From NCBI GenBank assembly GCA_029786595.1, contig JAFLXO010000004.1, positions 9,817 through 73,816 of the forward strand: a stretch of 64,000 nt of DNA, given 5' to 3'. The translations under genes were made by a program, and so were the position numbers. Of the stretch, positions 1-64,000 are shown piece after piece. The stretch's first letter is position 1. Every line of letters starts with the position of its first letter. A model generated the notes under the pieces. It worked only from the letters and a program-made list of their open reading frames with translations. It was not told where the DNA came from and did not search any database. The stretch comes from Nitrososphaerota archaeon (GTDB taxonomy: Archaea; Thermoproteota; Nitrososphaeria; Conexivisphaerales; UBA164).

Positions 1-157
1 CCAACCCCTGTATAAAATAAGGTATGCCGCACGGCCCGTAGGATACATAGCCGGATTCTTCAAATACTTTTATCGAAGAATCAGGATCGCGTTTCCTTAT
101 CCTTGAAGCCGCGCTCATGCCTGCGGCTCCCCCCCCTATAACGACATATGATTTCAT
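1..157 (-). CDS. FAD-dependent pyridine nucleotide-disulfide oxidoreductase (NADH oxidase / CoA-disulfide reductase-like), 5' part only, continues off the window
   Basis: Own translation from ATG (rc) at 155-157: MKSYVVIGGGAAGMSAASRIRKRDPDSSIKVFEESGYVSYGPCGIPYFIQGL. It has a GxGxxG Rossmann motif and a redox-Cys motif (SYGPCGIPY) typical of Nox/CoADR. Confidence 0.7.
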   Translation of the reverse strand, partial: MKSYVVIGGGAAGMSAASRIRKRDPDSSIKVFEESGYVSYGPCGIPYFIQGL

Positions 158-299
158 GTAGGGTACAGCCTTTGCGGGCTTAAAATACTTTATCAATAGG
201 CGTCTTGGTTGTGGGAAGCGTTTTTGGAGTAAAATATTTCATTAACTGGGGGGATGTTAGGATAGATAGAGTTAAAAATGTCATAATGGTAGAAGGCTC

Positions 300-3200
300 A
301 TGTCGGCTCCTATCGCTTTTCTCACTCAGAAGATAAGTGAACAGTCAAAGGGGATAACGGATCTTAAGGGAGGCTTCCTGTTAGGAGCTGGCTATGATGG
401 AGACAAGAAGCTGGCCTACCTTAAATTCTTGGATACTGTTTCACAATCCATCTGTTATTATTATGATAATTCAGGCCATAGGCCCTATTGTTATAGCAAA
501 AAGACGCCATCTGAGCTTCAGCAACTATTAAAGAGGCCGGATGTAATTGCCATAAGGAAGGAAGAGAAACTCGAGCCTATAAGTGACCAGAAGATCGAGG
601 TATCGAAGATAATCACTTCAGATCCGTTAGCCATCGGCGGTTCACCAAACAGCATAAGGAATATCGAGGACTGCTATGAGGCCGATATCAAATATTATGA
701 AAATTACCTCTATGATCTGGGGCTCATTGCCTGTACATATTATGACCTGGAAAAGGGCGTCATAAGCAAGTCAACGATCAGCTACACGGAGGATATGTCA
801 TCCGTGTTGCAGGGGGTGATAGGCTCGCAGGACGCGTCTATGGCCAAATACACGAGAGACTGGGCATTCATCCTTGCTCAACCGTTCCCCTATATAAAAA
901 GGGCCGCGATAGACATCGAAGTATTTGCTGAAGCCGAAAATAGATTGCCGGACCCAGAAAAGGCAGAACAGCCCATTATAAGCATCTCCGTTGTGGGAAA
1001 TGATGGCCAGCGAAAGGCCTTCGTTCTTAGGAGGACGGATGTGGAACCTGGTGATGACAAGCTGCCGGAAGGGGCAGATCTAATTTACTATGATGACGAA
1101 CTCCAGCTTCTGCTTGACTTTTTCAAAAAAATGCTTGAATACCCGGTAATAGTGACATTCAACGGTGATGGCTTTGATCTTCCATACCTGTACCATCGAG
1201 CGCAGAATCTGAATGTGCCTAAGGAAGCTATTCCGATCAGCATCGGTAAGGAGGTCGCATCCCTTAAACATGGAATACACGTCGACCTGTATAAAACATT
1301 CATAAATAGATCGATTCAGGGTTACGCCTTTTCTAACAAGTATTCTGAGCATACTCTTGACGCCATTAGTCAGGCCATCCTAGGCGAAGGAAAGGAACCG
1401 GTTGTAGACAGCATAAATACCATGACCACTACCAAGCTAGCCATATACAATTTGCAGGATTCAAACATAACCTTGGGGCTGACCACTTTCAACGATGATC
1501 TATTGTTCAAGCTCCTGATGACCATATCAAGGGTCGCGAAGATGCCGATCGAAGATACATCGAGGCTAAGCGTTTCCAATTGGATCAGGAGCATGCTTAT
1601 CTTCGAGCACAGAGCTAGGAAAGCGCTGGTGCCCAAGAGGGAGGAAATAGCCGCCAAAGGTAATGCTGGCTCCACGGCGATAATCAAAGGCAAGAAATAT
1701 CAGGGAGGATTCGTTGTAGAGCCGAAACCCGGCGTTCACTTCCAGGTAGTAGTTCTGGACTTTGCCTCCCTGTATCCTAGCATCATTAAGGTCTATAACC
1801 TAAGTTATGAAACTGTAAAGTGCCCACACCCAGAGTGCAGGGATAACATACTTCCTAATACAAATCTATGGGTCTGCAAAATAAACAAGGGTATGATTTC
1901 CCTCCTGATAGGCTCCTTGAGAGATATAAGGGTGAACTATTTTAAATCCCTTGCAAGGATAGCCGTAAACAAGGAACAAAAGCAATTTTACAACGTTATA
2001 TCCCAATCGCTAAAGGTTATACTCAATGCATCATATGGGGTGATGGGGTTCGAAAGCTTCCCCTTCTACAGTTTGCCAGTAGCCGATTCGACTACTGCAT
2101 TGGGGAGATATTCCATACAGAGCGCTATAACAAAGGCTCAGGAACTGGGGAGCGAGGTGATATACGGCGATAGTATAGCCGGTGACTCAATTGTGGTAGT
2201 AGCGACTGAAGGTGAGCAATCCGGTGTTTCACTTTCGCCAGCTGTTGAACGAAAGATGAAGGTTGAGGACCTGTTTAAGAGGGTCGATATAACCGGTGAC
2301 GGGGGGAAGGAGTATTATCTGCCCGAGCATCTCTTTGTAGAATCACTGGATCAAAATAAAATGGTGACGTTTGCGAAGGTCGTCAATATAATGCGCCACC
2401 GAACCGCTAAAGATATGTACAGAATACGGGTGGATGGACATAACATAGACGTTACAGAGGATCATTCGCTCATTTCGATTTCGGAATCCGACAGTTCGCA
2501 ATTTTCACCTATCAGACCGCTGGACATCAAGAAAGGAACGCTGCTTATAACGAGATCGAACACGACGAACGAAGTTAACGCTGGCAGTGGAACAAAGATC
2601 AGTATCTTATCTGCAGGCTATCATTTGGCGCACGCGTCAAGCATAGAGAAGCTGGCTGGCTATCAAGGCTACGTCTATGATCTTGAAGTGGAAGGTAATC
2701 ACCGCTTTTTCGCGAACTCCGTGTTAGTCCATAATACTGACAGCCTCTTTCTAAAAAATGCTTCCTCTATGCAAATCAAGGAAATGGAAAGATGGGCCAA
2801 GGAGAAGCTCGAAATAGATCTGGAGATAGACAAAAGGTACAGGTTTGTGGCGTTCAGTCAGAGGAAAAAGAACTATTTGGGTGTTTATGAAGATGGTTCC
2901 GTAGAGGTAAAGGGACTTTCCGGGAAGAAATCACATACTCCAGATTACATCAAAGAGGCCTTCTATAGCGTACTGGATACGCTTGGGAAGGTCAAGACGG
3001 AGGGTGATTTTGTTGAAGCAAAGGAAGAAATAAGGAAGAAGATACGTGAAGCATATTTGATGATAAATGAAAGGAAGGTGCCACTTGAAAAGTTAGCCTT
3101 TAAGGTCATGCTCAACAAGCCCGTTGACAAGTATACAGTAAGCACGCCGCAGCACGTCAAGGCGGCTCAACTGCTCATCGAAAATGGCAGTGAAATCAAG

Positions 3201-3398
3201 GCCGGCGATGTTATTTCATATATAAAGACTGTGACCCCGTCGGGAGTAAAGCCACTATCTCTGACGAAGAAGGAAGATATAGATACCGGCAAATACGTCG
3301 AGTTCCTTGAAAGTACGTTTGAACAGCTGCTCGATGCTTTAGGGTACAACTTTGATCAGATAATAGGTTCATCGAGAATCGAAGATTTTTTTGGCTAA
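300..3398 (+). CDS. polB: Family-B DNA polymerase, intein-containing
   Basis: Exo motifs (AAIDIEV, FNGDGFDLPYL), pol motif A (LDFASLYPSII) and motif B (KVILNASYGV). Motif C is split as VIYGD / TDSLF by an inserted intein. Confidence 0.95.
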   Translation: MSAPIAFLTQKISEQSKGITDLKGGFLLGAGYDGDKKLAYLKFLDTVSQSICYYYDNSGHRPYCYSKKTPSELQQLLKRPDVIAIRKEEKLEPISDQKIEVSKIITSDPLAIGGSPNSIRNIEDCYEADIKYYENYLYDLGLIACTYYDLEKGVISKSTISYTEDMSSVLQGVIGSQDASMAKYTRDWAFILAQPFPYIKRAAIDIEVFAEAENRLPDPEKAEQPIISISVVGNDGQRKAFVLRRTDVEPGDDKLPEGADLIYYDDELQLLLDFFKKMLEYPVIVTFNGDGFDLPYLYHRAQNLNVPKEAIPISIGKEVASLKHGIHVDLYKTFINRSIQGYAFSNKYSEHTLDAISQAILGEGKEPVVDSINTMTTTKLAIYNLQDSNITLGLTTFNDDLLFKLLMTISRVAKMPIEDTSRLSVSNWIRSMLIFEHRARKALVPKREEIAAKGNAGSTAIIKGKKYQGGFVVEPKPGVHFQVVVLDFASLYPSIIKVYNLSYETVKCPHPECRDNILPNTNLWVCKINKGMISLLIGSLRDIRVNYFKSLARIAVNKEQKQFYNVISQSLKVILNASYGVMGFESFPFYSLPVADSTTALGRYSIQSAITKAQELGSEVIYGDSIAGDSIVVVATEGEQSGVSLSPAVERKMKVEDLFKRVDITGDGGKEYYLPEHLFVESLDQNKMVTFAKVVNIMRHRTAKDMYRIRVDGHNIDVTEDHSLISISESDSSQFSPIRPLDIKKGTLLITRSNTTNEVNAGSGTKISILSAGYHLAHASSIEKLAGYQGYVYDLEVEGNHRFFANSVLVHNTDSLFLKNASSMQIKEMERWAKEKLEIDLEIDKRYRFVAFSQRKKNYLGVYEDGSVEVKGLSGKKSHTPDYIKEAFYSVLDTLGKVKTEGDFVEAKEEIRKKIREAYLMINERKVPLEKLAFKVMLNKPVDKYTVSTPQHVKAAQLLIENGSEIKAGDVISYIKTVTPSGVKPLSLTKKEDIDTGKYVEFLESTFEQLLDALGYNFDQIIGSSRIEDFFG
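2172..2735 (+). mobile_element. Mini-intein (188 aa) inserted in polB motif C (YGD|TDS)
   Basis: Starts with Ser (SIAGDSIVVV, block A). Block B is DVTEDHSLI, and the C-terminal blocks are GYVYDLEVEGNHRFFANSVLVHN followed by +1 Thr. Removing it restores YGDTDS. It is too short for a homing endonuclease domain. Confidence 0.85.
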
Positions 3399-3489
3399 TC
3401 CAAAATTCTGGTGAATCTACACTTCATTAGGCGCAGTACTCCTTTAAAAGTATATAAAGCATATTATATAAAAGGTTAAATCGATCAAA

Positions 3490-3939
3490 ATGAGGGTTAG
3501 AAGTCCCGAATTTAGGGATCAAGGATCAATTCCTATAGAACTCACCTGCGATGGAAAGGATGTGTCTCCGCGGCTTGAGTGGGACGCTGTACCTGGAGCC
3601 AAGAGCTATGCCTTGATAATGGAGGACCCTGACGCTCCCAACGGCACGTTCACACACTGGGTTATCTATGCCATACATAACACGTTCTTGCCCAAGGGGG
3701 TACCTGGGTCCGATAAATCGGAATATGGCTTTCAGGGAATAAACGACTTTGGAAAGATAGGATATGGTGGGCCCTGTCCCCCAAAGCCTCACCCTGCGCA
3801 CAGGTATTATTTTTATGTGTATGCCATCAGTGAGGATATCGAGTTTACACCGAAAACAACGGCCGTGTTACTGCGGAGTAAGATAAGGGGAAAGACCATA
3901 GATAGCGGAGTAATTATGGCCAAGTATAAACGCATATAA
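3490..3939 (+). CDS. YbhB/YbcL-family PEBP (Raf kinase inhibitor-like) protein
   Basis: Carries MEDPDAPNGTFTHWV and GYGGPCPPKPHPAHRYYFYVYA, the PEBP signature. Confidence 0.85.
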   Translation: MRVRSPEFRDQGSIPIELTCDGKDVSPRLEWDAVPGAKSYALIMEDPDAPNGTFTHWVIYAIHNTFLPKGVPGSDKSEYGFQGINDFGKIGYGGPCPPKPHPAHRYYFYVYAISEDIEFTPKTTAVLLRSKIRGKTIDSGVIMAKYKRI

Positions 3940-4008
3940 ACGCAAATAGTACGCTGTAAATGTGCGTTCTAGGGCATTAAATCATGAGGCATCTACTGAT
4001 CCTTATGA

Positions 4009-4551
4009 GTGCCACTTAGCAAATCTGCGAATTACGGCTCAGATTTAAAAAACATTTTTATATGGTCAAATCAAATCAGCTTAAGAATGATAAACGAAGT
4101 TATAGTTGAGAAAAGCGGTGCAGAGGAACTCCTGTATGATTTGAGCAAGAGGCTAAAGTCAAATAAGGTCGTTGGTATGGCCAGGTTGCCTGAGCCAAGA
4201 GCCGATCAAGAGTATAGAGATGTAATCAAGAAGATTTACACCTTAACCGGCAGCGTAGAGCCCATAGTCATGCTAGAAGGCGATGACGGTCAGAAGTATG
4301 TCTACACATTCCTCATTACGTCCAATCTTGAAAAGGGAAAGGAGTTGGTGGATTCCAGCGCGGTAGTCAGCGGGAAGTTAATTACGATCAAGGGGGATGG
4401 TACTGAAGTGCGATTGTACAGTCCTCTTAAGATTTCAGGTGGGAGAGAACTGTTCAAGAGAATTGAAACTATTGCCAACGATTATGAGGCCGCATACAGT
4501 GACCTATTTATAAGGAAATCTAAGAAGATAGATCCCTATTATTGGTTATGA
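4009..4551 (+). CDS. Hypothetical protein
   Basis: Long ORF with no recognised motif. The true start may be the internal MINEVIVEK. Confidence 0.4.
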   Translation: MPLSKSANYGSDLKNIFIWSNQISLRMINEVIVEKSGAEELLYDLSKRLKSNKVVGMARLPEPRADQEYRDVIKKIYTLTGSVEPIVMLEGDDGQKYVYTFLITSNLEKGKELVDSSAVVSGKLITIKGDGTEVRLYSPLKISGGRELFKRIETIANDYEAAYSDLFIRKSKKIDPYYWL

Positions 4552-4573
4552 GAAAAGGATGAAAATCACTAAA

Positions 4574-4915
4574 TCATATTTTATCAGACCCGACATCTGA
4601 CACAAGTTCGCTATTTTTTTGCTTTATTATAACGGCAGCTATTTCGTTTGGATTAAGCCCTGACTTTCCGTTTATGGCCTTTATGGTCGAGTCTATTATG
4701 TTATACGCGTAGTCGCCTGCAGGGAATTCGTCCTTCTCATCCATATAATAATGGATACCTATTGCATTATACAATGGGTGAACTACATAGATCATTTTAT
4801 CAAGCTTATAGAACACAAGAACCATACCACGGCCAGCGCCACTGGTGATTGCCGCAAGATCCTTTATGAGGTCCTCCAGAGAAAAGAATTGAGCGTAATA
4901 CTTCTCTATTGCCAT
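4574..4915 (-). CDS. Hypothetical protein
   Basis: 113-aa ORF with no motif I can name with confidence. Confidence 0.4.
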   Translation of the reverse strand: MAIEKYYAQFFSLEDLIKDLAAITSGAGRGMVLVFYKLDKMIYVVHPLYNAIGIHYYMDEKDEFPAGDYAYNIIDSTIKAINGKSGLNPNEIAAVIIKQKNSELVSDVGSDKI

Positions 4916-4977
4916 AGCTCCCCATTAAGATTGGAAATAGAAATAGTTAGCGGCTGATTTTGAAGGATCGTTAAGCT

Positions 4978-5232
4978 TCAAACCGCTGGTATCAGTCTGC
5001 AATTGGGCGGGCATGGCGTCTTTGAAACTGGAAGAACCTTTAATTCGCCACTTTTTATATCAAATTCAGCTCCATGAAATGGGCATCTAATTCTACCATC
5101 AACTATCAGAAATCCCTCTGACGTAATCACCCTACCCTTATGGGGACAGTAATCAAGATAGGAATAGGTTTGGCCATCAACCTTGATCCTAAATGCTGGG
5201 CCGGTCGTTGATAAAAATCGTTCGATTTCCAT
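4978..5232 (-). CDS. Small Rieske [2Fe-2S] domain protein
   Basis: CPHKG ... CPFHGAEF gives the CxH / CxxH Rieske ligand pattern in an 84-aa protein. Confidence 0.75.
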   Translation of the reverse strand: MEIERFLSTTGPAFRIKVDGQTYSYLDYCPHKGRVITSEGFLIVDGRIRCPFHGAEFDIKSGELKVLPVSKTPCPPNCRLIPAV

Positions 5233-5285
5233 TTAACCAATATCACCTAATAAAGACTTTTTACGGTCCCTTTTAAGCCTTATAT

Positions 5286-5882
5286 TTATATTAATTTTGG
5301 CATCTTCAGTCTCATGTCGGTTGTATGCGCAAATCCGAACGAGTGTAAATAATGCGTAAAGGCCTTCTTTATGTTCGTATCTGGCTCCGGGTTCTTCTCG
5401 TAAAAGAACCCTTCCATGAGCTTGGCTACATGATATCTGAAACTTTCTGAGTCCTTTACTACAAAAGTTATTATCCGCGGTTTCAATCCAAACAATGAAG
5501 TGCTGGAATATTTCCTGCCTTCCATGCCCACGCCCGTGCTTATCTTAATTAATTCTAACTCTGGATGAGACCTTCGAATTTTGCGTTCCAGATGGGGGGA
5601 GGTCACTTTAGTAAAGCCATTTATATCTATCAGCTCCATGGCCCTCTGGAATTCCATTTCCTTATAATTCATCAATCCATATTTACTTTTTAATTCCCTT
5701 ATCATCCTGTAAATCGTTGAAAAGCCCCTTTTGGTCATGCTTGATATGCCTTCCACTGAATACCCCTTTTTATACAGTTTAATCACCTGCTCAAATGTAT
5801 TATAATCGTGTAAGTAGAATGGTTTATTCCTTTTATAACTGGAATTAAGATTATTCCATATAATTTTTATATCATCAGCCAT
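5286..5882 (-). CDS. Hypothetical protein with probable N-terminal HTH
   Basis: The segment GYSVEGISSMTKRGFSTIYRMIREL looks like a resolvase-type HTH. The rest is unassigned. Confidence 0.45.
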   Translation of the reverse strand: MADDIKIIWNNLNSSYKRNKPFYLHDYNTFEQVIKLYKKGYSVEGISSMTKRGFSTIYRMIRELKSKYGLMNYKEMEFQRAMELIDINGFTKVTSPHLERKIRRSHPELELIKISTGVGMEGRKYSSTSLFGLKPRIITFVVKDSESFRYHVAKLMEGFFYEKNPEPDTNIKKAFTHYLHSFGFAHTTDMRLKMPKLI

Positions 5883-5946
5883 AACAAATTATCTACTTAA
5901 AGAATATTTAAATATATCTCCAATTTTTATTGTAAATTACAGAGTA

Positions 5947-7173
5947 TCACAAGTTGCGCTTGTCTATATATCCCGATTTATCAGTTTTGAACGCCCATAT
6001 ATTTTTTCTTAAAATCACTGCGCTTAGTGCCATTAGGGATGCCAGCGACAGGAATCCCATGTATAGATAGATAAGGGGCAGAAAGGCGATATTTCCCTTT
6101 AGTTCATCCTTTAACTTGATCATCGAGCCCAGGCTCGTCATCTGGATAATAACGAAATACCCAAATAGATATCCAGCAAAGAGTACGATCCTGTACACCC
6201 CGTATGTCCACAAATATATGGCTATGGGTGTAAGTGAAACCGTCACAAGAAGCAGTATGGAATACAAGGGCATCAGAAGGAATAGAAGCGCGTCCATTGC
6301 AGATATCATACCCGTCTTCTTGAACAGATCCAAGTGATTTCTTACCAGCTGCAGATATCCACCATACCATCTTATCCTTTGCCTGAAGAAAGTTGTGACC
6401 TTTGCTGGCACTTCTATCCAAACGAAGGAATCCAAATACGATGACTTGACCCTATTCTTAATAAGCTTAAGCCATAGATCCACATCCTCAGTTGCACTGT
6501 TGCTAAATCCTCCTATATCAAGCAATAATTCCCGATCCACAAAGGAGTTGTAACCGGCTATCGGAACCGATAACCCTAGCTTGTAACGTCCATAGTTCAA
6601 GGCCCTTGAAGTGAGAGATTCAAACGTAGATAGCTTTGATAGCCACGATTCGCCTACGTTTATCACTTTATAGTACCCGGTCATTGCCTTCTTACCACTC
6701 AAGTACTCCTGCGCGGCTGCCATCAGATAATTTTCGCAGGGGACACTGTCGGCATCCAGTAACGCCACAAGTTTTCCAGTGCAATACTTTAACCCAACAT
6801 TCAATGCACCGGGCTTCCTGTTATAATTCTTCTCCATTTTAACAACCCGGAGCCTTTTATCCTTCTCCGCGAAGGAATTAACTATGGCAAGGGAGTTATC
6901 TGTGGAATCATCAAGTACGAGGACCATTTCGATTAGGTCGGCTGGGTAATTGAGATGGTTGATGGACTGTATCAGCCTCCCGATGGTGTTTTCTTCATTC
7001 TTCACAGCCACTAGGATAGAAATCTTTGGAAGTCCACCGAATGGGAATTTATAGGCTTGCTTATTATTCTTGGATATCGCATTTCCTCCAACTAACATGA
7101 ACAGGCCCCAGTATGATGCTAGGAATATCACTATGCCATTGAAAAGCCAAGTAAGGTCTGCCCCGATTATCAA
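5947..7173 (-). CDS. Membrane glycosyltransferase family 2 (processive, cellulose/chitin-synthase-like)
   Basis: ISILVAVKNEE, DDSTDNS, LDADS (DxD) and QRIRW (QxxRW), with TM segments at both ends. Confidence 0.85.
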   Translation of the reverse strand: MIIGADLTWLFNGIVIFLASYWGLFMLVGGNAISKNNKQAYKFPFGGLPKISILVAVKNEENTIGRLIQSINHLNYPADLIEMVLVLDDSTDNSLAIVNSFAEKDKRLRVVKMEKNYNRKPGALNVGLKYCTGKLVALLDADSVPCENYLMAAAQEYLSGKKAMTGYYKVINVGESWLSKLSTFESLTSRALNYGRYKLGLSVPIAGYNSFVDRELLLDIGGFSNSATEDVDLWLKLIKNRVKSSYLDSFVWIEVPAKVTTFFRQRIRWYGGYLQLVRNHLDLFKKTGMISAMDALLFLLMPLYSILLLVTVSLTPIAIYLWTYGVYRIVLFAGYLFGYFVIIQMTSLGSMIKLKDELKGNIAFLPLIYLYMGFLSLASLMALSAVILRKNIWAFKTDKSGYIDKRNL

Positions 7174-7684
7174 TATACGCGCGTAAGAAATAAAGCGGTA
7201 TTATATATAATTTTCCGAAAATTGGAAATTTAATGTTCTGTAAGATCAGAACAATTATTACATCCCCTGATGCAATAATCGAGGTGATAGGCAACGTCTA
7301 TCAAAAACAGCGAGTTATACCTTAAGGATGGAGACATCTCACTTTTAAAGGAAGTCTACATGAGGAGGTACGGAGCTGTAGCAAGGGCGCTGTCCTACAG
7401 CGAAATACTTAGGATCTCCAAGGGACAGGCAGCAGGGTGATATGTCTGCTTGGGCAGGAGGCAGATGCAGAGGATGGCGAAGCGCTTTAGATATGATGGA
7501 ATAGTTGATCATAGGTTCAAGTCCACCAGGCCTTACATTTTTCCCAACAGGATGCCTCTGTGAATAAAAACCATGATGGTGAAGGTGAGGAAGGTGACGA
7601 GCTTATGTGCTGACCAGATATCGAGGATAGTCAACAACTTCTCTTTAACGAAAAGTATATGAACCTTTAGAAGGTAGATAATAT

Positions 7685-8110
7685 GTGTCCTCGGATTCAA
7701 ATTCAGGTACTATAAAGATCAGGGTTAGGAACGGCGAAAATGAGTTTGAAATAGATGCCAAAAAGGTGGATCTTCAAGACGCGTTTAAGACCGCAAGTGA
7801 TATATTCCAGCTGATTGGTAAAACACCTACTGTCGTTAGCCCCGCGATTGGACCCAGTTTCGATACACCAATCCAGATAGATTCAAAGGCGTCGCTTCCA
7901 AACATAGTGGTAAAGCTTCTTGGTAGTGAATGGGGAAGCAAGCCCAGAAGGCTAAAGGAAATCAAAGAGCAACTTGAGCAGATGGGTATGATATATCCAA
8001 AACAGTCAATAGCCGTATCCCTTTTACGTCTTGCTAAGGAAGGTGAAATAAGGAGATTTAAGGGAGATGAGGGTGATTACCTTTACGTAGGCGCGCGTAA
8101 GGGCAACTGA
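7685..8110 (+). CDS. Hypothetical protein with C-terminal winged-helix domain
   Basis: The C-terminus QSIAVSLLRLAKEGEIRRFKGDEGDYLYVG is wHTH-like. Confidence 0.5.
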   Translation: MSSDSNSGTIKIRVRNGENEFEIDAKKVDLQDAFKTASDIFQLIGKTPTVVSPAIGPSFDTPIQIDSKASLPNIVVKLLGSEWGSKPRRLKEIKEQLEQMGMIYPKQSIAVSLLRLAKEGEIRRFKGDEGDYLYVGARKGN

Positions 8111-8456
8111 GATTACTGAAAAGATGTTTGGGGGTTTCGTTATAAGCTGAACTCTGATGCCTTAACTGAGAAAATATACACGGGCTTCCTCCAACAACGG
8201 TTACTGTGTTCAAATGTCATTTATGATAATAATATATTGAGCCGGTCGCGTCTGATTTCATACCTGTGAAAATACACCCGGCGAAGCAACATACTGATGT
8301 CTGCCATGTGCCGCTAAATCATGAAACAACTTCCCTGCAGGTTTATGAGCCAGCAAGGGTGATGCCTTTATAAAAGGCTCGCACCATTGCACGTAAGAGG
8401 ACATCCCGATAAAACTATAATATGGGGATAATATATAGCAGTAGCGTTAGATTAAC

Positions 8457-8954
8457 ATGAGCGAAGAACCATTGAACGTAGAAATTCGCATGGGGGATTT
8501 ACACGCAACTTTTTCAGGGAAGCCGAGCGATGTTTATGAAACTGTTGATCGATTCCTTTCTCAAAACATATCTGAAATCAGTTTCGCGAGACAGATATAC
8601 CTTAATTATAGCCTTAAAGAACTGGTTGAAATGTTCAGGGAATTTGTGAAAATAACCGAGGAAGGCCCGCGGGTAATATCTGAAAGGCCCTTAAGCTTAA
8701 AGTTGAAGATAAGCCTTCAACTTATAGCGTGTAAGATCGCGTTTATGCTCAATCGCATCCAGAGGGCTGGATATTCTGTACAGGAGTTAGAGGAGTCAAT
8801 GGCGACCAACGCAAAATCCATCAGTTCTAGGCTTAGTGAATTGGTCAAGGAAGGATATGTAATGAGAAGCAACGACGAGAAGGGAAGTTCATATTATGTA
8901 ACCACTGCCGGCATTAAGTGGGTCTTCGACGCTCTGCACAGCGCGCTAAAATGA
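8457..8954 (+). CDS. Hypothetical protein with C-terminal winged-helix domain
   Basis: The C-terminus SISSRLSELVKEGYVMRSNDEKGSSYYVTTAG is wHTH-like. Its layout is similar to the 7685-8110 product. Confidence 0.5.
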   Translation: MSEEPLNVEIRMGDLHATFSGKPSDVYETVDRFLSQNISEISFARQIYLNYSLKELVEMFREFVKITEEGPRVISERPLSLKLKISLQLIACKIAFMLNRIQRAGYSVQELEESMATNAKSISSRLSELVKEGYVMRSNDEKGSSYYVTTAGIKWVFDALHSALK

Positions 8955-9040
8955 CAGGACCATCTTTTGGATACATCATATATTAGTAGCCAACCTACCC
9001 TTAAGGCACCTGATGAGCCACTTGGTTAACAAAGGCCCAC

Positions 9041-9397
9041 TTACTTGTGTCTCATTTTAGTGAAATCCTTGTTTTTAGAAAGAAATGCGCTTCTAAGCCG
9101 CCTCAGCTCTAGCACGCACTGCATGAATTCTCCTTCGTTATAATATTGCCTTGCTGTATCCAATGACCCAGGCTTGGAATCAGGTTGCACAGCAACCTCG
9201 ATATCATTATCCAGCTTGACTTCTAGGATTAGTGTCTCAAGTTTCACAAAGAAGCCATATGAGTCGCTCTCCATCTTTCCCAGCTCTTCAAACAGGTCAA
9301 GTATATGGCCCCTCATGATAAACAGTAGCCTTCTGAATATTAAAGGATTTTCTTTATATATAATATATGTGATGAAGAGGCTTCGACCACTTACCAC
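9041..9397 (-). CDS. Hypothetical protein
   Basis: ORF only. The start is uncertain (internal MRGHILDLFEEL is possible). Confidence 0.3.
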   Translation of the reverse strand: MVSGRSLFITYIIYKENPLIFRRLLFIMRGHILDLFEELGKMESDSYGFFVKLETLILEVKLDNDIEVAVQPDSKPGSLDTARQYYNEGEFMQCVLELRRLRSAFLSKNKDFTKMRHK

Positions 9398-9445
9398 TAG
9401 TTAAATATTTAAGAGCGTATATTTGCCCCCATACTAGGGATACTA

Positions 9446-9652
9446 TTGAATCGCATAAGGAAGATTTCCACCGAACTGTTGGTGAAATATCCAACTAAAT
9501 TTACAGAGAGCTTTGATTCAAATAAGCTCGCTCTCAATGAGCTTGCCGATATAACTTCGAAAAACCTGAGAAATGAGCTTGCGGGGTATATAACTAAAAA
9601 GATTAAGATGTCTCGGAGAGTTATAGAGGAATCACAAGATGGACAGGAGTAA
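9446..9652 (+). CDS. rps17e: Ribosomal protein S17e
   Basis: IRKISTELLVKYPTKFTESFDSNK...ITSKNLRNELAGYITKK follows the S17e pattern (KYY/KYP, FxxNK, SKKLRNxIAGY). Confidence 0.8.
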   Translation: MNRIRKISTELLVKYPTKFTESFDSNKLALNELADITSKNLRNELAGYITKKIKMSRRVIEESQDGQE

Positions 9653-10487
9653 CGTTCTGGACGTAGATGGTTTCAAGATAAACTTAATGCTGATGCCGCT
9701 TAAGAACATCAGAATTCATGAAGAAGTGCTTCCCAACTATCTTTCTGATCTGACCGAATCTATAAGACAAAGTGGAGTACAGCTAGATCCTATAATAGCA
9801 GATATTAAGACAGGAATCGCACTGGACGGTATGCATCGGATAGAGTCAATCAGAAAACTGGAGTGTAAAAGGATAATGGTTGCCGGGGTTGACTACTCCG
9901 ATCCACGTATAACGCTAAAGAGGTGGCTTCGTTCTGTAAAACTTCCCACAGGGATATTTGATGAATTACGGTATAATTTACAGTTAACCAGGGCCAGGGA
10001 TATGGAAGAAGCGAGATCACTAGTTGATTCAGGGGCATCACCGATAGCCGTTCTAAGCAAGGAAGAATCGTTTATTACATCTATAAAGGCTCAAGGGCTT
10101 GAATATTTTAAACTAGTAAGAAGGTTTGACGCATTGACCCATGGGTTAACTATTTCTCCAATACTCGATATAAATCTAAGGGAATATATTGATGGGGGTT
10201 ATAAGGTCCTTTATGTTCCTACACCTAAAAAGGATGATGTTATATTTTCCGGCATGAGCGGAACGCTATTTCCCCCGAAGTCCACACGCCATTTGATACC
10301 GCTCAGGCCGGTTAACGTTATGTGCCCGCTTGACCTGCTTAAAGGAAGGCTTGCGGACCATGAAGCTGAAGAAAGGTTTAACGAGCTGCTTCTAACCAAA
10401 TCGCGGTCCGAACTCCCGTCCGGTTCAGAATACAAGGGCAGGGTCTACGAGGAGCGATTGACTGTATTTAACGATAGGCAAAGCTAA
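9639..10487 (+). CDS. ParB/sulfiredoxin-fold (ParB-like nuclease domain) protein
   Basis: LKNIRIHEE...LDPIIAD...ALDGMHRIESIRKL contains the DGxHR ParB/Srx core. The C-terminal half is unassigned. Confidence 0.55.
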   Translation: MDRSNVLDVDGFKINLMLMPLKNIRIHEEVLPNYLSDLTESIRQSGVQLDPIIADIKTGIALDGMHRIESIRKLECKRIMVAGVDYSDPRITLKRWLRSVKLPTGIFDELRYNLQLTRARDMEEARSLVDSGASPIAVLSKEESFITSIKAQGLEYFKLVRRFDALTHGLTISPILDINLREYIDGGYKVLYVPTPKKDDVIFSGMSGTLFPPKSTRHLIPLRPVNVMCPLDLLKGRLADHEAEERFNELLLTKSRSELPSGSEYKGRVYEERLTVFNDRQS

Positions 10488-10488
10488 A

Positions 10489-11121
10489 TTGAAAATAAAG
10501 CTTCTAGGCAGCCTTTCCTACAAGGGCCGGACAAGGTTCAATGTAAGGACCCAGGGGCCCATCAAGCTTAAGGCCCTATTGGAAAAGATACCGAATGGGG
10601 AACTGACTCCTGGAAACCCTAATCTGATCGTCTTCATAAATGGTGTTGAATTCCACATGCTGGGCGGATATGATGCCATTGTCAGCGAATCCGATGAAGT
10701 AACAATACTCCCAGCAGCTCACGGAGGCTCTGGCTTCAGCGTCCGAATATCTGATAATGACACGGGTGTCACAGCCCAAAAAGGTGTCATAAGCGTCAGG
10801 TGCAGTCGCAGTTGCCTCCGATATATGGGTCACGTCTATTTTACAGCTTTGCAGACTTGGTATGCTCTTGCAAACGACGAACTGATAGCTAAGAAGCCTG
10901 AAGTGGACTACCTAATGAGGTTGTCACGACAGAGGAGAATCTCATTGGCCGTAAAAAGATGTGGAGCTGAAGGCAAGCCGAATAAGGATGTAGTAACTGT
11001 GAGCTTTGGAGAGTACGACATGATAGGGCTGATGATGCCATCTAAGAATATTACAATCTTACCTGAAACCGGTGAAGATGCACTTATAATGGGTGAAGAA
11101 AGCGCGTTAACTGCCATTTAG
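10489..11121 (+). CDS. cgi121: Ubiquitin-like (MoaD/ThiS-type beta-grasp) domain fused to KEOPS subunit Cgi121
   Basis: N-terminal residues ~1-80 end in ...DEVTILPAAHGG, a ThiS/MoaD-like terminus with a di-Gly. The C-terminal segment LQTWYALANDELIAKKPEVDYLMRLSRQRRISLAVKRCGAEG matches the Cgi121 core (xEILxRASGQRQIxxAIKxxGA). Confidence 0.7.
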   Translation: MKIKLLGSLSYKGRTRFNVRTQGPIKLKALLEKIPNGELTPGNPNLIVFINGVEFHMLGGYDAIVSESDEVTILPAAHGGSGFSVRISDNDTGVTAQKGVISVRCSRSCLRYMGHVYFTALQTWYALANDELIAKKPEVDYLMRLSRQRRISLAVKRCGAEGKPNKDVVTVSFGEYDMIGLMMPSKNITILPETGEDALIMGEESALTAI

Positions 11122-11151
11122 GTAATTCTTATTTATCGGTTTACAGACGGT

Positions 11152-11430
11152 ATGTCGGTTATGGATAAAAAATACGATGTTCAAGTAAAGACAAAGGATA
11201 AGGCTGCGCGGATACCCAAGGAGGTCATATCGAAGGCCAAGATGGGTCTAAGCGGGAAGATGATAGCAGCAATGAAAAAGGAAATCGTAGATTGTCCATT
11301 GGTCAAGGAAGAGGTTCCATTCCTGTACTGCTTTACCTGCCCATCATATATACGGAGGGTAAAGGGCGTAGTGCACTGCGCCGCTATCAAGGGCCCATAT
11401 GGTAGCATGGGAGCAGAGGCTACAGCTTAG
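11152..11430 (+). CDS. Hypothetical small Cys-rich protein
   Basis: VDCP...YCFTCP...VHCAA could be a metal-binding cluster. No family assigned. Confidence 0.4.
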   Translation: MSVMDKKYDVQVKTKDKAARIPKEVISKAKMGLSGKMIAAMKKEIVDCPLVKEEVPFLYCFTCPSYIRRVKGVVHCAAIKGPYGSMGAEATA

Positions 11431-11551
11431 AATATACAACTTACCGCAGTACTTGTGCTGAATGGTTCAGTGTATTTCGATAACAACAAATAGTTATGGA
11501 TCTTTGCCTAATTTAAACAAAGCTTAAAAAGGCTTTAATTAACGCCTGTTC

Positions 11552-12535
11552 ATGAGCATAAAACTTCTGAACATGGAGCAAGTCGGTTCCTTGATTGACA
11601 TGGATGAAGTTATTGAAGTCACAAAAAGGGTTCTAATTGAGAAGGCTAGGGAAGAGACGCAAATGCCTCCCAAGGTCTATGTCTTCTTCGCGGCTTATAA
11701 GGGGGACTTCAGGGTCATGCCCGCCTATATTCCAATGGAAGAGGCAGCCGGGGTTAAGATAGTGAACGTACACCCAGATAATCCCAAGCACAACCTCCCC
11801 ACGGTAATGGCTACGATAGTTTTGCTTGACCCGAAGACCGGAGAGTCTATTTCCATCATGGACGGCACGCTACTAACCAGCATAAGAACTGGTGCTGCAG
11901 GCGCCGTGGCCGCAGAACACCTAGCGAGAAAGGATGTGCGCAAGGTAGCTTTCATAGGTGGTGGAACTCAGGCAAAACAGCAGCTGTTAGGGCTTTTGAG
12001 CGTCTACGGGAATCGGTTTTCAGCCAAAGTTTATGATCCTTCAAGCGAGGCCATCAAGAGGTTGATAGGTTTAGCGAAGGAGAAGGGGGTTGATTTATCT
12101 GAGGAGAGCAACGTCAGGAGCTGCATCAGGGATGCCGATATAATTGTTACAACCACTCCATCAACTAAGCCAGTAGTTGAGGATGGGTGGGTTCAGGAGG
12201 GCGTCCACATAAACGCAATGGGAGCCGACGCGCCTGGTAAAGAGGAGCTGGATCCGAAGTTGCTAAAAAGGTCAAGAATATTCGTAGATGATATCGAACA
12301 GGCTACGCATTCCGGGGAGATCAACGTGCCAATATCAAAGGGGTTGATGGACAGGCACGATATAGCAGGGGAGCTCGGTGAAGTACTGGATGGAAGGGTT
12401 AAGGGTAGACAGAGTGATAAAGATATAACGGTTTTCGATTCAACCGGACTGGCGATTCAGGATATAGCGGTCGCCCATCTTGTATATGAGAGCGCCGTTA
12501 AGAAGGGAGTCGGCTCACTGATCAACTTAATCTAG
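11552..12535 (+). CDS. Ornithine cyclodeaminase/mu-crystallin family protein (archaeal alanine dehydrogenase-like)
   Basis: GDFRVMPAY, LTSIRTGAAGAVAA, a GGGTQA Rossmann motif, and INAMGADAPGKEELD. Confidence 0.8.
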   Translation: MSIKLLNMEQVGSLIDMDEVIEVTKRVLIEKAREETQMPPKVYVFFAAYKGDFRVMPAYIPMEEAAGVKIVNVHPDNPKHNLPTVMATIVLLDPKTGESISIMDGTLLTSIRTGAAGAVAAEHLARKDVRKVAFIGGGTQAKQQLLGLLSVYGNRFSAKVYDPSSEAIKRLIGLAKEKGVDLSEESNVRSCIRDADIIVTTTPSTKPVVEDGWVQEGVHINAMGADAPGKEELDPKLLKRSRIFVDDIEQATHSGEINVPISKGLMDRHDIAGELGEVLDGRVKGRQSDKDITVFDSTGLAIQDIAVAHLVYESAVKKGVGSLINLI

Positions 12536-15311
12536 CCCCTTCAACCACTATAGCTGGCCTTAAGGGAAGCGCTAATCTAGCCCTTTCTATATGCGCTGGC
12601 GACGCCTTTGATTCTGCTAATATATGTATCTTAGCTCCTGCCTCCTTCTCGATATATTCGGAGGCCGATCTGTAAATAAGGAGTTCATCGACAGCGCCCT
12701 TCTTTATGGTCATGCCCTGAAGGGGCGTCATTTCCCTGGATAGCTTATACATGCGCTGTAGCATTTTCTTGTCAATGTTCTGAACTAGCTTCTCCCCATT
12801 AATGATTCTCAGCAGCAGATCCTGTTTTTCCACTTCGGCAGTATATATGAAGAAGGACGGATCTGTAACCCTTACAACCTTCCTTATCTCCCTTATGTCA
12901 TCCGCCAATCTCTTAACTAGCTCAACCCTAAAGTCCGCCTCTTCGATGAAAGCCATATCGGACGGCCAACCTCTGTCAAGCACACTGCCAGAATTTCCGA
13001 GCCTCTCATTCAGCTCTTCCGAAATAAATGGAATGAACGGCTCCAGTACCTTAACCCAGCCGTCGAGGAACTTGAGTATTGCATACCTATTTGGATCAAC
13101 CTTCATATGTAGATAATCCCGAAGGTGATTGTTAAGGTCAAAGAAGGCTATTTGCATGGCGGACCTGGTGCTCATAGATTCTATTAATTCCCCTATCCTT
13201 GTGGCGCCAGTAATTAGCCTGTTTATAAGCCAATCATCCATATAATCATTAGCCAGACGCGGATCCTCCTTTTCCCCTTTAGAGGCGGCATAGATGTCAA
13301 TGAGCTCCAGAAGTTTATTGAGCCTTTCCTTAAGGTTTTTCGCATCCTCATCACGCCAGTTAGCATCATCCATGTTTTCAGCGCTCATCAATAGGGTTGC
13401 CCTTACAGCGTCGGCGCCAAATTGAGCTATAGCGTTGTTTATGGTAAGAACGTTGCCGCGTGATTTTGACATCTTTAGGCCCTCCTTCTTAAGCATGCCA
13501 TTAACAGAAATGCTGCGTGGCCATTTGCTTTCATCAAAAAGCGCTACATGATGAAAGATGAAAAACGTAAGATGATTGGGTACAAGCTCCTTAGCCGAGT
13601 TCCTCATATCAACCGGATACCAATACAGGAACTCCTTCCTCATGGATTCAAGAAGGTCTTCACCGATTCCAACCTGCGCTGATACCTTAGCTACATCCCC
13701 TTCCCCATATAATATGTAATCAAAGAAGGAAGGTGTCATCAATTCAGGATCAATAGCTTGTACCAGGTGCGAAAATGTGTAGTAGGCCATATATACAGTT
13801 GAGTCGCTCAGAGTTTCGATTACCCATTTTTTATCCCATGGAAGGGGCGTCCCCAATCCACTTGTCCTTGCGCAGGGGTAGTCATTGAGCCATGAAATAA
13901 CTTCATTGAACCATGGCCTCGCACTTTCAGGCATGATTTCCATACTTGAAAGGCATCGCCTGACATTATCCTTCCATTTCGTGTCTGAATATCTGAAGAA
14001 CCACTGGTCCGATAGCACCTTAACAGTGCATCTCGCAGTGCACCTGCAAATCACGGGTTCTGCTAGATCAAACATGGAAGCGCCTAAGCCATCCTCCTTA
14101 AGTTTCCTGATCATAGCGGCCCTAGCATCAGGGACGCTCAATCCAGCAAATTCTCCACAATTGCTTTTCATTCTTCCATCTCGGAACTCCTTGGAATATA
14201 TCTCCTTGGTGGCCTCCTTAGCTCCTTCATCCAACTGGCCCCTAAGTTTCATCCTCTTAATCACATCGAGCGCCGGCAGGTTACCGTAGCCTTTCACCTC
14301 TATTATCGATATCGGCTCGATGGCACCCTCCTTAAGATCCAGTAGTGCGAGCATATCGAATGGAGCGTGCGCGGGAACGCTAAATACGACCGCAGTTCCT
14401 AAACTGGGATCTATGAAATCTGCCTTCAGGATAGGAACCTCTGCGGACTTGATAGGCACTATACATTTCCTGCCTATCAACTCTGAACCCTTAAATCGCC
14501 TTTTTATTGTGACATTAAAGAGCTGGTTCTCCAACTTGATTATCGCTTCAGCCCCCACTATCCAAATCCTTCCGTTTACTTCAGCCTCTATATATTCAGC
14601 ATCCGGGGATATCCAGATATTAGTAGTGCCGTAGAGGGTCTCTGGCCTCAGGGTCGAAGCCACCAAAAACTTCTCTTCGTCAGCAAGCTTAAACATAATT
14701 AGTGAAAATTCTTGGGCAAAAACACCTTCACCGGTCAATCGGTCATGGTCCCCAACTGGGCTTTTATCCCGAGGACACCAGACTACCGGGTGCGTTCCCT
14801 TGTTTATGTAACCTTTCTCTTTAAGGGCAAGGAATTGCCATTCCACGAACTTGCTAAACCGTGGGTCGTCGGAAGTTGTATGAAACTCCCTTCGCCAGTC
14901 AATAGATATCCCCAAAGATATTAGGGCGTCACGGTTCCTTTCAGTATAATACCTAGCCATGAAAAGCGGGTCTTTGAATTTAGCCAGCGTTTCTTCATCA
15001 ACGCCGTCAATATCCCTGAACTCCTTTATCATGGACTCATCGCCTTTAGCCAGCCTTGATACCGCTGACGTGATCGATTGGCCGGTCCATTGCCATCCCT
15101 GAGGAAACAGAACGTTGAACCCCTTCATCCTTTTATATCTTGCATAGACATCCAGTTTAATGACGGTAAAGGCATGCCCTAGGTGAAGGGGGCCGTTCAT
15201 ATATGGTATAGGGAAGGTCACTAATACCTTCCTTCTGTTATAATCGACCTCCGGCTCGAACATGTGCCGTGACCGCCAGAGGTCTATCCACCGTTTCTCC
15301 GTCATTACCAA
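12522..15311 (-). CDS. leuS: Leucyl-tRNA synthetase
   Basis: Class I HIGH region (PYMNGPLHLGH) and KMSKS (GLKMSKSRGN). It is 929 aa with an archaeal LeuRS layout. Confidence 0.95.
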   Translation of the reverse strand: MVMTEKRWIDLWRSRHMFEPEVDYNRRKVLVTFPIPYMNGPLHLGHAFTVIKLDVYARYKRMKGFNVLFPQGWQWTGQSITSAVSRLAKGDESMIKEFRDIDGVDEETLAKFKDPLFMARYYTERNRDALISLGISIDWRREFHTTSDDPRFSKFVEWQFLALKEKGYINKGTHPVVWCPRDKSPVGDHDRLTGEGVFAQEFSLIMFKLADEEKFLVASTLRPETLYGTTNIWISPDAEYIEAEVNGRIWIVGAEAIIKLENQLFNVTIKRRFKGSELIGRKCIVPIKSAEVPILKADFIDPSLGTAVVFSVPAHAPFDMLALLDLKEGAIEPISIIEVKGYGNLPALDVIKRMKLRGQLDEGAKEATKEIYSKEFRDGRMKSNCGEFAGLSVPDARAAMIRKLKEDGLGASMFDLAEPVICRCTARCTVKVLSDQWFFRYSDTKWKDNVRRCLSSMEIMPESARPWFNEVISWLNDYPCARTSGLGTPLPWDKKWVIETLSDSTVYMAYYTFSHLVQAIDPELMTPSFFDYILYGEGDVAKVSAQVGIGEDLLESMRKEFLYWYPVDMRNSAKELVPNHLTFFIFHHVALFDESKWPRSISVNGMLKKEGLKMSKSRGNVLTINNAIAQFGADAVRATLLMSAENMDDANWRDEDAKNLKERLNKLLELIDIYAASKGEKEDPRLANDYMDDWLINRLITGATRIGELIESMSTRSAMQIAFFDLNNHLRDYLHMKVDPNRYAILKFLDGWVKVLEPFIPFISEELNERLGNSGSVLDRGWPSDMAFIEEADFRVELVKRLADDIREIRKVVRVTDPSFFIYTAEVEKQDLLLRIINGEKLVQNIDKKMLQRMYKLSREMTPLQGMTIKKGAVDELLIYRSASEYIEKEAGAKIHILAESKASPAHIERARLALPLRPAIVVEGARLS

Positions 15312-15460
15312 AGAATCAAATACTGATCTTATAAGCTCTTAGTTTTCACTGGAATAGAGTCTCGATATGGGCCTTTGTTGATTATATAGTCATGGGCACC
15401 AAAAAATTAGCGGGCTAAGATGAACCAGAAGTATCGGGCATCGCATGCGCGATTACTCTA

Positions 15461-15479
15461 ATAGAAGCCCCGGGCGAGG
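15461..15479 (+). repeat. attL-like direct repeat (duplicated tRNA-Thr 3' fragment)
   Basis: atagaagccccgggcgagg here versus atagtagccccgggcgagg at 33304-33322, with one mismatch. Confidence 0.75.
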
Positions 15480-15562
15480 ATTCCTATATAAACATTAAAT
15501 CACGCCATTATGAATATATGGTATTATAGCGTCTAGCATTAATCTGTCTTTTATTATATGAC

Positions 15563-15697
15563 ATGATATCCAATTTGCTAACCGTGGAGGAAGTGGCAAC
15601 AACGCTGAAGGTGCCGGAGACGACTATCAGGAAGTGGCTTAAGGATGGGAAGCTCAAAGGGGTTAAGCTTCCCAACGGGGACTGGCGGATCCCCTAG
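15563..15697 (+). CDS. Excisionase-family / MerR-type HTH DNA-binding protein (44 aa)
   Basis: Own translation: MISNLLTVEEVATTLKVPETTIRKWLKDGKLKGVKLPNGDWRIP. This is the classical excisionase-type HTH pattern (LLTxxEaAxxLxvsxxTixxwxxxGklxxxkxgxxwrip). It is below the ORF-track size cut-off. Confidence 0.7.
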   Translation: MISNLLTVEEVATTLKVPETTIRKWLKDGKLKGVKLPNGDWRIP

Positions 15698-15720
15698 GAT
15701 GCCGTAAGGGAGATGATGAA

Positions 15721-15975
15721 GTGATGGTCCTGCTAGAACTAAGGAAAGTGACTCAGGACCGCCTGGCGCGCAAGCTCAAGAGCGATATGCACAAATTTGA
15801 AACGATAGACGAAGTCATAAATTATGGCCTTGACGCAATTGAAGTAATGGACAAGCTGGTGGATGACAGCTACGTCATGAGCGTAATCGATGGTGTCTTT
15901 GACCAACAGAAGGCAGACAGAATTACGGAGCTTGAGGAGGAGCTTGAGTCACTGAAGGCAGGGGTTGAAGCATAA
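15721..15975 (+). CDS. Hypothetical small protein (coiled-coil C-terminus)
   Basis: ORF only. The acidic, helical C-terminus is ITELEEELESLKAG. Confidence 0.4.
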   Translation: MMVLLELRKVTQDRLARKLKSDMHKFETIDEVINYGLDAIEVMDKLVDDSYVMSVIDGVFDQQKADRITELEEELESLKAGVEA

Positions 15976-15993
15976 AGGGGCACCCCTTTGGGG

Positions 15994-16347
15994 CTACTCC
16001 CTGGCTGTCTCCTCCGTGAAAGGTGCAGGCTTCAGGACCATCGTTATGCCCTGGTAAATCCTCCAGTCCGTAGTCACTATGAGCAGCTTCCGGACGAACT
16101 TCCTTGCCTCAATCAGCAAAGCCCGTAAGTTTGTGTCGTCCTTGAAACGGTGCCCCTCCTCGATAACGATAACCCAGTTCTTTAGCGCCCCGGAGTTCTT
16201 GACGAAGTTCAGGTGTGAGAATATCGTGGCCGCTTCAGCCTGTGATATCTGGACGTTGGGGTTGGGCACGAAACGAAGCTTTTCCCCGCTTGCCTGCTCC
16301 CACTTTATGCTGAAGAAATGGCCCACGTCACCTGGTTCAGGATCCAC
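15994..16347 (-). pseudogene. 3' fragment of a HerA/FtsK/VirB4-like (DUF87-type) ATPase gene
   Basis: Only the tail is present: WVIVIEEGHRF (Walker-B-like hhhhEExH) and IEARKFVRKLLIVTTD. There is no Walker A or N-terminal part, and the upstream side is occupied by the IS110 remnant. Confidence 0.45.
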
Positions 16348-17189
16348 CTCAGATATTTGCTTCCCTGCTTAGTTATCGGACCATAGAAAGTATTTTCCCC
16401 TGATGAGTGGGTTGATGGTGATAGGCCTGAATACGAAACAAGATGGTTTGAATCGGTGAACCTGCCTATGTCACCGATTTCACTGACTATCATCAGCGCA
16501 GAATAGTACGATATTCCTGGTATTGTCATCAGGTTCCTTGCGTCATCGTTGTTTTCGGCCATCTTCATTATCATATCCGATGCCCCCTTTATTTCATTGT
16601 TTAACGACTCAATCACGTTCAGGTATCCGTTTATCTTGAAATCCTTCAATTCTCTTAACTTGTTCATGTATTCCTGAGTGAAAGGATAACCGTCTATCTT
16701 GACATTGTACATGAGCAGCCTTGCATGAACTTTATTCTTTGTCACTGCCCTAATCCTAACGAGGTTAGCCCTGTACCTTACAAGCTCCCTCAGCTGCATC
16801 ACTTCACCCGGTGGTATGTAGCTCTGGGCTATATACCCTCCCCTTAGCAGGTTGGCAAGGGTTTAGGCATCAATTTTGTCAGTCTTCACCTTTGCCGAAG
16901 CTATCACCTTTGTCTTCAGCGGATTGGACAGGACCACGTTATGCCTTTCAGACAGCGCTCGGTATGCCCAGTACCAGGTTGAAGAGCTCTCTATTACAAC
17001 ATCCGATTTCTCAGGAAGGGATTCGGAGAAATCCCTCAGGCTATCTGGCTCAGACTTCATCTTAACCTCATTGAGCACTTTCCCATTTTCATCCATAACT
17101 GCTGCATTCAGCGTTAGCTTGTGGAGATCAATCCCAACAAACATGTGCTTACTGTCACCTGATTTCCTAATATCCTTATTCCCGCTCAC
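16305..17189 (-). pseudogene. IS110-family transposase, inactivated (in-frame TAA, 3'-truncated); IS remnant
   Basis: The N-terminal ORF (FVGIDLHK...KTDKIDA) and the C-terminal ORF (TIPGISYYSALMIVSEIGDIGRF...GPITKQGSKYLRWIL) are in the same frame (885 nt). They are separated only by a TAA at 16863-16865 (KIDA*TLANLLRGGYIAQSYIPPGEV). The usual C-terminal ~50+ aa after ...LNQ are missing. Confidence 0.8.
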
Positions 17190-17822
17190 ATATAACTAAA
17201 ACAAACAAAGGACCGTGGGTTTTACCTTTATATATTTTGATAACAGCAACACAAACAACAAAAATGCCGTGTAATAACATACAAAATATTGAGGACTACA
17301 ATTTATTAAGCCATACTGTGTGGTTATTTTTTCGATGATAGATATAATGCCATTAAAGCAATTATGCAGGCAAGAGCTGCCCACTGACTCGCTGTTAAGA
17401 ATGTCAATTGAAGCCGAACGGGATTACTTGATGCCAGAGGAATATCTTGCAAAGCTCAAAGTGTGGCATGTAATGTTAGACCGCGAATTAGGCAAAACCA
17501 AGTGGAAGATGCTTTGCAACACGCGAAATTAAAATCTCAACTGATAATTAAAATTAATTTTTATTTACTTTCTATAAAACCAATCAGCTTTTCTGGCTCA
17601 GTTTCATTAAGGCAACCTATAAAATCAGAATATGAAGCTACCTGGTGAATTTGCGAGCAGAAATTAATACTTTTATACAGCGGTACATTTTTTATAAGCT
17701 GCATCACAATGGAGGTTTTAATATCAGATAGTTGGGCTTTACGTTGGTTAAGCCTGAACTCTGAGGGCTACAGCAGGTTAAAATCTTTAGAAATTAGCAC
17801 GGGCTTTTAACGGTAAACATTT

Positions 17823-18425
17823 CTAACAATCAAAATAAAGGTCCGAAAAACTGATAGTTTCTGCAAATTTAATTATGCTATCTTTTGGATCAATATTTAC
17901 GAAATTTTTTTTAATTAATTTCTCTAATGATTCATCGAATATTAATGCTGTAAAGTTGCCTATCAATTGTTTGTATTTATTACCGAAGGCCTTAGTTATT
18001 ACGTAACACCTTTTACGGAGACCTGTCTTAATGACACGCTCATCCTTTTTTTCTATTTTCAAACTTTTATTCCTTTGGTATATTTTACCAAATAACTTAT
18101 TCAGTTGCATATCAATATCTTTAGAATCTGCATCGAACATAAAGATTAGATTTGAGTTAGCATGGGTTATTTGTAACAATATGCCCGGGAATAATTTAAA
18201 AAGTCTGCCTTTTCCGTGTTCCTCTTTCAATAGTATATGATATGGAGAACTTGGCGAAAGGAAGGAACTTATAACATTAGTTTCAATGGCTTTTTCGGAA
18301 TTCCTTTTTCTCTCTTCTTCAAAATTGAACTTCTTATAGACGCAGCCAGTTGTTTTTTCTTTTTTGATAACTGTTTCTACAAATAATGAGTCGTTTGCTC
18401 CTTCCAATATAACTATTTGTTTCAC
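17823..18425 (-). CDS. TOPRIM-like small partner protein (DUF4435/DUF4276/RloB-like) of the upstream ABC ATPase
   Basis: The N-terminus MKQIVILEGANDSLFVE fits the hhhhEGxxD TOPRIM-type glutamate motif, and FMFDADS further on fits DxD. Its start at 18425 directly abuts the ATPase stop at 18426. The family assignment is from motif memory only. Confidence 0.45.
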   Translation of the reverse strand: MKQIVILEGANDSLFVETVIKKEKTTGCVYKKFNFEEERKRNSEKAIETNVISSFLSPSSPYHILLKEEHGKGRLFKLFPGILLQITHANSNLIFMFDADSKDIDMQLNKLFGKIYQRNKSLKIEKKDERVIKTGLRKRCYVITKAFGNKYKQLIGNFTALIFDESLEKLIKKNFVNIDPKDSIIKFAETISFSDLYFDC

Positions 18426-19718
18426 TCAAATTCCCCTCAGGTCCAAACCGACATCGTTAAGACTTTCTTTAGCTTGAGCTATGTTCATCTCTTCCGAGAT
18501 TATTGTGCCGGCCTTTTCTTTTTTATTTAATCTAATTATATTTGTATTCCGTTTTAGGAATTCTATTTCTTCTTTGGAAAGGGTCGTGGGATTAACAACG
18601 CTATCAATTAAGTCAAAACTATGTGTTGTAATGAAAATTTGATGATGCCCCCTTTTAGACAATCTGATCAAGTACTTGAGAAATTCAATTATGTAACCTG
18701 GGTGCATGTGCACCTCTGGCTCCTCAAGCAGGATTACAGACCTTGGAGGAGAACCCGCAAGGGTCGCAAGTAGCGATATCAGGACCCTAAAGCCATCACC
18801 CATAAGGTTTAACGGAATGATTCCGTCTCCCTCTAAGACGATCGAATTAAAGGAAAACCGTTCGAGACCTTGAATTAAATCCGCTTCTTTAATAATTTTC
18901 TGGACCTCATTTGCAACGCTTTCATTTTGTTCCGAGCTTTTCAAGCTCTCAATAGGGTCCTTTATGTAGATCAATCTTTCTCGGTGTCTTTTATAGCTTG
19001 TTTCTTTTCGACGATTCGCACTAAACCCATAAAGCATATATCTGGGAATGATGTCCGAGGTGTGCCTGACTAGATCTTTTACATCTGGGGTTTCTTTGGC
19101 AATTAAACTAAGTATTTCCCGTATTAATTCATCATACACATTCGAATACGGATGGCCTTTAAAATAACCACTATTCCTTCCGTCATACCATCTGAGTGTC
19201 ATTTTAGCGGCATTTTGAATTTTTTCCCTATTGGATTCAACGTCCAATACCTTATTTATATAGCTATCAATTGTTCTATCCTTTAATATTTTTTTAATAG
19301 TTTTTTCCAATTTAGTTGTTTTGTTTAGATCATGTAGTAAAAACAGAAATATAGACCGAGGTAAATGCTGTAATCCATCTTGGAATTCCTTTTTAAATAT
19401 TACTAAGAACTCTTCCAAGTCAATGTGATAAAGTTCCAATTTCTCTTCCTTCGATCTATTATAATGTATTTGTATTATACTGCTGCTGCCCTTGTGATTA
19501 ATTAAATTTGATGGATTACTCTGATAATTTGGTGGAAGTTCATGACTGTCTTGCATTAAATTCAATGCTTCTAATACCGAAGTTTTCCCCGTATTGTTCC
19601 TTCCAACCAATATATTCAATTTGCGCGGATGTATTTCAATAAAATCTATTGCTTTAAAATATTCAATAGTTAATTTATTAATCATCAATCCCCTTTCATG
19701 TAATTGATAAAGTTTCAA
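18426..19718 (-). CDS. ABC/SMC-like ATPase (AAA_15/AAA_21-type, OLD/AriA/AbiL-ATPase-like)
   Basis: Walker A GRNNTGKTSVLEAL, signature-like LMGDGFRVLISLL, Walker B SVILLEEPEVHMHP, and H-loop IFITTHS. Confidence 0.8.
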   Translation of the reverse strand: MKLYQLHERGLMINKLTIEYFKAIDFIEIHPRKLNILVGRNNTGKTSVLEALNLMQDSHELPPNYQSNPSNLINHKGSSSIIQIHYNRSKEEKLELYHIDLEEFLVIFKKEFQDGLQHLPRSIFLFLLHDLNKTTKLEKTIKKILKDRTIDSYINKVLDVESNREKIQNAAKMTLRWYDGRNSGYFKGHPYSNVYDELIREILSLIAKETPDVKDLVRHTSDIIPRYMLYGFSANRRKETSYKRHRERLIYIKDPIESLKSSEQNESVANEVQKIIKEADLIQGLERFSFNSIVLEGDGIIPLNLMGDGFRVLISLLATLAGSPPRSVILLEEPEVHMHPGYIIEFLKYLIRLSKRGHHQIFITTHSFDLIDSVVNPTTLSKEEIEFLKRNTNIIRLNKKEKAGTIISEEMNIAQAKESLNDVGLDLRGI

Positions 19719-20752
19719 CTATTTAAGAATATTGTTTAAGGTAATAGAGTAGACCGCAGGTCTTACCCTGCGGCCCCTCGTCGAACGTAGCGGGCGGATT
19801 TCCCGCACTACGCTCACCAATGATGTTCATAGTGCCACTGTGTAGAGAACGGGTTTAATCCGTATATTGAGGACTGAAATGCCAGCACCTATTATACTCC
19901 TGTATTTTCCTGTATGCTTCTTCTGATGTCACCTTTTGTACATTCTACAGAGGGACAGGTCAACAAGAAGAGAATCTGCATCAGCAAATTGTGAACAGGG
20001 ATGCGATTGTGGGCTTTTTGGAAAAAGCAACCAGCGGCACCGTTTTTCGAAAGCAGGGCAGGAAAATGAAAATTTAATTCATCTATGGTGACTACGCAAT
20101 GGGAAAGGGGGTTACTGCAAAGGAGGCCGGGAAAATGATGAATGACAAGATATTGAAAGTGCTGACCACGTTCGCGAGAAAGGAGCTCGACATAGCCGAC
20201 TGATTTTATGAAATGCTCACCAACAAAAAGATATAAGCAGGGTTGTGCATAAGAAGGGTATGTCGAAGCATTATACTGCAAATAGTAAATCCGGCCGATG
20301 GCATTATGGGCTGCGGCTTTCCGCGTGCCCAAATGGCCTGCTTTAATGGAATTGTTACTTACGTGTCAGTGCTCCTATAAACGATTTCAGGTCTTGGATC
20401 CTTATTTCTATGTCATCCTTTAACGACGGATAAAGGGCCTGCTGGCTTCTAAACTCTTTAATACCCCCTTCCAGCTATGGCGACAAGGATTTTAACCAGG
20501 ACTTCCTCATTGCCATCGGTATATATTCGTTCAATTGCTTTGCATAGGCTAAAACTGGATGGCAAATATGTACCTGTTAAGGAGTTGTACAGCTTCCCCA
20601 ACTTCTCCCTAAAGAAGATTGTTTCGGGAAATAAGTCTGGTCTCTCTACCAGGTTATATATGCCCTCTTCAGAAAATTTTGCCGCTGGTCTAACCCGTTT
20701 TCCGTTGGTGTAGAACTGCCCTCAAACAACAGGAAAAGAAACTCCCTTTTAT

Positions 20753-23014
20753 TTATGTAAAACAAATGCAGTCCCCTTGGTTAAAAATTTTTACCATCTC
20801 ATCCCCCTGCCTGTCAGCATATCCCTTGCCGAGCACGTGGAAAGCGAGAATTCTTACTAAATTGCCTATACCGCTCTTGAATTCCATGTTGAATGCCGTT
20901 GGCGTACCCATGGAATAAACGCCGGGTCGGGGTGCCTCCGGCTTGGTCTCCGGTTTGTTGTCTGGCTGCGATGGCGCCTCCGGCTTGCTTTCCGGTTGCT
21001 GTGTAATCGGTCCTTTCTTGTTGCCCCTGCGTCTTAACGCAAGCGCGGCTCCAGTGATTACGGCCGCCATCACTATCACGATTATGGCTATGTTGGTATA
21101 GTTGTAAGTGTAGTTAACGGTCAGGGAGGCCTGCACGGAATACCCTGTCGCGTCCGTCGCGGTTACGTTCAGCACGTTCTGGCCCATGTTCGCAAGCTGG
21201 TAGGTATAGGTTGCAGACGTGGTGGTGGCCACCTCCTGCCCGTTAAGATACCATGTGTAGGTGTAGGGGGATGTCCCGCCGCTCATCGCCGCATCCAGCA
21301 CAACGATATCGTTGGAATAGAGGAAGCTGCTGGAGCCGAGGGTGTATGTGCCGTTCATGGAGGGGTCCGGGTTCACGGTCAAGGAGATAGTGTTTGAGTT
21401 GACCTGGTAACCAAGGGAATCAGTGAGCCTTGCGGTAATCTGGTAACTGCCAGGGTTGGCAAGGGTGGTGGTGTCCCCGCTCATTAGGTTGCCATCGAGG
21501 TAGTAGGCTATGCTGTAGGGCGGGGTGCCCTGTGAAGTGCTTGCGGAGACCGTTAGCGTCTGCCCTGTATCGTACGCATTGCTCGGCACGGATATGGAGA
21601 TAGTAGGATCAGGATTAACGGTGAAGTATAAGATATTTGAATCAACCTTGTACCCGGTGGAATCGGTAAGTTGCGCATAGACTTGATGAGTTCCGGAGCC
21701 TGATGCCGTAGGTATGCTATTCCCAACGGGCACCCCATCAAGGTAATATGTGATAGTGTATGGGGGAGAGCCCATGGATGTGCTTATGGAAATATCAAGT
21801 GCCTGTCCTGCATCATAAGTTATAACTGGCATCGTAATGGAGATCGTAGGACCAGCGTTGATTGTAAGAAACACGAAGTTTGACAATGTCGCGGTATCTC
21901 CAATTGAATCAACCACCTCGAAAGTAGGGGTATATGTGCCGGCGCCGAGATTGTTGACAGTAAATGCAGAATTATAGTTGGTAGAAGAAGTGGAGGAGCT
22001 AAAAACCATTGTGCCATTCACGTAGATGTAGTAATAATATGGTGGGACGCCTCCGCTAACCACAGAATTAAAAGAATCGCTCAGCGGCATTCCCGCATCG
22101 CCAGTTTCAGAATAAGAATTGATAGTTACGTTCATATAAATAGGCCCGGTTATGAACATATTTGTATCCGCATATTCAGTGGCCCCATTGGACGAATATG
22201 GGTATAGCTGGCTGGTAAGGGATATCGGGTTTGAAGTCGACGTGGAGAAAAGGACCTGCTGGGTATTTGTATTATATTCATCAACCCACAGCCAGGCCGA
22301 AGTGAACTGGAATCCCTGCTCTGAATAGGTGACCTGCTGCTCACTCCCATAATATGGGTTGGTGTGGTACCATTCTGTCATCAGTCCGGTGAAGAAGCCG
22401 TTGGAATTCGAGGTGCTGTACCCGTTCTGGCCCTGGAAGTATGTGGCTCCCTCAGAGCTGAAGGTCTCCGAGGCACTGGCGCCCGTGTTCCAGTCATAGG
22501 CATACATTTTCACCACGCCGGTGGAGTTGTCAAAGTATAAATTGAGGAGCACTAAATCACCGCTGTTGACCGGTCCGGAGAAGCTATCCATGCCGCTTCC
22601 TCCAGCTGTAGGGAAAATTGAGGTGCCACTGGGGTTGAATACTTCATAGTTCATGTCGAAGCCGGCAGTTGGGCCATCCCAATCGTATGATAAGCCAACC
22701 TGATACCAGTAACCGGTATTTGACAACCCGTTTAAAAGATACGCCGGTCCATAGCCGGAACCACTCACTTGAGCTATCGCAGTTACGTTAAACGCGAGCG
22801 ATGTAAAATCCTGGGTAAAGGATTCACCCAACTGTTCATCCCAGTTGGCTGCTGGCGAATTGGCACCCTGTAATCCGGCAACTTCTGCTGATGGCAGCAG
22901 CCCGGCCGGATGAACATTAACAGCGCCGGCCTGGGCATTGGCGTGCGCAAAGGACGGGCTTGCGGCCAGCGGAAGGGTGAGCAACAGTAGGATAAGCCAG
23001 ATCTTATTTAGCAT
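20753..23014 (-). CDS. Secreted, membrane-anchored surface protein: possible acid-protease-like (thermopsin/eqolisin-like) N-domain followed by PKD-like repeats
   Basis: Signal peptide MLNKIWLILLLLTLPLAASPSFAHANA. Four PKD-like modules with GxxPYxYxW/Y motifs (GGVPPYYYYIY, GSPPYTITYY, GTPPYSIAYY, GGTSPYTYTWY). TM segment IAIIVIVMAAVITGAALAL followed by RRRGNKK, then a Pro/Glu/Lys-rich tail. The N-domain call is weak (GYWYQVGL, LMTEWY). Confidence 0.7.
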   Translation of the reverse strand: MLNKIWLILLLLTLPLAASPSFAHANAQAGAVNVHPAGLLPSAEVAGLQGANSPAANWDEQLGESFTQDFTSLAFNVTAIAQVSGSGYGPAYLLNGLSNTGYWYQVGLSYDWDGPTAGFDMNYEVFNPSGTSIFPTAGGSGMDSFSGPVNSGDLVLLNLYFDNSTGVVKMYAYDWNTGASASETFSSEGATYFQGQNGYSTSNSNGFFTGLMTEWYHTNPYYGSEQQVTYSEQGFQFTSAWLWVDEYNTNTQQVLFSTSTSNPISLTSQLYPYSSNGATEYADTNMFITGPIYMNVTINSYSETGDAGMPLSDSFNSVVSGGVPPYYYYIYVNGTMVFSSSTSSTNYNSAFTVNNLGAGTYTPTFEVVDSIGDTATLSNFVFLTINAGPTISITMPVITYDAGQALDISISTSMGSPPYTITYYLDGVPVGNSIPTASGSGTHQVYAQLTDSTGYKVDSNILYFTVNPDPTISISVPSNAYDTGQTLTVSASTSQGTPPYSIAYYLDGNLMSGDTTTLANPGSYQITARLTDSLGYQVNSNTISLTVNPDPSMNGTYTLGSSSFLYSNDIVVLDAAMSGGTSPYTYTWYLNGQEVATTTSATYTYQLANMGQNVLNVTATDATGYSVQASLTVNYTYNYTNIAIIVIVMAAVITGAALALRRRGNKKGPITQQPESKPEAPSQPDNKPETKPEAPRPGVYSMGTPTAFNMEFKSGIGNLVRILAFHVLGKGYADRQGDEMVKIFNQGDCICFT
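21110..22141 (-). repeat. Four tandem PKD/Ig-like coding repeats (about 80-95 aa each) inside the surface protein gene
   Basis: Residues ~292-635. Repeats 2 and 3 align closely (PTISITMPVITYDAGQALDISISTSMGSPPYTITYYLDG versus PTISISVPSNAYDTGQTLTVSASTSQGTPPYSIAYYLDG). Confidence 0.6.
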
Positions 23015-23163
23015 TCCTACATAATATCTTGAATATTATTTAACCATTTAGCAGTCTTTTACATATATTTTAACTACGCACTGTAGTTCGTACAAAACTT
23101 GGGCCAACCTCTGCGAGTCTAATTATTTTTATGCTTAGTTTGCTGATCTTGGCCTGACAAAGA

Positions 23164-23922
23164 TTATCTATCAAGCTGCGGGCTTTGGCCTGATTCTTTA
23201 ATTATAACCTGCTTTCCTTTTTCCGTCAATTCATAATGTTTCTTGAATAAGCCTACTTTCCTTAGATAACCTCTAGCTATTAAATCCTTCAAAATGGAAA
23301 TATTATCAGGATTTATTGTCTTTCTATCTAGCCAACCACTATCCGCTTCTATTAACATATCATATTCTGAAAGTTTAGAAATATCAATACTTGAATTCAA
23401 GATTTTTTGTAGGTTTTTAATTTCGTTTATTAATGGTACCCTTTCATTCGCGGTTCCAACCATAGAAAGACGTTTCTTAGCATAGTTCAGCTTCTTAGTT
23501 ATCATCTCTACATAGTTGGCATTGCCATGATCAGGAGCTAATGGAACGGTTTGTAATTTATCAGTTTCTGATATTAATGTGGCCTGCCGAACCCGATCTT
23601 CTACTTCAGAGATCAGGTCGGCTTCACTTACTTTGGAGTTACCCTCCCACATCGCTACAATTAGATGGGATGCAACCGTTTCAGGCATAACTATAGGATA
23701 TGACCCAAGCTTGGTATTGAACGCCTCTCTCAGAATATTATTTAGACTTGTATGTGATATTTCACATTTAGCGGTGGCCCAAAATCCGTTATTGGTGCTT
23801 GCTAAATAATCCCTTAGCCCACCGCTCACAAAATCGAGACCAATAGAGCGGGGAAAGGGAAGTTCACCCAGCTGGATTTTAACATCTACATCATTTGAGG
23901 ACCGAACATCTGAGGTAAGCAT
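23164..23922 (-). CDS. Hypothetical protein, unknown N-domain plus C-terminal winged helix
   Basis: The C-terminus ISILKDLIARGYLRKVGLFKKHYELTEKGKQVI is MarR-like wHTH. The N-terminal 190 aa are unrecognised. AT-rich gene next to the RM gene. Confidence 0.5.
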   Translation of the reverse strand: MLTSDVRSSNDVDVKIQLGELPFPRSIGLDFVSGGLRDYLASTNNGFWATAKCEISHTSLNNILREAFNTKLGSYPIVMPETVASHLIVAMWEGNSKVSEADLISEVEDRVRQATLISETDKLQTVPLAPDHGNANYVEMITKKLNYAKKRLSMVGTANERVPLINEIKNLQKILNSSIDISKLSEYDMLIEADSGWLDRKTINPDNISILKDLIARGYLRKVGLFKKHYELTEKGKQVIIKESGQSPQLDR

Positions 23923-24187
23923 TGTTCCTCATTTTCAATTGACTATGGGATTTATATACGTATTGACTAAAAGGGTCTTCATTTCAGGCGCGTGCCATTG
24001 AAGGCGATAGGCTGTCCGTATTTGCCGAAAGGCGTATCAAGATGGCAATAAGCCAGATAGTCAAAAGAGAACTCGATCTTGACTCTCATAATGCTTTAAA
24101 ATTCTAGGTATGATAGAATGGTTTATGATAATAAAAAACCGTCAGTAATGGCTTGGCCGCCAGCGGCTCTTTTCATATCAGCTTTAT

Positions 24188-24294
24188 GTTCGTTTTACCA
24201 TTTTCGCATGAAATAAAGATGCCATAAGAAATACGAACAGGTTCGCTTTACTATTTTTACATGAAATATGACGCCTAATTAGAAGTGCGAACAG
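24188..24294. repeat. Two head-to-tail imperfect repeats (53 + 54 bp)
   Basis: Unit 1 is gttcgttttaccattttcgcatgaaataaagatgccataagaaatacgaacag. Unit 2 is gttcgctttactatttttacatgaaatatgacgcctaattagaagtgcgaacag. Each unit starts with gttcg and ends with cgaacag, and the junction forms the palindrome cgaacaggttcg. Confidence 0.6.
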
Positions 24295-24646
24295 TAAATC
24301 AGGGCATTTAGGCATACCCCCCGATTGCCCTTCTTAAGCGCGGATAAACCATGCGCGCCAAGCGTGGGCCAAGGGTAAAGCCGTTCATATTTCTGAAAGA
24401 AAAGCGAACTTTTTTAAGACACATCCCCGGTCTTTTTTGACAGCTCGTTTCATGTGCCAAAATATCGGGGATATTGCACCAATTTAGCCGGATTTAGGGG
24501 TGTTTTAGGATAATTAAGGGCTATTGGCGTGGAATTAGATGTTCCTAAGGATGAGCCAGAACAGCTACCTGATCATGATGCGAATGCCTCCTGCTGTCCG
24601 CTACCTGTTGAAACAGGTGTCGTCACATTGAATGTTGCTCAGAAAG

Positions 24647-27028
24647 TTATTTGAATTGGAGAGATAGTTGTTTTAGTTTATCTTTAATTATTGCCCTCTC
24701 TTTATTTACCGCCTTAACCTCTGACGTTATCTGTGCTATTTCTTTCTCGGTCAGTTTAGGCACCTTGATTGTCATGTATTCATCGTCCGATATTGCTGGT
24801 AAAATTGTTCCTGAGGACTTCCATCGTACCTGATCTAACGTTGTCCTGAGCCTTAATATTACAAATAGAGCTTCTGCGGTCATAGGTGGTCTTGGTTTCA
24901 ATACCACAAAGCCAGATGAGACTATTGCGCCTTCGTATTCTTCTGGTATAATGGCTACATTCTCTTCGCTGTCCTTTACTTTTGCAGCTACTATGTCCCA
25001 TTTATTTACAAGCAACTTGGCTCTTGAAGGAGCTTCTTCTCCGAGCAAATCATAATGGCTTGTTATATCTCCAAGATTGCTCTCTATGTTGCTATACTGA
25101 ATATACTTTATAGCCTTTTTGGGTTCTTTCTTCGGATTGACTATTATTTTTGACTGAACTGCTATGTCCTTTATCTCACAACTTTCTTTCTTAAGTTCAA
25201 AAACGTATTTTGCATGGTAATACGTTGCATCTATTCTATCCTTTACCATATTTTTTCCTATGATGAAACAAGATGGTGTATTGTTCAAAATTTCCATAAC
25301 ATCTGTTTTGCCTTTTAGATTCTCAAAGAACTTGCTCGATTTGTACTCCTTATAGACACTGAGAATTTTAGGTAAGTCATTTTGATCTATTGGCTTTGCC
25401 TCTTTTGTTTTAGTCTCATAACCAACATAGTCGGCTACTGCCATAAATATTGGTTGCTGTTCTTCGTCTTCAGCAATCTTTTTCTTAATGAATAATAAGC
25501 TTGTTTTGCTGTTAGCACCAGACGCCTTGAACGCTCTGTCTGGAAGACTTATTACCGCCTTTATTACTGCCCTGCTTTTTATGAAGTCTCTTACGTAAGT
25601 TAAACGTTCATTGTTTAGTATGCCGTCTGGTAATAGAATAGCAAGCTCGCCACCAGCAGGTTTTAGGAACTTTAAGCACTTCTCAACGAACAGTATCTCT
25701 CGTAGTTGCTCTTTCATTACCTTTTTATCCACTTTACCTAAGTCAAATTGTTCTAAGATTTTACCATGATCCTTATTCCCAAAAGGCGGGTTTGTTATTA
25801 CTAAGTCAAATTTACCTTCAGTTATTTCGTTTATTCCCTCAAGACCGTTTGCTTTGTAAATTTTGCCATGTCCATCTCCATGCAATACCATATTCATTTT
25901 TGCTACCATGACCAACCTTTCGTTAATGTCAATACCGAATATTTGCTCCTTAGAAAGTCTTTCGAGAAGTTCTTTCTGTTTGCTCTCTGGTTGTCTTGCT
26001 ATCTTTTCCTGTATTGCCTTAAAAACCTCTATCAAAAATCCGCCAGAGCCGCAAGCAGGGTCTAATACGAGATATGGATCATTGCGGTTTGATACGGCAG
26101 AGTTAATCTCTGGATCTGCAAATTGAACAGCAAATCTGACTATTGTTCTTGGCGTAAAGAATTGTCCAAGTCCGCCTGTAAATGTTTTACCGAGAAATAT
26201 CTCAAAAGCACGACCTTTTACATCTATATTAGTTCTTATTAGTGTATATCTTTGAAGCAATTCTACGAGTTTTTCTATGCTTTCGTCTTGCAAATTTATG
26301 ACTTCATTGCCTGTGAATATGTCCTTGTTGTTGTCTCTTGCTTCTTTGAATAGGTAATTTCTGACGTATTTAGCACCACCATTAGCTTTTATGCTTTCTA
26401 TTGAGAAGGGGTTTGATTTGCCGTCTAATGCTAACTTCTCAAAATACATCTTACAAAATAAGATTTTACTTATTTCATCAAAAGCATCTGCACCTGTAAG
26501 ACCATCAACATCTCTTATAACGTCTTCGCATTTTAATAAAATTGATGAGAATTCTTTTATTCCTTCAAAAACGAGCAATGTCTTTCTTGCCTCTTCAAGT
26601 CTTTCTTCTGAAATAGTTTCTACAGCTTTGCCTATTTGTCTTGTTAAATTCTCTTTTGATAAAAATGTTGGTAATACAGATACTGGTTTATCCCAGATTA
26701 CTTTCTCTGTCTGCGTCTCGTAGACTTTAATTGTTAAGCCATTTGATAGAACCGAGTAAGGTGCCTTTAAGAGAAGTCCATAGGATATAATTTGCCTTTC
26801 GTAAAGGTTTAAATTTTCAGTTGGGTTTTTGCCATCAACAACAATTACAGAAACCCCATTTATGTTTATTACAATATCTGGATAAACGTATTTGCCTCTA
26901 CCTATTTCTATTGACTTTTGATGTTCTATTTCCCCTTTAACCTTTTCGCTATATCCGAGTTTTTCAAGGATGGGAATTATAATCTTTATGATAACATCCG
27001 TCTCTGAATTATCTTCAAAATTGGTCAT
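24647..27028 (-). CDS. Single-chain restriction-modification enzyme candidate (Type IIG/IIB-like): PD-(D/E)xK nuclease + N6-adenine methyltransferase + one TRD
   Basis: The N-terminal HSDR_N-like fold has YPDIVI...VIVVDGK...RQ (PD...DxK...Q). MTase motif I is VLDPACGSGGFLIE and motif IV is TNPPFGNKD. The C-terminal ~200 aa resemble a Type I S-subunit target-recognition domain ending in a coiled coil. Confidence 0.8.
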   Translation of the reverse strand: MTNFEDNSETDVIIKIIIPILEKLGYSEKVKGEIEHQKSIEIGRGKYVYPDIVININGVSVIVVDGKNPTENLNLYERQIISYGLLLKAPYSVLSNGLTIKVYETQTEKVIWDKPVSVLPTFLSKENLTRQIGKAVETISEERLEEARKTLLVFEGIKEFSSILLKCEDVIRDVDGLTGADAFDEISKILFCKMYFEKLALDGKSNPFSIESIKANGGAKYVRNYLFKEARDNNKDIFTGNEVINLQDESIEKLVELLQRYTLIRTNIDVKGRAFEIFLGKTFTGGLGQFFTPRTIVRFAVQFADPEINSAVSNRNDPYLVLDPACGSGGFLIEVFKAIQEKIARQPESKQKELLERLSKEQIFGIDINERLVMVAKMNMVLHGDGHGKIYKANGLEGINEITEGKFDLVITNPPFGNKDHGKILEQFDLGKVDKKVMKEQLREILFVEKCLKFLKPAGGELAILLPDGILNNERLTYVRDFIKSRAVIKAVISLPDRAFKASGANSKTSLLFIKKKIAEDEEQQPIFMAVADYVGYETKTKEAKPIDQNDLPKILSVYKEYKSSKFFENLKGKTDVMEILNNTPSCFIIGKNMVKDRIDATYYHAKYVFELKKESCEIKDIAVQSKIIVNPKKEPKKAIKYIQYSNIESNLGDITSHYDLLGEEAPSRAKLLVNKWDIVAAKVKDSEENVAIIPEEYEGAIVSSGFVVLKPRPPMTAEALFVILRLRTTLDQVRWKSSGTILPAISDDEYMTIKVPKLTEKEIAQITSEVKAVNKERAIIKDKLKQLSLQFK

Positions 27029-27372
27029 AAAATATCACCAATATTGCGTAAACTAAACGCTAACAGTTGCTGAACTAGCAAGCAAAGAAATAGCCGGCTG
27101 AATCTTGTATAGTGTCTAAGCCATAATACAATTTTAGTATCCATATTATTGAGATACAAGCTTGTATGCTTTACTATAAATCCATTCATGCCTTTACCCG
27201 CTTTAGCGATGTAATAAAGTGCTATTAAATTATGGGTTTTACCATCACCCAATGAAGTTTCAAGCTTGATTATAGGCGTAGAATCTGGGGCTTCGCCACT
27301 AAGCCTTCCAAACACTTCTTTCAACTGTTCTTTGCAGTCCCCCCCGAAGACTCTATCTACCCAATTGCCCAT
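27025..27372 (-). pseudogene. 5' fragment of a DUF499-like P-loop ATPase gene
   Basis: PIIKLETSLGDGKTHNLIALYYIAKAG resembles the N-terminal Walker A region of large (~1000 aa) DUF499 ATPases. Only about 70 plausible residues are followed by low-complexity sequence. The stop overlaps the RM start (ATGA). Confidence 0.4.
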
Positions 27373-27549
27373 ATAATCCGTAATTGCTTATTTGATTAAT
27401 AAGTATTTGCTGCAGGTGTTTCCATCTTTGCATCTATATTATGAGGGTCGGAGAGGTGGTTTTACCTGCGCGTTTGCGTAAGGGTTTGTCCATGCTCAGT
27501 CATCGCCCTCAGCGCGTAGTCCTCGTAACGCGCTGTCTATCTATATTAT

Positions 27550-28029
27550 ATGAAAGTAATCGTGAACCTGAAATTAAAGGTCGACACAACCTATTACGCA
27601 GGCAGGAGCATCTACAACAACCTCACGGGGGGCGTCTTTGAAGAGCCGGGGTGCCTTACCGAGCTTGAGAGCATAGTATGGCTGTCAAGGAACAGCCTGG
27701 AGCTGGATTTAAGAATACACCAATTAAAAATTCCCGACATAATGAAGGTGTATATAAGCCGGGAAGACCTCAGTCACTCTAACAAATTGACGGTGCTATA
27801 TCCCGAAATCGGCGTAAAACCGCTTGGCCCCCTGCCGGATAATATTATCGAATACATAGAGGCGCCACAGAACCCTACCCCTAAATCGAATCAGGTTATG
27901 AACGACTGGCGATTGCGAAAGTGGTTCGAAACCAAGGACCCGACCTATCTTGGCCTGCCGGCCCCAATCGATTATAATACAATGTTTAACATAAAAGAGG
28001 TAGACTGGTCGCACTTTAAGGGGATCTAA
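27550..28029 (+). CDS. Hypothetical protein
   Basis: 159-aa ORF in the GC-richer backbone, followed by a GC hairpin. No motif recognised. Confidence 0.45.
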   Translation: MKVIVNLKLKVDTTYYAGRSIYNNLTGGVFEEPGCLTELESIVWLSRNSLELDLRIHQLKIPDIMKVYISREDLSHSNKLTVLYPEIGVKPLGPLPDNIIEYIEAPQNPTPKSNQVMNDWRLRKWFETKDPTYLGLPAPIDYNTMFNIKEVDWSHFKGI

Positions 28030-28199
28030 ACAGTCAACCGGTAGGGGCGCACCCCTTAGAGTGGGGTATTTTAATCAATTAGATCATGATGTTTGGGAAG
28101 GAAAGAAAGCTAAAGAACGGCAGCTATTAACACGACAAAGTCAGCATGCCGCTAAAGTCCATACCGTCTATCTTTTCTACCTGCATATTATATAGATCG

Positions 28200-28570
28200 C
28201 CTGAGCGTTGCCAGAAATGGCAACGTTTTGTTGCCTTTTTGCGGTTTTTGCGTTACCATTTGCTATTTTTAGCCCTCCTGATGGGTTGGTTGTGGGGGGG
28301 CGTTTCATACCTGAGCATAAACAAATATGTTGACAATTTGTTAACTTTCAGCCATTTTTCCATCAGCATTCCTGTATTTCCTACCCCTCCTGTGCGGGGG
28401 CGGTTCGTAGCATACATCCTAAGCGGCACCATTTGTGGTGTCATTTTGACACCATTTTGAGGTTTTTATGGCACCATTTGCCAGTTTTAGCTCTTTCCCA
28501 AGATGGGTTTAGCGGGGGCGCTTCATAGATATTTTTTATCCCAAAAAAATCGCAAAAAAAGACGCTGGGT
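28200..28570. promoter_or_regulatory. Iteron-like repeat cluster, putative replication origin of the element
   Basis: Three copies of GGGGGCG(N)TTC(A/G)TA at 28294-28316, 28394-28419 and 28512-28533. Four to five copies of (G/T)(C/T)ACCATTT(T)G at 28253, 28433, 28449 and 28469. Palindrome gttgccagaaatggcaac at 28207-28224. An A/T tract at 28531-28560. The region lies upstream of the helicase operon. Confidence 0.5.
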
Positions 28571-28671
28571 GTTTAGTTTGGAAAATTTTGACTTTGCGCA
28601 TATCTATATAGTATGACCAAATACTGCGGTTCATTTGGCGACGCGGCATTATCCGCGGACGGAGTGGGAAA

Positions 28672-29214
28672 ATGAACGAGGAAGGCAGGGCCCCCCTGCA
28701 AGGGGGCCACAACGGAGAGGTAGCATCAACAAATAAAAGCACACATCTTTTCGAGCGCACCATCGATGATGGAACATACAAACTTCAGGTTTGCGTGAAT
28801 GCGTTGGGCCGTATTGTAGTTTCCATTAATGAAATTTCAATCACAGTCTTAGCTGAAGATGGCCTTGAAGCGGTATGGCATGAACTAATACTGGCTGGCG
28901 CCTTTGGCCCAGCGGTTCCAGAGCACGATCGCTTTCGAATCCTTAACAACATTTCATTTATGCATCGCGACGCGGTCACATGGCTTGCTGAGGCACAAAA
29001 ACGCACTCAAGCCAAGCATAACGATTCAAGGGTTCAAACGCTGGCCGACCTGTTCAAGGAGGAGAGCGAAAAAATGATAGGCAAGCCGGGGTCAGGAGCT
29101 GGACTAAACTTCAAAACAGAGTCAAAAATGGCAATATTTACAGAGGGTAGAAATTCCGCAGGAACCGCCGGAACCGCCGGAACCTGCGCGATGAAACAGG
29201 CAAGGGATAAATAA
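28672..29214 (+). CDS. Hypothetical protein (first gene of the helicase operon)
   Basis: Its stop overlaps the helicase ATG (TAATG). The C-terminus SAGTAGTAGT is encoded by the GGAACCGCC repeat. Confidence 0.45.
   Translation: MNEEGRAPLQGGHNGEVASTNKSTHLFERTIDDGTYKLQVCVNALGRIVVSINEISITVLAEDGLEAVWHELILAGAFGPAVPEHDRFRILNNISFMHRDAVTWLAEAQKRTQAKHNDSRVQTLADLFKEESEKMIGKPGSGAGLNFKTESKMAIFTEGRNSAGTAGTAGTCAMKQARDK
29143..29183. repeat. Left arm of perfect 41-bp inverted repeat
   Basis: gagggtagaaattccgcaggaaccgccggaaccgccggaac is the exact reverse complement of 30598-30638. Confidence 0.9.
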
Positions 29215-31007
29215 TGGTCGAAAATCAAACCGCCGGAACCTTGACGCCAACCATGGATACCCTACCGAACGAGGTCGCTGATGCTCTCCTTGTCACCATG
29301 CACGTCCTTACCCTTCGTGATACCAAGGAGATGCTTGTCTACCGTGATGGAGTATATGAAGAGTACGGGGAGCAGGTCATAGAGCAGCTGGTTTTGAATA
29401 CGTTCAAGCACGCCCGCATAGCACAGAAGCTCAACCGGAATTACATGAACGAAGTGCTGGCCCACGTGCGCTGGGGCTCATATACGGACAGGAAGGAATT
29501 TGACAATGACGAGAATATAATCCATCTTGCGAACGGGCTTCTGGACATCAGGACAGGGAAGGTGTCGCCCGAAACACCGGATTACTATTCAAGGATCAAA
29601 CTTCCAGTGTTTTACGATCCTGAGGCGAAGGCGCCGGCATTCGAGAAGGCGCTGGCTGAGATACTGCCGGATGAGAAGGCAAGGCTGGACGTTATGGAGG
29701 AATTTGCGGCCGTCCTCTGGCGCACGGCGAAGCTCCAGAAAGCCTTCCTATGGGTTGGGAATGGCCGCAACGGGAAGTCAACGCTCTTATACGTTCTCCA
29801 GTCATTGATAGGGGCGAAGAACTTTTCAAGCATAGCCATACAGGACTTGCAGGTTAGTCGTTTCAAGCCGGCCGAGCTTGATGGGAAACTTGCCAATATC
29901 TATAGCGATATATCGGCGACAGAAATCCATGCCACCGGGATTATCAAGTCCATAATCAGTGGTGATGCGATAACAGTTGAAAAGAAGAACCGCGACCCCT
30001 TCACATTCCATCCGTTCTCAAAGCTGTTCTACTCAGCGAACCAAGTGCCGGAGGTGCTGGACTCATCGGATGCATGGTTCCGCAGGTGGAAGATCACCGA
30101 ATTCACGCAGGAGTTCGAAAAGGACAAGTGCGATCCCGACCTTCCGGCCAAGCTAACGAGCCCGCAGGAATTATCAGGCATCCTTAACCTTGTCATTGCC
30201 ACCCTGAAAGACCTGATAGCGAGGGGGAAGTTTGCCCATGAAGATGATATCGATCTTATAAGAGAGAGTTGGCTGCTAAAAGCTGACCACCTGCGCAGGT
30301 TCATTGATGCCGAACTTGAGCTTGAGCCGGGTGTTGACACGTCAAGGCAGAAGGTGTATGACGCCTATACGAAATGGTGTTATGAGAACGGCGTGGTTAA
30401 CGTCTACAGCCAGCAAAAGTTCAACAGTGAGTTCATAAAAAAGATACCGGTCAGCCAGTCTTCCCCAAAACCGGGAGGCAAAGGTACCAATTCGGTGTAT
30501 AGCTGGAGGGGGGTGAAGTTCAAGGAAGGTTCCGGCGGTTCCGGCGGTTCGACAAAAGTCGATGCCGGACAAAAAACCATCAATGAAACGGAAAATAGTT
30601 CCGGCGGTTCCGGCGGTTCCTGCGGAATTTCTACCCTCCCAAAAAATGGCCATTTTGACGATCTTGTCAGTGAACTGACCAAACGGGACGGCAAGATTTA
30701 TGTCAAGTGTAAGGATCATAGGGTTGACAGCGACGGTCACGAGCGTTGGTTCTGCAAGGACGACGGGGAGTGGGAGATGCACCTGCAAAGACAGCATGGC
30801 TTAGAGACGAAGGCGGAAGCTGTGCTGGACATATTCAGGAAGCTCTGCGGCCCGGAGAATAAGGAGGTCACGGTGCAGGAGGTCATGGCCGAGCTGAAGA
30901 AGGCAGGCATAGAGGAGCCCGAGGGGGCCACGCTGATTGCGTCGCTGCAGAATAACGGGCAGATATATGAAAGGAGCCCCGGCAGGTTCAGCCTTACCAT
31001 ATCATGA
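29214..31007 (+). CDS. D5/P4-type SF3 replicative helicase (phage/plasmid primase P4-family C-terminal domain) with C-terminal winged-helix
   Basis: D5_N-like region (IIHLANGLLDIRTG...PETPDYY), Walker A VGNGRNGKST, Walker-B-like KLANIYSD, then WFRRWKIT. A Gly/Ser linker and a Cys/His-rich segment follow, then a wH-like tail. Confidence 0.85.
   Translation: MVENQTAGTLTPTMDTLPNEVADALLVTMHVLTLRDTKEMLVYRDGVYEEYGEQVIEQLVLNTFKHARIAQKLNRNYMNEVLAHVRWGSYTDRKEFDNDENIIHLANGLLDIRTGKVSPETPDYYSRIKLPVFYDPEAKAPAFEKALAEILPDEKARLDVMEEFAAVLWRTAKLQKAFLWVGNGRNGKSTLLYVLQSLIGAKNFSSIAIQDLQVSRFKPAELDGKLANIYSDISATEIHATGIIKSIISGDAITVEKKNRDPFTFHPFSKLFYSANQVPEVLDSSDAWFRRWKITEFTQEFEKDKCDPDLPAKLTSPQELSGILNLVIATLKDLIARGKFAHEDDIDLIRESWLLKADHLRRFIDAELELEPGVDTSRQKVYDAYTKWCYENGVVNVYSQQKFNSEFIKKIPVSQSSPKPGGKGTNSVYSWRGVKFKEGSGGSGGSTKVDAGQKTINETENSSGGSGGSCGISTLPKNGHFDDLVSELTKRDGKIYVKCKDHRVDSDGHERWFCKDDGEWEMHLQRQHGLETKAEAVLDIFRKLCGPENKEVTVQEVMAELKKAGIEEPEGATLIASLQNNGQIYERSPGRFSLTIS
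30598..30638. repeat. Right arm of perfect 41-bp inverted repeat
   Basis: gttccggcggttccggcggttcctgcggaatttctaccctc. Weaker similarity continues for about 22 bp beyond both arms. Confidence 0.9.
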
Positions 31008-31057
31008 AGAGATAGATGGAATATGAAACAAGCGATAGTTAAACTTAAGGCGCCGGC

Positions 31058-31324
31058 GTGGGAAAATCATATCCGGAACGCCGGATATCAGCACGGATTC
31101 AGGAGAATTATCCCAAAGGTGGTCAAGCCATGACCAGTTATCAGCTCCGAATCGTAAAGAGGGAATGGGATCCGGCGAGGAAGGCCAAGGCCTCTCATTC
31201 ATTAATCACAAAGCCGCTCTCTGAGGCGCAGGCCAGGCAGCTGGTTGAATTGTTTAAGTCATCAGAGTTGTTCAAGTCCGCAGCGCTTATTGAAGCAGAA
31301 GTCAAGGAGGGCCGGATGGCATGA
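31058..31324 (+). CDS. Hypothetical small protein
   Basis: ORF only. The likelier start is the internal MTSYQLRIVK. Confidence 0.35.
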   Translation: MGKSYPERRISARIQENYPKGGQAMTSYQLRIVKREWDPARKAKASHSLITKPLSEAQARQLVELFKSSELFKSAALIEAEVKEGRMA

Positions 31325-31983
31325 TCGCCGAACACTTATTACGTCAACGGGACACAATTCCCCAAGGCATCAGGGCAAAGACGCAATACCTTGTATTCAG
31401 GCACCGGTTCAATAATCCAGGGGACAGCCTTGAAGACGTGGCAAAGGCGCTTGGCCTGAGCTACTGGACGGTGGCCAAGTCATGGTCAAGGCTCAGGCGT
31501 TCAAGGAACCTGGCCAGGCTGTGCCCGGTATGCTTCCATGAAACGCTCTACAATTCCCTGTGCCAGAGCTGCGGGGCCGACTTCCGGGAAGATGAAACAG
31601 GGGGCGTTGAAATGGCTGACATGGACCAGCACAGCCCGGTCTATCGGATCCAGCCTAACGGCGGCCTTGGGGGAGAGCCCCAATACAGCGGCCTAAGGCT
31701 CCAGAACCGGCCCACATATATCCGCCATTTAGTGGAACAGCAGGGAGGAGACGAAGGGAGGATCCAGGAAATACTTGAGCTGATATGGGAGGAGCTCAAG
31801 GCAACCATGCCTAGGGATGACGTGGGGGAGCTGGCCGCCAGGACCGCAAGGAAGGAGTATTACCGGATGAAGCGGGATTACCCGGACCTGATGAGCAAGA
31901 AGGGGTTCAAGGAAGCCGTAGCCGGGAAGGTCGTAAGGGAGCTGAGGACCATCTATAGAATAGGCAATGGAGGTGAGCGGTAG
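31321..31983 (+). CDS. Putative regulator: HTH plus zinc ribbon
   Basis: LEDVAKALGLSYWTVAKSWSRLRR is HTH-like, followed by CPVCFHETLYNSLCQSCG (CxxC...CxxC). Confidence 0.5.
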   Translation: MIAEHLLRQRDTIPQGIRAKTQYLVFRHRFNNPGDSLEDVAKALGLSYWTVAKSWSRLRRSRNLARLCPVCFHETLYNSLCQSCGADFREDETGGVEMADMDQHSPVYRIQPNGGLGGEPQYSGLRLQNRPTYIRHLVEQQGGDEGRIQEILELIWEELKATMPRDDVGELAARTARKEYYRMKRDYPDLMSKKGFKEAVAGKVVRELRTIYRIGNGGER

Positions 31984-32066
31984 GATGAACGACAGCGATA
32001 AGGAGGCCGAATACGTCAAGGTGCCCAAGTCAAAGATAGTTGAAATGATAGAGGAAGTAAGGCGGC

Positions 32067-33305
32067 TCAGGGAACTGTCTCGTGACCAGAAGCAAGAAGG
32101 GCGTTAAGCTGCTCTTCAAGCTTCGCCAGCCTTTCCTCATACTCGTTCCTTATTCTTGTTTCAGTCTCGAGCGCCTTCCCGCTTGCCGGGTTGAGCCATG
32201 GCCGGGCGATCTTCATGTATTCCTTCCTGTAGTGCTCGGGATCGTTCCACGGGGACTTGTCATACTTCAGCTTGTCTATCGAGTGGCCCAGAAAGAAGTT
32301 GGCAGCCGTCATGTCGGCCCCAACGTGTTTTGCCATCGTTATCAGGGTATCCCTGCATTCGTGAGAATGAAATGCATACTGGATATGGGCTCCCTTAAAC
32401 TTTTCGAGCTTGACCGACGGATCCCTTATGTTTATCTTGGCACGCCTGCCAGCCATGAGGAATATCGAGGTCACCTGCTTGGCGCTCATGGGATGGCCGA
32501 ACTTGTCAATGAAGATGGGGTCCGAATGAGGGAGCTCTCCCGGGTTGCCTGGATAAACCTTCAGGTCCCTTCCCTTCAGGTATTCAGCTATGGTCTCAAC
32601 GGCATCAATGTCCAGGAAGGTATAGTACCTGTAATCCGACTTTGGCCTTACCAGGTCAATCCTTATCGGGCACGCAGTTTGACATTTTGACACATCATTT
32701 AACACGCCCGAATTTAATAGCTGGGGATATCCAACTAAGTTGAAGACGTCCGTGAGCGTAGAGGCGTCCATGCCCGACTGAAGCATTGCCAGGATAACGG
32801 CCCTGTCCCTCACCGACACCTTCCCGTAATGAAGAGCCGTGTTGATATATTCAAGGAAATCATGGGCCGTGATTTCTCGCCTTATCGTATGGTGGTTCCC
32901 GTTCCTTACAACTGGCCGGACGTGGGGGAGCTCCACGAAGTTATGAAGATAGAATGACCTTATGGTGGCCATCTCCCTCCTGATTGTCTCCTTGTTCTCG
33001 GATGGATATTCCTGGCAGTATTCAAGCAGCCTGCTAACATGATCGACCAGGACCCTGTTATTCCCGTTCAAACACTCATCGATCAGCCTGTCCGGGTCCG
33101 CCTCGAAGCCCCTTGATTTCAGCCATCTCACGTAGCGGCCCAGTGCGTAGACGTTGCCCTTCCTGTAGCCGCCGCTCCTGAGAGCATTAAGCCATTTCCT
33201 AACGCTCTCCCTTTCAATCAGTGGTTCTAGGTCGTCATAGACCTTTGAAATTCCGCCCGGCCCCCTGCTCATGCTATTAAAAAGGTGAGGTTCGAACTTA
33301 TCCAT
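32067..33305 (-). CDS. int: Tyrosine recombinase / integrase
   Basis: C-terminal catalytic pattern: AFHSHECRDTLIT (HxxR), FLGHS, then KLKYDKS (Tyr). The start codon lies inside the att core, and the gene abuts tRNA-Thr. Confidence 0.85.
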   Translation of the reverse strand: MDKFEPHLFNSMSRGPGGISKVYDDLEPLIERESVRKWLNALRSGGYRKGNVYALGRYVRWLKSRGFEADPDRLIDECLNGNNRVLVDHVSRLLEYCQEYPSENKETIRREMATIRSFYLHNFVELPHVRPVVRNGNHHTIRREITAHDFLEYINTALHYGKVSVRDRAVILAMLQSGMDASTLTDVFNLVGYPQLLNSGVLNDVSKCQTACPIRIDLVRPKSDYRYYTFLDIDAVETIAEYLKGRDLKVYPGNPGELPHSDPIFIDKFGHPMSAKQVTSIFLMAGRRAKINIRDPSVKLEKFKGAHIQYAFHSHECRDTLITMAKHVGADMTAANFFLGHSIDKLKYDKSPWNDPEHYRKEYMKIARPWLNPASGKALETETRIRNEYEERLAKLEEQLNALLASGHETVP

Positions 33306-33322
33306 AGTAGCCCCGGGCGAGG
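33304..33322 (+). repeat. attR-like direct repeat overlapping the tRNA-Thr 3' end
   Basis: atagtagccccgggcgagg. Positions 33309-33322 are the discriminator, the acceptor 3' strand and the T-stem 3' strand plus one T-loop base of the tRNA. Confidence 0.75.
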
Positions 33323-33382
33323 TTTGAACTCGCGGCCCACAGCTTACAAGGCTATTGCTCTACCAGGCTGAGCTACCGGGGC
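33309..33382 (-). tRNA. tRNA-Thr(UGU): tRNA-Thr (anticodon UGU)
   Basis: Hand-folded cloverleaf of the reverse complement: GCCCCGG-TA-GCTC-AGCCTGGTA-GAGC-A-ATAGC-CTTGTAA-GCTGT-GGGCC-GCGAG-TTCAAAC-CTCGC-CCGGGGC-T. All stems pair. It is 74 nt with no encoded CCA. Confidence 0.9.
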
Positions 33383-33715
33383 ATTTTTGACAAGGCTTTC
33401 ATCAACTAGATATTTAAATATTTGATTGAACTCTTCGTCATGTAAAACGAATAGCTCATATGATTTATCTTCCATAGCCCTTTTTACGGCTTGTATATGT
33501 ACACATTCTCCGATTGACCCTTTTATCACTCCATCATAATGGCTATAACAGGTACAACTATTGCCGTTGACTAAGTAATCGGACCCTTTTCCTACAACCA
33601 CCATGAGGTTATTGCCGGATGGGGAGAATAAGAGCTTCTTTACAGATTGTTCGTATTGCCTGTGTTTATGTTTCAACGGTACCCACCTTAAAGGCGGAGA
33701 TAGGGAACTCCTCAT
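33344..33715 (-). CDS. SWIM zinc-finger protein
   Basis: NGNSCTCYSHYDGVIKGSIGECVHIQAVKRA gives CxC...CxH, the SWIM pattern. The 3' end reads 39 nt into the tRNA-Thr gene, and the start overlaps the upstream gene, so exact ends are uncertain. Confidence 0.6.
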   Translation of the reverse strand: MRSSLSPPLRWVPLKHKHRQYEQSVKKLLFSPSGNNLMVVVGKGSDYLVNGNSCTCYSHYDGVIKGSIGECVHIQAVKRAMEDKSYELFVLHDEEFNQIFKYLVDESLVKNAPVAQPGRAIAL

Positions 33716-34118
33716 TTATTATGAAATATAAACCATCTCCCGCAATTTCATATTTCCTGAAAAATCTATCTGACCCCTTGCCGAAGGAAATCAACTTCTT
33801 CTCGACGCCTTTGTGCTCAGACTTGATAATGCCGCCTAGGGGTATACATCGGTTTTTGACTTTTGCAAGTACGGAGGAAGAGCATACCTTTTTCATTATC
33901 TTTGTATCGGCATAACAGACCACCGTCCCATCAGGCTTGATTAGCGTCGATGTCCTGGCTATAGATTCATCGTTCTCCTCCTGCCTTAGCACTATGACCT
34001 TAATCTCTTCATTAAAGAAAGCTGATAGAAGTAGCTGGTTTGTGCCATCGTTGAACAATATCATCCTTTCCACGGGTTCCAGAATTTTTGCCCCAGACCT
34101 ATTTCCTGTGGGAATCAT
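33666..34118 (-). CDS. Hypothetical protein (possibly chorismate-lyase/UTRA-fold, DUF98-like)
   Basis: 150-aa ORF whose start overlaps the rpiA stop by 4 nt. The fold guess rests only on a weak resemblance (IPLGGIIKSEHKGVEKKLISF). Confidence 0.35.
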   Translation of the reverse strand: MIPTGNRSGAKILEPVERMILFNDGTNQLLLSAFFNEEIKVIVLRQEENDESIARTSTLIKPDGTVVCYADTKIMKKVCSSSVLAKVKNRCIPLGGIIKSEHKGVEKKLISFGKGSDRFFRKYEIAGDGLYFIINEEFPISAFKVGTVET

Positions 34119-34738
34119 AGAAGATGCACCGTTGCGTCGTATATAAAAAGTCCTACATCCAGTACTCCAGGCAGACCCCTTAGGTCGTAATATGCTTGCC
34201 TTGCGTCCTTGTATGATACATCGAATAAAAAGTTTCCATTTTCACTGACCAATGGATAACCCTTTTCATTGGTTCTTAAAGTAGCATGCATGCCCTTCTT
34301 TTCAATCAACTTTTTTAGAATATACATCGAAAATGGAAGGAATTCCACAGGAAGGGGAAGTGACAGGTCCTTTACCATCCTTTCCTTTTTGATAAATACA
34401 TGGACGTTATCAGAAGCCTCCCAAAGGACTCGCTCTCTACCAAGCGCGCCTCCGCCCCCCTTGATGATCATACCACCTTCAGTGAACTGATCAGCTCCAT
34501 CCACGACTATGTCCAGTCGATCGAGTTCGCTGGGAGATAGCATAATAAAACCCGCTGATGAGGCTGCTAAGGCTATCTGAGTAGAGCTTGGGATACCCAT
34601 AATGGTTATGCCATCCATCCTTGCTTGGAATCCTAACTCCTCAGCTACCATTCTGGCTGCGGAACCACTTCCAAGCCCAACCGTGATATCCCTCCTGCCT
34701 CTAAGGGCCTGGTTTACAAAGTTCTTAATCTCTTCCAC
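34115..34738 (-). CDS. rpiA: Ribose-5-phosphate isomerase A
   Basis: GLGSGSAA, VDGADQF and IKGGGGALGRERV motifs. Confidence 0.85.
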   Translation of the reverse strand: MEEIKNFVNQALRGRRDITVGLGSGSAARMVAEELGFQARMDGITIMGIPSSTQIALAASSAGFIMLSPSELDRLDIVVDGADQFTEGGMIIKGGGGALGRERVLWEASDNVHVFIKKERMVKDLSLPLPVEFLPFSMYILKKLIEKKGMHATLRTNEKGYPLVSENGNFLFDVSYKDARQAYYDLRGLPGVLDVGLFIYDATVHLL

Positions 34739-34889
34739 GAATGTCGTTTGCGGTATATCGTTAAAAACTTTCTTGAACCGTGTTACTCAAGACAATGATA
34801 ATGTGGAACGTAAACATATACAAGTCAAAGGTTGTAACCTACAATCAGTTTGAGCGCGGTTCACAGGTTAATGGCTGGTTTTATCATAA

Positions 34890-35120
34890 TTACGAGTTAT
34901 CATTACTTCCAGTTACCTGCTGTGTATCCTTCCTGTTTGCCGCCATATAGTCTTCTGCATCAATTTCTACATACACAGACCCTTTATAACCGCACTTTTC
35001 GCAATAATAATATTCTGGGGTCATCCATCCGCTCATAGATGAAGTTTGGCCAAGCTTTCCCCCACATTTTGGACATACCTTAACGGTAGGCTCTAATGGG
35101 TCTTTCCAATGGAATTTCAT
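34890..35120 (-). CDS. Zinc-ribbon protein
   Basis: CPKCGGKL ... YYCEKCGY (two CxxC pairs). Its start overlaps the stop of the aSUI1 gene. Confidence 0.5.
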   Translation of the reverse strand: MKFHWKDPLEPTVKVCPKCGGKLGQTSSMSGWMTPEYYYCEKCGYKGSVYVEIDAEDYMAANRKDTQQVTGSNDNS

Positions 35121-35425
35121 TGCATTATAATACTGTCCTGCTTAAACCCCAGGCCTACAAGATACTCGGTTATCTTATCACGGTGATCTCCTTGTAACAT
35201 GATTTGACCATCCTTCACTGATCCACCGCACGCCAATTTTTTCTTCAATGTTTTAGTTATATCGTCAATATCCAGATGCTTTGAATCGCCTATCTCAAGC
35301 AATGTAATAGGCTTGTTAAATCTCCTCCTTTCTAGCCTCACTATTATCCTTGAACTCTCCCTATCAAGTTCGTCACATACGCACAGTTCCTTTGGAAGCC
35401 CGCACCTTTCACAAATTTCCCCCAT
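35117..35425 (-). CDS. sui1: Translation initiation factor aSUI1 (eIF1 homologue)
   Basis: N-terminal Cys knuckle CERCGLPKELCVCDE plus the SUI1 core IIVRLERRRFNKPITLL...LKKKLACGGSVKDGQIMLQGDHRDKI. Confidence 0.85.
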   Translation of the reverse strand: MGEICERCGLPKELCVCDELDRESSRIIVRLERRRFNKPITLLEIGDSKHLDIDDITKTLKKKLACGGSVKDGQIMLQGDHRDKITEYLVGLGFKQDSIIMQ

Positions 35426-35716
35426 TAAGTTCTCTACGAGGACTAGTTATGATGGTGTATTTAAATATATCCTAGTAAGCGATTGTTTCGCTAAAAGCAG
35501 TTAGAAATAGTCCCGAAAGGCTAATCCTGATCTGGCACCTTTAAGATACACTCTGCGTGGGCAAGAAGCTCTTTTGTAACAACTTGGTGATGCCCATTTA
35601 AAAGAACTCGTTCGTTCTATGTTTAGGTTCTAACGATTGTCGAGTCATGATCTGCTGAATGGCTATCATTGCGCCGAAAGGGTTAAAAGGCCGTTTAATT
35701 TCATTCCCTAAAGGCA

Positions 35717-36979
35717 TTGATACCGGTTTTCGAGTTTTTTTTGCTGGCCAGCCTGATAATATTTATTGGGTTCTTCGGCAACATATTTTTCAGGAAGACC
35801 GGGTTCCCCGAAGTCCTCTTTCTCATAGCGGTAGGGATAATAATAGGGCCGCTGTTCAAGATCATACCGACATCAATAGCTTACAGCATTTTACCCTATT
35901 TCAGCGACTTGACTTTAGCTATGATCCTCTTTAATATAGGAATTCAGCTAGATCTTCGAAGCCTGTTTCAGGAAGGTATCAGGGCCATAGGAAGGACTGT
36001 CTTATATGTTTCCATAAGTGTGATAGTCATATTTTTCATATTCAGTCATATATTTAACTGGGGAACCTATTCCTCGCTTCTGTTATCCGTGATCATTGGT
36101 GGGGAAACTACTACAGTGGTGGTGCCGGAGCTGGTACGAAGCCTGGCCGACAAAAGGCTCTTTACCAATCTCACCATCGAGTCGGTGCTAAATAGCGTCA
36201 TACTGATAGTTTTATTCTTCGTCTTCCTCAATGGCTTCCTGAACTCCACGCCGATCAGCCTTGCAGGAGCGACGGATCTCGTTGGGTCCTTTTTTTCTCA
36301 GTTCTCAATAGGGATAGTAGTTGGATTGATTGCCGCCATAGTGTGGGTAAAGTTCTTACAGTTGGTAGGCGTTGAAAACTATTTCTATATAGCTACAATA
36401 GGTTATGTGCTTCTGATATATGAGTTTGTGGAGCAGATAGGCGGAAGCGCCATACTCGCGGTGCTAACGATGGCGATAACCATGGTCAATCTCAGATTCA
36501 TAAGCGACCCGCTTTCAATATATCTGGATATACCGAAGAGCGCCAAACAATATATTATAGACTTTCAAGGGGAAATATCATTCTTCCTAAAGACCTTCTT
36601 CTTCCTTTTCTTGGGCATGGTACTATCCGTGTCCTCTTTTAGCAGCCCCTTAACATATTTACTGGCTGGCATAGTTATCGTGGTACTGGCCCTTTCTAGG
36701 TTAACGGCAATACAGCTGGTTAACAGGGATAAAAGTGCAGAAGATAGGAAGCTAATATTTTACATGATGGCGCAGGGTTTAACCCCAGCTGTGCTAGCTA
36801 CCACCCTGCTGCTCTATCCGGTCCCTCATAGGGAGGGAATAGTCCTCATTACTACACTTGTGATAATAATCACTAATATAATAACGACCATCGGATCCGT
36901 CAGGTTTAAGCAGGGATGGAACAATTTGAATATCAACTCCAAGAAAAATTTGAATAAGGCCGAATCTGATAATTCATAA
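35717..36979 (+). CDS. Cation:proton (Na+/H+) antiporter, CPA family
   Basis: About 11-12 predicted TM helices with the typical sodium/hydrogen exchanger N-terminus (FFRKTGFPEVLFLIAVGIIIGP). Confidence 0.75.
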   Translation: MIPVFEFFLLASLIIFIGFFGNIFFRKTGFPEVLFLIAVGIIIGPLFKIIPTSIAYSILPYFSDLTLAMILFNIGIQLDLRSLFQEGIRAIGRTVLYVSISVIVIFFIFSHIFNWGTYSSLLLSVIIGGETTTVVVPELVRSLADKRLFTNLTIESVLNSVILIVLFFVFLNGFLNSTPISLAGATDLVGSFFSQFSIGIVVGLIAAIVWVKFLQLVGVENYFYIATIGYVLLIYEFVEQIGGSAILAVLTMAITMVNLRFISDPLSIYLDIPKSAKQYIIDFQGEISFFLKTFFFLFLGMVLSVSSFSSPLTYLLAGIVIVVLALSRLTAIQLVNRDKSAEDRKLIFYMMAQGLTPAVLATTLLLYPVPHREGIVLITTLVIIITNIITTIGSVRFKQGWNNLNINSKKNLNKAESDNS

Positions 36980-37138
36980 ACTACAGAATCAAAAACCTCC
37001 TTTCCCACACATGATATTAAAACCTTATACCTAATTGAAACCTTATAAGCATAAACGAGCTCATTAATGTTGGCTGCTCATGGTCAAATCGTTCTCTGTT
37101 TATAGTCGGAATATAATCTGCCCTATGTCGGAAGAAGG

Positions 37139-37213
37139 CGGGCCCGGTGGGATTTGAACCCACGGCTTCCGGCTTCGCAGGCCAGCGCCCTATCCATCCT
37201 AGGCCACGGGCCC
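37139..37213 (-). tRNA. tRNA-Arg(GCG): tRNA-Arg (anticodon GCG)
   Basis: Reverse complement folds as GGGCCCG-TG-GCCT-AGGATGGATA-GGGC-G-CTGGC-CTGCGAA-GCCGG-AAGCC-GTGGG-TTCAAAT-CCCAC-CGGGCCC-G. It is 75 nt with no encoded CCA. Confidence 0.85.
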
Positions 37214-37720
37214 ATCCTTTAAATGGCGTTCAAAGCCATATTTAAATGGAATGCGAGGCAAAGCTTTGAGCAGCCGTGCTGGAGGGCTGGATGATTTAGA
37301 AACATCCAATAAGGAGGAAAGGTGGTCAGGCCCTAATGCCGTCATTAGAGGGGGTGGTGTTGCAACACTGCTAGGAGCGCCGGTCGCCCTAATTATCGCA
37401 TTATCACTTGTAATAAACATCCAACTGGCTTCTCCTATAGCTGGTCGGTTGAGTCTAATTTTACAAAAGGCAATGCCCTTTAAAGGGCATGCTAAAAAGG
37501 ACCGCTGCAATTCTGGTTAAAAACTACCGGAATTATGTCAAGAGTATATATTACCTGAAGGATCACCATAGTTATTGATCAAAATCCTTCTGCTCACAAA
37601 CCTAGTGAAAGGCTACCCATAGATCTCCTCTTTCGGCTTAAAAAATAAACAAGCGTAGCGGCCGCTGTTTAACGGCCATTATCGGGAAATATTTATAGGA
37701 ACAATAAGGGCTCGTCTTCA

Positions 37721-38563
37721 ATGGGGTCGTTTGATATATTGCATAAAATAATCGACACGCATATCCATCTGTCCGAACGAAAGGATGATATGTTGATCCC
37801 TTACGCCAGAATTAACGGTTTGGAGTATACCCTGGAAGAGTTATTGCGCCTTATGGAACAACAGGGAGTAGCCAAGGGGCTTCTGCTTAGCCCTCCCCTC
37901 CAGAGCGGTGTGCCTTTACCAAATGAAGAAGTTATTGATATTTGCAGCAAATCTGATCTGAAGCTCCTACCGATCTTGACAGCTGAGCCTGAAACCGGGG
38001 CAATAAGGGCGGCGATAAAGCTTGCACAAGAAAATCGGGAGAACATCAGGGGGTTCAAGATAAGGCTTGGATATGTTAACGCCTACGCGACGGACCCGAT
38101 CTTCGACAAGCTCTACGACTTCGCCGAGGTCGAGCACCTGCCTGTGCTCTTCCATACAGGTGACACGGCCACTAATAACGGAAGCCTGAGCCGTTCGCAT
38201 CCGCTCACGTTGGATGCCCTGGCTAATAAAAGAGAGGCATTAACCATCGTCCTGTGCCACTTTGGCAATCCGTGGTTTCAGGACGCCGCCGAGCTTATTT
38301 ACAAGCACCAAAACGTCTTCGTCGACATATCAGGCCTTATAACCGGAGGTGGTAGATATCCAGAGAAATATATGGGCTGGGTTACCGAAAGGATCAACGA
38401 AGCCATTTACTACGCCGGTGGAGCTGATAAGGTGATCTTCGGAACTGACTATCCGGTTAGCAGGTATCTAGATGTCCTTCAATTGGTAGAAAGATTGGAC
38501 ATAAGCGAGGAGGACAGGGAGAATATCCTATGGCGAAACGCGAGCGCGGTGTTCAGGCTTTGA
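37721..38563 (+). CDS. Metal-dependent TIM-barrel amidohydrolase (amidohydrolase-2-like)
   Basis: IDTHIHL near the N-terminus, LFHTGD, CHFGNPW and FGTDYP motifs. Confidence 0.7.
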   Translation: MGSFDILHKIIDTHIHLSERKDDMLIPYARINGLEYTLEELLRLMEQQGVAKGLLLSPPLQSGVPLPNEEVIDICSKSDLKLLPILTAEPETGAIRAAIKLAQENRENIRGFKIRLGYVNAYATDPIFDKLYDFAEVEHLPVLFHTGDTATNNGSLSRSHPLTLDALANKREALTIVLCHFGNPWFQDAAELIYKHQNVFVDISGLITGGGRYPEKYMGWVTERINEAIYYAGGADKVIFGTDYPVSRYLDVLQLVERLDISEEDRENILWRNASAVFRL

Positions 38564-39084
38564 TACAAGACAACGGCCTCTTGGTGGTTGACTATCCTCC
38601 CGAGAAGAGGAAGGCGCTAGAGGGGTTGCTCGAACAGAGCTTTGAAGGTTGGTATCTCAGACATTCAAAAAGGACTATCCGGAATATTGAAACTGTAAAG
38701 GCGGCCCTGAGGTCAGGAGCACCGGTGGGCTTGGCCATGCTTAAGAGGCTAGATGAGCACTATGGCTACGTCTTCTACATAGCGGTTGCGATGGATGAAC
38801 GGAAAAAGGGGGTGGGCGGAAGGCTTTTGGATGACGCGCTGGCCCATTTTGGGAGGCTTGGAATGATAGGCGTGTACGCGAGCGTGGAGGAGGACAACGA
38901 AGCTTCAAGGGAGCTGTTTCAGTCTAGGAAGTTCGTCCGCATCGGCTTCGGGGATGAATCAAGGAAGCATGGTTTAGTCAGAGCTTTAATGATGTATAGA
39001 ACCATGCGCGTCGTGCCAGGAGAGATTTTGCTGTACAGGGACCTTGCTAGTCATCCGCTTCACACCATGGGCTTCCGGTATTAA
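38530..39084 (+). CDS. GNAT-family N-acetyltransferase
   Basis: YIAVAMDERKKGVGGRLLDDAL is acetyl-CoA motif A (Q/RxxGxG/A). The start may be downstream of the annotated overlap. Confidence 0.7.
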   Translation: MAKRERGVQALIQDNGLLVVDYPPEKRKALEGLLEQSFEGWYLRHSKRTIRNIETVKAALRSGAPVGLAMLKRLDEHYGYVFYIAVAMDERKKGVGGRLLDDALAHFGRLGMIGVYASVEEDNEASRELFQSRKFVRIGFGDESRKHGLVRALMMYRTMRVVPGEILLYRDLASHPLHTMGFRY

Positions 39085-39262
39085 TGGTCAAGCTTAATCC
39101 AGAAGTTAATCCGCCGCCTTCAGGGCCCCATCTAAGATCGGATATTATCAAAAATCAATTATGGCTGAATGGAATTGTGTATAAGTGCCCGATCTGATTG
39201 ACTCTGATTCGCATAGTGTTAAGTGGGCGTGTCAGGATTTCAATTTTTATAAAAAATGGGGT

Positions 39263-39685
39263 TTAAATAACCCCGAGAAATCCGATTAGGTGGTCTAGAG
39301 ATATGGCTCCCGGGCCCAGCAGTACTAATGTTACCGACAACAAGAGATATAGCACATCCATTTCATAACTGGGTTTCTCTGTGGATATATAGGGGGATTT
39401 CATCTTCATCCTTTTCATTATTATATTCGACACCATGAATATGGCAAAGAATATAGCCACTATTTGTGTGAGAAGACCAAAAATGAGCGTTATTCCGCCG
39501 AAAAATTCGAGGATAGTTGCAAGCGCGGCGGTCCATGCGGGTATGCCCATGTTATTCATCCATTGTCCTGCCTGTTTTGCTCTATCCTTTAATTTCGGAT
39601 AACCGTGGAGCATAAACGTACCACCCAGTACCAGACGATATAGTAGGAGCCACACCGTTATGAGTATGCTGTAGTTCATATTCAC
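39263..39685 (-). CDS. DoxX-family membrane protein
   Basis: RLVLGGTFMLHGYPKL plus four TM segments. Confidence 0.7.
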   Translation of the reverse strand: MNMNYSILITVWLLLYRLVLGGTFMLHGYPKLKDRAKQAGQWMNNMGIPAWTAALATILEFFGGITLIFGLLTQIVAIFFAIFMVSNIIMKRMKMKSPYISTEKPSYEMDVLYLLLSVTLVLLGPGAISLDHLIGFLGVI

Positions 39686-39930
39686 CGTTCAATCCTATAA
39701 GTATACTATATAAACTTAGTAGTAATTTTGTACTTGCATTCAAAAAACCCTGAGACTTTGAGAAAACGGTAAAACTTCGACGTTTAGTAAAAAGATACAA
39801 CCGTCCCCAAATAGCGGCCGCCATTGAACAGAAGATGCACAAAAAAAAGTCCCCCGCTCGCTGAGCGGCGAAGCTGCGAAAAGGGAATAGCTGTGAAGGA
39901 GCGCTCACCGGTTTTAGTAATTAAAGGGTA

Positions 39931-40254
39931 TCATTTCCACTTGTTTATCCATTCCGCTACCTGTTTGATTATCAGTTTTAGATCATTTCCTTTTTCGGTT
40001 AGATAATATTCAACACGTGGGGGCGAATCGGCCGAGACTATCCTCTTTACTATTTCCTCCTTTTCTAGTTCCAATAATCGTTCGGATAGGCTCGTTGAAC
40101 ATATGCCGCCAATCCTTCTTTTGAGCTCATTGAATCTGGATGGTTTAATCATGTCCAGCGAATAAATCAGGGGGATGGTCCAGGTATGAATCATCTTATC
40201 CCATTCCAGTAACACACGGTCGCACTGATCATCATTTGAAACTCGATCGCTCAA
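39931..40254 (-). CDS. HxlR-family transcriptional regulator
   Basis: SRFNELKRRIGGICSTSLSERLLELEKEEIVKRIV...PPRVEYYLTEKG. Confidence 0.75.
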   Translation of the reverse strand: MSDRVSNDDQCDRVLLEWDKMIHTWTIPLIYSLDMIKPSRFNELKRRIGGICSTSLSERLLELEKEEIVKRIVSADSPPRVEYYLTEKGNDLKLIIKQVAEWINKWK

Positions 40255-40408
40255 GACAATTCAACAAAATGCTTTCCCTCTAATAAATTTTTATCGTGAA
40301 TTCAGGTCATTAAGCGGCATTCACGCAATGAGCTGTTATCGTGTTTCGACCCATTTTACCCTTAATCATGACCAATTACTGCCGGCGGGCTGCCGATCAT
40401 GCCATCTT

Positions 40409-41158
40409 CTAAAGAAGGTTTACGGCAAACCCTAAAATGAAGCCTATGAAGACTCCGGCATAGGCAATGCCTAGCATGGTTTTATCTGGGTCAATCAGCA
40501 GGTTCCCCAGCATGGGCAATATGACATAGAGCATAGTTCCAATTGCCAACCCAAAGAACACAAGGTCAAATACGGTGGAATTATAATAATACCCGAGCGC
40601 TCCTCCTATTATCGTGGGAAAACCCCCTAGGAACAGCGCTCCAGCCATAACTCCCATTCGCCCTTCCGTAGACCCCAGAAAGGGTGAGGCGATGGGAAAG
40701 CCTTCCGTAAAGTTCTGAAAAATAAACCCGATCAGTACAACCAATGCCATGCCGGTCAGCCCGATGGTCGAGTCAACAGAGCCAAATAGCAGGCCTTCAG
40801 TCAAATTTTGAAAAGCTATCCCGAGCGCGATTATCAATGCCAATTGAATCTGGGATAGCCGCCCCCTTCTCCGGTGGCCCACGGCAAACAGTATAAAAAA
40901 TCCAATTGTCGTTGAAACTCCGAATATAAGGTCGTAATAAGGCGAAGACCCATATCCATAGAGCGTCCCGTTATAGAGCACCTGTGCCGCATCCAGAAAG
41001 ACATCCGATATCAGGAAGATCAATATGCCTATAGCGATCGCATTTAGAAATTTTGTTTTCGTATTCGCCAAATTCTTTTTCATGATAATAGGCATTGAAA
41101 GGTAAATGGAAAGCCCCATTATCGCGGATAGAAGCAGCGTATCTGTGAAGCTAACCAA
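40409..41158 (-). CDS. ZIP-family (ZupT-like) divalent metal transporter, tentative
   Basis: Polytopic membrane protein with duplicated FQNLTEGL / FQNFTEGF motifs, resembling the HNxxEG motifs of ZIP transporters. Confidence 0.5.
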   Translation of the reverse strand: MVSFTDTLLLSAIMGLSIYLSMPIIMKKNLANTKTKFLNAIAIGILIFLISDVFLDAAQVLYNGTLYGYGSSPYYDLIFGVSTTIGFFILFAVGHRRRGRLSQIQLALIIALGIAFQNLTEGLLFGSVDSTIGLTGMALVVLIGFIFQNFTEGFPIASPFLGSTEGRMGVMAGALFLGGFPTIIGGALGYYYNSTVFDLVFFGLAIGTMLYVILPMLGNLLIDPDKTMLGIAYAGVFIGFILGFAVNLL

Positions 41159-41422
41159 TACATATCCGCACCAATGGCTGTTGAATTATAACACAGTTAT
41201 AAGCATTTATCATTTTCCGGTCAGAAGATGGTTTGAAATAATACAGTTCTTATAAATAAACACTACAGGTTATTACCATCAAGGCTTAAATCGCTAATTG
41301 GATTAGCAGGCCCTCTGCCGGAGTAAAGCCGGTTCATCCTTGGCTGGTAATCGTCTAATTATGTGCACTGTCAGGTGTATTATGTCGTGGTTAAAGGAAA
41401 AAAGGCAGGTCTAGTGCTGCCT

Positions 41423-42787
41423 TTAACCGCCTAGCTTAAGTACGTCAACCTGCTCCTTTACTCCCTTTAGCCTAGCCCAGTAGTCACCTACCATTCTTAG
41501 CACTTTCTGGTTCACCTGCTCGTAACTGACCTTTGTGGGCACCCTGTCCCTTAATACTAGTTCACCATTAACCACTACATCGCTGACGTCATCACCATCT
41601 ATTGAATTTACCAAGTGTCCGTAGACTGAGGAAACGGTGATCGGAGTTGGAAGCAACTGCGGTTTTATTATCACTATATCGGCCCGCTTCCCTACTTCCA
41701 GTGACCCAAGGTCCTTTTCAAGGTGATATGCCTTTGCCGCGTTTATCGTAGCCATCTCTAGGGCCTGCAGTATCGAGATCTTCCTAGGGTCGAGCATGTT
41801 TACCTTGTGAAGAAGGAAAACCCCCCTCAGGTTCTCGAATACATCAAATATATATCCATCATTTCCTAGGCTTACGTTTATACCTTCATCCAACATATGA
41901 GGCACGGCGGGCACCCCCACCGCGTTAAGCATGTTACTTAAGGGATTATGTGCCACATTAGTCCCTGTCTTCTTGATTATCTGTAACTCGTCCTCATTTA
42001 TGTTGACGGCATGCGCTACAACCGTCCTGTTCCCCAACGCCCCGAGGTCATGGAGCCTTTCAAATGTCCTCTTACCATATCTTTCCATGCTGTGATAGAG
42101 GTCCCATCTTCCTTCAGCCGTATGAATGGTTGTGGTCGCCTTCAGCGATCCAGCCTTTTCAATGGCATATTTGATCAATTCATCGCTTACGGTAAAGGGT
42201 GCGTGCAGACTTATCATGCCCATTATCCTATCACCATTCTCCTTCTTGATGAACCGCACATCTTCTTCGACCCCTCTATATCCCTCTTCATGGCTCCTTC
42301 TTTGCGTTGCTTCAAAGGCAAGTACCCCTCTGATTCCCACCTCGTCAACCCCCTTCTTGATATCGTCTAGGACTCCTTCTATTGCGTTCGGCCCAGAAAA
42401 GGTATCAGCGAATAGGGTGGTCCCGCTCCTCATAAGCTCCATGCTTGCCGTAAGGGCGCTTATGTATGCGTCCTGATGGTTCATGGCCTGGTCCATTGGC
42501 CACCATATACGCTGCAGGTTCTGGGTGAAGTCGGTCGGAGCTGGAAGGTTTAGATTAGCTCCCCTCAGGAGGATGCCGTAAAGGTGCGTATGGGAGCATA
42601 TGAAGCCGGGCGTGATGATTCCACCCTTGGCATCAATAACTTCGCTCGCTCCTTCGCCCCCTATATTTCTTTCATCCCCTACCTTAATTATCCTCTCACC
42701 CTCTACCAGCACTCCGCCCTTGAACACGGACCTCTCCTTATCCATGGTCACTACTATTCCGTTCTTAATCAGCAACGATTTGGCCAT
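41423..42787 (-). CDS. Amidohydrolase, nucleoside/nucleobase deaminase family (MTA/SAH or guanine deaminase / chlorohydrolase-like)
   Basis: ITPGFICSHTHL, ISLHAPFTVS, TTIHTAEG and VAHAV, with an Asp in GNDGY. Confidence 0.8.
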   Translation of the reverse strand: MAKSLLIKNGIVVTMDKERSVFKGGVLVEGERIIKVGDERNIGGEGASEVIDAKGGIITPGFICSHTHLYGILLRGANLNLPAPTDFTQNLQRIWWPMDQAMNHQDAYISALTASMELMRSGTTLFADTFSGPNAIEGVLDDIKKGVDEVGIRGVLAFEATQRRSHEEGYRGVEEDVRFIKKENGDRIMGMISLHAPFTVSDELIKYAIEKAGSLKATTTIHTAEGRWDLYHSMERYGKRTFERLHDLGALGNRTVVAHAVNINEDELQIIKKTGTNVAHNPLSNMLNAVGVPAVPHMLDEGINVSLGNDGYIFDVFENLRGVFLLHKVNMLDPRKISILQALEMATINAAKAYHLEKDLGSLEVGKRADIVIIKPQLLPTPITVSSVYGHLVNSIDGDDVSDVVVNGELVLRDRVPTKVSYEQVNQKVLRMVGDYWARLKGVKEQVDVLKLGG

Positions 42788-42819
42788 GGTGGAACTACTA
42801 AAGGTAGTATTTATTAAAT

Positions 42820-43395
42820 TTAATCACGATAAGCGGTCGTGGTCCCCTTCCATCTGCTGAACAATTCATTGGGAAGGTCCAATTCATCCATCATCCTTCC
42901 CACCATGAATTTTACTATGTCATCTATGGATTTTGGCCTGCTGTAGAACCCCGGAGACGCCGGCATAACTATAGCTCCAGCCTGTGCAACCCTGAGCATC
43001 GCCTCTATGTGGATGACGCTTAGCGGCGTTTCACGTATCAGAAGCAGTAACCTTTTCCTTTCTTTCAGCTGAACCATGGCCGCCCTTGTTATAAGGTTCG
43101 ACTCGTAAGCAGTTGCTATTGAAGATAGCGTTTTAACGCTGCAGGGGGCTATCACCATTGCGTCATACCGTGCGGAGCCGCTTGCCATAGGGGCGGTCAT
43201 ATCATCCTCGGTATAGTTGTAATCTGCAAGCCTTTGAAGCTGCTGGGGTTTGAGATTAGTTTCCTGCTTCATTGTGACCTTTGAGCCCTCGCTCAATATC
43301 AGACTGATCTCAACCTTCGCATCTCTAAGAGCTGAGAGGAGGCCGACACCGTACTGGATGCCGCTAGCCCCAGTTATTGCAACTATTGCTTTCAT
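42820..43395 (-). CDS. ubiX: Flavin prenyltransferase UbiX
   Basis: MKAIVAITGASGIQYG..., APCSVKTLSSIA, LLLLIRETPLS and VMPASPGFY. I chose the internal Met at 43395 rather than the track start at 43503, whose extension is unconserved and overlaps the divergent gene. Confidence 0.85.
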   Translation of the reverse strand: MKAIVAITGASGIQYGVGLLSALRDAKVEISLILSEGSKVTMKQETNLKPQQLQRLADYNYTEDDMTAPMASGSARYDAMVIAPCSVKTLSSIATAYESNLITRAAMVQLKERKRLLLLIRETPLSVIHIEAMLRVAQAGAIVMPASPGFYSRPKSIDDIVKFMVGRMMDELDLPNELFSRWKGTTTAYRD

Positions 43396-43480
43396 GCATA
43401 TTAATGACGACGTTAGGATATTAAGTTTTACTGACATAACTTCGTAAAAGCTTAATAATATAAAATCAGAGATGGTATAA

Positions 43481-44104
43481 ATGCGAAAGACAGCACTCGC
43501 CATTTTTATGATACTGGTGGTGGTTGCAGCGTCCCTTGGATACTACTATGTGTATATCTACGAACCAGGGAGCAGGCTGTACCAGAGCACGCTATTTTAC
43601 AAATATGTCGTTAACGACAGCTTCGACGGTAACCCGGTGAACTATACGGAGTTCGCTACCTATCAACTTCTGGGTGTCAATGGCGGTGTGATGCACATGT
43701 TGGCTGAGGAGGAGCTTGAAACCTATATGGCGGTGATAAATGCTACTACGGGCAGAATGGTGGGTGCGTACTACAACGGCCCGCCTTATTATAATCTTTC
43801 CTTCGGCTCAAACTTCTACGAGCCTATGGTCCTATTCGACAGGAATTTAAAGGTGGGTTCGCAGGTCCCTCTCCTGAATTATAACTTTACCACAGTATCG
43901 ACGACAGGCAGTACCGAAGTGCTATTATATCGTAATGATTCGACCAATTCCAGCGGCGCCTCCATTGATCAGCTATTCGTCTATACATATTCAAGGAGCA
44001 CAGGATATATGCTTAATGGAACAACCCTCTACACTTACTCTAGCCCAACGAGCCATTCCACGATCTACGTTCAGGTCTTACTAATTTCTGCAAGGAGTAA
44101 ATAG
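43481..44104 (+). CDS. Hypothetical N-terminally membrane-anchored protein
   Basis: N-terminal TM segment (LAIFMILVVVAASLGYYYVYIY), then Asn/Tyr-rich extracellular-looking sequence with several NxS/T sites. Confidence 0.45.
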   Translation: MRKTALAIFMILVVVAASLGYYYVYIYEPGSRLYQSTLFYKYVVNDSFDGNPVNYTEFATYQLLGVNGGVMHMLAEEELETYMAVINATTGRMVGAYYNGPPYYNLSFGSNFYEPMVLFDRNLKVGSQVPLLNYNFTTVSTTGSTEVLLYRNDSTNSSGASIDQLFVYTYSRSTGYMLNGTTLYTYSSPTSHSTIYVQVLLISARSK

Positions 44105-44169
44105 GAGGAAGACCTTTCATGGTAGTAGACAAGGGAATAATTAATTAAGAGGATGAAGTCAGGTAATAC

Positions 44170-44691
44170 ATGAATGTAATAGTGGGAAGCGATAACCCTG
44201 TTAAAATTAATGCTTGCACTGAGGCATTCAGAAAGGCGTTTAGGGGGCATACGGTGGATGTTATGGGAATTGGCGTAGAAAGTGGCGTGCCGGCCCAGCC
44301 TTCAAATGATGAAATGTTTGAAGGGGCTAGGAACAGGGCCGCTAGGGCAATGGCTCTAACAAGCGCTGATTATTCGGTAGGCATAGAAGGTGGGACCCTT
44401 ACGGCGGGTCGCCATTTATTCGTAACAGCTGTCATCTGCATACTGGACTCCAAGGGCAGGGAGGGATACGGGCTCAGCGGGGGGTTTCTGATCCCGCCTA
44501 GCGTTGCAGGGATGTTAAAGAGCATGGAGCTCGGGGATGCCGTGGATATTTTTTCCAATCAGCATGATACAAAAAGGAAAGGTGGAGCAGTAGGGCTATT
44601 CACCGGTGGTCTGATAGACAGAAAGGGCCTTTATGAGCACGGGATTACACTGGCCCTGGCCAGGTTTCTGTCCGCTGGTATATGGAATTAG
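44170..44691 (+). CDS. Inosine/xanthosine triphosphatase (YjjX/DUF84 NTPase)
   Basis: VGSDNPVKINA, GVESGVPAQP, SVGIEGG and a family-typical size of 173 aa. Confidence 0.7.
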   Translation: MNVIVGSDNPVKINACTEAFRKAFRGHTVDVMGIGVESGVPAQPSNDEMFEGARNRAARAMALTSADYSVGIEGGTLTAGRHLFVTAVICILDSKGREGYGLSGGFLIPPSVAGMLKSMELGDAVDIFSNQHDTKRKGGAVGLFTGGLIDRKGLYEHGITLALARFLSAGIWN

Positions 44692-44692
44692 T

Positions 44693-45913
44693 TTATCTTC
44701 GTAAAGTAAGGTGACCTTGGCTTACTACATAATCCGGTTCTACCTGAAAGGTGAGTGCTTCCATCACCGATTTTGCCGGTAAGAGGACAAGGTTGGCAGT
44801 ATTACCCTCCTTGAGCCCGAAGTCGTTTACTCCGATGATCCTAGCCGGACTCGTAGTTACCATATCATATATCCTGTCTACCCCTTCATAGTCCATTCTC
44901 CATAGCAGGTGGCTGGCGAGGAACGCTACTTCTGTCATTTTACATCTTCCATAGGGATAGTAAGCATCGCTGCAGTCATCCTGCCCTATGGCTATATCTA
45001 CACCATAGCGCGCCAGCTTTTCAACTGGTATATGAAGCGGGCCTGTATGCGGATCAGTAACTAAGCCCATCCCCGCCGTCCTGATCTTCTGGGCCACCTC
45101 CCTCAGCCTTGAGTCGTCATATAACTGTAGTGCCCTTGCATGACAGGCTTCAACCTTCCCATCTAGGCCCGCTCGATGAGCCATTTCAGCTAGCATTTCA
45201 ACGGTGTGCAATTCCTTGTTAGCCGCATCGTCCACCAGCATTGCAACTGGCTTATTATATTCAACCGCTAAATTGATCATCTTCTGTATATGCGCTCTCT
45301 GATCCTCCTCGGTCCGTTCTATCCAGGGTATTCCACCTACTACATCAGCCCCTTTATCTAGCGCCTTTCTGACCAGCTCCTCGGCACCAGGCTCCATTAT
45401 AACGCCGTCCTGAGGAAATGCTACTACCTGAATTGAGATTTCCGACTTGAGCTGTTCCCTGAGCTCGCATAATGCATCTATAGCCATTAGCTTTGCCTTG
45501 GTATCTACGTCCGCAAAGGCCCGTATATGGGAAACTCCATATTTCTTTGCAAGCATCAGGTACCTACTGGCCCTTTCCTTTATGCTTTCGACCGTATATG
45601 AGGCCTTGACCTTTGATGCCGTCATTATCGCATCCTTGGCGCTTGAGTTATCCATCCTGTGGTAGGCCCTTACCGCCGTATCCCCAGCGATGTCCCATGT
45701 ACCCACTTTATCAAGATGCACGTGCGCTATAACGTATGATTCTGTCACAAGCCTTCCCTTAGCGTCTATCTCTATCTGTGCCTTTTGGGTTTCACCGGCC
45801 TCTTTAATGGATATTATTTTGCCGTTCTGGATGTATATGGAGTAGAGTTCGTCCTTTCCCCTGAGCCTTGCCCCCTTAATGAATATGTCATCCATACCAT
45901 CCATGTACAGCAT
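44693..45913 (-). CDS. Amidohydrolase, cytosine-deaminase/AtzC-like
   Basis: VIAHVHLDK metal-binding HxH, HIRAFADVD, CHARAL and GQDD. Confidence 0.7.
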   Translation of the reverse strand: MLYMDGMDDIFIKGARLRGKDELYSIYIQNGKIISIKEAGETQKAQIEIDAKGRLVTESYVIAHVHLDKVGTWDIAGDTAVRAYHRMDNSSAKDAIMTASKVKASYTVESIKERASRYLMLAKKYGVSHIRAFADVDTKAKLMAIDALCELREQLKSEISIQVVAFPQDGVIMEPGAEELVRKALDKGADVVGGIPWIERTEEDQRAHIQKMINLAVEYNKPVAMLVDDAANKELHTVEMLAEMAHRAGLDGKVEACHARALQLYDDSRLREVAQKIRTAGMGLVTDPHTGPLHIPVEKLARYGVDIAIGQDDCSDAYYPYGRCKMTEVAFLASHLLWRMDYEGVDRIYDMVTTSPARIIGVNDFGLKEGNTANLVLLPAKSVMEALTFQVEPDYVVSQGHLTLRR

Positions 45914-46043
45914 CTAAATATTAATGTTACTTGCCAAGGCCTTTGATATAAAATGGCGGTAATTTGCAGCTTCTCCCCAAGTCCACAACATATTGATAAA
46001 CATAGCTAGTTTTAAATAGCCTTTGTAAGCAATCCCTTCCCGT

Positions 46044-46925
46044 ATGTATCCTCCTTCTTTTGATTATGCCGCGCCGGACGATTTGGACGAAGCTATAAAG
46101 CTATTTGAACTTCATAATGATAATGCGAAGATCATGACCGGCGGAGTGGGGCTTATAAATGCTATGAAACATCACATAATCAGGCCGGGGTTTCTCATCG
46201 ATATCTCCCGTATAAGGGAACTAAGCTTGATTGGTGATCACGGCGGTTATCTTTCAATCGGTGCAACCGTGAAGGTGGCCGAACTTCAGCGATCGGATCT
46301 GGTGAAAAGAAACTATACCGCCATCTCAGAAGCCGCAGGAGCCATAGCGGACCCGCTCCTTCGGAACATGATAAGCGTAGGTGGCAATGTATGCACCGGA
46401 AATCCTGATGATGACCTCCCCCCAGTTTTTCTCTCGATGGACGCCCAGTACATTTTGGCCGGAAGGAACGGCCGCAGGGTCATTGACGCTGATGGCTTCT
46501 ACCTTGGTCATATGTCAACTGCCATAAGGCCCGGAGAAATTCTGGTAGAGGTGCGAGTGCCAAGGCAGGCTGAGCGGTCAGGTAGCGCTTATATTAAAAG
46601 AGAGTTAAGGCAGAATGACCATCTGGTTGCTGGTGTAGCCGCATCTATATCGTTGGAGGAGGATGGAAGGTATAAGCGGCTAGCCTTTGGGCTGTCTGGA
46701 TCAGGAAACACATCCATACATGCTAGGCTACCCGGGGCCAAGTTTACAGGAAGCCGACCTATTGATGTGCCAGTTGGGGATATAGCCAAGATGGTAGTTG
46801 AAGAAGCTTCACCGTTGTCCGACAGGCAAGGCTCAGCTAGCTACAAGAGGAAAGTTATCTTGGCGCTCGCCAGGGAAGCCCTTACTCTAGCCCTCCAAAG
46901 GGCTGAACAGGGGGGGCAGAAATGA
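46044..46925 (+). CDS. Molybdenum hydroxylase, FAD-binding medium subunit (CoxM/XdhB-like)
   Basis: [15 protein letters not shown]...[10 protein letters not shown].. FAD-binding domain. Forms an operon with the 2Fe-2S and Mo subunits through overlapping stops and starts. Confidence 0.85.
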
Positions 46926-47395
46926 AGATTAGTGTTAATGTTAATGGAAGGAACGTCGATGCAGATGTGGAGCCAAGAAAACTTCTGGTGGATTTCATAA
47001 GGGATGACCTTCACCTTACTGGGACCCATGTCGGTTGCGACACATCGAGCTGTGGAGCTTGTACCGTTCTCTTGGATGGTGTGGCAGTGAAGTCCTGCAC
47101 CATGTTTGCAGTGCAGGCCAATAACAGAAATATAACAACCATTGAGGGGTTATCGAAAGGAGATGAACTTCATAGGCTGCAGAGCGCCTTCATTGAAGAG
47201 GGCGGCCTTCAATGTGGATATTGTACGCCGGGGATGATAATGACATCAGCATGGCTGTTATCAAATAACGCTGCTCCTACTGAGGAGGAGATACGCAATG
47301 GTATATCAGGAAACCTCTGCAGGTGCACAGGATACGACTCGATCATTCGCTCTATACAGAAGGCTTCATCGGATAGGAGAGGGGGTCGTAAGTGA
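46922..47395 (+). CDS. Molybdenum hydroxylase, [2Fe-2S] small subunit (CoxS/XdhC-like)
   Basis: [12 protein letters not shown] and [12 protein letters not shown]...NLCRCTGY cluster motifs. Confidence 0.9.
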
Positions 47396-49437
47396 ACATG
47401 GAAGCTACTGAGAGGTTTGTAAGGGGAAAGGGAAGGTATGTCGGCGATATCGAGCTGCCTGGCACGTTACATCTTGCAATAATAAGGAGTAAATACGCTA
47501 GGGCTAGGCTGCTCAGGGTAGAAGGGGGAATAAGCGGCCGTGACCTGAGCGCTGTGATACCTGATGTGGGCGAGGGGGCAAGAGGCGAAAGCTGGAAGAT
47601 AAAGCAGCCAGTGTTCGCTACAGGGCAGGTGAACTACCTAGGACAGCCGGTGGCTGCGGTTTATGCGGATAACAAATACCTAGCGGAGGACCTTATGGAT
47701 TCGGTAGATGTATCATATGAGCCGATGCAGCCGGTGCTTGATGAGCAGGAAGCCATGACCGCAGAGCCTATCCATCCAGGATTGAATAGTAATGTGGCTA
47801 CCGACCAATTTATAGGAAAGGACTTTGAAGAGAAGGACGCCGAAGTCGTGTTGGATGACGCTTTTAAGATAGGCAGGATAGCGACGGACCCGATAGAGAC
47901 TAGAGGCATACTGGTCAATTATGATGGCTCCAGATTGAACGTATGGGTATCCACCCAAGCAATGTTCAGCATAAGGAATGGGTTGTGTGCTACCCTGGGC
48001 TTACCAATTACGAGCGTCAGGGTCATGCAGGCAGACACCGGAGGCGCATTTGGATCAAAGAGCGCCATGTATCCCGAATATGCCATAGCCGCCTTTGTTT
48101 CAATGAAGACCCGCAGACCAGTAAAGTGGCTGGAGTCCAGAAAAGAGCATCTGACAGCCTCCAGGCCGGGCAGGGGAGTCAGCGGCAGCATGAAGCTCTT
48201 TGCCAAGAGGGACGGAACGGTGATCGGGCTTAAAGGGGAAATAATAGTCAATGGGGGCGCCTACCTTGACGGCCTCGCAAGGTTCTCACCGATGTTCATA
48301 GGGATGCAATTGACTGGCCCATACGCCATAAGGAACGGCTATATCAGGGCTATCTCTGTAGTCACCAATACTCCACCTCTGGGGCCTTACAGGGGAGCCG
48401 GCAGGCCCGAAGCCGCATTCTTCAGGGAAAGGATGATGGATTTGTTGGCCGATGAGCTGAAGCTGGACCCAGCGGAGATAAGGATAAAGAACGCTACGGA
48501 TCAGGTGTTCACCAACCCATTTGGAATGAGGATAATTGGAAGCCGCCAGTTTATGACAGAGGCATTTGATAGTTTGGAGTACTACAAGTTGGCCCGGGAG
48601 CCAAATGGGAGAAGAGGCGTCGGCATTTCATGTTTCGTACTTGTTCCGGCCCTGATGGAAGGTGAAAGCTGTAAATTAAAGGTGGATAATGGCAGGATTA
48701 AAGCTTGGCTAGGTGGGAATTCTCACGGCCAGGCTCATGAGGTTTTCGTCAGAAAGCTGATCGGTTCAACACTGGATGTTTCGACTGGTGTTGTAGATGT
48801 TCAGCCAGGCGACACGGATATGATAACATCTGGGGTGGGAGTCTGGGGAAGCCGTTCAGCTATAGTCGCTGGATATGCCACAGTCCTTGCTTCACAAACG
48901 CTGAAGGAGAAGGTCGTAAAAACCAAGGGCCTCTATACGCCTGAATATCTTCTGGCGGGCAACTATGAAGCAGAAGTGTTGAATGAGAAGTTCGATGATC
49001 CAAGTCTCAATTCATTTGGAGCAAACTTGGTGACGGTTGATGTGGATGAGTTGGGCGAGGTTACGGTTGAGGAGTGCAGGTCATACTATGACGTAGGGAA
49101 TGCGCTAAATAGGGAAATGGTAAAAGGGCAGATAGCAGGCGGTATGGCGCAGGGGATATCCTCAGTGCTCTATGAGGGTTTGATTTTTTCAAAAGATGGG
49201 ACCCTTCTGACGGATTCGATAGCCAGCGCTGGGGTGCCTCCTGCAAGGGAGCTCCCGCACTTTGTAACCGGCATAACCGAGCATCCATCGAGTCTGCCGC
49301 ATGGGGCTAAGGGGGTGGGAGAAGCCCCCACCATAGGGGTGCCACCGGCCCTAGTGAGGGCAATAGAGAAGGCCACAGGAGTAAGAATACGTAATATTCC
49401 AATACATCCCGAAGTCCTCATAGGACCCAAGAAGTAA
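47392..49437 (+). CDS. Molybdenum hydroxylase, molybdopterin-binding large subunit (xanthine dehydrogenase / form-II CoxL-like)
   Basis: [10 protein letters not shown] and [11 protein letters not shown] (form-II AYRGAGR-type, not the form-I CO-DH loop), plus [12 protein letters not shown] near the C-terminus. Confidence 0.85.
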
Positions 49438-49815
49438 AACAGTTCGGGGCGTATCAAAAAATGTTAATATTGGGCCGGAGTGCCTTTTAAACTTCAGTCG
49501 AAATCAGTTTACATTACCTTATGGCTTAAGCTGTTCTCAACTCTCTTTGGCTATCATTAGCACCAATTGTTTAGAAGTACTCCATAAATCGCGCCATTTT
49601 GGAGGTTAGTTGCCCCTCACCCTACCCCCTTCACTATAGCAGGTTAACGAATGGTAAATGGATACCCTTCTGGTGGCCTAAGGCGCGGTATCCTTTCCAT
49701 GGATAATTGTTGTTCTAGGGGCCTGCCAAGCGGGCATGTCACTTATGTTTGAGTTAATGATAAAATAAATTTGATAGCCGGTTATATAATTATATTAGCC
49801 TTTAAAGTGTAGAAA

Positions 49816-50997
49816 ATGAGTCTAGCTTTAGTGTTATCGTTCAGCCCTACATTGGTTCTTAACAAGAATTTCCCATATGAAAGGGCAGATCGCATAATTA
49901 GCGAAGCGAACCTTGTGGACAGGTACTTTGATGCCAAGCTGACCAAGGATATTTTTCTGAACTATTCCAAGAACGTCTATTCACAGATCCTGACCAAGGC
50001 GGTTGAGCTGAAGGAGTCATCCATAAAATCCGCCGTGCCGTTTAAGATCAGCATAGCCCCGACCGGGGTTTTTTTCGAACTTGCAAAATATGATAATACG
50101 ATTTTGACTCTACTAAAAAAACTTCAGTCGATAGATGCGGTGGAGTTCATAGGTACTACCTTCTACAGTACGATGGCCCCTCTGGCCCCTAACACCCTTG
50201 ATGAAGTAGAGGAACAGGTCAGGAACCATATTGAACTCTTAGAAGGTTCATTCAAATACAGGCCAACTATCCTGGTCCTACCACATATGCTTTATAATGA
50301 TAGGCTTGCCAAGGTCGCACAGAAGCTTTCATTTAAAGCGGTGTTGACGGAGGAGGTAGGGGAGCTTAGCGACCATCGTTACTCCTTTGTGCCATCCGGC
50401 ATGGAGAATATGAAGGTGCTGATCAGGAATTATGAGCTGAGCCAAGCGCTATATGAAGGTAAGCTTGAGGCACTCCTGCCCGAAAATAATAACGGTATAG
50501 CCTTCCTAGAAGCAGAAAGGCTTGGTAGAAGGGGGCCTAACTACGTTAGCCTCCTTTTGGAATCAGCATATAGGTCCGGAAAGGAGATGATCGGCCTAAG
50601 CCGGCTACTTGATGATATTGAAAATGGGGTGCTTACTGTTCCAGAACAGCTTACCGTCATCGACAGGGCCTACGGATCCGGCTCGTCATCTGTCATGAAG
50701 AACAAATTTCAGCGCGCTTCCATAGATAGGCTATACTACCTCAAACAGTACCTATATGAGCTGGGAGACCAGAGGAATATAGCGATCTGGAGATTGCTTC
50801 AACAGGATGAAAATCTGATAGAAATGGATCACCATATTGATGGTAAGGTTTCAAATTTCGTTGACGGCGATGACGCAAAGCTAGCCTTCTGGTCCATATA
50901 TTCTGATTTCGAAGGTAAAGTGGCTTCGAAAGTGCAGGCCGGCAGGCGTACGAAGCAGATGGTTACTGGAAGGTATGGTGTTCAGAAGCCGGGTTGA
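49816..50997 (+). CDS. Hypothetical protein (weak GH57 / polysaccharide-deacetylase-like resemblance)
   Basis: 393-aa ORF. Only a weak N-terminal resemblance to GH57-type proteins, and no catalytic motif confirmed. Confidence 0.35.
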   Translation: MSLALVLSFSPTLVLNKNFPYERADRIISEANLVDRYFDAKLTKDIFLNYSKNVYSQILTKAVELKESSIKSAVPFKISIAPTGVFFELAKYDNTILTLLKKLQSIDAVEFIGTTFYSTMAPLAPNTLDEVEEQVRNHIELLEGSFKYRPTILVLPHMLYNDRLAKVAQKLSFKAVLTEEVGELSDHRYSFVPSGMENMKVLIRNYELSQALYEGKLEALLPENNNGIAFLEAERLGRRGPNYVSLLLESAYRSGKEMIGLSRLLDDIENGVLTVPEQLTVIDRAYGSGSSSVMKNKFQRASIDRLYYLKQYLYELGDQRNIAIWRLLQQDENLIEMDHHIDGKVSNFVDGDDAKLAFWSIYSDFEGKVASKVQAGRRTKQMVTGRYGVQKPG

Positions 50998-51046
50998 ACT
51001 TTACCAACTCTACCCCCTATCATCCAAAGGGTTTAGACAGTACGCT

Positions 51047-52417
51047 TTAGGATTGATTTTGTAAGGCTTCCCTGACCAACTTCACCCCTTCCTTGGCTAT
51101 ACGCTGTGCCTCCTTTCTCTTTATTCCCTGAGCGAAGATCCTTATGAGCGGCTCGGTTCCAGAAGGCCGAATTAATAGCCATGAGCGGTTTCCATACATG
51201 GCCTTTATACCGTCCGTTAGGTCAAGCGATCTAGCCTTCAATCCATTTTTTACGAACTTCATGGCAGCCACTTTCTGTTCATCAATCACTCGCACGGCCA
51301 TCTTAAGCAAATAGTAGTTCGGAACCTCCTGCCTCATACTCAGAAGGGTTTCCTTTTCGGTCAGCTTCAACATTTTTAAAGTTGAAAGGACGGAATCGCC
51401 GTACATCAGGATGTCAGGCCATATGTATTTCCCAGATTCTTCAACCGCAAATAGGCTGGTGGGATTCTCCCTTATCGCTTCTACGAGTGCTGGTGGGCCC
51501 ACCTTAGTCCGGACCAGGCGGCCGCCGTTGGCAGAAACTATATCCTCTACAGCGTCGGAAGTGTTGATGGTTGTAATTATGGTATTATCCCTTCCGCTTG
51601 GGTTGGATCGTAGCGCATCCTTTGCAAACAGAGCCCCTGCTACATCGCCCCAGATCAGGCCGCCTTCTTCATCGAAGAAAATAGCCCGGTCACCATCAGC
51701 ATCGGTAGCTATTCCTATTCCGCCTCTATGGCGCTTTATGTAATCTGATGTTCCCTTAAGGTGCGCCGGTATAGGGCTGGGTAGCCTGTTTGGGAACCTG
51801 CCATCCGGGGATATATTGAGTATCTCATGGTTCAGGCCAAGCTCTTCAAATGCCGCTTTGGCAAATGGACCAGAGGCCCCGTTACCAGCATCAAATATCA
51901 CTTTTCTAGCCCCGTTAAATTCTAACCTTGGAACCTTCCGCCTAAGCTCCTTCGTGTATTCTTCTGCTACATCAGGGATAGTTTCCTCACTTTCAATGCT
52001 CCTCCAACTGCTGAGCCTTGCCCTTTCCTTAAAGTAATTATCCTCTACCCTGGACGCGTCTGCTGTAGTGAGTTCTCCTCCGTCCTTCAGAAAGAAGAGT
52101 AGGCCACATATCTGAGCTGGTGTATGGCTACCGGTCACCGCCACAGTCGCATCCGCCTTAAGCTTCCTCATTAACCAAAGCCCGACAGGAGTGGGAGCCA
52201 TTCCTACGTTATAGATGTGTACACCGGAGGACAGAAGGACCGAATTAACCGCCTTAAGCAGCGGCTCGGACTGCGCCCTTGGGTCTTTCAGGACAACGGC
52301 CGAAGAAACTCCTTTAAATGTATACAAAAAGGCATTCGTGAGCCTGACCGCTACTGTCGGGCTTAGTGTGGAATTTATGTACCCGCGTACACCAGATGTT
52401 CCAAACAGGTGTTCCAT
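51047..52417 (-). CDS. Phosphohexomutase (phosphoglucosamine / phosphomannomutase family)
   Basis: Active-site loop VTGSHTPAQ, Mg loop TDADGDRAIFFD, sugar loop VEESGKY, and phosphate loop IRPSGTEPLIR. Confidence 0.8.
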   Translation of the reverse strand: MEHLFGTSGVRGYINSTLSPTVAVRLTNAFLYTFKGVSSAVVLKDPRAQSEPLLKAVNSVLLSSGVHIYNVGMAPTPVGLWLMRKLKADATVAVTGSHTPAQICGLLFFLKDGGELTTADASRVEDNYFKERARLSSWRSIESEETIPDVAEEYTKELRRKVPRLEFNGARKVIFDAGNGASGPFAKAAFEELGLNHEILNISPDGRFPNRLPSPIPAHLKGTSDYIKRHRGGIGIATDADGDRAIFFDEEGGLIWGDVAGALFAKDALRSNPSGRDNTIITTINTSDAVEDIVSANGGRLVRTKVGPPALVEAIRENPTSLFAVEESGKYIWPDILMYGDSVLSTLKMLKLTEKETLLSMRQEVPNYYLLKMAVRVIDEQKVAAMKFVKNGLKARSLDLTDGIKAMYGNRSWLLIRPSGTEPLIRIFAQGIKRKEAQRIAKEGVKLVREALQNQS

Positions 52418-52492
52418 GCATAACCATCGGCCGACATTCTTATAAATGGGAGGCCTGAAGGTATGTCAAGGAGGAAAAATAGTTGAACACTG

Positions 52493-53707
52493 GTGATCTA
52501 CTTTATCCATCCACTGAATACCTACGTGCTTAAGTTCGGTGGTTCTGTCCTTATCGACTCGAATAGTTCGACCAACGCATCGTCCTTTGTAAAAAAACTT
52601 GTAAATAGGGGAGACAGTGTCGTAGTAGTGGTATCCGCGCTGAAGGGGGAAACTGACAGGCTACTACAGAGCATAAGCGGCATAAGCAATGATAGGGAGG
52701 ACACGGCGGAGGTCATAGCAATGGGGGAGAGGACCAGCGCCAGGCTGATGGCCGCGGCGCTCAAGAAAGCTAATGTCCCTGCCGTTCTGGTCGATCCCAA
52801 GGGGGAGAACTGGCCCATATTCACGCATGGGGATTTCCTTGACGCGGACATCGATATGGATAAGACAAAAAAGGCGGTCGAAGAACGTATAAGACCTCTC
52901 CTGTTAAAGGGGATGGTGCCCGTAGTCTGTGGTTTTATGGGGTTGAACGGCGATGGCCGTATTCAGACCCTTGGGAGGGGCGGAAGCGATACCAGCGCTG
53001 TGGTGTTAGGTTCATGTCTTGGGGCAAGGGAGGTGGTGCTCCTGAAGGATGTAGGGGCAGCACTTACTGCTGACCCTAAGAAGACCAACGGTACGAGAAC
53101 AATAGACACATTAGATGCTTCGGAGGCGCTTGCCCTTTCGATGGGTGGCTCAAAGCTTATACACGCAAAGGCGTTCAGATATCTTAAAGGGACAAACCTG
53201 CGCATAACGAGCATCGAGCTTGGCCTTGAGGGCGGTACCCTTATAGATGGGCAGACGTCGGTAAACCTGACGGCACTGGACAAGGACATAAGCATGGTAA
53301 CTTTGGTCACACGCAGGGCCACTATGGACCTCGTTAATTCTATAGGTAAGATTCTGAAGGAAGCCGGGGCGGAGCTACTGGGAATGACGCTCGGTGGTAG
53401 GTCGCTCCTGCTATATCTAAAGGGAGGCAGTAATGTGGTGGATAGTCTTCATTCGAAGCTCGTGAACGGTGAAGAGGTCAAGGCAATCAGCGAAATAAAT
53501 AACCTGGCTGAAATAACGGTCAGGTCCGATTTCCTGGAAAGAGCCCCAGGTTATATAAGCGATATTACGGCGCCGCTGTCTGCGAACGAAATAAACATCT
53601 ATGGAATATCCACCATTTCTAACAGTATCAAGCTATACATCCTTGCAAAGGACCTGCATAGCGCGCTAAACCTTATAAAAAAGGAATTGGAGGATAGGGA
53701 ACTATGA
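52493..53707 (+). CDS. Aspartate kinase
   Basis: VLKFGGSVL, VVVVSALKGETDRL, LGRGGSDTSAVVLG, and C-terminal ACT-like region. The true start is probably a few codons in. Confidence 0.8.
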   Translation: MIYFIHPLNTYVLKFGGSVLIDSNSSTNASSFVKKLVNRGDSVVVVVSALKGETDRLLQSISGISNDREDTAEVIAMGERTSARLMAAALKKANVPAVLVDPKGENWPIFTHGDFLDADIDMDKTKKAVEERIRPLLLKGMVPVVCGFMGLNGDGRIQTLGRGGSDTSAVVLGSCLGAREVVLLKDVGAALTADPKKTNGTRTIDTLDASEALALSMGGSKLIHAKAFRYLKGTNLRITSIELGLEGGTLIDGQTSVNLTALDKDISMVTLVTRRATMDLVNSIGKILKEAGAELLGMTLGGRSLLLYLKGGSNVVDSLHSKLVNGEEVKAISEINNLAEITVRSDFLERAPGYISDITAPLSANEINIYGISTISNSIKLYILAKDLHSALNLIKKELEDREL

Positions 53708-54765
53708 GGAACGAACTAAGGCTGGGCATATTGGGAGCGACGGGGATGGTAGGACAACAGTACATAAAACTGCTTGCCGATCATCCATGGTTCAAGGTGT
53801 CTCGAATAGTAGGAAAGAAGTCGGCTGGCATGTCGTTTAAGGATGCGGCAGAATGGGTTGGGGAGTACGACCCTCCAGCATCCATAATGGATATGAAGGT
53901 CGATGGCGCAAATCCGGAGTCACAGGGTGCTGACCTATTTGTGAGTTGCCTTCCTACGGATGGGGCAAAGGAACTGGAGCCGCTTTATGCTAGGCTATAC
54001 CCCACATTTAGCGACGCAAGCGCCTACAGGATGGAGGATGATGTACCTCTGATAATACCTGAGGTCAATGCTGAACAGGGAAGGCTTATTGAAAGGCAGA
54101 AAAGGAGCCGCAACTGGATGGGCTTCTTGGTTACGGGGCCCAACTGTACTAGCATCGGGCTTAACATGACCCTCAAGCCCCTCGATGACGAATTCAAGAT
54201 AAGGAAGGTAATAGTTTCGACCATGCAGGCGGTCAGCGGCGCTGGCTATCCCGGTGTACCAAGCCTTTCCATCATAGATAACGTCATCCCGTACATAAAG
54301 GATGAGGAGGACAAGGTTGCCATCGAGTCAAACAAGATATTGGGCAAGTTCGTAGGTGGTAGAGTGGAACCGGCCGGTCTGGCGGTCTCCGCTATGTGCC
54401 ACAGGGTTGCTACGATAGACGGGCACATGGAGAGCGTATATATTGAAACGGAAAAGCCCGTAAGCGTTAATGATGCGTCCCAAGCGCTACGTGATTTCAC
54501 TGGACTACCGCAGTCGCTCAAACTTCCGACGGCGCCTGAAAAACCAATAATAGTAAGGGAGGAGCCCGATAGGCCTCAGGTCAGGAAGGACAAGAACGCT
54601 GGCACAGTCCCAGGCATGAGCACTGTGGTCGGTAGAATAAGGCCAGGGCTTGACAACCACTCATTAAAGTACACGTTACTCAGCCATAACACCATAAGGG
54701 GAGCGGCCGGGAATACGATACTTACAGCAGAACTCTTCTACAAACAAGGGTGGATGAACCTTTGA
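53704..54765 (+). CDS. asd: Aspartate-semialdehyde dehydrogenase
   Basis: LGILGATGMVGQ Rossmann motif, active-site GPNCTSIGL, and HRVATIDGH. Confidence 0.85.
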   Translation: MRNELRLGILGATGMVGQQYIKLLADHPWFKVSRIVGKKSAGMSFKDAAEWVGEYDPPASIMDMKVDGANPESQGADLFVSCLPTDGAKELEPLYARLYPTFSDASAYRMEDDVPLIIPEVNAEQGRLIERQKRSRNWMGFLVTGPNCTSIGLNMTLKPLDDEFKIRKVIVSTMQAVSGAGYPGVPSLSIIDNVIPYIKDEEDKVAIESNKILGKFVGGRVEPAGLAVSAMCHRVATIDGHMESVYIETEKPVSVNDASQALRDFTGLPQSLKLPTAPEKPIIVREEPDRPQVRKDKNAGTVPGMSTVVGRIRPGLDNHSLKYTLLSHNTIRGAAGNTILTAELFYKQGWMNL

Positions 54766-55547
54766 CCGATGGGAAGCGCCAGAGGTTATCACGCCTCTTA
54801 AAGGACGGTAGGATGCTCTGCGTCCCAATGGATCACGGAATGAGCGATGGCCCGATCCAGGGGTTGGAGGATATCAACGCTATAGTCAGGTCGGTGGAGG
54901 AGGGAGGGGCCAGTTCCGTGATACTTCACAAGGGTATGATTAAATCCCTTAACTTCAGCCCCCGGCTCGGCTTGATAATGCACGTTTCGGGAAGCACATC
55001 CAGAGGCCCAGCCCCCTTTTATAAAGTTGATGTATCTGGCGTAAGGGAGGCCATCCTGCTAGGGGCGGATGCCGTGTCATTCCATATGAATGTGGGTGCC
55101 AATTCGGAGAGCGATATGATGAGATCCCTTGGTGCGTTGGCCGACGAAGCGGATAGGTGGGGCTATCCATTAATAGCCATGATGTACGTCCGTGGTGAAA
55201 GGGTAAAGGACCAGTTCGACCCAGATCTTACAGCCCTAGCGGTGAGGCTAGGTGCCGAGCTGGGAGCAGATCTAGTAAAGACGACGTACACTGGTAACAT
55301 AGACAGCTTTGCGAAGGTAGTCAAGGGTTCGCCTGTACCGGTTGTGATAGCTGGTGGTCCGAAGGTAAGTTCAAGGAGGGAGCTTTTACAGATGGCCAAG
55401 GATGCATTAGATGCTGGCGCCATCGGTGTAACATTCGGGCGTAACGTATTTCAGGATAGCGATCCGAAAAAGGTCGTAAAGGCCCTCTCCGCCATAATAT
55501 TTAATGATGCGGATGTAGAAAGCGCCCTGAAGGAGTTCGATCATTGA
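54750..55547 (+). CDS. 2-amino-3,7-dideoxy-D-threo-hept-6-ulosonate (ADH) synthase, class-I aldolase DhnA family (AroA-prime)
   Basis: VPMDHGMSDGP and LVKTTYTG (Schiff-base Lys region). Sits between asd and DHQ synthase II. Confidence 0.75.
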   Translation: MDEPLTDGKRQRLSRLLKDGRMLCVPMDHGMSDGPIQGLEDINAIVRSVEEGGASSVILHKGMIKSLNFSPRLGLIMHVSGSTSRGPAPFYKVDVSGVREAILLGADAVSFHMNVGANSESDMMRSLGALADEADRWGYPLIAMMYVRGERVKDQFDPDLTALAVRLGAELGADLVKTTYTGNIDSFAKVVKGSPVPVVIAGGPKVSSRRELLQMAKDALDAGAIGVTFGRNVFQDSDPKKVVKALSAIIFNDADVESALKEFDH

Positions 55548-56557
55548 AACAGATAATAGTCAAGCTGCCTAACGATCAGGCAGCGGCAAGGCCGCTGATC
55601 CAGGCCGCAAACTCTTACGGTGTGTCGTCGTTCGTGAGTGAAGGCCATCATGATGTTGGGTCCGGAACGCTCTACGCTGAAAGTTCCTTCCGAATTGCCA
55701 CCATAACCACCCAGCAGGACATTCTGGACATAAGCGAAGCCAATGTAGGAAATAAGGGAAATGAAAAAGGAGATAAAGGCCTTAACATTCTGATCCGGAC
55801 GGCGGACTGGAGAGTCATCCCGCTAGAAAACCTAATCTCACGCGTACAGGGTAAGGGGGTTCACGTTTTCGCCGAAGCCAGGGATAAGGCCGACGCGGTC
55901 ATGCTCAGTGGCGTACTGGAGGAGGGGGTGGAGGGCGTAATCATCGAGCCTCATGACGCCGAAGAGCTATTTGAGTATTTGGACGCGATGGGGCTGGGCA
56001 GATATAAAATAGACCTGATACCAGCTACGGTTACATCTATAGAAGTAGTGGGCATTGGAGAAAGGAGCTGTATAGATACCGCCAACCTGCTTCACCAGGG
56101 CGAGGGCATGTTGCTGGGCTCCTTCAGTTCCTTTTTCTTTTTGATCCATGCCGAGGTGGCAGCTACGAGCTTTACAAGCCCAAGGCCTTTCCGCGTAAAT
56201 GCTGGGGGTATTCACAACTATATAATGCTCCCAGATGGTAGGACCAAATATCTTTCTGAAGTCACGGCGGGGGATCACGTGCTTGTTGTATCAGCGGAGG
56301 GAGAAGGCAGGAGGGCCATAGTGGGTAGGTCAAAGATTGAGAGGCGGCCGCTGGCGTTGATCAGGGCTTCCACGGAACACCTCTCCGGATCCGTTATACT
56401 GCAGTACGCTGAAACCATTTCACTGCTCGACGCGGATAGGAAGCCGATTCCAGTCACCTCACTCAAGGGAGGTGATACCGTGCTCATCCATCCTGTCGTT
56501 GGGCCGAAGGGTAGGCACTTTGGCGTAGCTATAGATGAAACTATTATAGAAAAATGA
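55544..56557 (+). CDS. 3-dehydroquinate synthase II (archaeal AroB-prime)
   Basis: WRVIPLENLIS and RPFRVNAGGIHNYI, at 337 aa, typical of DHQ synthase type II. Confidence 0.75.
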   Translation: MKQIIVKLPNDQAAARPLIQAANSYGVSSFVSEGHHDVGSGTLYAESSFRIATITTQQDILDISEANVGNKGNEKGDKGLNILIRTADWRVIPLENLISRVQGKGVHVFAEARDKADAVMLSGVLEEGVEGVIIEPHDAEELFEYLDAMGLGRYKIDLIPATVTSIEVVGIGERSCIDTANLLHQGEGMLLGSFSSFFFLIHAEVAATSFTSPRPFRVNAGGIHNYIMLPDGRTKYLSEVTAGDHVLVVSAEGEGRRAIVGRSKIERRPLALIRASTEHLSGSVILQYAETISLLDADRKPIPVTSLKGGDTVLIHPVVGPKGRHFGVAIDETIIEK

Positions 56558-57240
56558 AGTTCGCTATAGTAGTCAGCATAAGAGGCAGGAGCCTTGCTGA
56601 AATGGTGACCAAGGCTATGAAGGTCGCCGATGACGTCATGTTTGAGTTCAGGCTTGATTCAATTTCGGAAGAATATTCGAAGGATATAGGGAACGCGCGG
56701 TTACCGGAGAGCCTGTCCCGAAGGTCTATATTGACCTATAGAGTCCCCAATGAGGGAGGGCTGAGCCGTGCCTATAGCGTCGACAGGCTGATCCAGCTCA
56801 TCAGGTCCTGTTCGAGCGAGCCACCTGCGTTCGTGGACGTCGAATCTTCATCCATTGACGATAATCTTGTAGCTGCGGAATTAAAACGGTACAGCGGAAG
56901 GCTCATCATATCCAGCCATCTTGCTGACGGCGGAACTTCGGTTGAGGGGCTGTTTGAGCACTGGCTAAAGTGGAAGGGAACAGCCCATTATATTAAGGTC
57001 ATAAACATGCCTGCCACTCTTCATGAAGCTCTTCTAAGCCTCGAGCTTTATGGGCGTGTTGACCCCCTCAGATTGATATCGTTTTCTGCTGGAAAACGCT
57101 GGAGTTTCACACGATTTACATCTGTATTTCTTGGTTCGCCTCTATTTTACTCTTGCCTGCCGGGGGAGCCGCTGGCCGACGGTCAACCGACCGTACAGGA
57201 GGCCGTTAAATTCAAGAAGGCAATAGAGGATGGAGCATAA
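56554..57240 (+). CDS. aroD: 3-dehydroquinate dehydratase, type I
   Basis: FEFRLD and IISSH, a Lys in HYIKVINM, and operon position. Confidence 0.65.
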   Translation: MKFAIVVSIRGRSLAEMVTKAMKVADDVMFEFRLDSISEEYSKDIGNARLPESLSRRSILTYRVPNEGGLSRAYSVDRLIQLIRSCSSEPPAFVDVESSSIDDNLVAAELKRYSGRLIISSHLADGGTSVEGLFEHWLKWKGTAHYIKVINMPATLHEALLSLELYGRVDPLRLISFSAGKRWSFTRFTSVFLGSPLFYSCLPGEPLADGQPTVQEAVKFKKAIEDGA

Positions 57241-58015
57241 ACTTTACGGGATACTCGGGCATCCGATTTCGGGATCGCTTTCACCAATAATTCAGAACAT
57301 CGCGCTTGAGCGGCTGGGCGCTAGGTATGTACCATTTGATGTTGAACCTGATGATTTTGATACGGCGGTGGCCGGGTTAAGGGTGTTGAGCGATGGATTC
57401 AACGTGACAATTCCTTACAAGCGAACAATAGTGAGGTATATTGATGAATTATTTGGATTTGCACGGGATATCAGGGTCGTCAACACGGTGAGGGTAAAGG
57501 CGGGGCGCCTGGAGGGTTTTAACACCGATGTTACTGCGCTCATATCGCTTTTGAAGGAAAGGGGTATGAAGGTGGCTGGCTTGAGTTGCCTTATAGTAGG
57601 GGCTGGCGGCGCAGCAAGGGCTGCCGTAGCGGCTCTTAGGGAGTTGGGGTGCAATGATTTCGGCGTATTTAACAGGACGCCACAGAACACCGAGGAGCTT
57701 ATCGGGGTCATCAGGGAAGGTGGTAGCGGTGCTGAAGAGGTACTGCCCAATGTGGATGTTCAAAAATGGAATATACTGGTAAATGCGACGCCTATGGGGA
57801 TGTATGGCGACGATTCCATCCTTATGAAAATACAGAGGGCCGGCCACTTTAGCTTGGTCATAGATTTCGCTTACAAGAGGGGTTCCACGCGCCTAGCAAA
57901 TGAGGCCGGCGTCGCTATAAGCGGTCTAGATCTGCTTATTGAGCAGGCAGCCCAATCGATCAAGATCTGGACTGGTTTGGATCCCGACAGAAGGGCTATG
58001 AGGGGTAGCATTTGA
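57230..58015 (+). CDS. aroE: Shikimate 5-dehydrogenase
   Basis: LYGILGHPISGSLSPIIQN, FNVTIPYK, NTD and a VGAGGAARA Rossmann motif. Confidence 0.8.
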   Translation: MEHKLYGILGHPISGSLSPIIQNIALERLGARYVPFDVEPDDFDTAVAGLRVLSDGFNVTIPYKRTIVRYIDELFGFARDIRVVNTVRVKAGRLEGFNTDVTALISLLKERGMKVAGLSCLIVGAGGAARAAVAALRELGCNDFGVFNRTPQNTEELIGVIREGGSGAEEVLPNVDVQKWNILVNATPMGMYGDDSILMKIQRAGHFSLVIDFAYKRGSTRLANEAGVAISGLDLLIEQAAQSIKIWTGLDPDRRAMRGSI

Positions 58016-58863
58016 GCGTAACCGTCAGATCCAGCGGTGCAGTTTCCCTCCTGAATGCTATCCCGTCAGGTGTTGGTTCTGCCATGGGAGTTGAACTTCC
58101 AATTGAAGTCACCGTCAAGGAAAGTGAGAGCCTAGGTCTCATGGGTGATAAAACAGACGGCCTCATCGAAACTACATGGCAGCTCTTGGAAGGTAGGCTC
58201 AAGCGCAAATCAGGCATAGAATACAGCATAAGATCAGAGGTTCCAGCATCAAGGGGGTTGAAGAGCTCAAGCGGATTGACCATCGCTTTTATAGCGGCCG
58301 TATCCAGGCTTTTTGATATGAACCTCACGGACGAGGAGATGGTGAAGATCAGCGCAAACTCCTCCATAGCTGCCGGCGTCTCCGTTACAGGCTCGTACGA
58401 CGATGCCTATGCGGCCCTTCTAGGTGGCATTGTGCTCACCGATAGCCGGAGTGGGCAGCTGATAAGAAGGACCATGCCACCGGACGGTATAGAAGTCCTG
58501 ATAGCTTATAATGCACGTGTCAAGCCCATTGTGGACCCCTCAAGATATCGCGACCTACGGGATGAGTCGATGGTCATATGGAACCTCATACTGCACGGAG
58601 GGTTTGGTGTCCCTATCGTCCTTAACGGGCTTATGGTTTCTGCTATATGTGGATATGACTCTAAACCGCTTATTAATGGGCTGGCACATGGGGCTCTGAG
58701 TTGCGGTGTATCGGGCACTGGCCCATCAATCTTTTTCATAGCAAAGGATGGAGATGGACATCGGCTGGAATCTATCCTTAGAAGTACATCATTAAGGGGC
58801 TGGAGCACGATCCTGGTAAAGCCTAGGGTCAACAGGATTTCGGTGAGTTGTGTTGGCCTTTAA
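58012..58863 (+). CDS. Archaeal (GHMP-type) shikimate kinase
   Basis: GHMP motif II is EVPASRGLKSSSGLTIAF. Size and operon position match archaeal shikimate kinase. Confidence 0.7.
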   Translation: MSVTVRSSGAVSLLNAIPSGVGSAMGVELPIEVTVKESESLGLMGDKTDGLIETTWQLLEGRLKRKSGIEYSIRSEVPASRGLKSSSGLTIAFIAAVSRLFDMNLTDEEMVKISANSSIAAGVSVTGSYDDAYAALLGGIVLTDSRSGQLIRRTMPPDGIEVLIAYNARVKPIVDPSRYRDLRDESMVIWNLILHGGFGVPIVLNGLMVSAICGYDSKPLINGLAHGALSCGVSGTGPSIFFIAKDGDGHRLESILRSTSLRGWSTILVKPRVNRISVSCVGL

Positions 58864-60142
58864 GTTGAAATATGGCTGGAAGGAAGGGGCGGCATTGGTA
58901 CCGCCACCCAGCAAGAGTTATGCCCAGAGAGCCCTAATCGTGGCGTCCCTCGCCGAAGGTAGAAGCCATTTAAAGATGAGTGAGGTTGAAGCTGAGGACA
59001 TATCTATAATGGTGTCAGCTCTGAAGGAATTCGGCGTTCAGATAGAGGTTGGCCATGAGGTAACTGCCATAGACGGTGGACACCTTAGGGCACCCGCGCA
59101 GCCGGTTAACTGCGGCCTGTCCGGGGCTACCATCAGATTCTTAACTTCATTTTCAACTTTAGTCCCCAATGGGTCAGTGCTCCTCACCGGCGAACCCGAC
59201 CTTCTGAGAAGGCCCATAGGTCCTCTCATTGATGCTATAACAAAGCTTGGAGGAAGCGCCGAGTCCCTGAGGGTTAGTGGTTTTCCTCCAGTAAGGGTAA
59301 AGGGGGGTGGATTGAAGGGTGGGTTTGCCGTAGTCGAGAGCTCATCCTCCTCGCAGTTCATCAGTTCCCTTTTGATGGTTTCGCCTTTAGCTAAAGAAGG
59401 TGTACGGCTCGAGGCTAAGGGCTTGGTATCTAGTCCCTATGTTGAAATGACAATCAGTACTATGAAGGATTTCGGTGTAATGGTCAGAAGCGAGGGGATG
59501 ACCTTCAGTGTGCATGGTGGAGGATATAATTACGCCGATTTTGACGTCCCAGCTGACATGTCGGCCGCCTCCTTCTTTATGTGCATGGCCGTGCTCAGGA
59601 ATAGCGCCATCAAGATAGGCCATGTCAACCTTGCTCGGCCGCAGGCTGATTCCAAAATAGTGGATATTTTAAGGCTACTTGGGGTTACGGTGACAGTGGA
59701 CGGAGACAGCATACAGGTCAGGATGAGGGACGGAGAGCTTCGTAGCGATGTTGAAATAGACCTGAAGGATTCTCCAGATATATTTCCTCCTCTAGCTACG
59801 CTAGGTCTCCTGATCCCCATTACATTCAGAGGGATAGCACATACCAGGCTAAAGGAAAGCGACAGAATAAGGGCCATGGGGACAGAGCTAACTAGGCTGG
59901 GGGCGAACGTCTTGACCTTTGATGATGGAGTACGTATTGTACCACCGAAAGATCTAAAACGCGGCGTAAGGTTAAATGGGTGGAACGATCACAGGGTCGT
60001 AATGGCGTTAAGTATTGCTGATGCAGCGCTGGAGCTGGACTGTACCATTGAAGGTAGGGACGCTGTGCGGAAGTCCTATCCGGGCTTCTTCAGGGATCTA
60101 GGGCTTATGGGCATCGAGGTTGAAAACGAGCATGTCCGATAA
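58850..60142 (+). CDS. aroA: 3-phosphoshikimate 1-carboxyvinyltransferase (EPSP synthase)
   Basis: PPSKSYAQRALIVASLAEG, LLRRPIGPLIDA, SSQFISSLLM, LKESDRI and NDHRVVMA. Confidence 0.85.
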   Translation: MLAFKLKYGWKEGAALVPPPSKSYAQRALIVASLAEGRSHLKMSEVEAEDISIMVSALKEFGVQIEVGHEVTAIDGGHLRAPAQPVNCGLSGATIRFLTSFSTLVPNGSVLLTGEPDLLRRPIGPLIDAITKLGGSAESLRVSGFPPVRVKGGGLKGGFAVVESSSSSQFISSLLMVSPLAKEGVRLEAKGLVSSPYVEMTISTMKDFGVMVRSEGMTFSVHGGGYNYADFDVPADMSAASFFMCMAVLRNSAIKIGHVNLARPQADSKIVDILRLLGVTVTVDGDSIQVRMRDGELRSDVEIDLKDSPDIFPPLATLGLLIPITFRGIAHTRLKESDRIRAMGTELTRLGANVLTFDDGVRIVPPKDLKRGVRLNGWNDHRVVMALSIADAALELDCTIEGRDAVRKSYPGFFRDLGLMGIEVENEHVR

Positions 60143-61238
60143 TAGCTTTGGCCAGGCGCTTCGTATGACGTCCTTTGGCGAAAGCCATGGGAAGGCTGTA
60201 GGGGTGGTCATTGAGGGCCTGCCTGCCGGCTTGGTAGTCGACCAGGAAAAGATACAGATATGGTTGGACAGAAGGAGGCCCGGTCAATCGAAGTTGTCCA
60301 GCAATAGAAAGGAGTCAGATATTATAAATCTGTTGTCGGGCATATACAAGGATAGGACGACTGGGGCACCGCTTACGGCAGTAGTTCAAAACGAAGACGT
60401 CATGCCAGAGTTCTATAATGATATCGAGGCTGGCTGGGCTAGGCCTGGCCATGCCGATTACCCTGCTTTTGTCAAGTATGGCGGTTATAACGACCCCCGG
60501 GGAGGGGGCAGATTTTCGGCACGCATAACGGTTGGCTTTGTAATAGCGGGGGCTATATCGCATTCGCTGATCAAGGAAAGCCTTGGTATAGATGTTGTGG
60601 CATATGTAAAACGGATAGGGGCAGTTGAGGCGAGGGGGCTGAACTTTGAGGAAGCCTTAAATAGATATGATTATTCGATGAGATGCCCCGAAGCTGAAGC
60701 AAATGAAAGGATGGAGCAGGAGGTCTCCTCGGCTAAAAAGGACGGTGATAGCGTTGGTGGGATAATCGAGTGCCTTACGACGCCAGTTCAGCCAGGGCTC
60801 GGACAGCCAGTCTTTTCATCACTTGATTCGGAACTGGCCAAGGGGCTGTTCTCCATACCTGCCGTCAAGGCCGTAGAATTTGGCGCCGGCTTTCAAGCCT
60901 CAGGCTGGCGGGGTTCCCGTAACAACGACATTTATGAAATAAGAGAGGATGCTATAAGGACTAGGACAAACAACAGCGGAGGCATAATTGGGGGGCTCAC
61001 TATAGGGGAGCCCTTGGTGATCAGGGTCGGGTTCAAGCCAACTTCTTCTATATATCTGCCTCAGCGAACGGTTAACTTTAAGGAGATGAAGGAAGGAACG
61101 CTCAGCCTTAAAGGAAGGCATGACCCCTGTGTGGTGCCTAGGGCGGTACCTATAGTGGAATCCATAGTTAGCTTTACGCTTGCTGATATGGCCATTCGTG
61201 GCGGTATGATAAAGCAGGTTCTGAGGAAGGACAGGTGA
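60120..61238 (+). CDS. aroC: Chorismate synthase
   Basis: FGESHGKAVGVVIEGLPAG, RPGHADY, GGGRFSARIT and KGRHDPCVVPRAVP. Confidence 0.9.
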   Translation: MKTSMSDNSFGQALRMTSFGESHGKAVGVVIEGLPAGLVVDQEKIQIWLDRRRPGQSKLSSNRKESDIINLLSGIYKDRTTGAPLTAVVQNEDVMPEFYNDIEAGWARPGHADYPAFVKYGGYNDPRGGGRFSARITVGFVIAGAISHSLIKESLGIDVVAYVKRIGAVEARGLNFEEALNRYDYSMRCPEAEANERMEQEVSSAKKDGDSVGGIIECLTTPVQPGLGQPVFSSLDSELAKGLFSIPAVKAVEFGAGFQASGWRGSRNNDIYEIREDAIRTRTNNSGGIIGGLTIGEPLVIRVGFKPTSSIYLPQRTVNFKEMKEGTLSLKGRHDPCVVPRAVPIVESIVSFTLADMAIRGGMIKQVLRKDR

Positions 61239-62551
61239 TCACGATGCAGGAGGAGCTTAGAAAGGGGGCCTGGGAAGAGCTCAGGAAAATGATGTGGTCC
61301 ATTAAAAGAAGAAGGGAGATATCTAAGAAGATAGGCCACGATAAGCGGCTGAACGGTGTGCCAACCGAGGATCCTGCGAGGGAGTCCGAGTTAAGAAGAT
61401 GGGTGAGGTCAGAATTCGGTGAAGATAAAATTTACGGCATCGTATTGAACACGATTCTAAGGGATTCCATAGAGCTTCAGGGATATAGGCCGCGCCCTGC
61501 AGTTCAGAGCGCTATGGTAGATTCTACTGGTAGAAAAAACATATTTGCCAACATAGGCGAACCTCACTTTGAAGATGCTGACCAGAAGATTATTAGCCTT
61601 GATATCAATAAAGTGCCCATAGATAGGTATTCCAGCCCTGGGGGTAGTTATGATGTTAAACAGGGGCTCGCAGAATTCATGTCCGGCCTCCTGGGCTATA
61701 ACGTTTCACCGGATGAAGTCATGTTCACGGAGGGGGGGCGGTTCGGCATCTACTCCGCACTGCTCGCTACTTCAAGGGGGAAGTCCACAGCCTTCTTCGA
61801 TCCATCGTGGCCAGCTTTCGAGGAGCTTGCATGGGAAGCTAATGCAAGGCCATATAAATTCGCGCTAACGGACGGGACGTGGGAAATTAAGCTACCACCG
61901 GTAATCAGCGATATCGACGGCTCAATAATACTGAACTCCCCGAGTAATCCTACGGGCCGGATTATGAGCATCGAGGATCTACGTTCTCTAAGGGAATCGA
62001 TGTCCAGTCGCGCTTACCTTATCGATGATGAATCCTATAGGGACCTGGTATTTGGGGAGAAGAAGGTTATATATCCAGGTGAAATTGGATTTGAACGCTT
62101 TGTTTGTATCTACAGTTTCTCAAAGGGGTTCGGCTTTCCCGGGCTAAGGATAGGGGTAGCCGTGGGGGATAGGGCGCTGATAAGCGAAATGGAGCGCATA
62201 CAGCAGAAGCTGCTTACGTCGCCTCCAGTATATGACCAGGCACTTGCAATGGAGTTGATTAAACACAGGGAGGTACTAGAGGCTCACAGAATTGAATCGC
62301 AGAAGAAGATGGAATTGACATACCGGGCTATATCTGACAACAAAAGATATGAATTTAGCAGGCCCGATGGCGGACTCTACTTCTTCATACGGGACAGGAT
62401 GAACGCCACCCCTTGGGTTTCACTTATGAGAAACGGCCTTGCTACGGCACCAGGCACATCCTTCGGCAATTATCCAAACTATTTCCGCTTCACCTTTCTC
62501 TTAAAAATGGCCGACCTCAATGAAGCTCTGTCAATCCTGAAGCGCTCATAA
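61235..62551 (+). CDS. Fusion: AroQ-type chorismate mutase (N-terminal ~90 aa) + class I/II aminotransferase
   Basis: The N-terminus LRK...IKRRREISKKIGHDKRLNGVPTEDPARESEL...SIELQ follows the AroQ pattern (R..R...K...DP.RE...Q). The C-terminal part has NSPSNPTG and YSFSKGFGFPGLRIG (PLP Lys). Confidence 0.7.
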   Translation: MITMQEELRKGAWEELRKMMWSIKRRREISKKIGHDKRLNGVPTEDPARESELRRWVRSEFGEDKIYGIVLNTILRDSIELQGYRPRPAVQSAMVDSTGRKNIFANIGEPHFEDADQKIISLDINKVPIDRYSSPGGSYDVKQGLAEFMSGLLGYNVSPDEVMFTEGGRFGIYSALLATSRGKSTAFFDPSWPAFEELAWEANARPYKFALTDGTWEIKLPPVISDIDGSIILNSPSNPTGRIMSIEDLRSLRESMSSRAYLIDDESYRDLVFGEKKVIYPGEIGFERFVCIYSFSKGFGFPGLRIGVAVGDRALISEMERIQQKLLTSPPVYDQALAMELIKHREVLEAHRIESQKKMELTYRAISDNKRYEFSRPDGGLYFFIRDRMNATPWVSLMRNGLATAPGTSFGNYPNYFRFTFLLKMADLNEALSILKRS

Positions 62552-62577
62552 AAGCGCATAATATTTATAAGGTATAG

Positions 62578-63027
<450 letters not shown>

Positions 63028-63155
63028 ATCTTTTTATAAATAAATTGCAATAATATACACGCATTGGCCTATGGCGTGAATTTCAAATTTTTATATCCTG
63101 ATAATTTTTATGTGATTCATAGTATCAGTGCAAATAGTACGGCCCGTTAAATTTT

Positions 63156-63866
63156 TTAGGTGTATATTTCAGTTCCTTTTCCTCTTTCTTCCTTGGGTGA
63201 TTCTTCCCTTTGTATGTTTGCTTCAATCGTTTCAGCTCCCTTGATCAATTCTGAGACATCTATGCTGAGCCCGTAATATCTTCCTATAAGGTTTACGGCC
63301 TCCGCCGCAGCCCTTGGATCCAACCTTTCAGGGGAGGCGTAGACCAGCAGGGCAGCAGCCGGGAAATTCATTATTTCGAAATAATTCAGGAGCACAGCTA
63401 CTGGGCCAACTATTATATGGTCATCCTCTAGGACTTCGGCTGATAACAGCTCATCGCGTGCCTCAAAGGCCCTAGTTTTAACTATCCTATATGAAGAGTC
63501 ATCCCTTTTAAGGTTAACGTCCAGCCCTCCTATAAGAAGCACCTCCTTGACGCCCTTCTCGATCAGCAGCCTTCCTAGTTCCTTGTAAAATTCCACTTCA
63601 TGTTCCTTCTGTACAGGTACCTCAACCTTCAGTGCGCTTATATCGTCATTGGTAAATATTTCATAGGGAGTGCTTATCGATTTTCCAATTACGGTCGATA
63701 CGGGCGCAGCCAAGTCGGAGTCCAGGTACGCCAGCCTATGCATTCCTGCTTCCTTGATGATGTGCTTAATGCTCCAGTAACCGGCGGCACCTATCCCGTG
63801 AAAGCCTGCTATTAGGCTCTTTCCCCTGAAATCAGCTTCTTCTGGATAAAACCTTATATATACCAT
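63156..63866 (-). CDS. PAC2-family proteasome assembly chaperone-like protein
   Basis: LIAGFHGIGAAGYWSIKHII near the N-terminus (the GFpGiG motif of PAC2/COG1938). It is 236 aa. Confidence 0.65.
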   Translation of the reverse strand: MVYIRFYPEEADFRGKSLIAGFHGIGAAGYWSIKHIIKEAGMHRLAYLDSDLAAPVSTVIGKSISTPYEIFTNDDISALKVEVPVQKEHEVEFYKELGRLLIEKGVKEVLLIGGLDVNLKRDDSSYRIVKTRAFEARDELLSAEVLEDDHIIVGPVAVLLNYFEIMNFPAAALLVYASPERLDPRAAAEAVNLIGRYYGLSIDVSELIKGAETIEANIQREESPKEERGKGTEIYT

Positions 63867-63919
63867 GATTGGAGGATGGTCTGTTTTAGGTAATCTAAAA
63901 ACATAGCGGTAGAAGTATA

Positions 63920-64000
63920 TTGAAAGTAAAAGTTTTGGGCGCTGCGAAAAAGGTTGGCTGTTCCGGGTTCCTGCTTACTTCGAGCGGCCAGTCGCTGTTG
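63920..64000 (+). CDS. Metallo-beta-lactamase/beta-CASP-like protein, 5' end only (TTG start), tentative
   Basis: Own translation: (M)KVKVLGAAKKVGCSGFLLTSSGQSLL, resembling the N-terminus of MBL-fold beta-CASP RNases (hxxLGgaxEVGrSc). The gene runs off the window. Confidence 0.4.
   Translation, partial: MKVKVLGAAKKVGCSGFLLTSSGQSLL

Follow-up and report, generated by a model that had tools for sequence, protein, structure and literature searches.

Organization of the helicase locus

The window analyzed here is a stretch of 64,000 nucleotides of archaeal (Nitrososphaerota) DNA, in which a small integrated element carries the gene of a 597-residue helicase flanked and partly overlapped by short repeats. 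The features of this locus are given below with their positions in the window.

28672..29214, plus strand: upstream ORF of 180 aa, without a family match, its final ~30 codons extending across the left arm
29085..29114, plus strand: conserved block upstream of the left arm, GGAGCTGGAYTAAACTTCAAAASAGAG (mean pairwise identity 0.89 among six elements with different backbones)
29125..29183, plus strand: outer-left arm, made of an A/T-rich imperfect palindrome (29125-29141), then the 18 nt GAGGGTAGAAATTCCGCA, then GGAACCGCC units
29161-29184, plus strand: outer-left 9-mer array, 2.7 tandem GGAACCGCC units
29185..29224, plus strand: left spacer, 57% A+T, with a Shine-Dalgarno-like motif, AGGGA, and the start codon of the helicase (ATG, 29214)
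29214..31007, plus strand: helicase gene, 597 aa
29225..29242, plus strand: inner-left cluster, TCAAACCGCCGGAACCTT, ~1.5 units, encoding NQTAGT, part of the helicase's disordered N-terminal tail
29427-29666, plus strand: helicase D5_N domain, aa 72-151 (Pfam, 1.6e-10)
29754-30086, plus strand: helicase SF3 ATPase/DUF5906 domain, aa 181-291 (Pfam DUF5906, 3.3e-21)
30282-30524, plus strand: helicase RFX-type winged helix/Pox_D5 (Pfam Pox_D5, aa 357-414)
30462..30464, plus strand: Ser417 codon, where the wing hairpin of the RFX-type winged helix begins
30526..30552, plus strand: inner-right cluster, GGTTCCGGC twice and then GGTTCGA (GGCGGTTCC-type units), encoding linker 1, EGSGGSGGS
30537-30650, plus strand: disordered linker of the helicase encoded by the repeats
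30553..30597, plus strand: right spacer, A-rich (A+T content 62%, that of the element 49%), encoding TKVDAGQKTINETEN
30598..30656, plus strand: outer-right arm, made of 2.7 GGCGGTTCC units (30598-30620), an 18-nt segment and the perfect palindrome AAAATGGCCATTTT (30643-30656), encoding CGISTLPKNGHF
~30651-31004, plus strand: Zn-finger-like module and second winged helix of the helicase
32067..33305, minus strand: tyrosine integrase (PF00589) belonging to the small integrated element in which the module lies
33309..33382, minus strand: tRNA-Thr (TGT), adjoining the integrase

A repeat search of the window showed that positions 29143-29183 are the perfect reverse complement of 30598-30638 (41 nt), and that the ungapped inverted repeat reaches 29125-29183 and 30598-30656 (59 nt, 92%). 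An earlier note on this DNA had described the 41-bp inverted repeat, a weaker similarity beyond it and 9-mer arrays in two opposite orientations, all of which were borne out, the clusters being found at 29161-29184, 29225-29242, 30526-30552 and 30598-30620. It had also read the coding content correctly, since the upstream ORF (28672-29214) ends in SAGTAGTAGTCAMKQARDK, and the helicase (29214-31007) holds EGSGGSGGS and SSGGSGGS, the latter (linker 2) encoded by the 2.7 GGCGGTTCC units of the outer-right arm. Its statement that the arms bracket the helicase core holds for the D5_N and SF3 ATPase domains, which lie between them, but is too narrow, as the whole ancestral helicase, including the winged helix, is bracketed.

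The motif is confined to the helicase locus within the 64-kb window. When GGAACCGCCGGAACC was searched allowing up to two mismatches, seven matches were obtained, every one at this locus, against an expectation of 0.09, and none of 100 shuffles reached seven; the exact 9-mer gave five matches (0.45 expected). The right-hand clusters begin 2 nt past the last conserved helicase codon, the inner-right one right behind the conserved WRGVKFK that ends the ancestral helicase. Both share one orientation, and their inverted partners are located 1.3-1.4 kb away on the upstream side. The spacers are moderately A+T-rich (57-62%) and near-symmetric in length (41 and 45 nt). An exact search of the genome contigs with a 33-nt arm gave no match, the window holds no second copy of the helicase, and an Rfam search (E-value mode) of positions 27000-34000 returned a tRNA as the sole match.

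The conserved ancestral region of the helicase stops at about residue 437. The protein matches the profile of SaPI5 PriRep (7e-59), which is also its nearest solved structure (7OLA), 7OLA and 7OM0 being the top Foldseek matches of the model. A winged helix is present C-terminal to the ATPase (Pox_D5 and a weak RFX_DNA_binding match in Pfam; profile matches to RFX5, 5e-9, and RFX1, 9e-4), and its AF2 model contains, with high confidence, helices at 378-391 and 400-410 and a hairpin at 414-436. Residues 1-7 and 442-479 have pLDDT values below 50 and are predicted to be disordered, in a model that is otherwise confident (86.8). The repeats encode residues 4-9 and 439-471; they lie inside the helicase ORF, in a segment that the predicted disorder marks as dispensable for folding, and would be bound by the initiator that this ORF encodes. 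No primase or Prim-Pol match was obtained in the 597-aa helicase ORF or in the neighboring ORFs; PF09250 is carried by many distant relatives of the helicase. Pfam gave no match for the upstream ORF180, ORF88, ORF220 and ORF159. The tRNA-Thr (TGT) is likely the integration target of the element, and the search for its attachment sites yielded only an unconvincing 18/19-nt match to the 3' end of this tRNA, at 15461-15479.

Conservation and concerted variation of the repeats

Five further independent elements (L001, L002=L003, L004, L005 and L085; six including that of the window) were found, with helicases 75-81% identical and at least two different backbones. The earlier note had considered that homologues might lack the repeat; instead, all four clusters are kept in the five elements at the same positions, two on the left and two on the right, in opposite orientation. 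Conservation among the six begins at about 29030-29085 and reaches ~30810, so that the Zn-finger module is included, as are the palindrome and the 18-nt segment beside the arrays. Just the last ~130 nt of the upstream ORF fall in this common module, and since 1-nt indels in the L002 type shift the frame downstream of the left array, this end is conserved as DNA and not as protein. The conserved block at 29085..29114 may be where the promoter of the helicase module lies. The Zn-finger/winged-helix extension is a separate ORF in some relatives, and the point at which it is fused to the helicase falls exactly at the repeats. The tyrosine integrase is found in the small elements (window, L001 and L004), outside the common module, and none is present near the module in L002-type elements.

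Each element carries one unit variant throughout, GGAACCGCC, GGAACCGGC or GGAACTGGC. The comparison of L002 and L085, which share 97.2% identity over about 2.1 kb, revealed the identical G/C transversion at ten positions (four left units, five right units and a unit-like position adjoining the outer-right array), with the spacers unchanged. Thus, the left and right sets, 1.3 kb apart, have switched together around a core that is 98-99% identical. The earlier note had asked whether conservation acts at the protein or the DNA level; the variants are non-synonymous and alter the encoded linker (GGS/AGS/ASS), and therefore the constraint is on the DNA and not on the protein. The repeat is neither a matter of chance nor a one-off duplication.

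Outside the 9-mers, the arms of the other elements are poorly matched (longest exact match, 22-34 nt; ~80-84% over 60 nt), and in the L002 type complementarity is limited to the 9-mers (29 nt). The left arm of the window carries sequence of the right-arm type, and we attribute the 41-bp perfect identity to recent gene conversion. The proposal of the earlier note, recent gene conversion or selection at the DNA level, is in this way supported on both counts. One MAG (JRN37) holds three elements with the three variants, and mosaic elements (L194, L195, P0122, P0126 and P0129) show mixed variants or a mismatched residue 417. The left and right variants are complementary in 6 of the 8 full loci.

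Winged helices of the RFX type read the major groove with their wing (PMC2533330, PMC4333399). Ser417, which aligns with Arg58 of the RFX1 DNA-binding domain, is the only helicase residue outside the repeats that tracks the unit variant (S with CGCC, Y with CGGC, Q with CTGGC), a covariation that comprises about three independent transitions; a second case of wing-iteron covariation was observed in a distant subgroup. The codon of residue 417 is ~60-70 nt upstream of the inner-right cluster, and L085 shows a dense patch of substitutions at 30422-30492; the residue could therefore travel with this cluster in one recombination tract (hitch-hiking). In the same clade comparison, the Zn-finger region had no residue that changes with the variant.

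The scan was extended to the wider family (153 loci, at most 48% identity), counting 6-mer matches by period. In the region from -80 to +350 at the end of the ancestral helicase, 606 matches were found at period 9, against 71 at period 8 and 102 at period 10; the period-9 controls gave 32 inside the gene and 75 upstream. Arrays of at least two units are present in 61 of the 153 loci, which stem from MAGs of archaea and bacteria and from viral contigs. In 39 loci the array starts within the ORF, and 37 of the 61 have both orientations, in a SaPI-like order of repeats, spacer and inverted repeats. The 2-3 units directly follow the stretch that encodes the winged helix, and usually a spacer of 60-110 nt separates them from an inverted set. 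Many array-bearing relatives lack the Zn-finger/winged-helix extension, their proteins ending just behind the winged helix of the helicase, and in L198, L059 and L186 the arrays are non-coding, past the stop codon. In the outgroups L011 (GGTTCCG core) and L197 (GGTTCTAC), convergent arrays lie within a coding linker, with the SaPI layout of opposed iterons across an AT-rich tract. Units with a GGTTC core occur in just 3 of the 153 loci, indicating that the 9-mer motif is lineage-specific and the 9-bp period general. No inverted repeat of at least 12 nt brackets the helicase in ~185 distant loci outside the close clade, and the bracketing is therefore clade-specific.

Possible roles of the repeats

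Taken with the 9-bp arrays, the concerted switching, the covariation of the wing and the precedents in SaPI, P4 and lambda, these data favor, among the options of the earlier note, binding sites for an initiator or regulator. We consider it probable that the 9-bp units are iterons for the RFX-type winged helix of the helicase itself and that they form a replication origin and/or control sites. The option of a cruciform or secondary origin overlaps this reading as far as the origin is concerned, but a cruciform with a 1.4-kb loop is implausible.

According to the proposed mechanism, the winged helix that ends the ancestral SF3 (D5/P4-family) helicase would bind 9-bp iterons, which in the window clade are split into two same-direction clusters at the 3' end of the ancestral gene and two inverted clusters just upstream of and across the helicase start codon. 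Because the clusters are split between both gene ends, the sites bracket the gene as ori and crr bracket alpha in P4, and the left set may double as an operator for autoregulation. Since the unit is 9 bp long and reads GGS/AGS/ASS one way, fusion to the downstream Zn-finger/winged-helix ORF would have been tolerated, and the repeats now encode disordered linkers, as the lambda ori sits inside gene O. A single variant in all clusters, together with the matching wing residue, would prevent cross-reaction between co-resident elements, incompatibility being the presumed driver. Gene conversion between the clusters would homogenize the units and, in the window, would recently have stretched perfect identity to 41 bp. 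Most likely, this split and translated iteron layout is a new arrangement of a known origin type and not an invertible switch.

A joint reading, in which the arms serve at once as origin or operator iterons with resettable specificity, as crossover points and as linker codons, is conceivable, although we hold it with considerable doubt. Specificity would be reset by one wing residue (S/Y/Q at 417) and a one-base change copied by gene conversion, so that incompatibility groups would arise among archaeal mobile elements sharing a host; through the inverted repeats, co-resident elements could fuse into cointegrates or exchange their helicase cassettes, L193 being an example, and the linker codons would let the helicase capture extra DNA-binding modules.

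The earlier note had also listed the arms as an inversion substrate, that is, as recombination sites that flip the 1.4-kb helicase core and alternate a full-length protein with a truncated one devoid of the Zn-finger/winged-helix tail; in the window, the flipped protein would end in CGISTLCKYCHF and a stop. The length and perfection of the inverted repeat, the tyrosine integrase of the small elements and the right-arm-type sequence in the left arm of the window, which shows that the arms exchange sequence, are in line with this proposal, as is P0133/L193, where the right arm is joined to an inverted left arm and the helicase runs 20 codons (60 nt) past the common arm sequence, with the stop as the codon that follows. 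However, no in-place inverted form was detected among ~17 clade proteins and 9 DNA loci; the proteins of these ~17 relatives read forward through the right arm, except P0133, which is an inter-element junction or a misassembly. P0133 was dropped as an in-place inversion product when BLASTN revealed an L085-type element joined to a reversed L001-type left flank. The two sides of the locus L193 come from different elements, one matching L085 at 98.95% and the other matching the L001 left flank at 99.6%; this suggests that a cointegrate, a chromosomal rearrangement or a misassembly has arisen at the ~35 nt that both have in common. Inversion is also hard to reconcile with the poor match of the other elements' arms beyond the 9-mers, with a common module that has no recombinase and L002-type backbones that have no integrase nearby, and with the arrays of distant relatives at the 3' end of the gene, which cannot invert anything. 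We therefore regard it as very unlikely.

That the repeats have no function as DNA, being a slippage-prone 9-bp linker repeat that was duplicated in inverted form upstream and homogenized by recombination or gene conversion with co-resident elements, seems improbable to us. Gene conversion does operate here (the 41-bp identity and the mosaics L194 and L195), the repeats encode disordered linkers of small residues in either reading direction, and residue 417 could hitch-hike with the adjoining cluster. Nevertheless, this leaves unexplained the unrelated, lineage-specific 9-bp arrays that recur at this position in 61 of 153 distant loci, non-coding ones included, the joint switch of the two sets 1.3 kb apart around a nearly invariant core (98-99%), the survival of the layout on different backbones, and the use of such repeats as origins by the nearest characterized helicases (PMC9371898; P4 record). 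Similarly unlikely is that the units bind another protein, either the Zn-finger-like/winged-helix extension or a host factor, and constitute a regulator or partition site instead of an origin. The Zn-finger module lies within the common module (conservation to ~30810), the fusion point coincides with the repeats, and the palindrome AAAATGGCCATTTT and the 18-nt segment beside the arrays are conserved for no evident reason; yet the Zn-finger region has no residue that tracks the variant, many array-bearing distant relatives have no extension, and in the SaPI and P4 precedents it is the winged helix of the helicase itself that is credited with binding the iterons. The most improbable of these proposals is an RNA element, in which each cluster pairs with its counterpart 1.4 kb away in one transcript (outer to outer and inner to inner). 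The ribosome-binding site and the start codon would then sit in an internal loop, and translation or processing of the helicase mRNA would be controlled in this way. The nested, near-symmetric geometry (spacers of 41 and 45 nt), the Shine-Dalgarno-like motif and ATG in the left spacer, which suggest that the left arm is transcribed, and the complementary variants of 6 of 8 loci agree with it. In contrast, pairing needs no identity among the units of an arm or between inner and outer clusters, L002-type complementarity ends with the 9-mers (29 nt), the arrays of distant relatives occur past the stop codon or as local convergent pairs, and there was neither an Rfam match nor a compensatory change outside the repeat units.

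To our knowledge, few replication origins of archaeal mobile elements have been identified, and the elements of Nitrososphaerota are not yet genetically tractable. If the units are indeed iterons of the helicase's winged helix, the origin and initiator specificity of the module could be read directly from sequence, and one DNA stretch would be both a protein-binding array and a set of linker codons, a clean natural example. The 9-bp-period rule (61/153 distant loci) would be a simple origin predictor beside P4/D5-family helicases generally, and the 97%-identical elements with every site switched would represent a ready-made experiment on the change of initiator-origin specificity.

Comparison with known systems

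As in invertons, inverted repeats flank a coding segment in the window, and a flip would recode the C-terminus; they differ in that the window clade showed no in-place flipped form and no associated invertase, and its repeat units are accounted for by the arrays found across the wider family. A transposon with terminal inverted repeats does not fit either, given that the helicase is the only gene between the arms and no transposase was found there. The plasmid pRN1 (ORF904, primase/SF3 helicase/winged helix) is, like the element of the window, an archaeal mobile element with an SF3 helicase. Its origin, mapped directly 3' of the gene of this related class of helicase, involves an inverted repeat, and specific binding of Rep to it could not be shown (PMC4234260); unlike the window, it is a local 100-nt stem-loop without recognized iterons.

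In lambda, the ori occupies the central part of gene O, so that the O protein gains residues when iterons are added (PMC7466680). Lambdoid origins thus resemble the window in having repeats inside the coding sequence of their own initiator, as the helicase would be if it binds them. They differ in that O bears no relation to SF3 helicases (with the window protein, Pfam and PDB returned an SF3 helicase and no lambda O-like domain), and in having one cluster of 19-bp iterons with an AT-rich tract and no inverted iteron partner across the gene.

The SaPI module is closer, as it combines an SF3 helicase and a C-terminal winged helix with short repeats right after the helicase coding region. The C-terminal winged helix of SaPI5 PriRep binds iterons immediately downstream of rep that flank an AT-rich region, and the repeat sequence is element-specific (PMC9371898), as in the window clade. 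Both SaPI and P4 share with the window an SF3 core with a D5_N-type N-terminal domain and short tandem repeats adjoining the 3' end of the helicase gene, whereas the primase that is fused or adjacent in those systems is absent from the helicase ORF of the window and was not found in the neighboring ORFs. The window also differs from SaPI in belonging to archaeal elements, in its unit period of 9 bp and in the translation of its repeats as linkers. In place of opposed iterons across an AT-rich tract, its downstream clusters face the same way across a spacer of 62% A+T, and their inverted partners are 1.4 kb off, upstream of the gene.

In P4, as in the window, the gene of a P4-family (D5_N/SF3) helicase, alpha, is bracketed by two repeat regions. 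According to the P4 record, 8-bp type-1 repeats occupy two sites, crr immediately behind alpha and ori on its upstream side; the repeats of the two sites are mostly oppositely oriented, and some pairs are 9 bp apart. The P4 ori lies 2.1 kb upstream, across other genes, its 8-mers are non-coding, and alpha has a primase domain; in the window, both sets are tight against the gene, have ~60 nt of flanking similarity in common and are contained in coding DNA.

The inverted repeat and its setting

The 41-nt perfect inverted repeat described in the earlier note was recovered, with 29143-29183 being the exact reverse complement of 30598-30638; ungapped, the similarity reaches 29125-29183 and 30598-30656 (59 nt, 92%). 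As had also been claimed, tandem 9-bp units were found in both arms, in inverted form on the right. Allowing up to two mismatches, GGAACCGCCGGAACC has seven matches in the window against 0.09 expected, a number that no shuffle reached, and the exact 9-mer has five against 0.45 expected. Within the window, the motif is restricted to the helicase locus.

Features of the helicase locus and its neighbourhood
29161-29184, outer-left units, GGAACCGCC repeated 2.7 times
29225-29242, inner-left units, about 1.5 units
30526-30552 and 30598-30620, right-hand units, reverse form of GGAACCGCC
29214-31007, helicase ORF, 597 aa, with D5_N, DUF5906 (SF3 ATPase) and Pox_D5
32067-33305, minus strand, tyrosine integrase
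33309-33382, tRNA-Thr

The repeats are indeed coding in both directions, since the upstream ORF ends in ...SAGTAGTAGT... and the 597-aa ORF contains EGSGGSGGS and SSGGSGGS. The arms had been proposed to bracket the helicase core; the bracketing was observed, but its extent is larger. Because conservation of the helicase stops at about aa 437, where distant homologues end or carry on with unrelated tails, the arms bracket the entire ancestral gene. At its outer end, the right arm carries a perfect palindrome, AAAATGGCCATTTT (30643-30656), which is kept in relatives, recurs imperfectly in the left arm (29125-29141) and is not accounted for by the 9-mer model.

The helicase occupies a small island of higher GC, with a tyrosine integrase and tRNA-Thr alongside, and an identical protein is annotated in the Nitrososphaerota MAG JRN32; the helicase therefore belongs to an integrated archaeal mobile element. 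Positions 15461-15479 match the tRNA-Thr 3' end plus 5 nt (33304-33322) at 18 of 19 nt in the same orientation and could be a distal attachment site, in which case the whole of 15.4-33.3 kb would be a composite island. Immediately to the left of the element, where GC is low (33-38%), the minus strand encodes an N6-adenine methyltransferase of 793 aa whose N-terminus is HsdR_N-like (24647-27028); this stretch is probably a restriction-modification island acquired separately. Upstream of ORF180, the ORF that runs through the left arm, the region 28212-28530 looks non-coding and holds three copies of GCGGGGGCGNTTCRTAG, spaced by 100 and 118 nt, together with several CCATTTTGAGGTTTTT-like copies. 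The block 29085-29114, just upstream of the left arm, shows a mean identity of 0.89 among six elements on different backbones and is a candidate promoter of the helicase module.

Conservation and exchange of the arms

Independent assemblies yielded relatives with 75-81% identical helicases (L001, L002, which equals L003, L004, L005 and L085); L193-L195 were recovered later. Their backbones are of at least two unrelated kinds, an integrase element of about 6 kb and an element of 38-47 kb that carries Hjc- and ParE-like genes, and the similarity is confined to the arms, the helicase and a Zn-finger-like module (about 29030-30810 in window coordinates). All of them keep the same four clusters in like positions and orientations; as judged from these comparisons, the feature is old and maintained, and neither the chance duplication that had been considered nor a one-off event. 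Among about 185 loci at greater distance, not one has a bracketing inverted repeat of at least 12 nt. The helicase of the window, L001 and L005 ends in a fused C-terminal winged helix (window 30651-31004); at its position, L002 (7612-7830) and L004 (7518-7742) have a separate ORF of 72-74 aa. The winged helix is preceded by a Cys/His-rich module, KCKDH...FCKDDGEWEMHLQRQH, which is zinc-finger-like and has no family match.

Among these close relatives, all units within an element are of a single variant.

Unit variants by element
GGAACCGCC: window, L001, L085/L193
GGAACCGGC: L002, L005
GGAACTGGC: L004

Between L002 and L085, which share 97.2% identity across 2.1 kb, the same G/C change accounts for 10 of approximately 55 substitutions: the left side has four (29159, 29168, 29177, 29233), the right side six (30535, 30544, 30604, 30613, 30622 and the adjoining unit), while the inter-cluster spacers are identical. 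The unit changes are non-synonymous (linkers GGS, AGS or ASS; NQTAGT vs NQTGGT). In the AlphaFold model (mean pLDDT 86.8), residues 1-7 and 442-479, which the repeats and the right spacer encode, are the sole disordered segments. On the left side of L002-type elements, 1-nt indels shift the frame of the upstream ORF (28672-29214 in the window), and the DNA is still conserved. These concerted non-synonymous changes, and the conservation of the left side despite the frame shifts, bear out the suggested selection at the DNA level: the constraint acts on DNA.

The longest perfectly matched inverted stretch in each of the other elements measures 22-34 nt, with the two arms agreeing at about 80-84% over 60 nt. 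Since the window left arm holds the right-arm version of an 18-nt segment (GAGGGTAG-AATTCCGC type), and two window-specific bases are common to both window arms, the 41-bp identity is attributed, as anticipated, to a recent tract of gene conversion, with the right arm as donor and the left as recipient.

The arms had also been viewed as a possible substrate for inversion of the helicase core. The C-terminus of one related helicase, P0133 (...GSGGISIPHKHCLFGHFYCLSFEV), reads as a translated right arm that runs on into an L001-type left arm in reverse complement. The contig that encodes it (L193, DAHWOJ010000025.1) matches L085 at 98.95% identity as far as the arm and, beyond it, the reversed L001 left flank at 99.6%; the crossover lies inside about 35 shared nt (junction at 9379-9441), and the helicase is cut short 20 codons beyond the shared arm sequence. 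A flip within one element was rejected because the two halves match different elements; L193 reflects either recombination between two co-resident elements, as a cointegrate or a rearrangement, or a misassembly. No in-place flipped form was found among the proteins or loci of the clade, and a programmed switch is not supported. The gene conversion, the mosaics and the L193 junction indicate that the arms are clearly recombinogenic.

Arrays after the winged helix and covariation with the wing

Tandem periodicity was evaluated as exact 6-mer matches in 153 distant loci (at most 48% identity; L006-L192), over 430 nt around the ancestral end of the gene (-80 to +350). Period 9 gave 606 matches, against 71 for period 8 and 102 for period 10; the controls at period 9 gave 32 (a same-size in-gene stretch) and 75 (430 nt upstream of the gene, 104 loci). 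Arrays of at least two units occur in 61 of the 153 loci, with the core in both orientations in 37 of the 61; typically, 2-3 units are followed by a 60-110-nt spacer and an inverted pair. The array begins ahead of the in-frame stop in 39 loci. Motifs are lineage-specific, TGTCAA being the commonest. Convergent units lie wholly in the ORF in L011 (40% identity; GGTTCCG, EGSDGSEGSEG ... GSEPSEPSEL) and in the ORF in L197 (GGTTCTAC, GSTGSTSS ... KLVERVEH), and the units of L198 span the stop codon. The family-wide period-9 excess and the outgroup arrays thus mark 9-bp arrays directly behind the winged helix of the helicase as a trait of the family, of which the window units are the clade's version.

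In six elements, residue 417 is the only non-repeat helicase position that tracks the unit variant (S with CGCC, Y with CGGC, Q with CTGGC). It is located within PVSQSxPKPGGKG, where the wing hairpin begins (predicted strands 414-416 and 430-436), and is aligned with Arg58 of the RFX1 domain. Further cluster members extend the pattern, and a single MAG, JRN37, has three elements (P0002, P0124, P0136) with three unit variants and the matching residue (S, Y, Q). A different contig of the window's MAG, JRN32 (P0121, P0127), carries a second module, which is mosaic. In the distant 'DTFFKNLP' subgroup (L023-L067), wings ending in R(V/I)VTFKG occur with TGTCAA units, and wings with (Y/L/F)H(T/S)(F/L)KG accompany TGTCCA/TGGACA units. 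Hitch-hiking of residue 417 is possible, because its codon (30462-30464) is about 60-70 nt upstream of the closest cluster (starting at 30526) and falls in the substitution-dense patch of L085 (30422-30492). Independent transitions of residue and variant are few, and mosaics are present (L194, L195, P0122, P0126, P0129).

Comparison with known replication systems

The domain ahead of the window repeats is an RFX-type winged helix, a fold in which the major groove is read by the wing and not by the helix (PMC2533330, PMC4333399). On the best-supported reading, the units serve as iterons: the helicase's own winged helix would bind them, and they would form the origin at which replication starts, its operator, or both; gene conversion would hold these iterons uniform. 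It is possible that the period-9 excess predicts origins beside P4/D5-family helicases generally, and the family-wide 9-bp rule adds value beyond the window feature.

By sequence (7e-59) and fold, the best solved relative of the window helicase is SaPI5 PriRep. SaPI Reps are self-loading SF3 helicases whose C-terminal winged helix recognises short iterons directly downstream of rep, flanking an AT-rich region (PMC9371898), and in pRN1 the origin follows immediately on the 3' side of the primase/SF3/winged-helix gene (PMC4234260). According to the phage P4 record, 8-bp type-1 repeats are present in crr, 46 nt past the alpha stop codon, and in the upstream ori, mostly in opposite orientation and with some pairs 9 bp apart. 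In lambdoid phages, the origin is situated midway along the initiator gene O, whose protein is lengthened by extra iterons (PMC7466680). The units of the window clade are likewise split across the helicase gene and likewise embedded in coding DNA; as iterons, they would share the first arrangement with P4, where the repeats are split across alpha, and the second with lambda.
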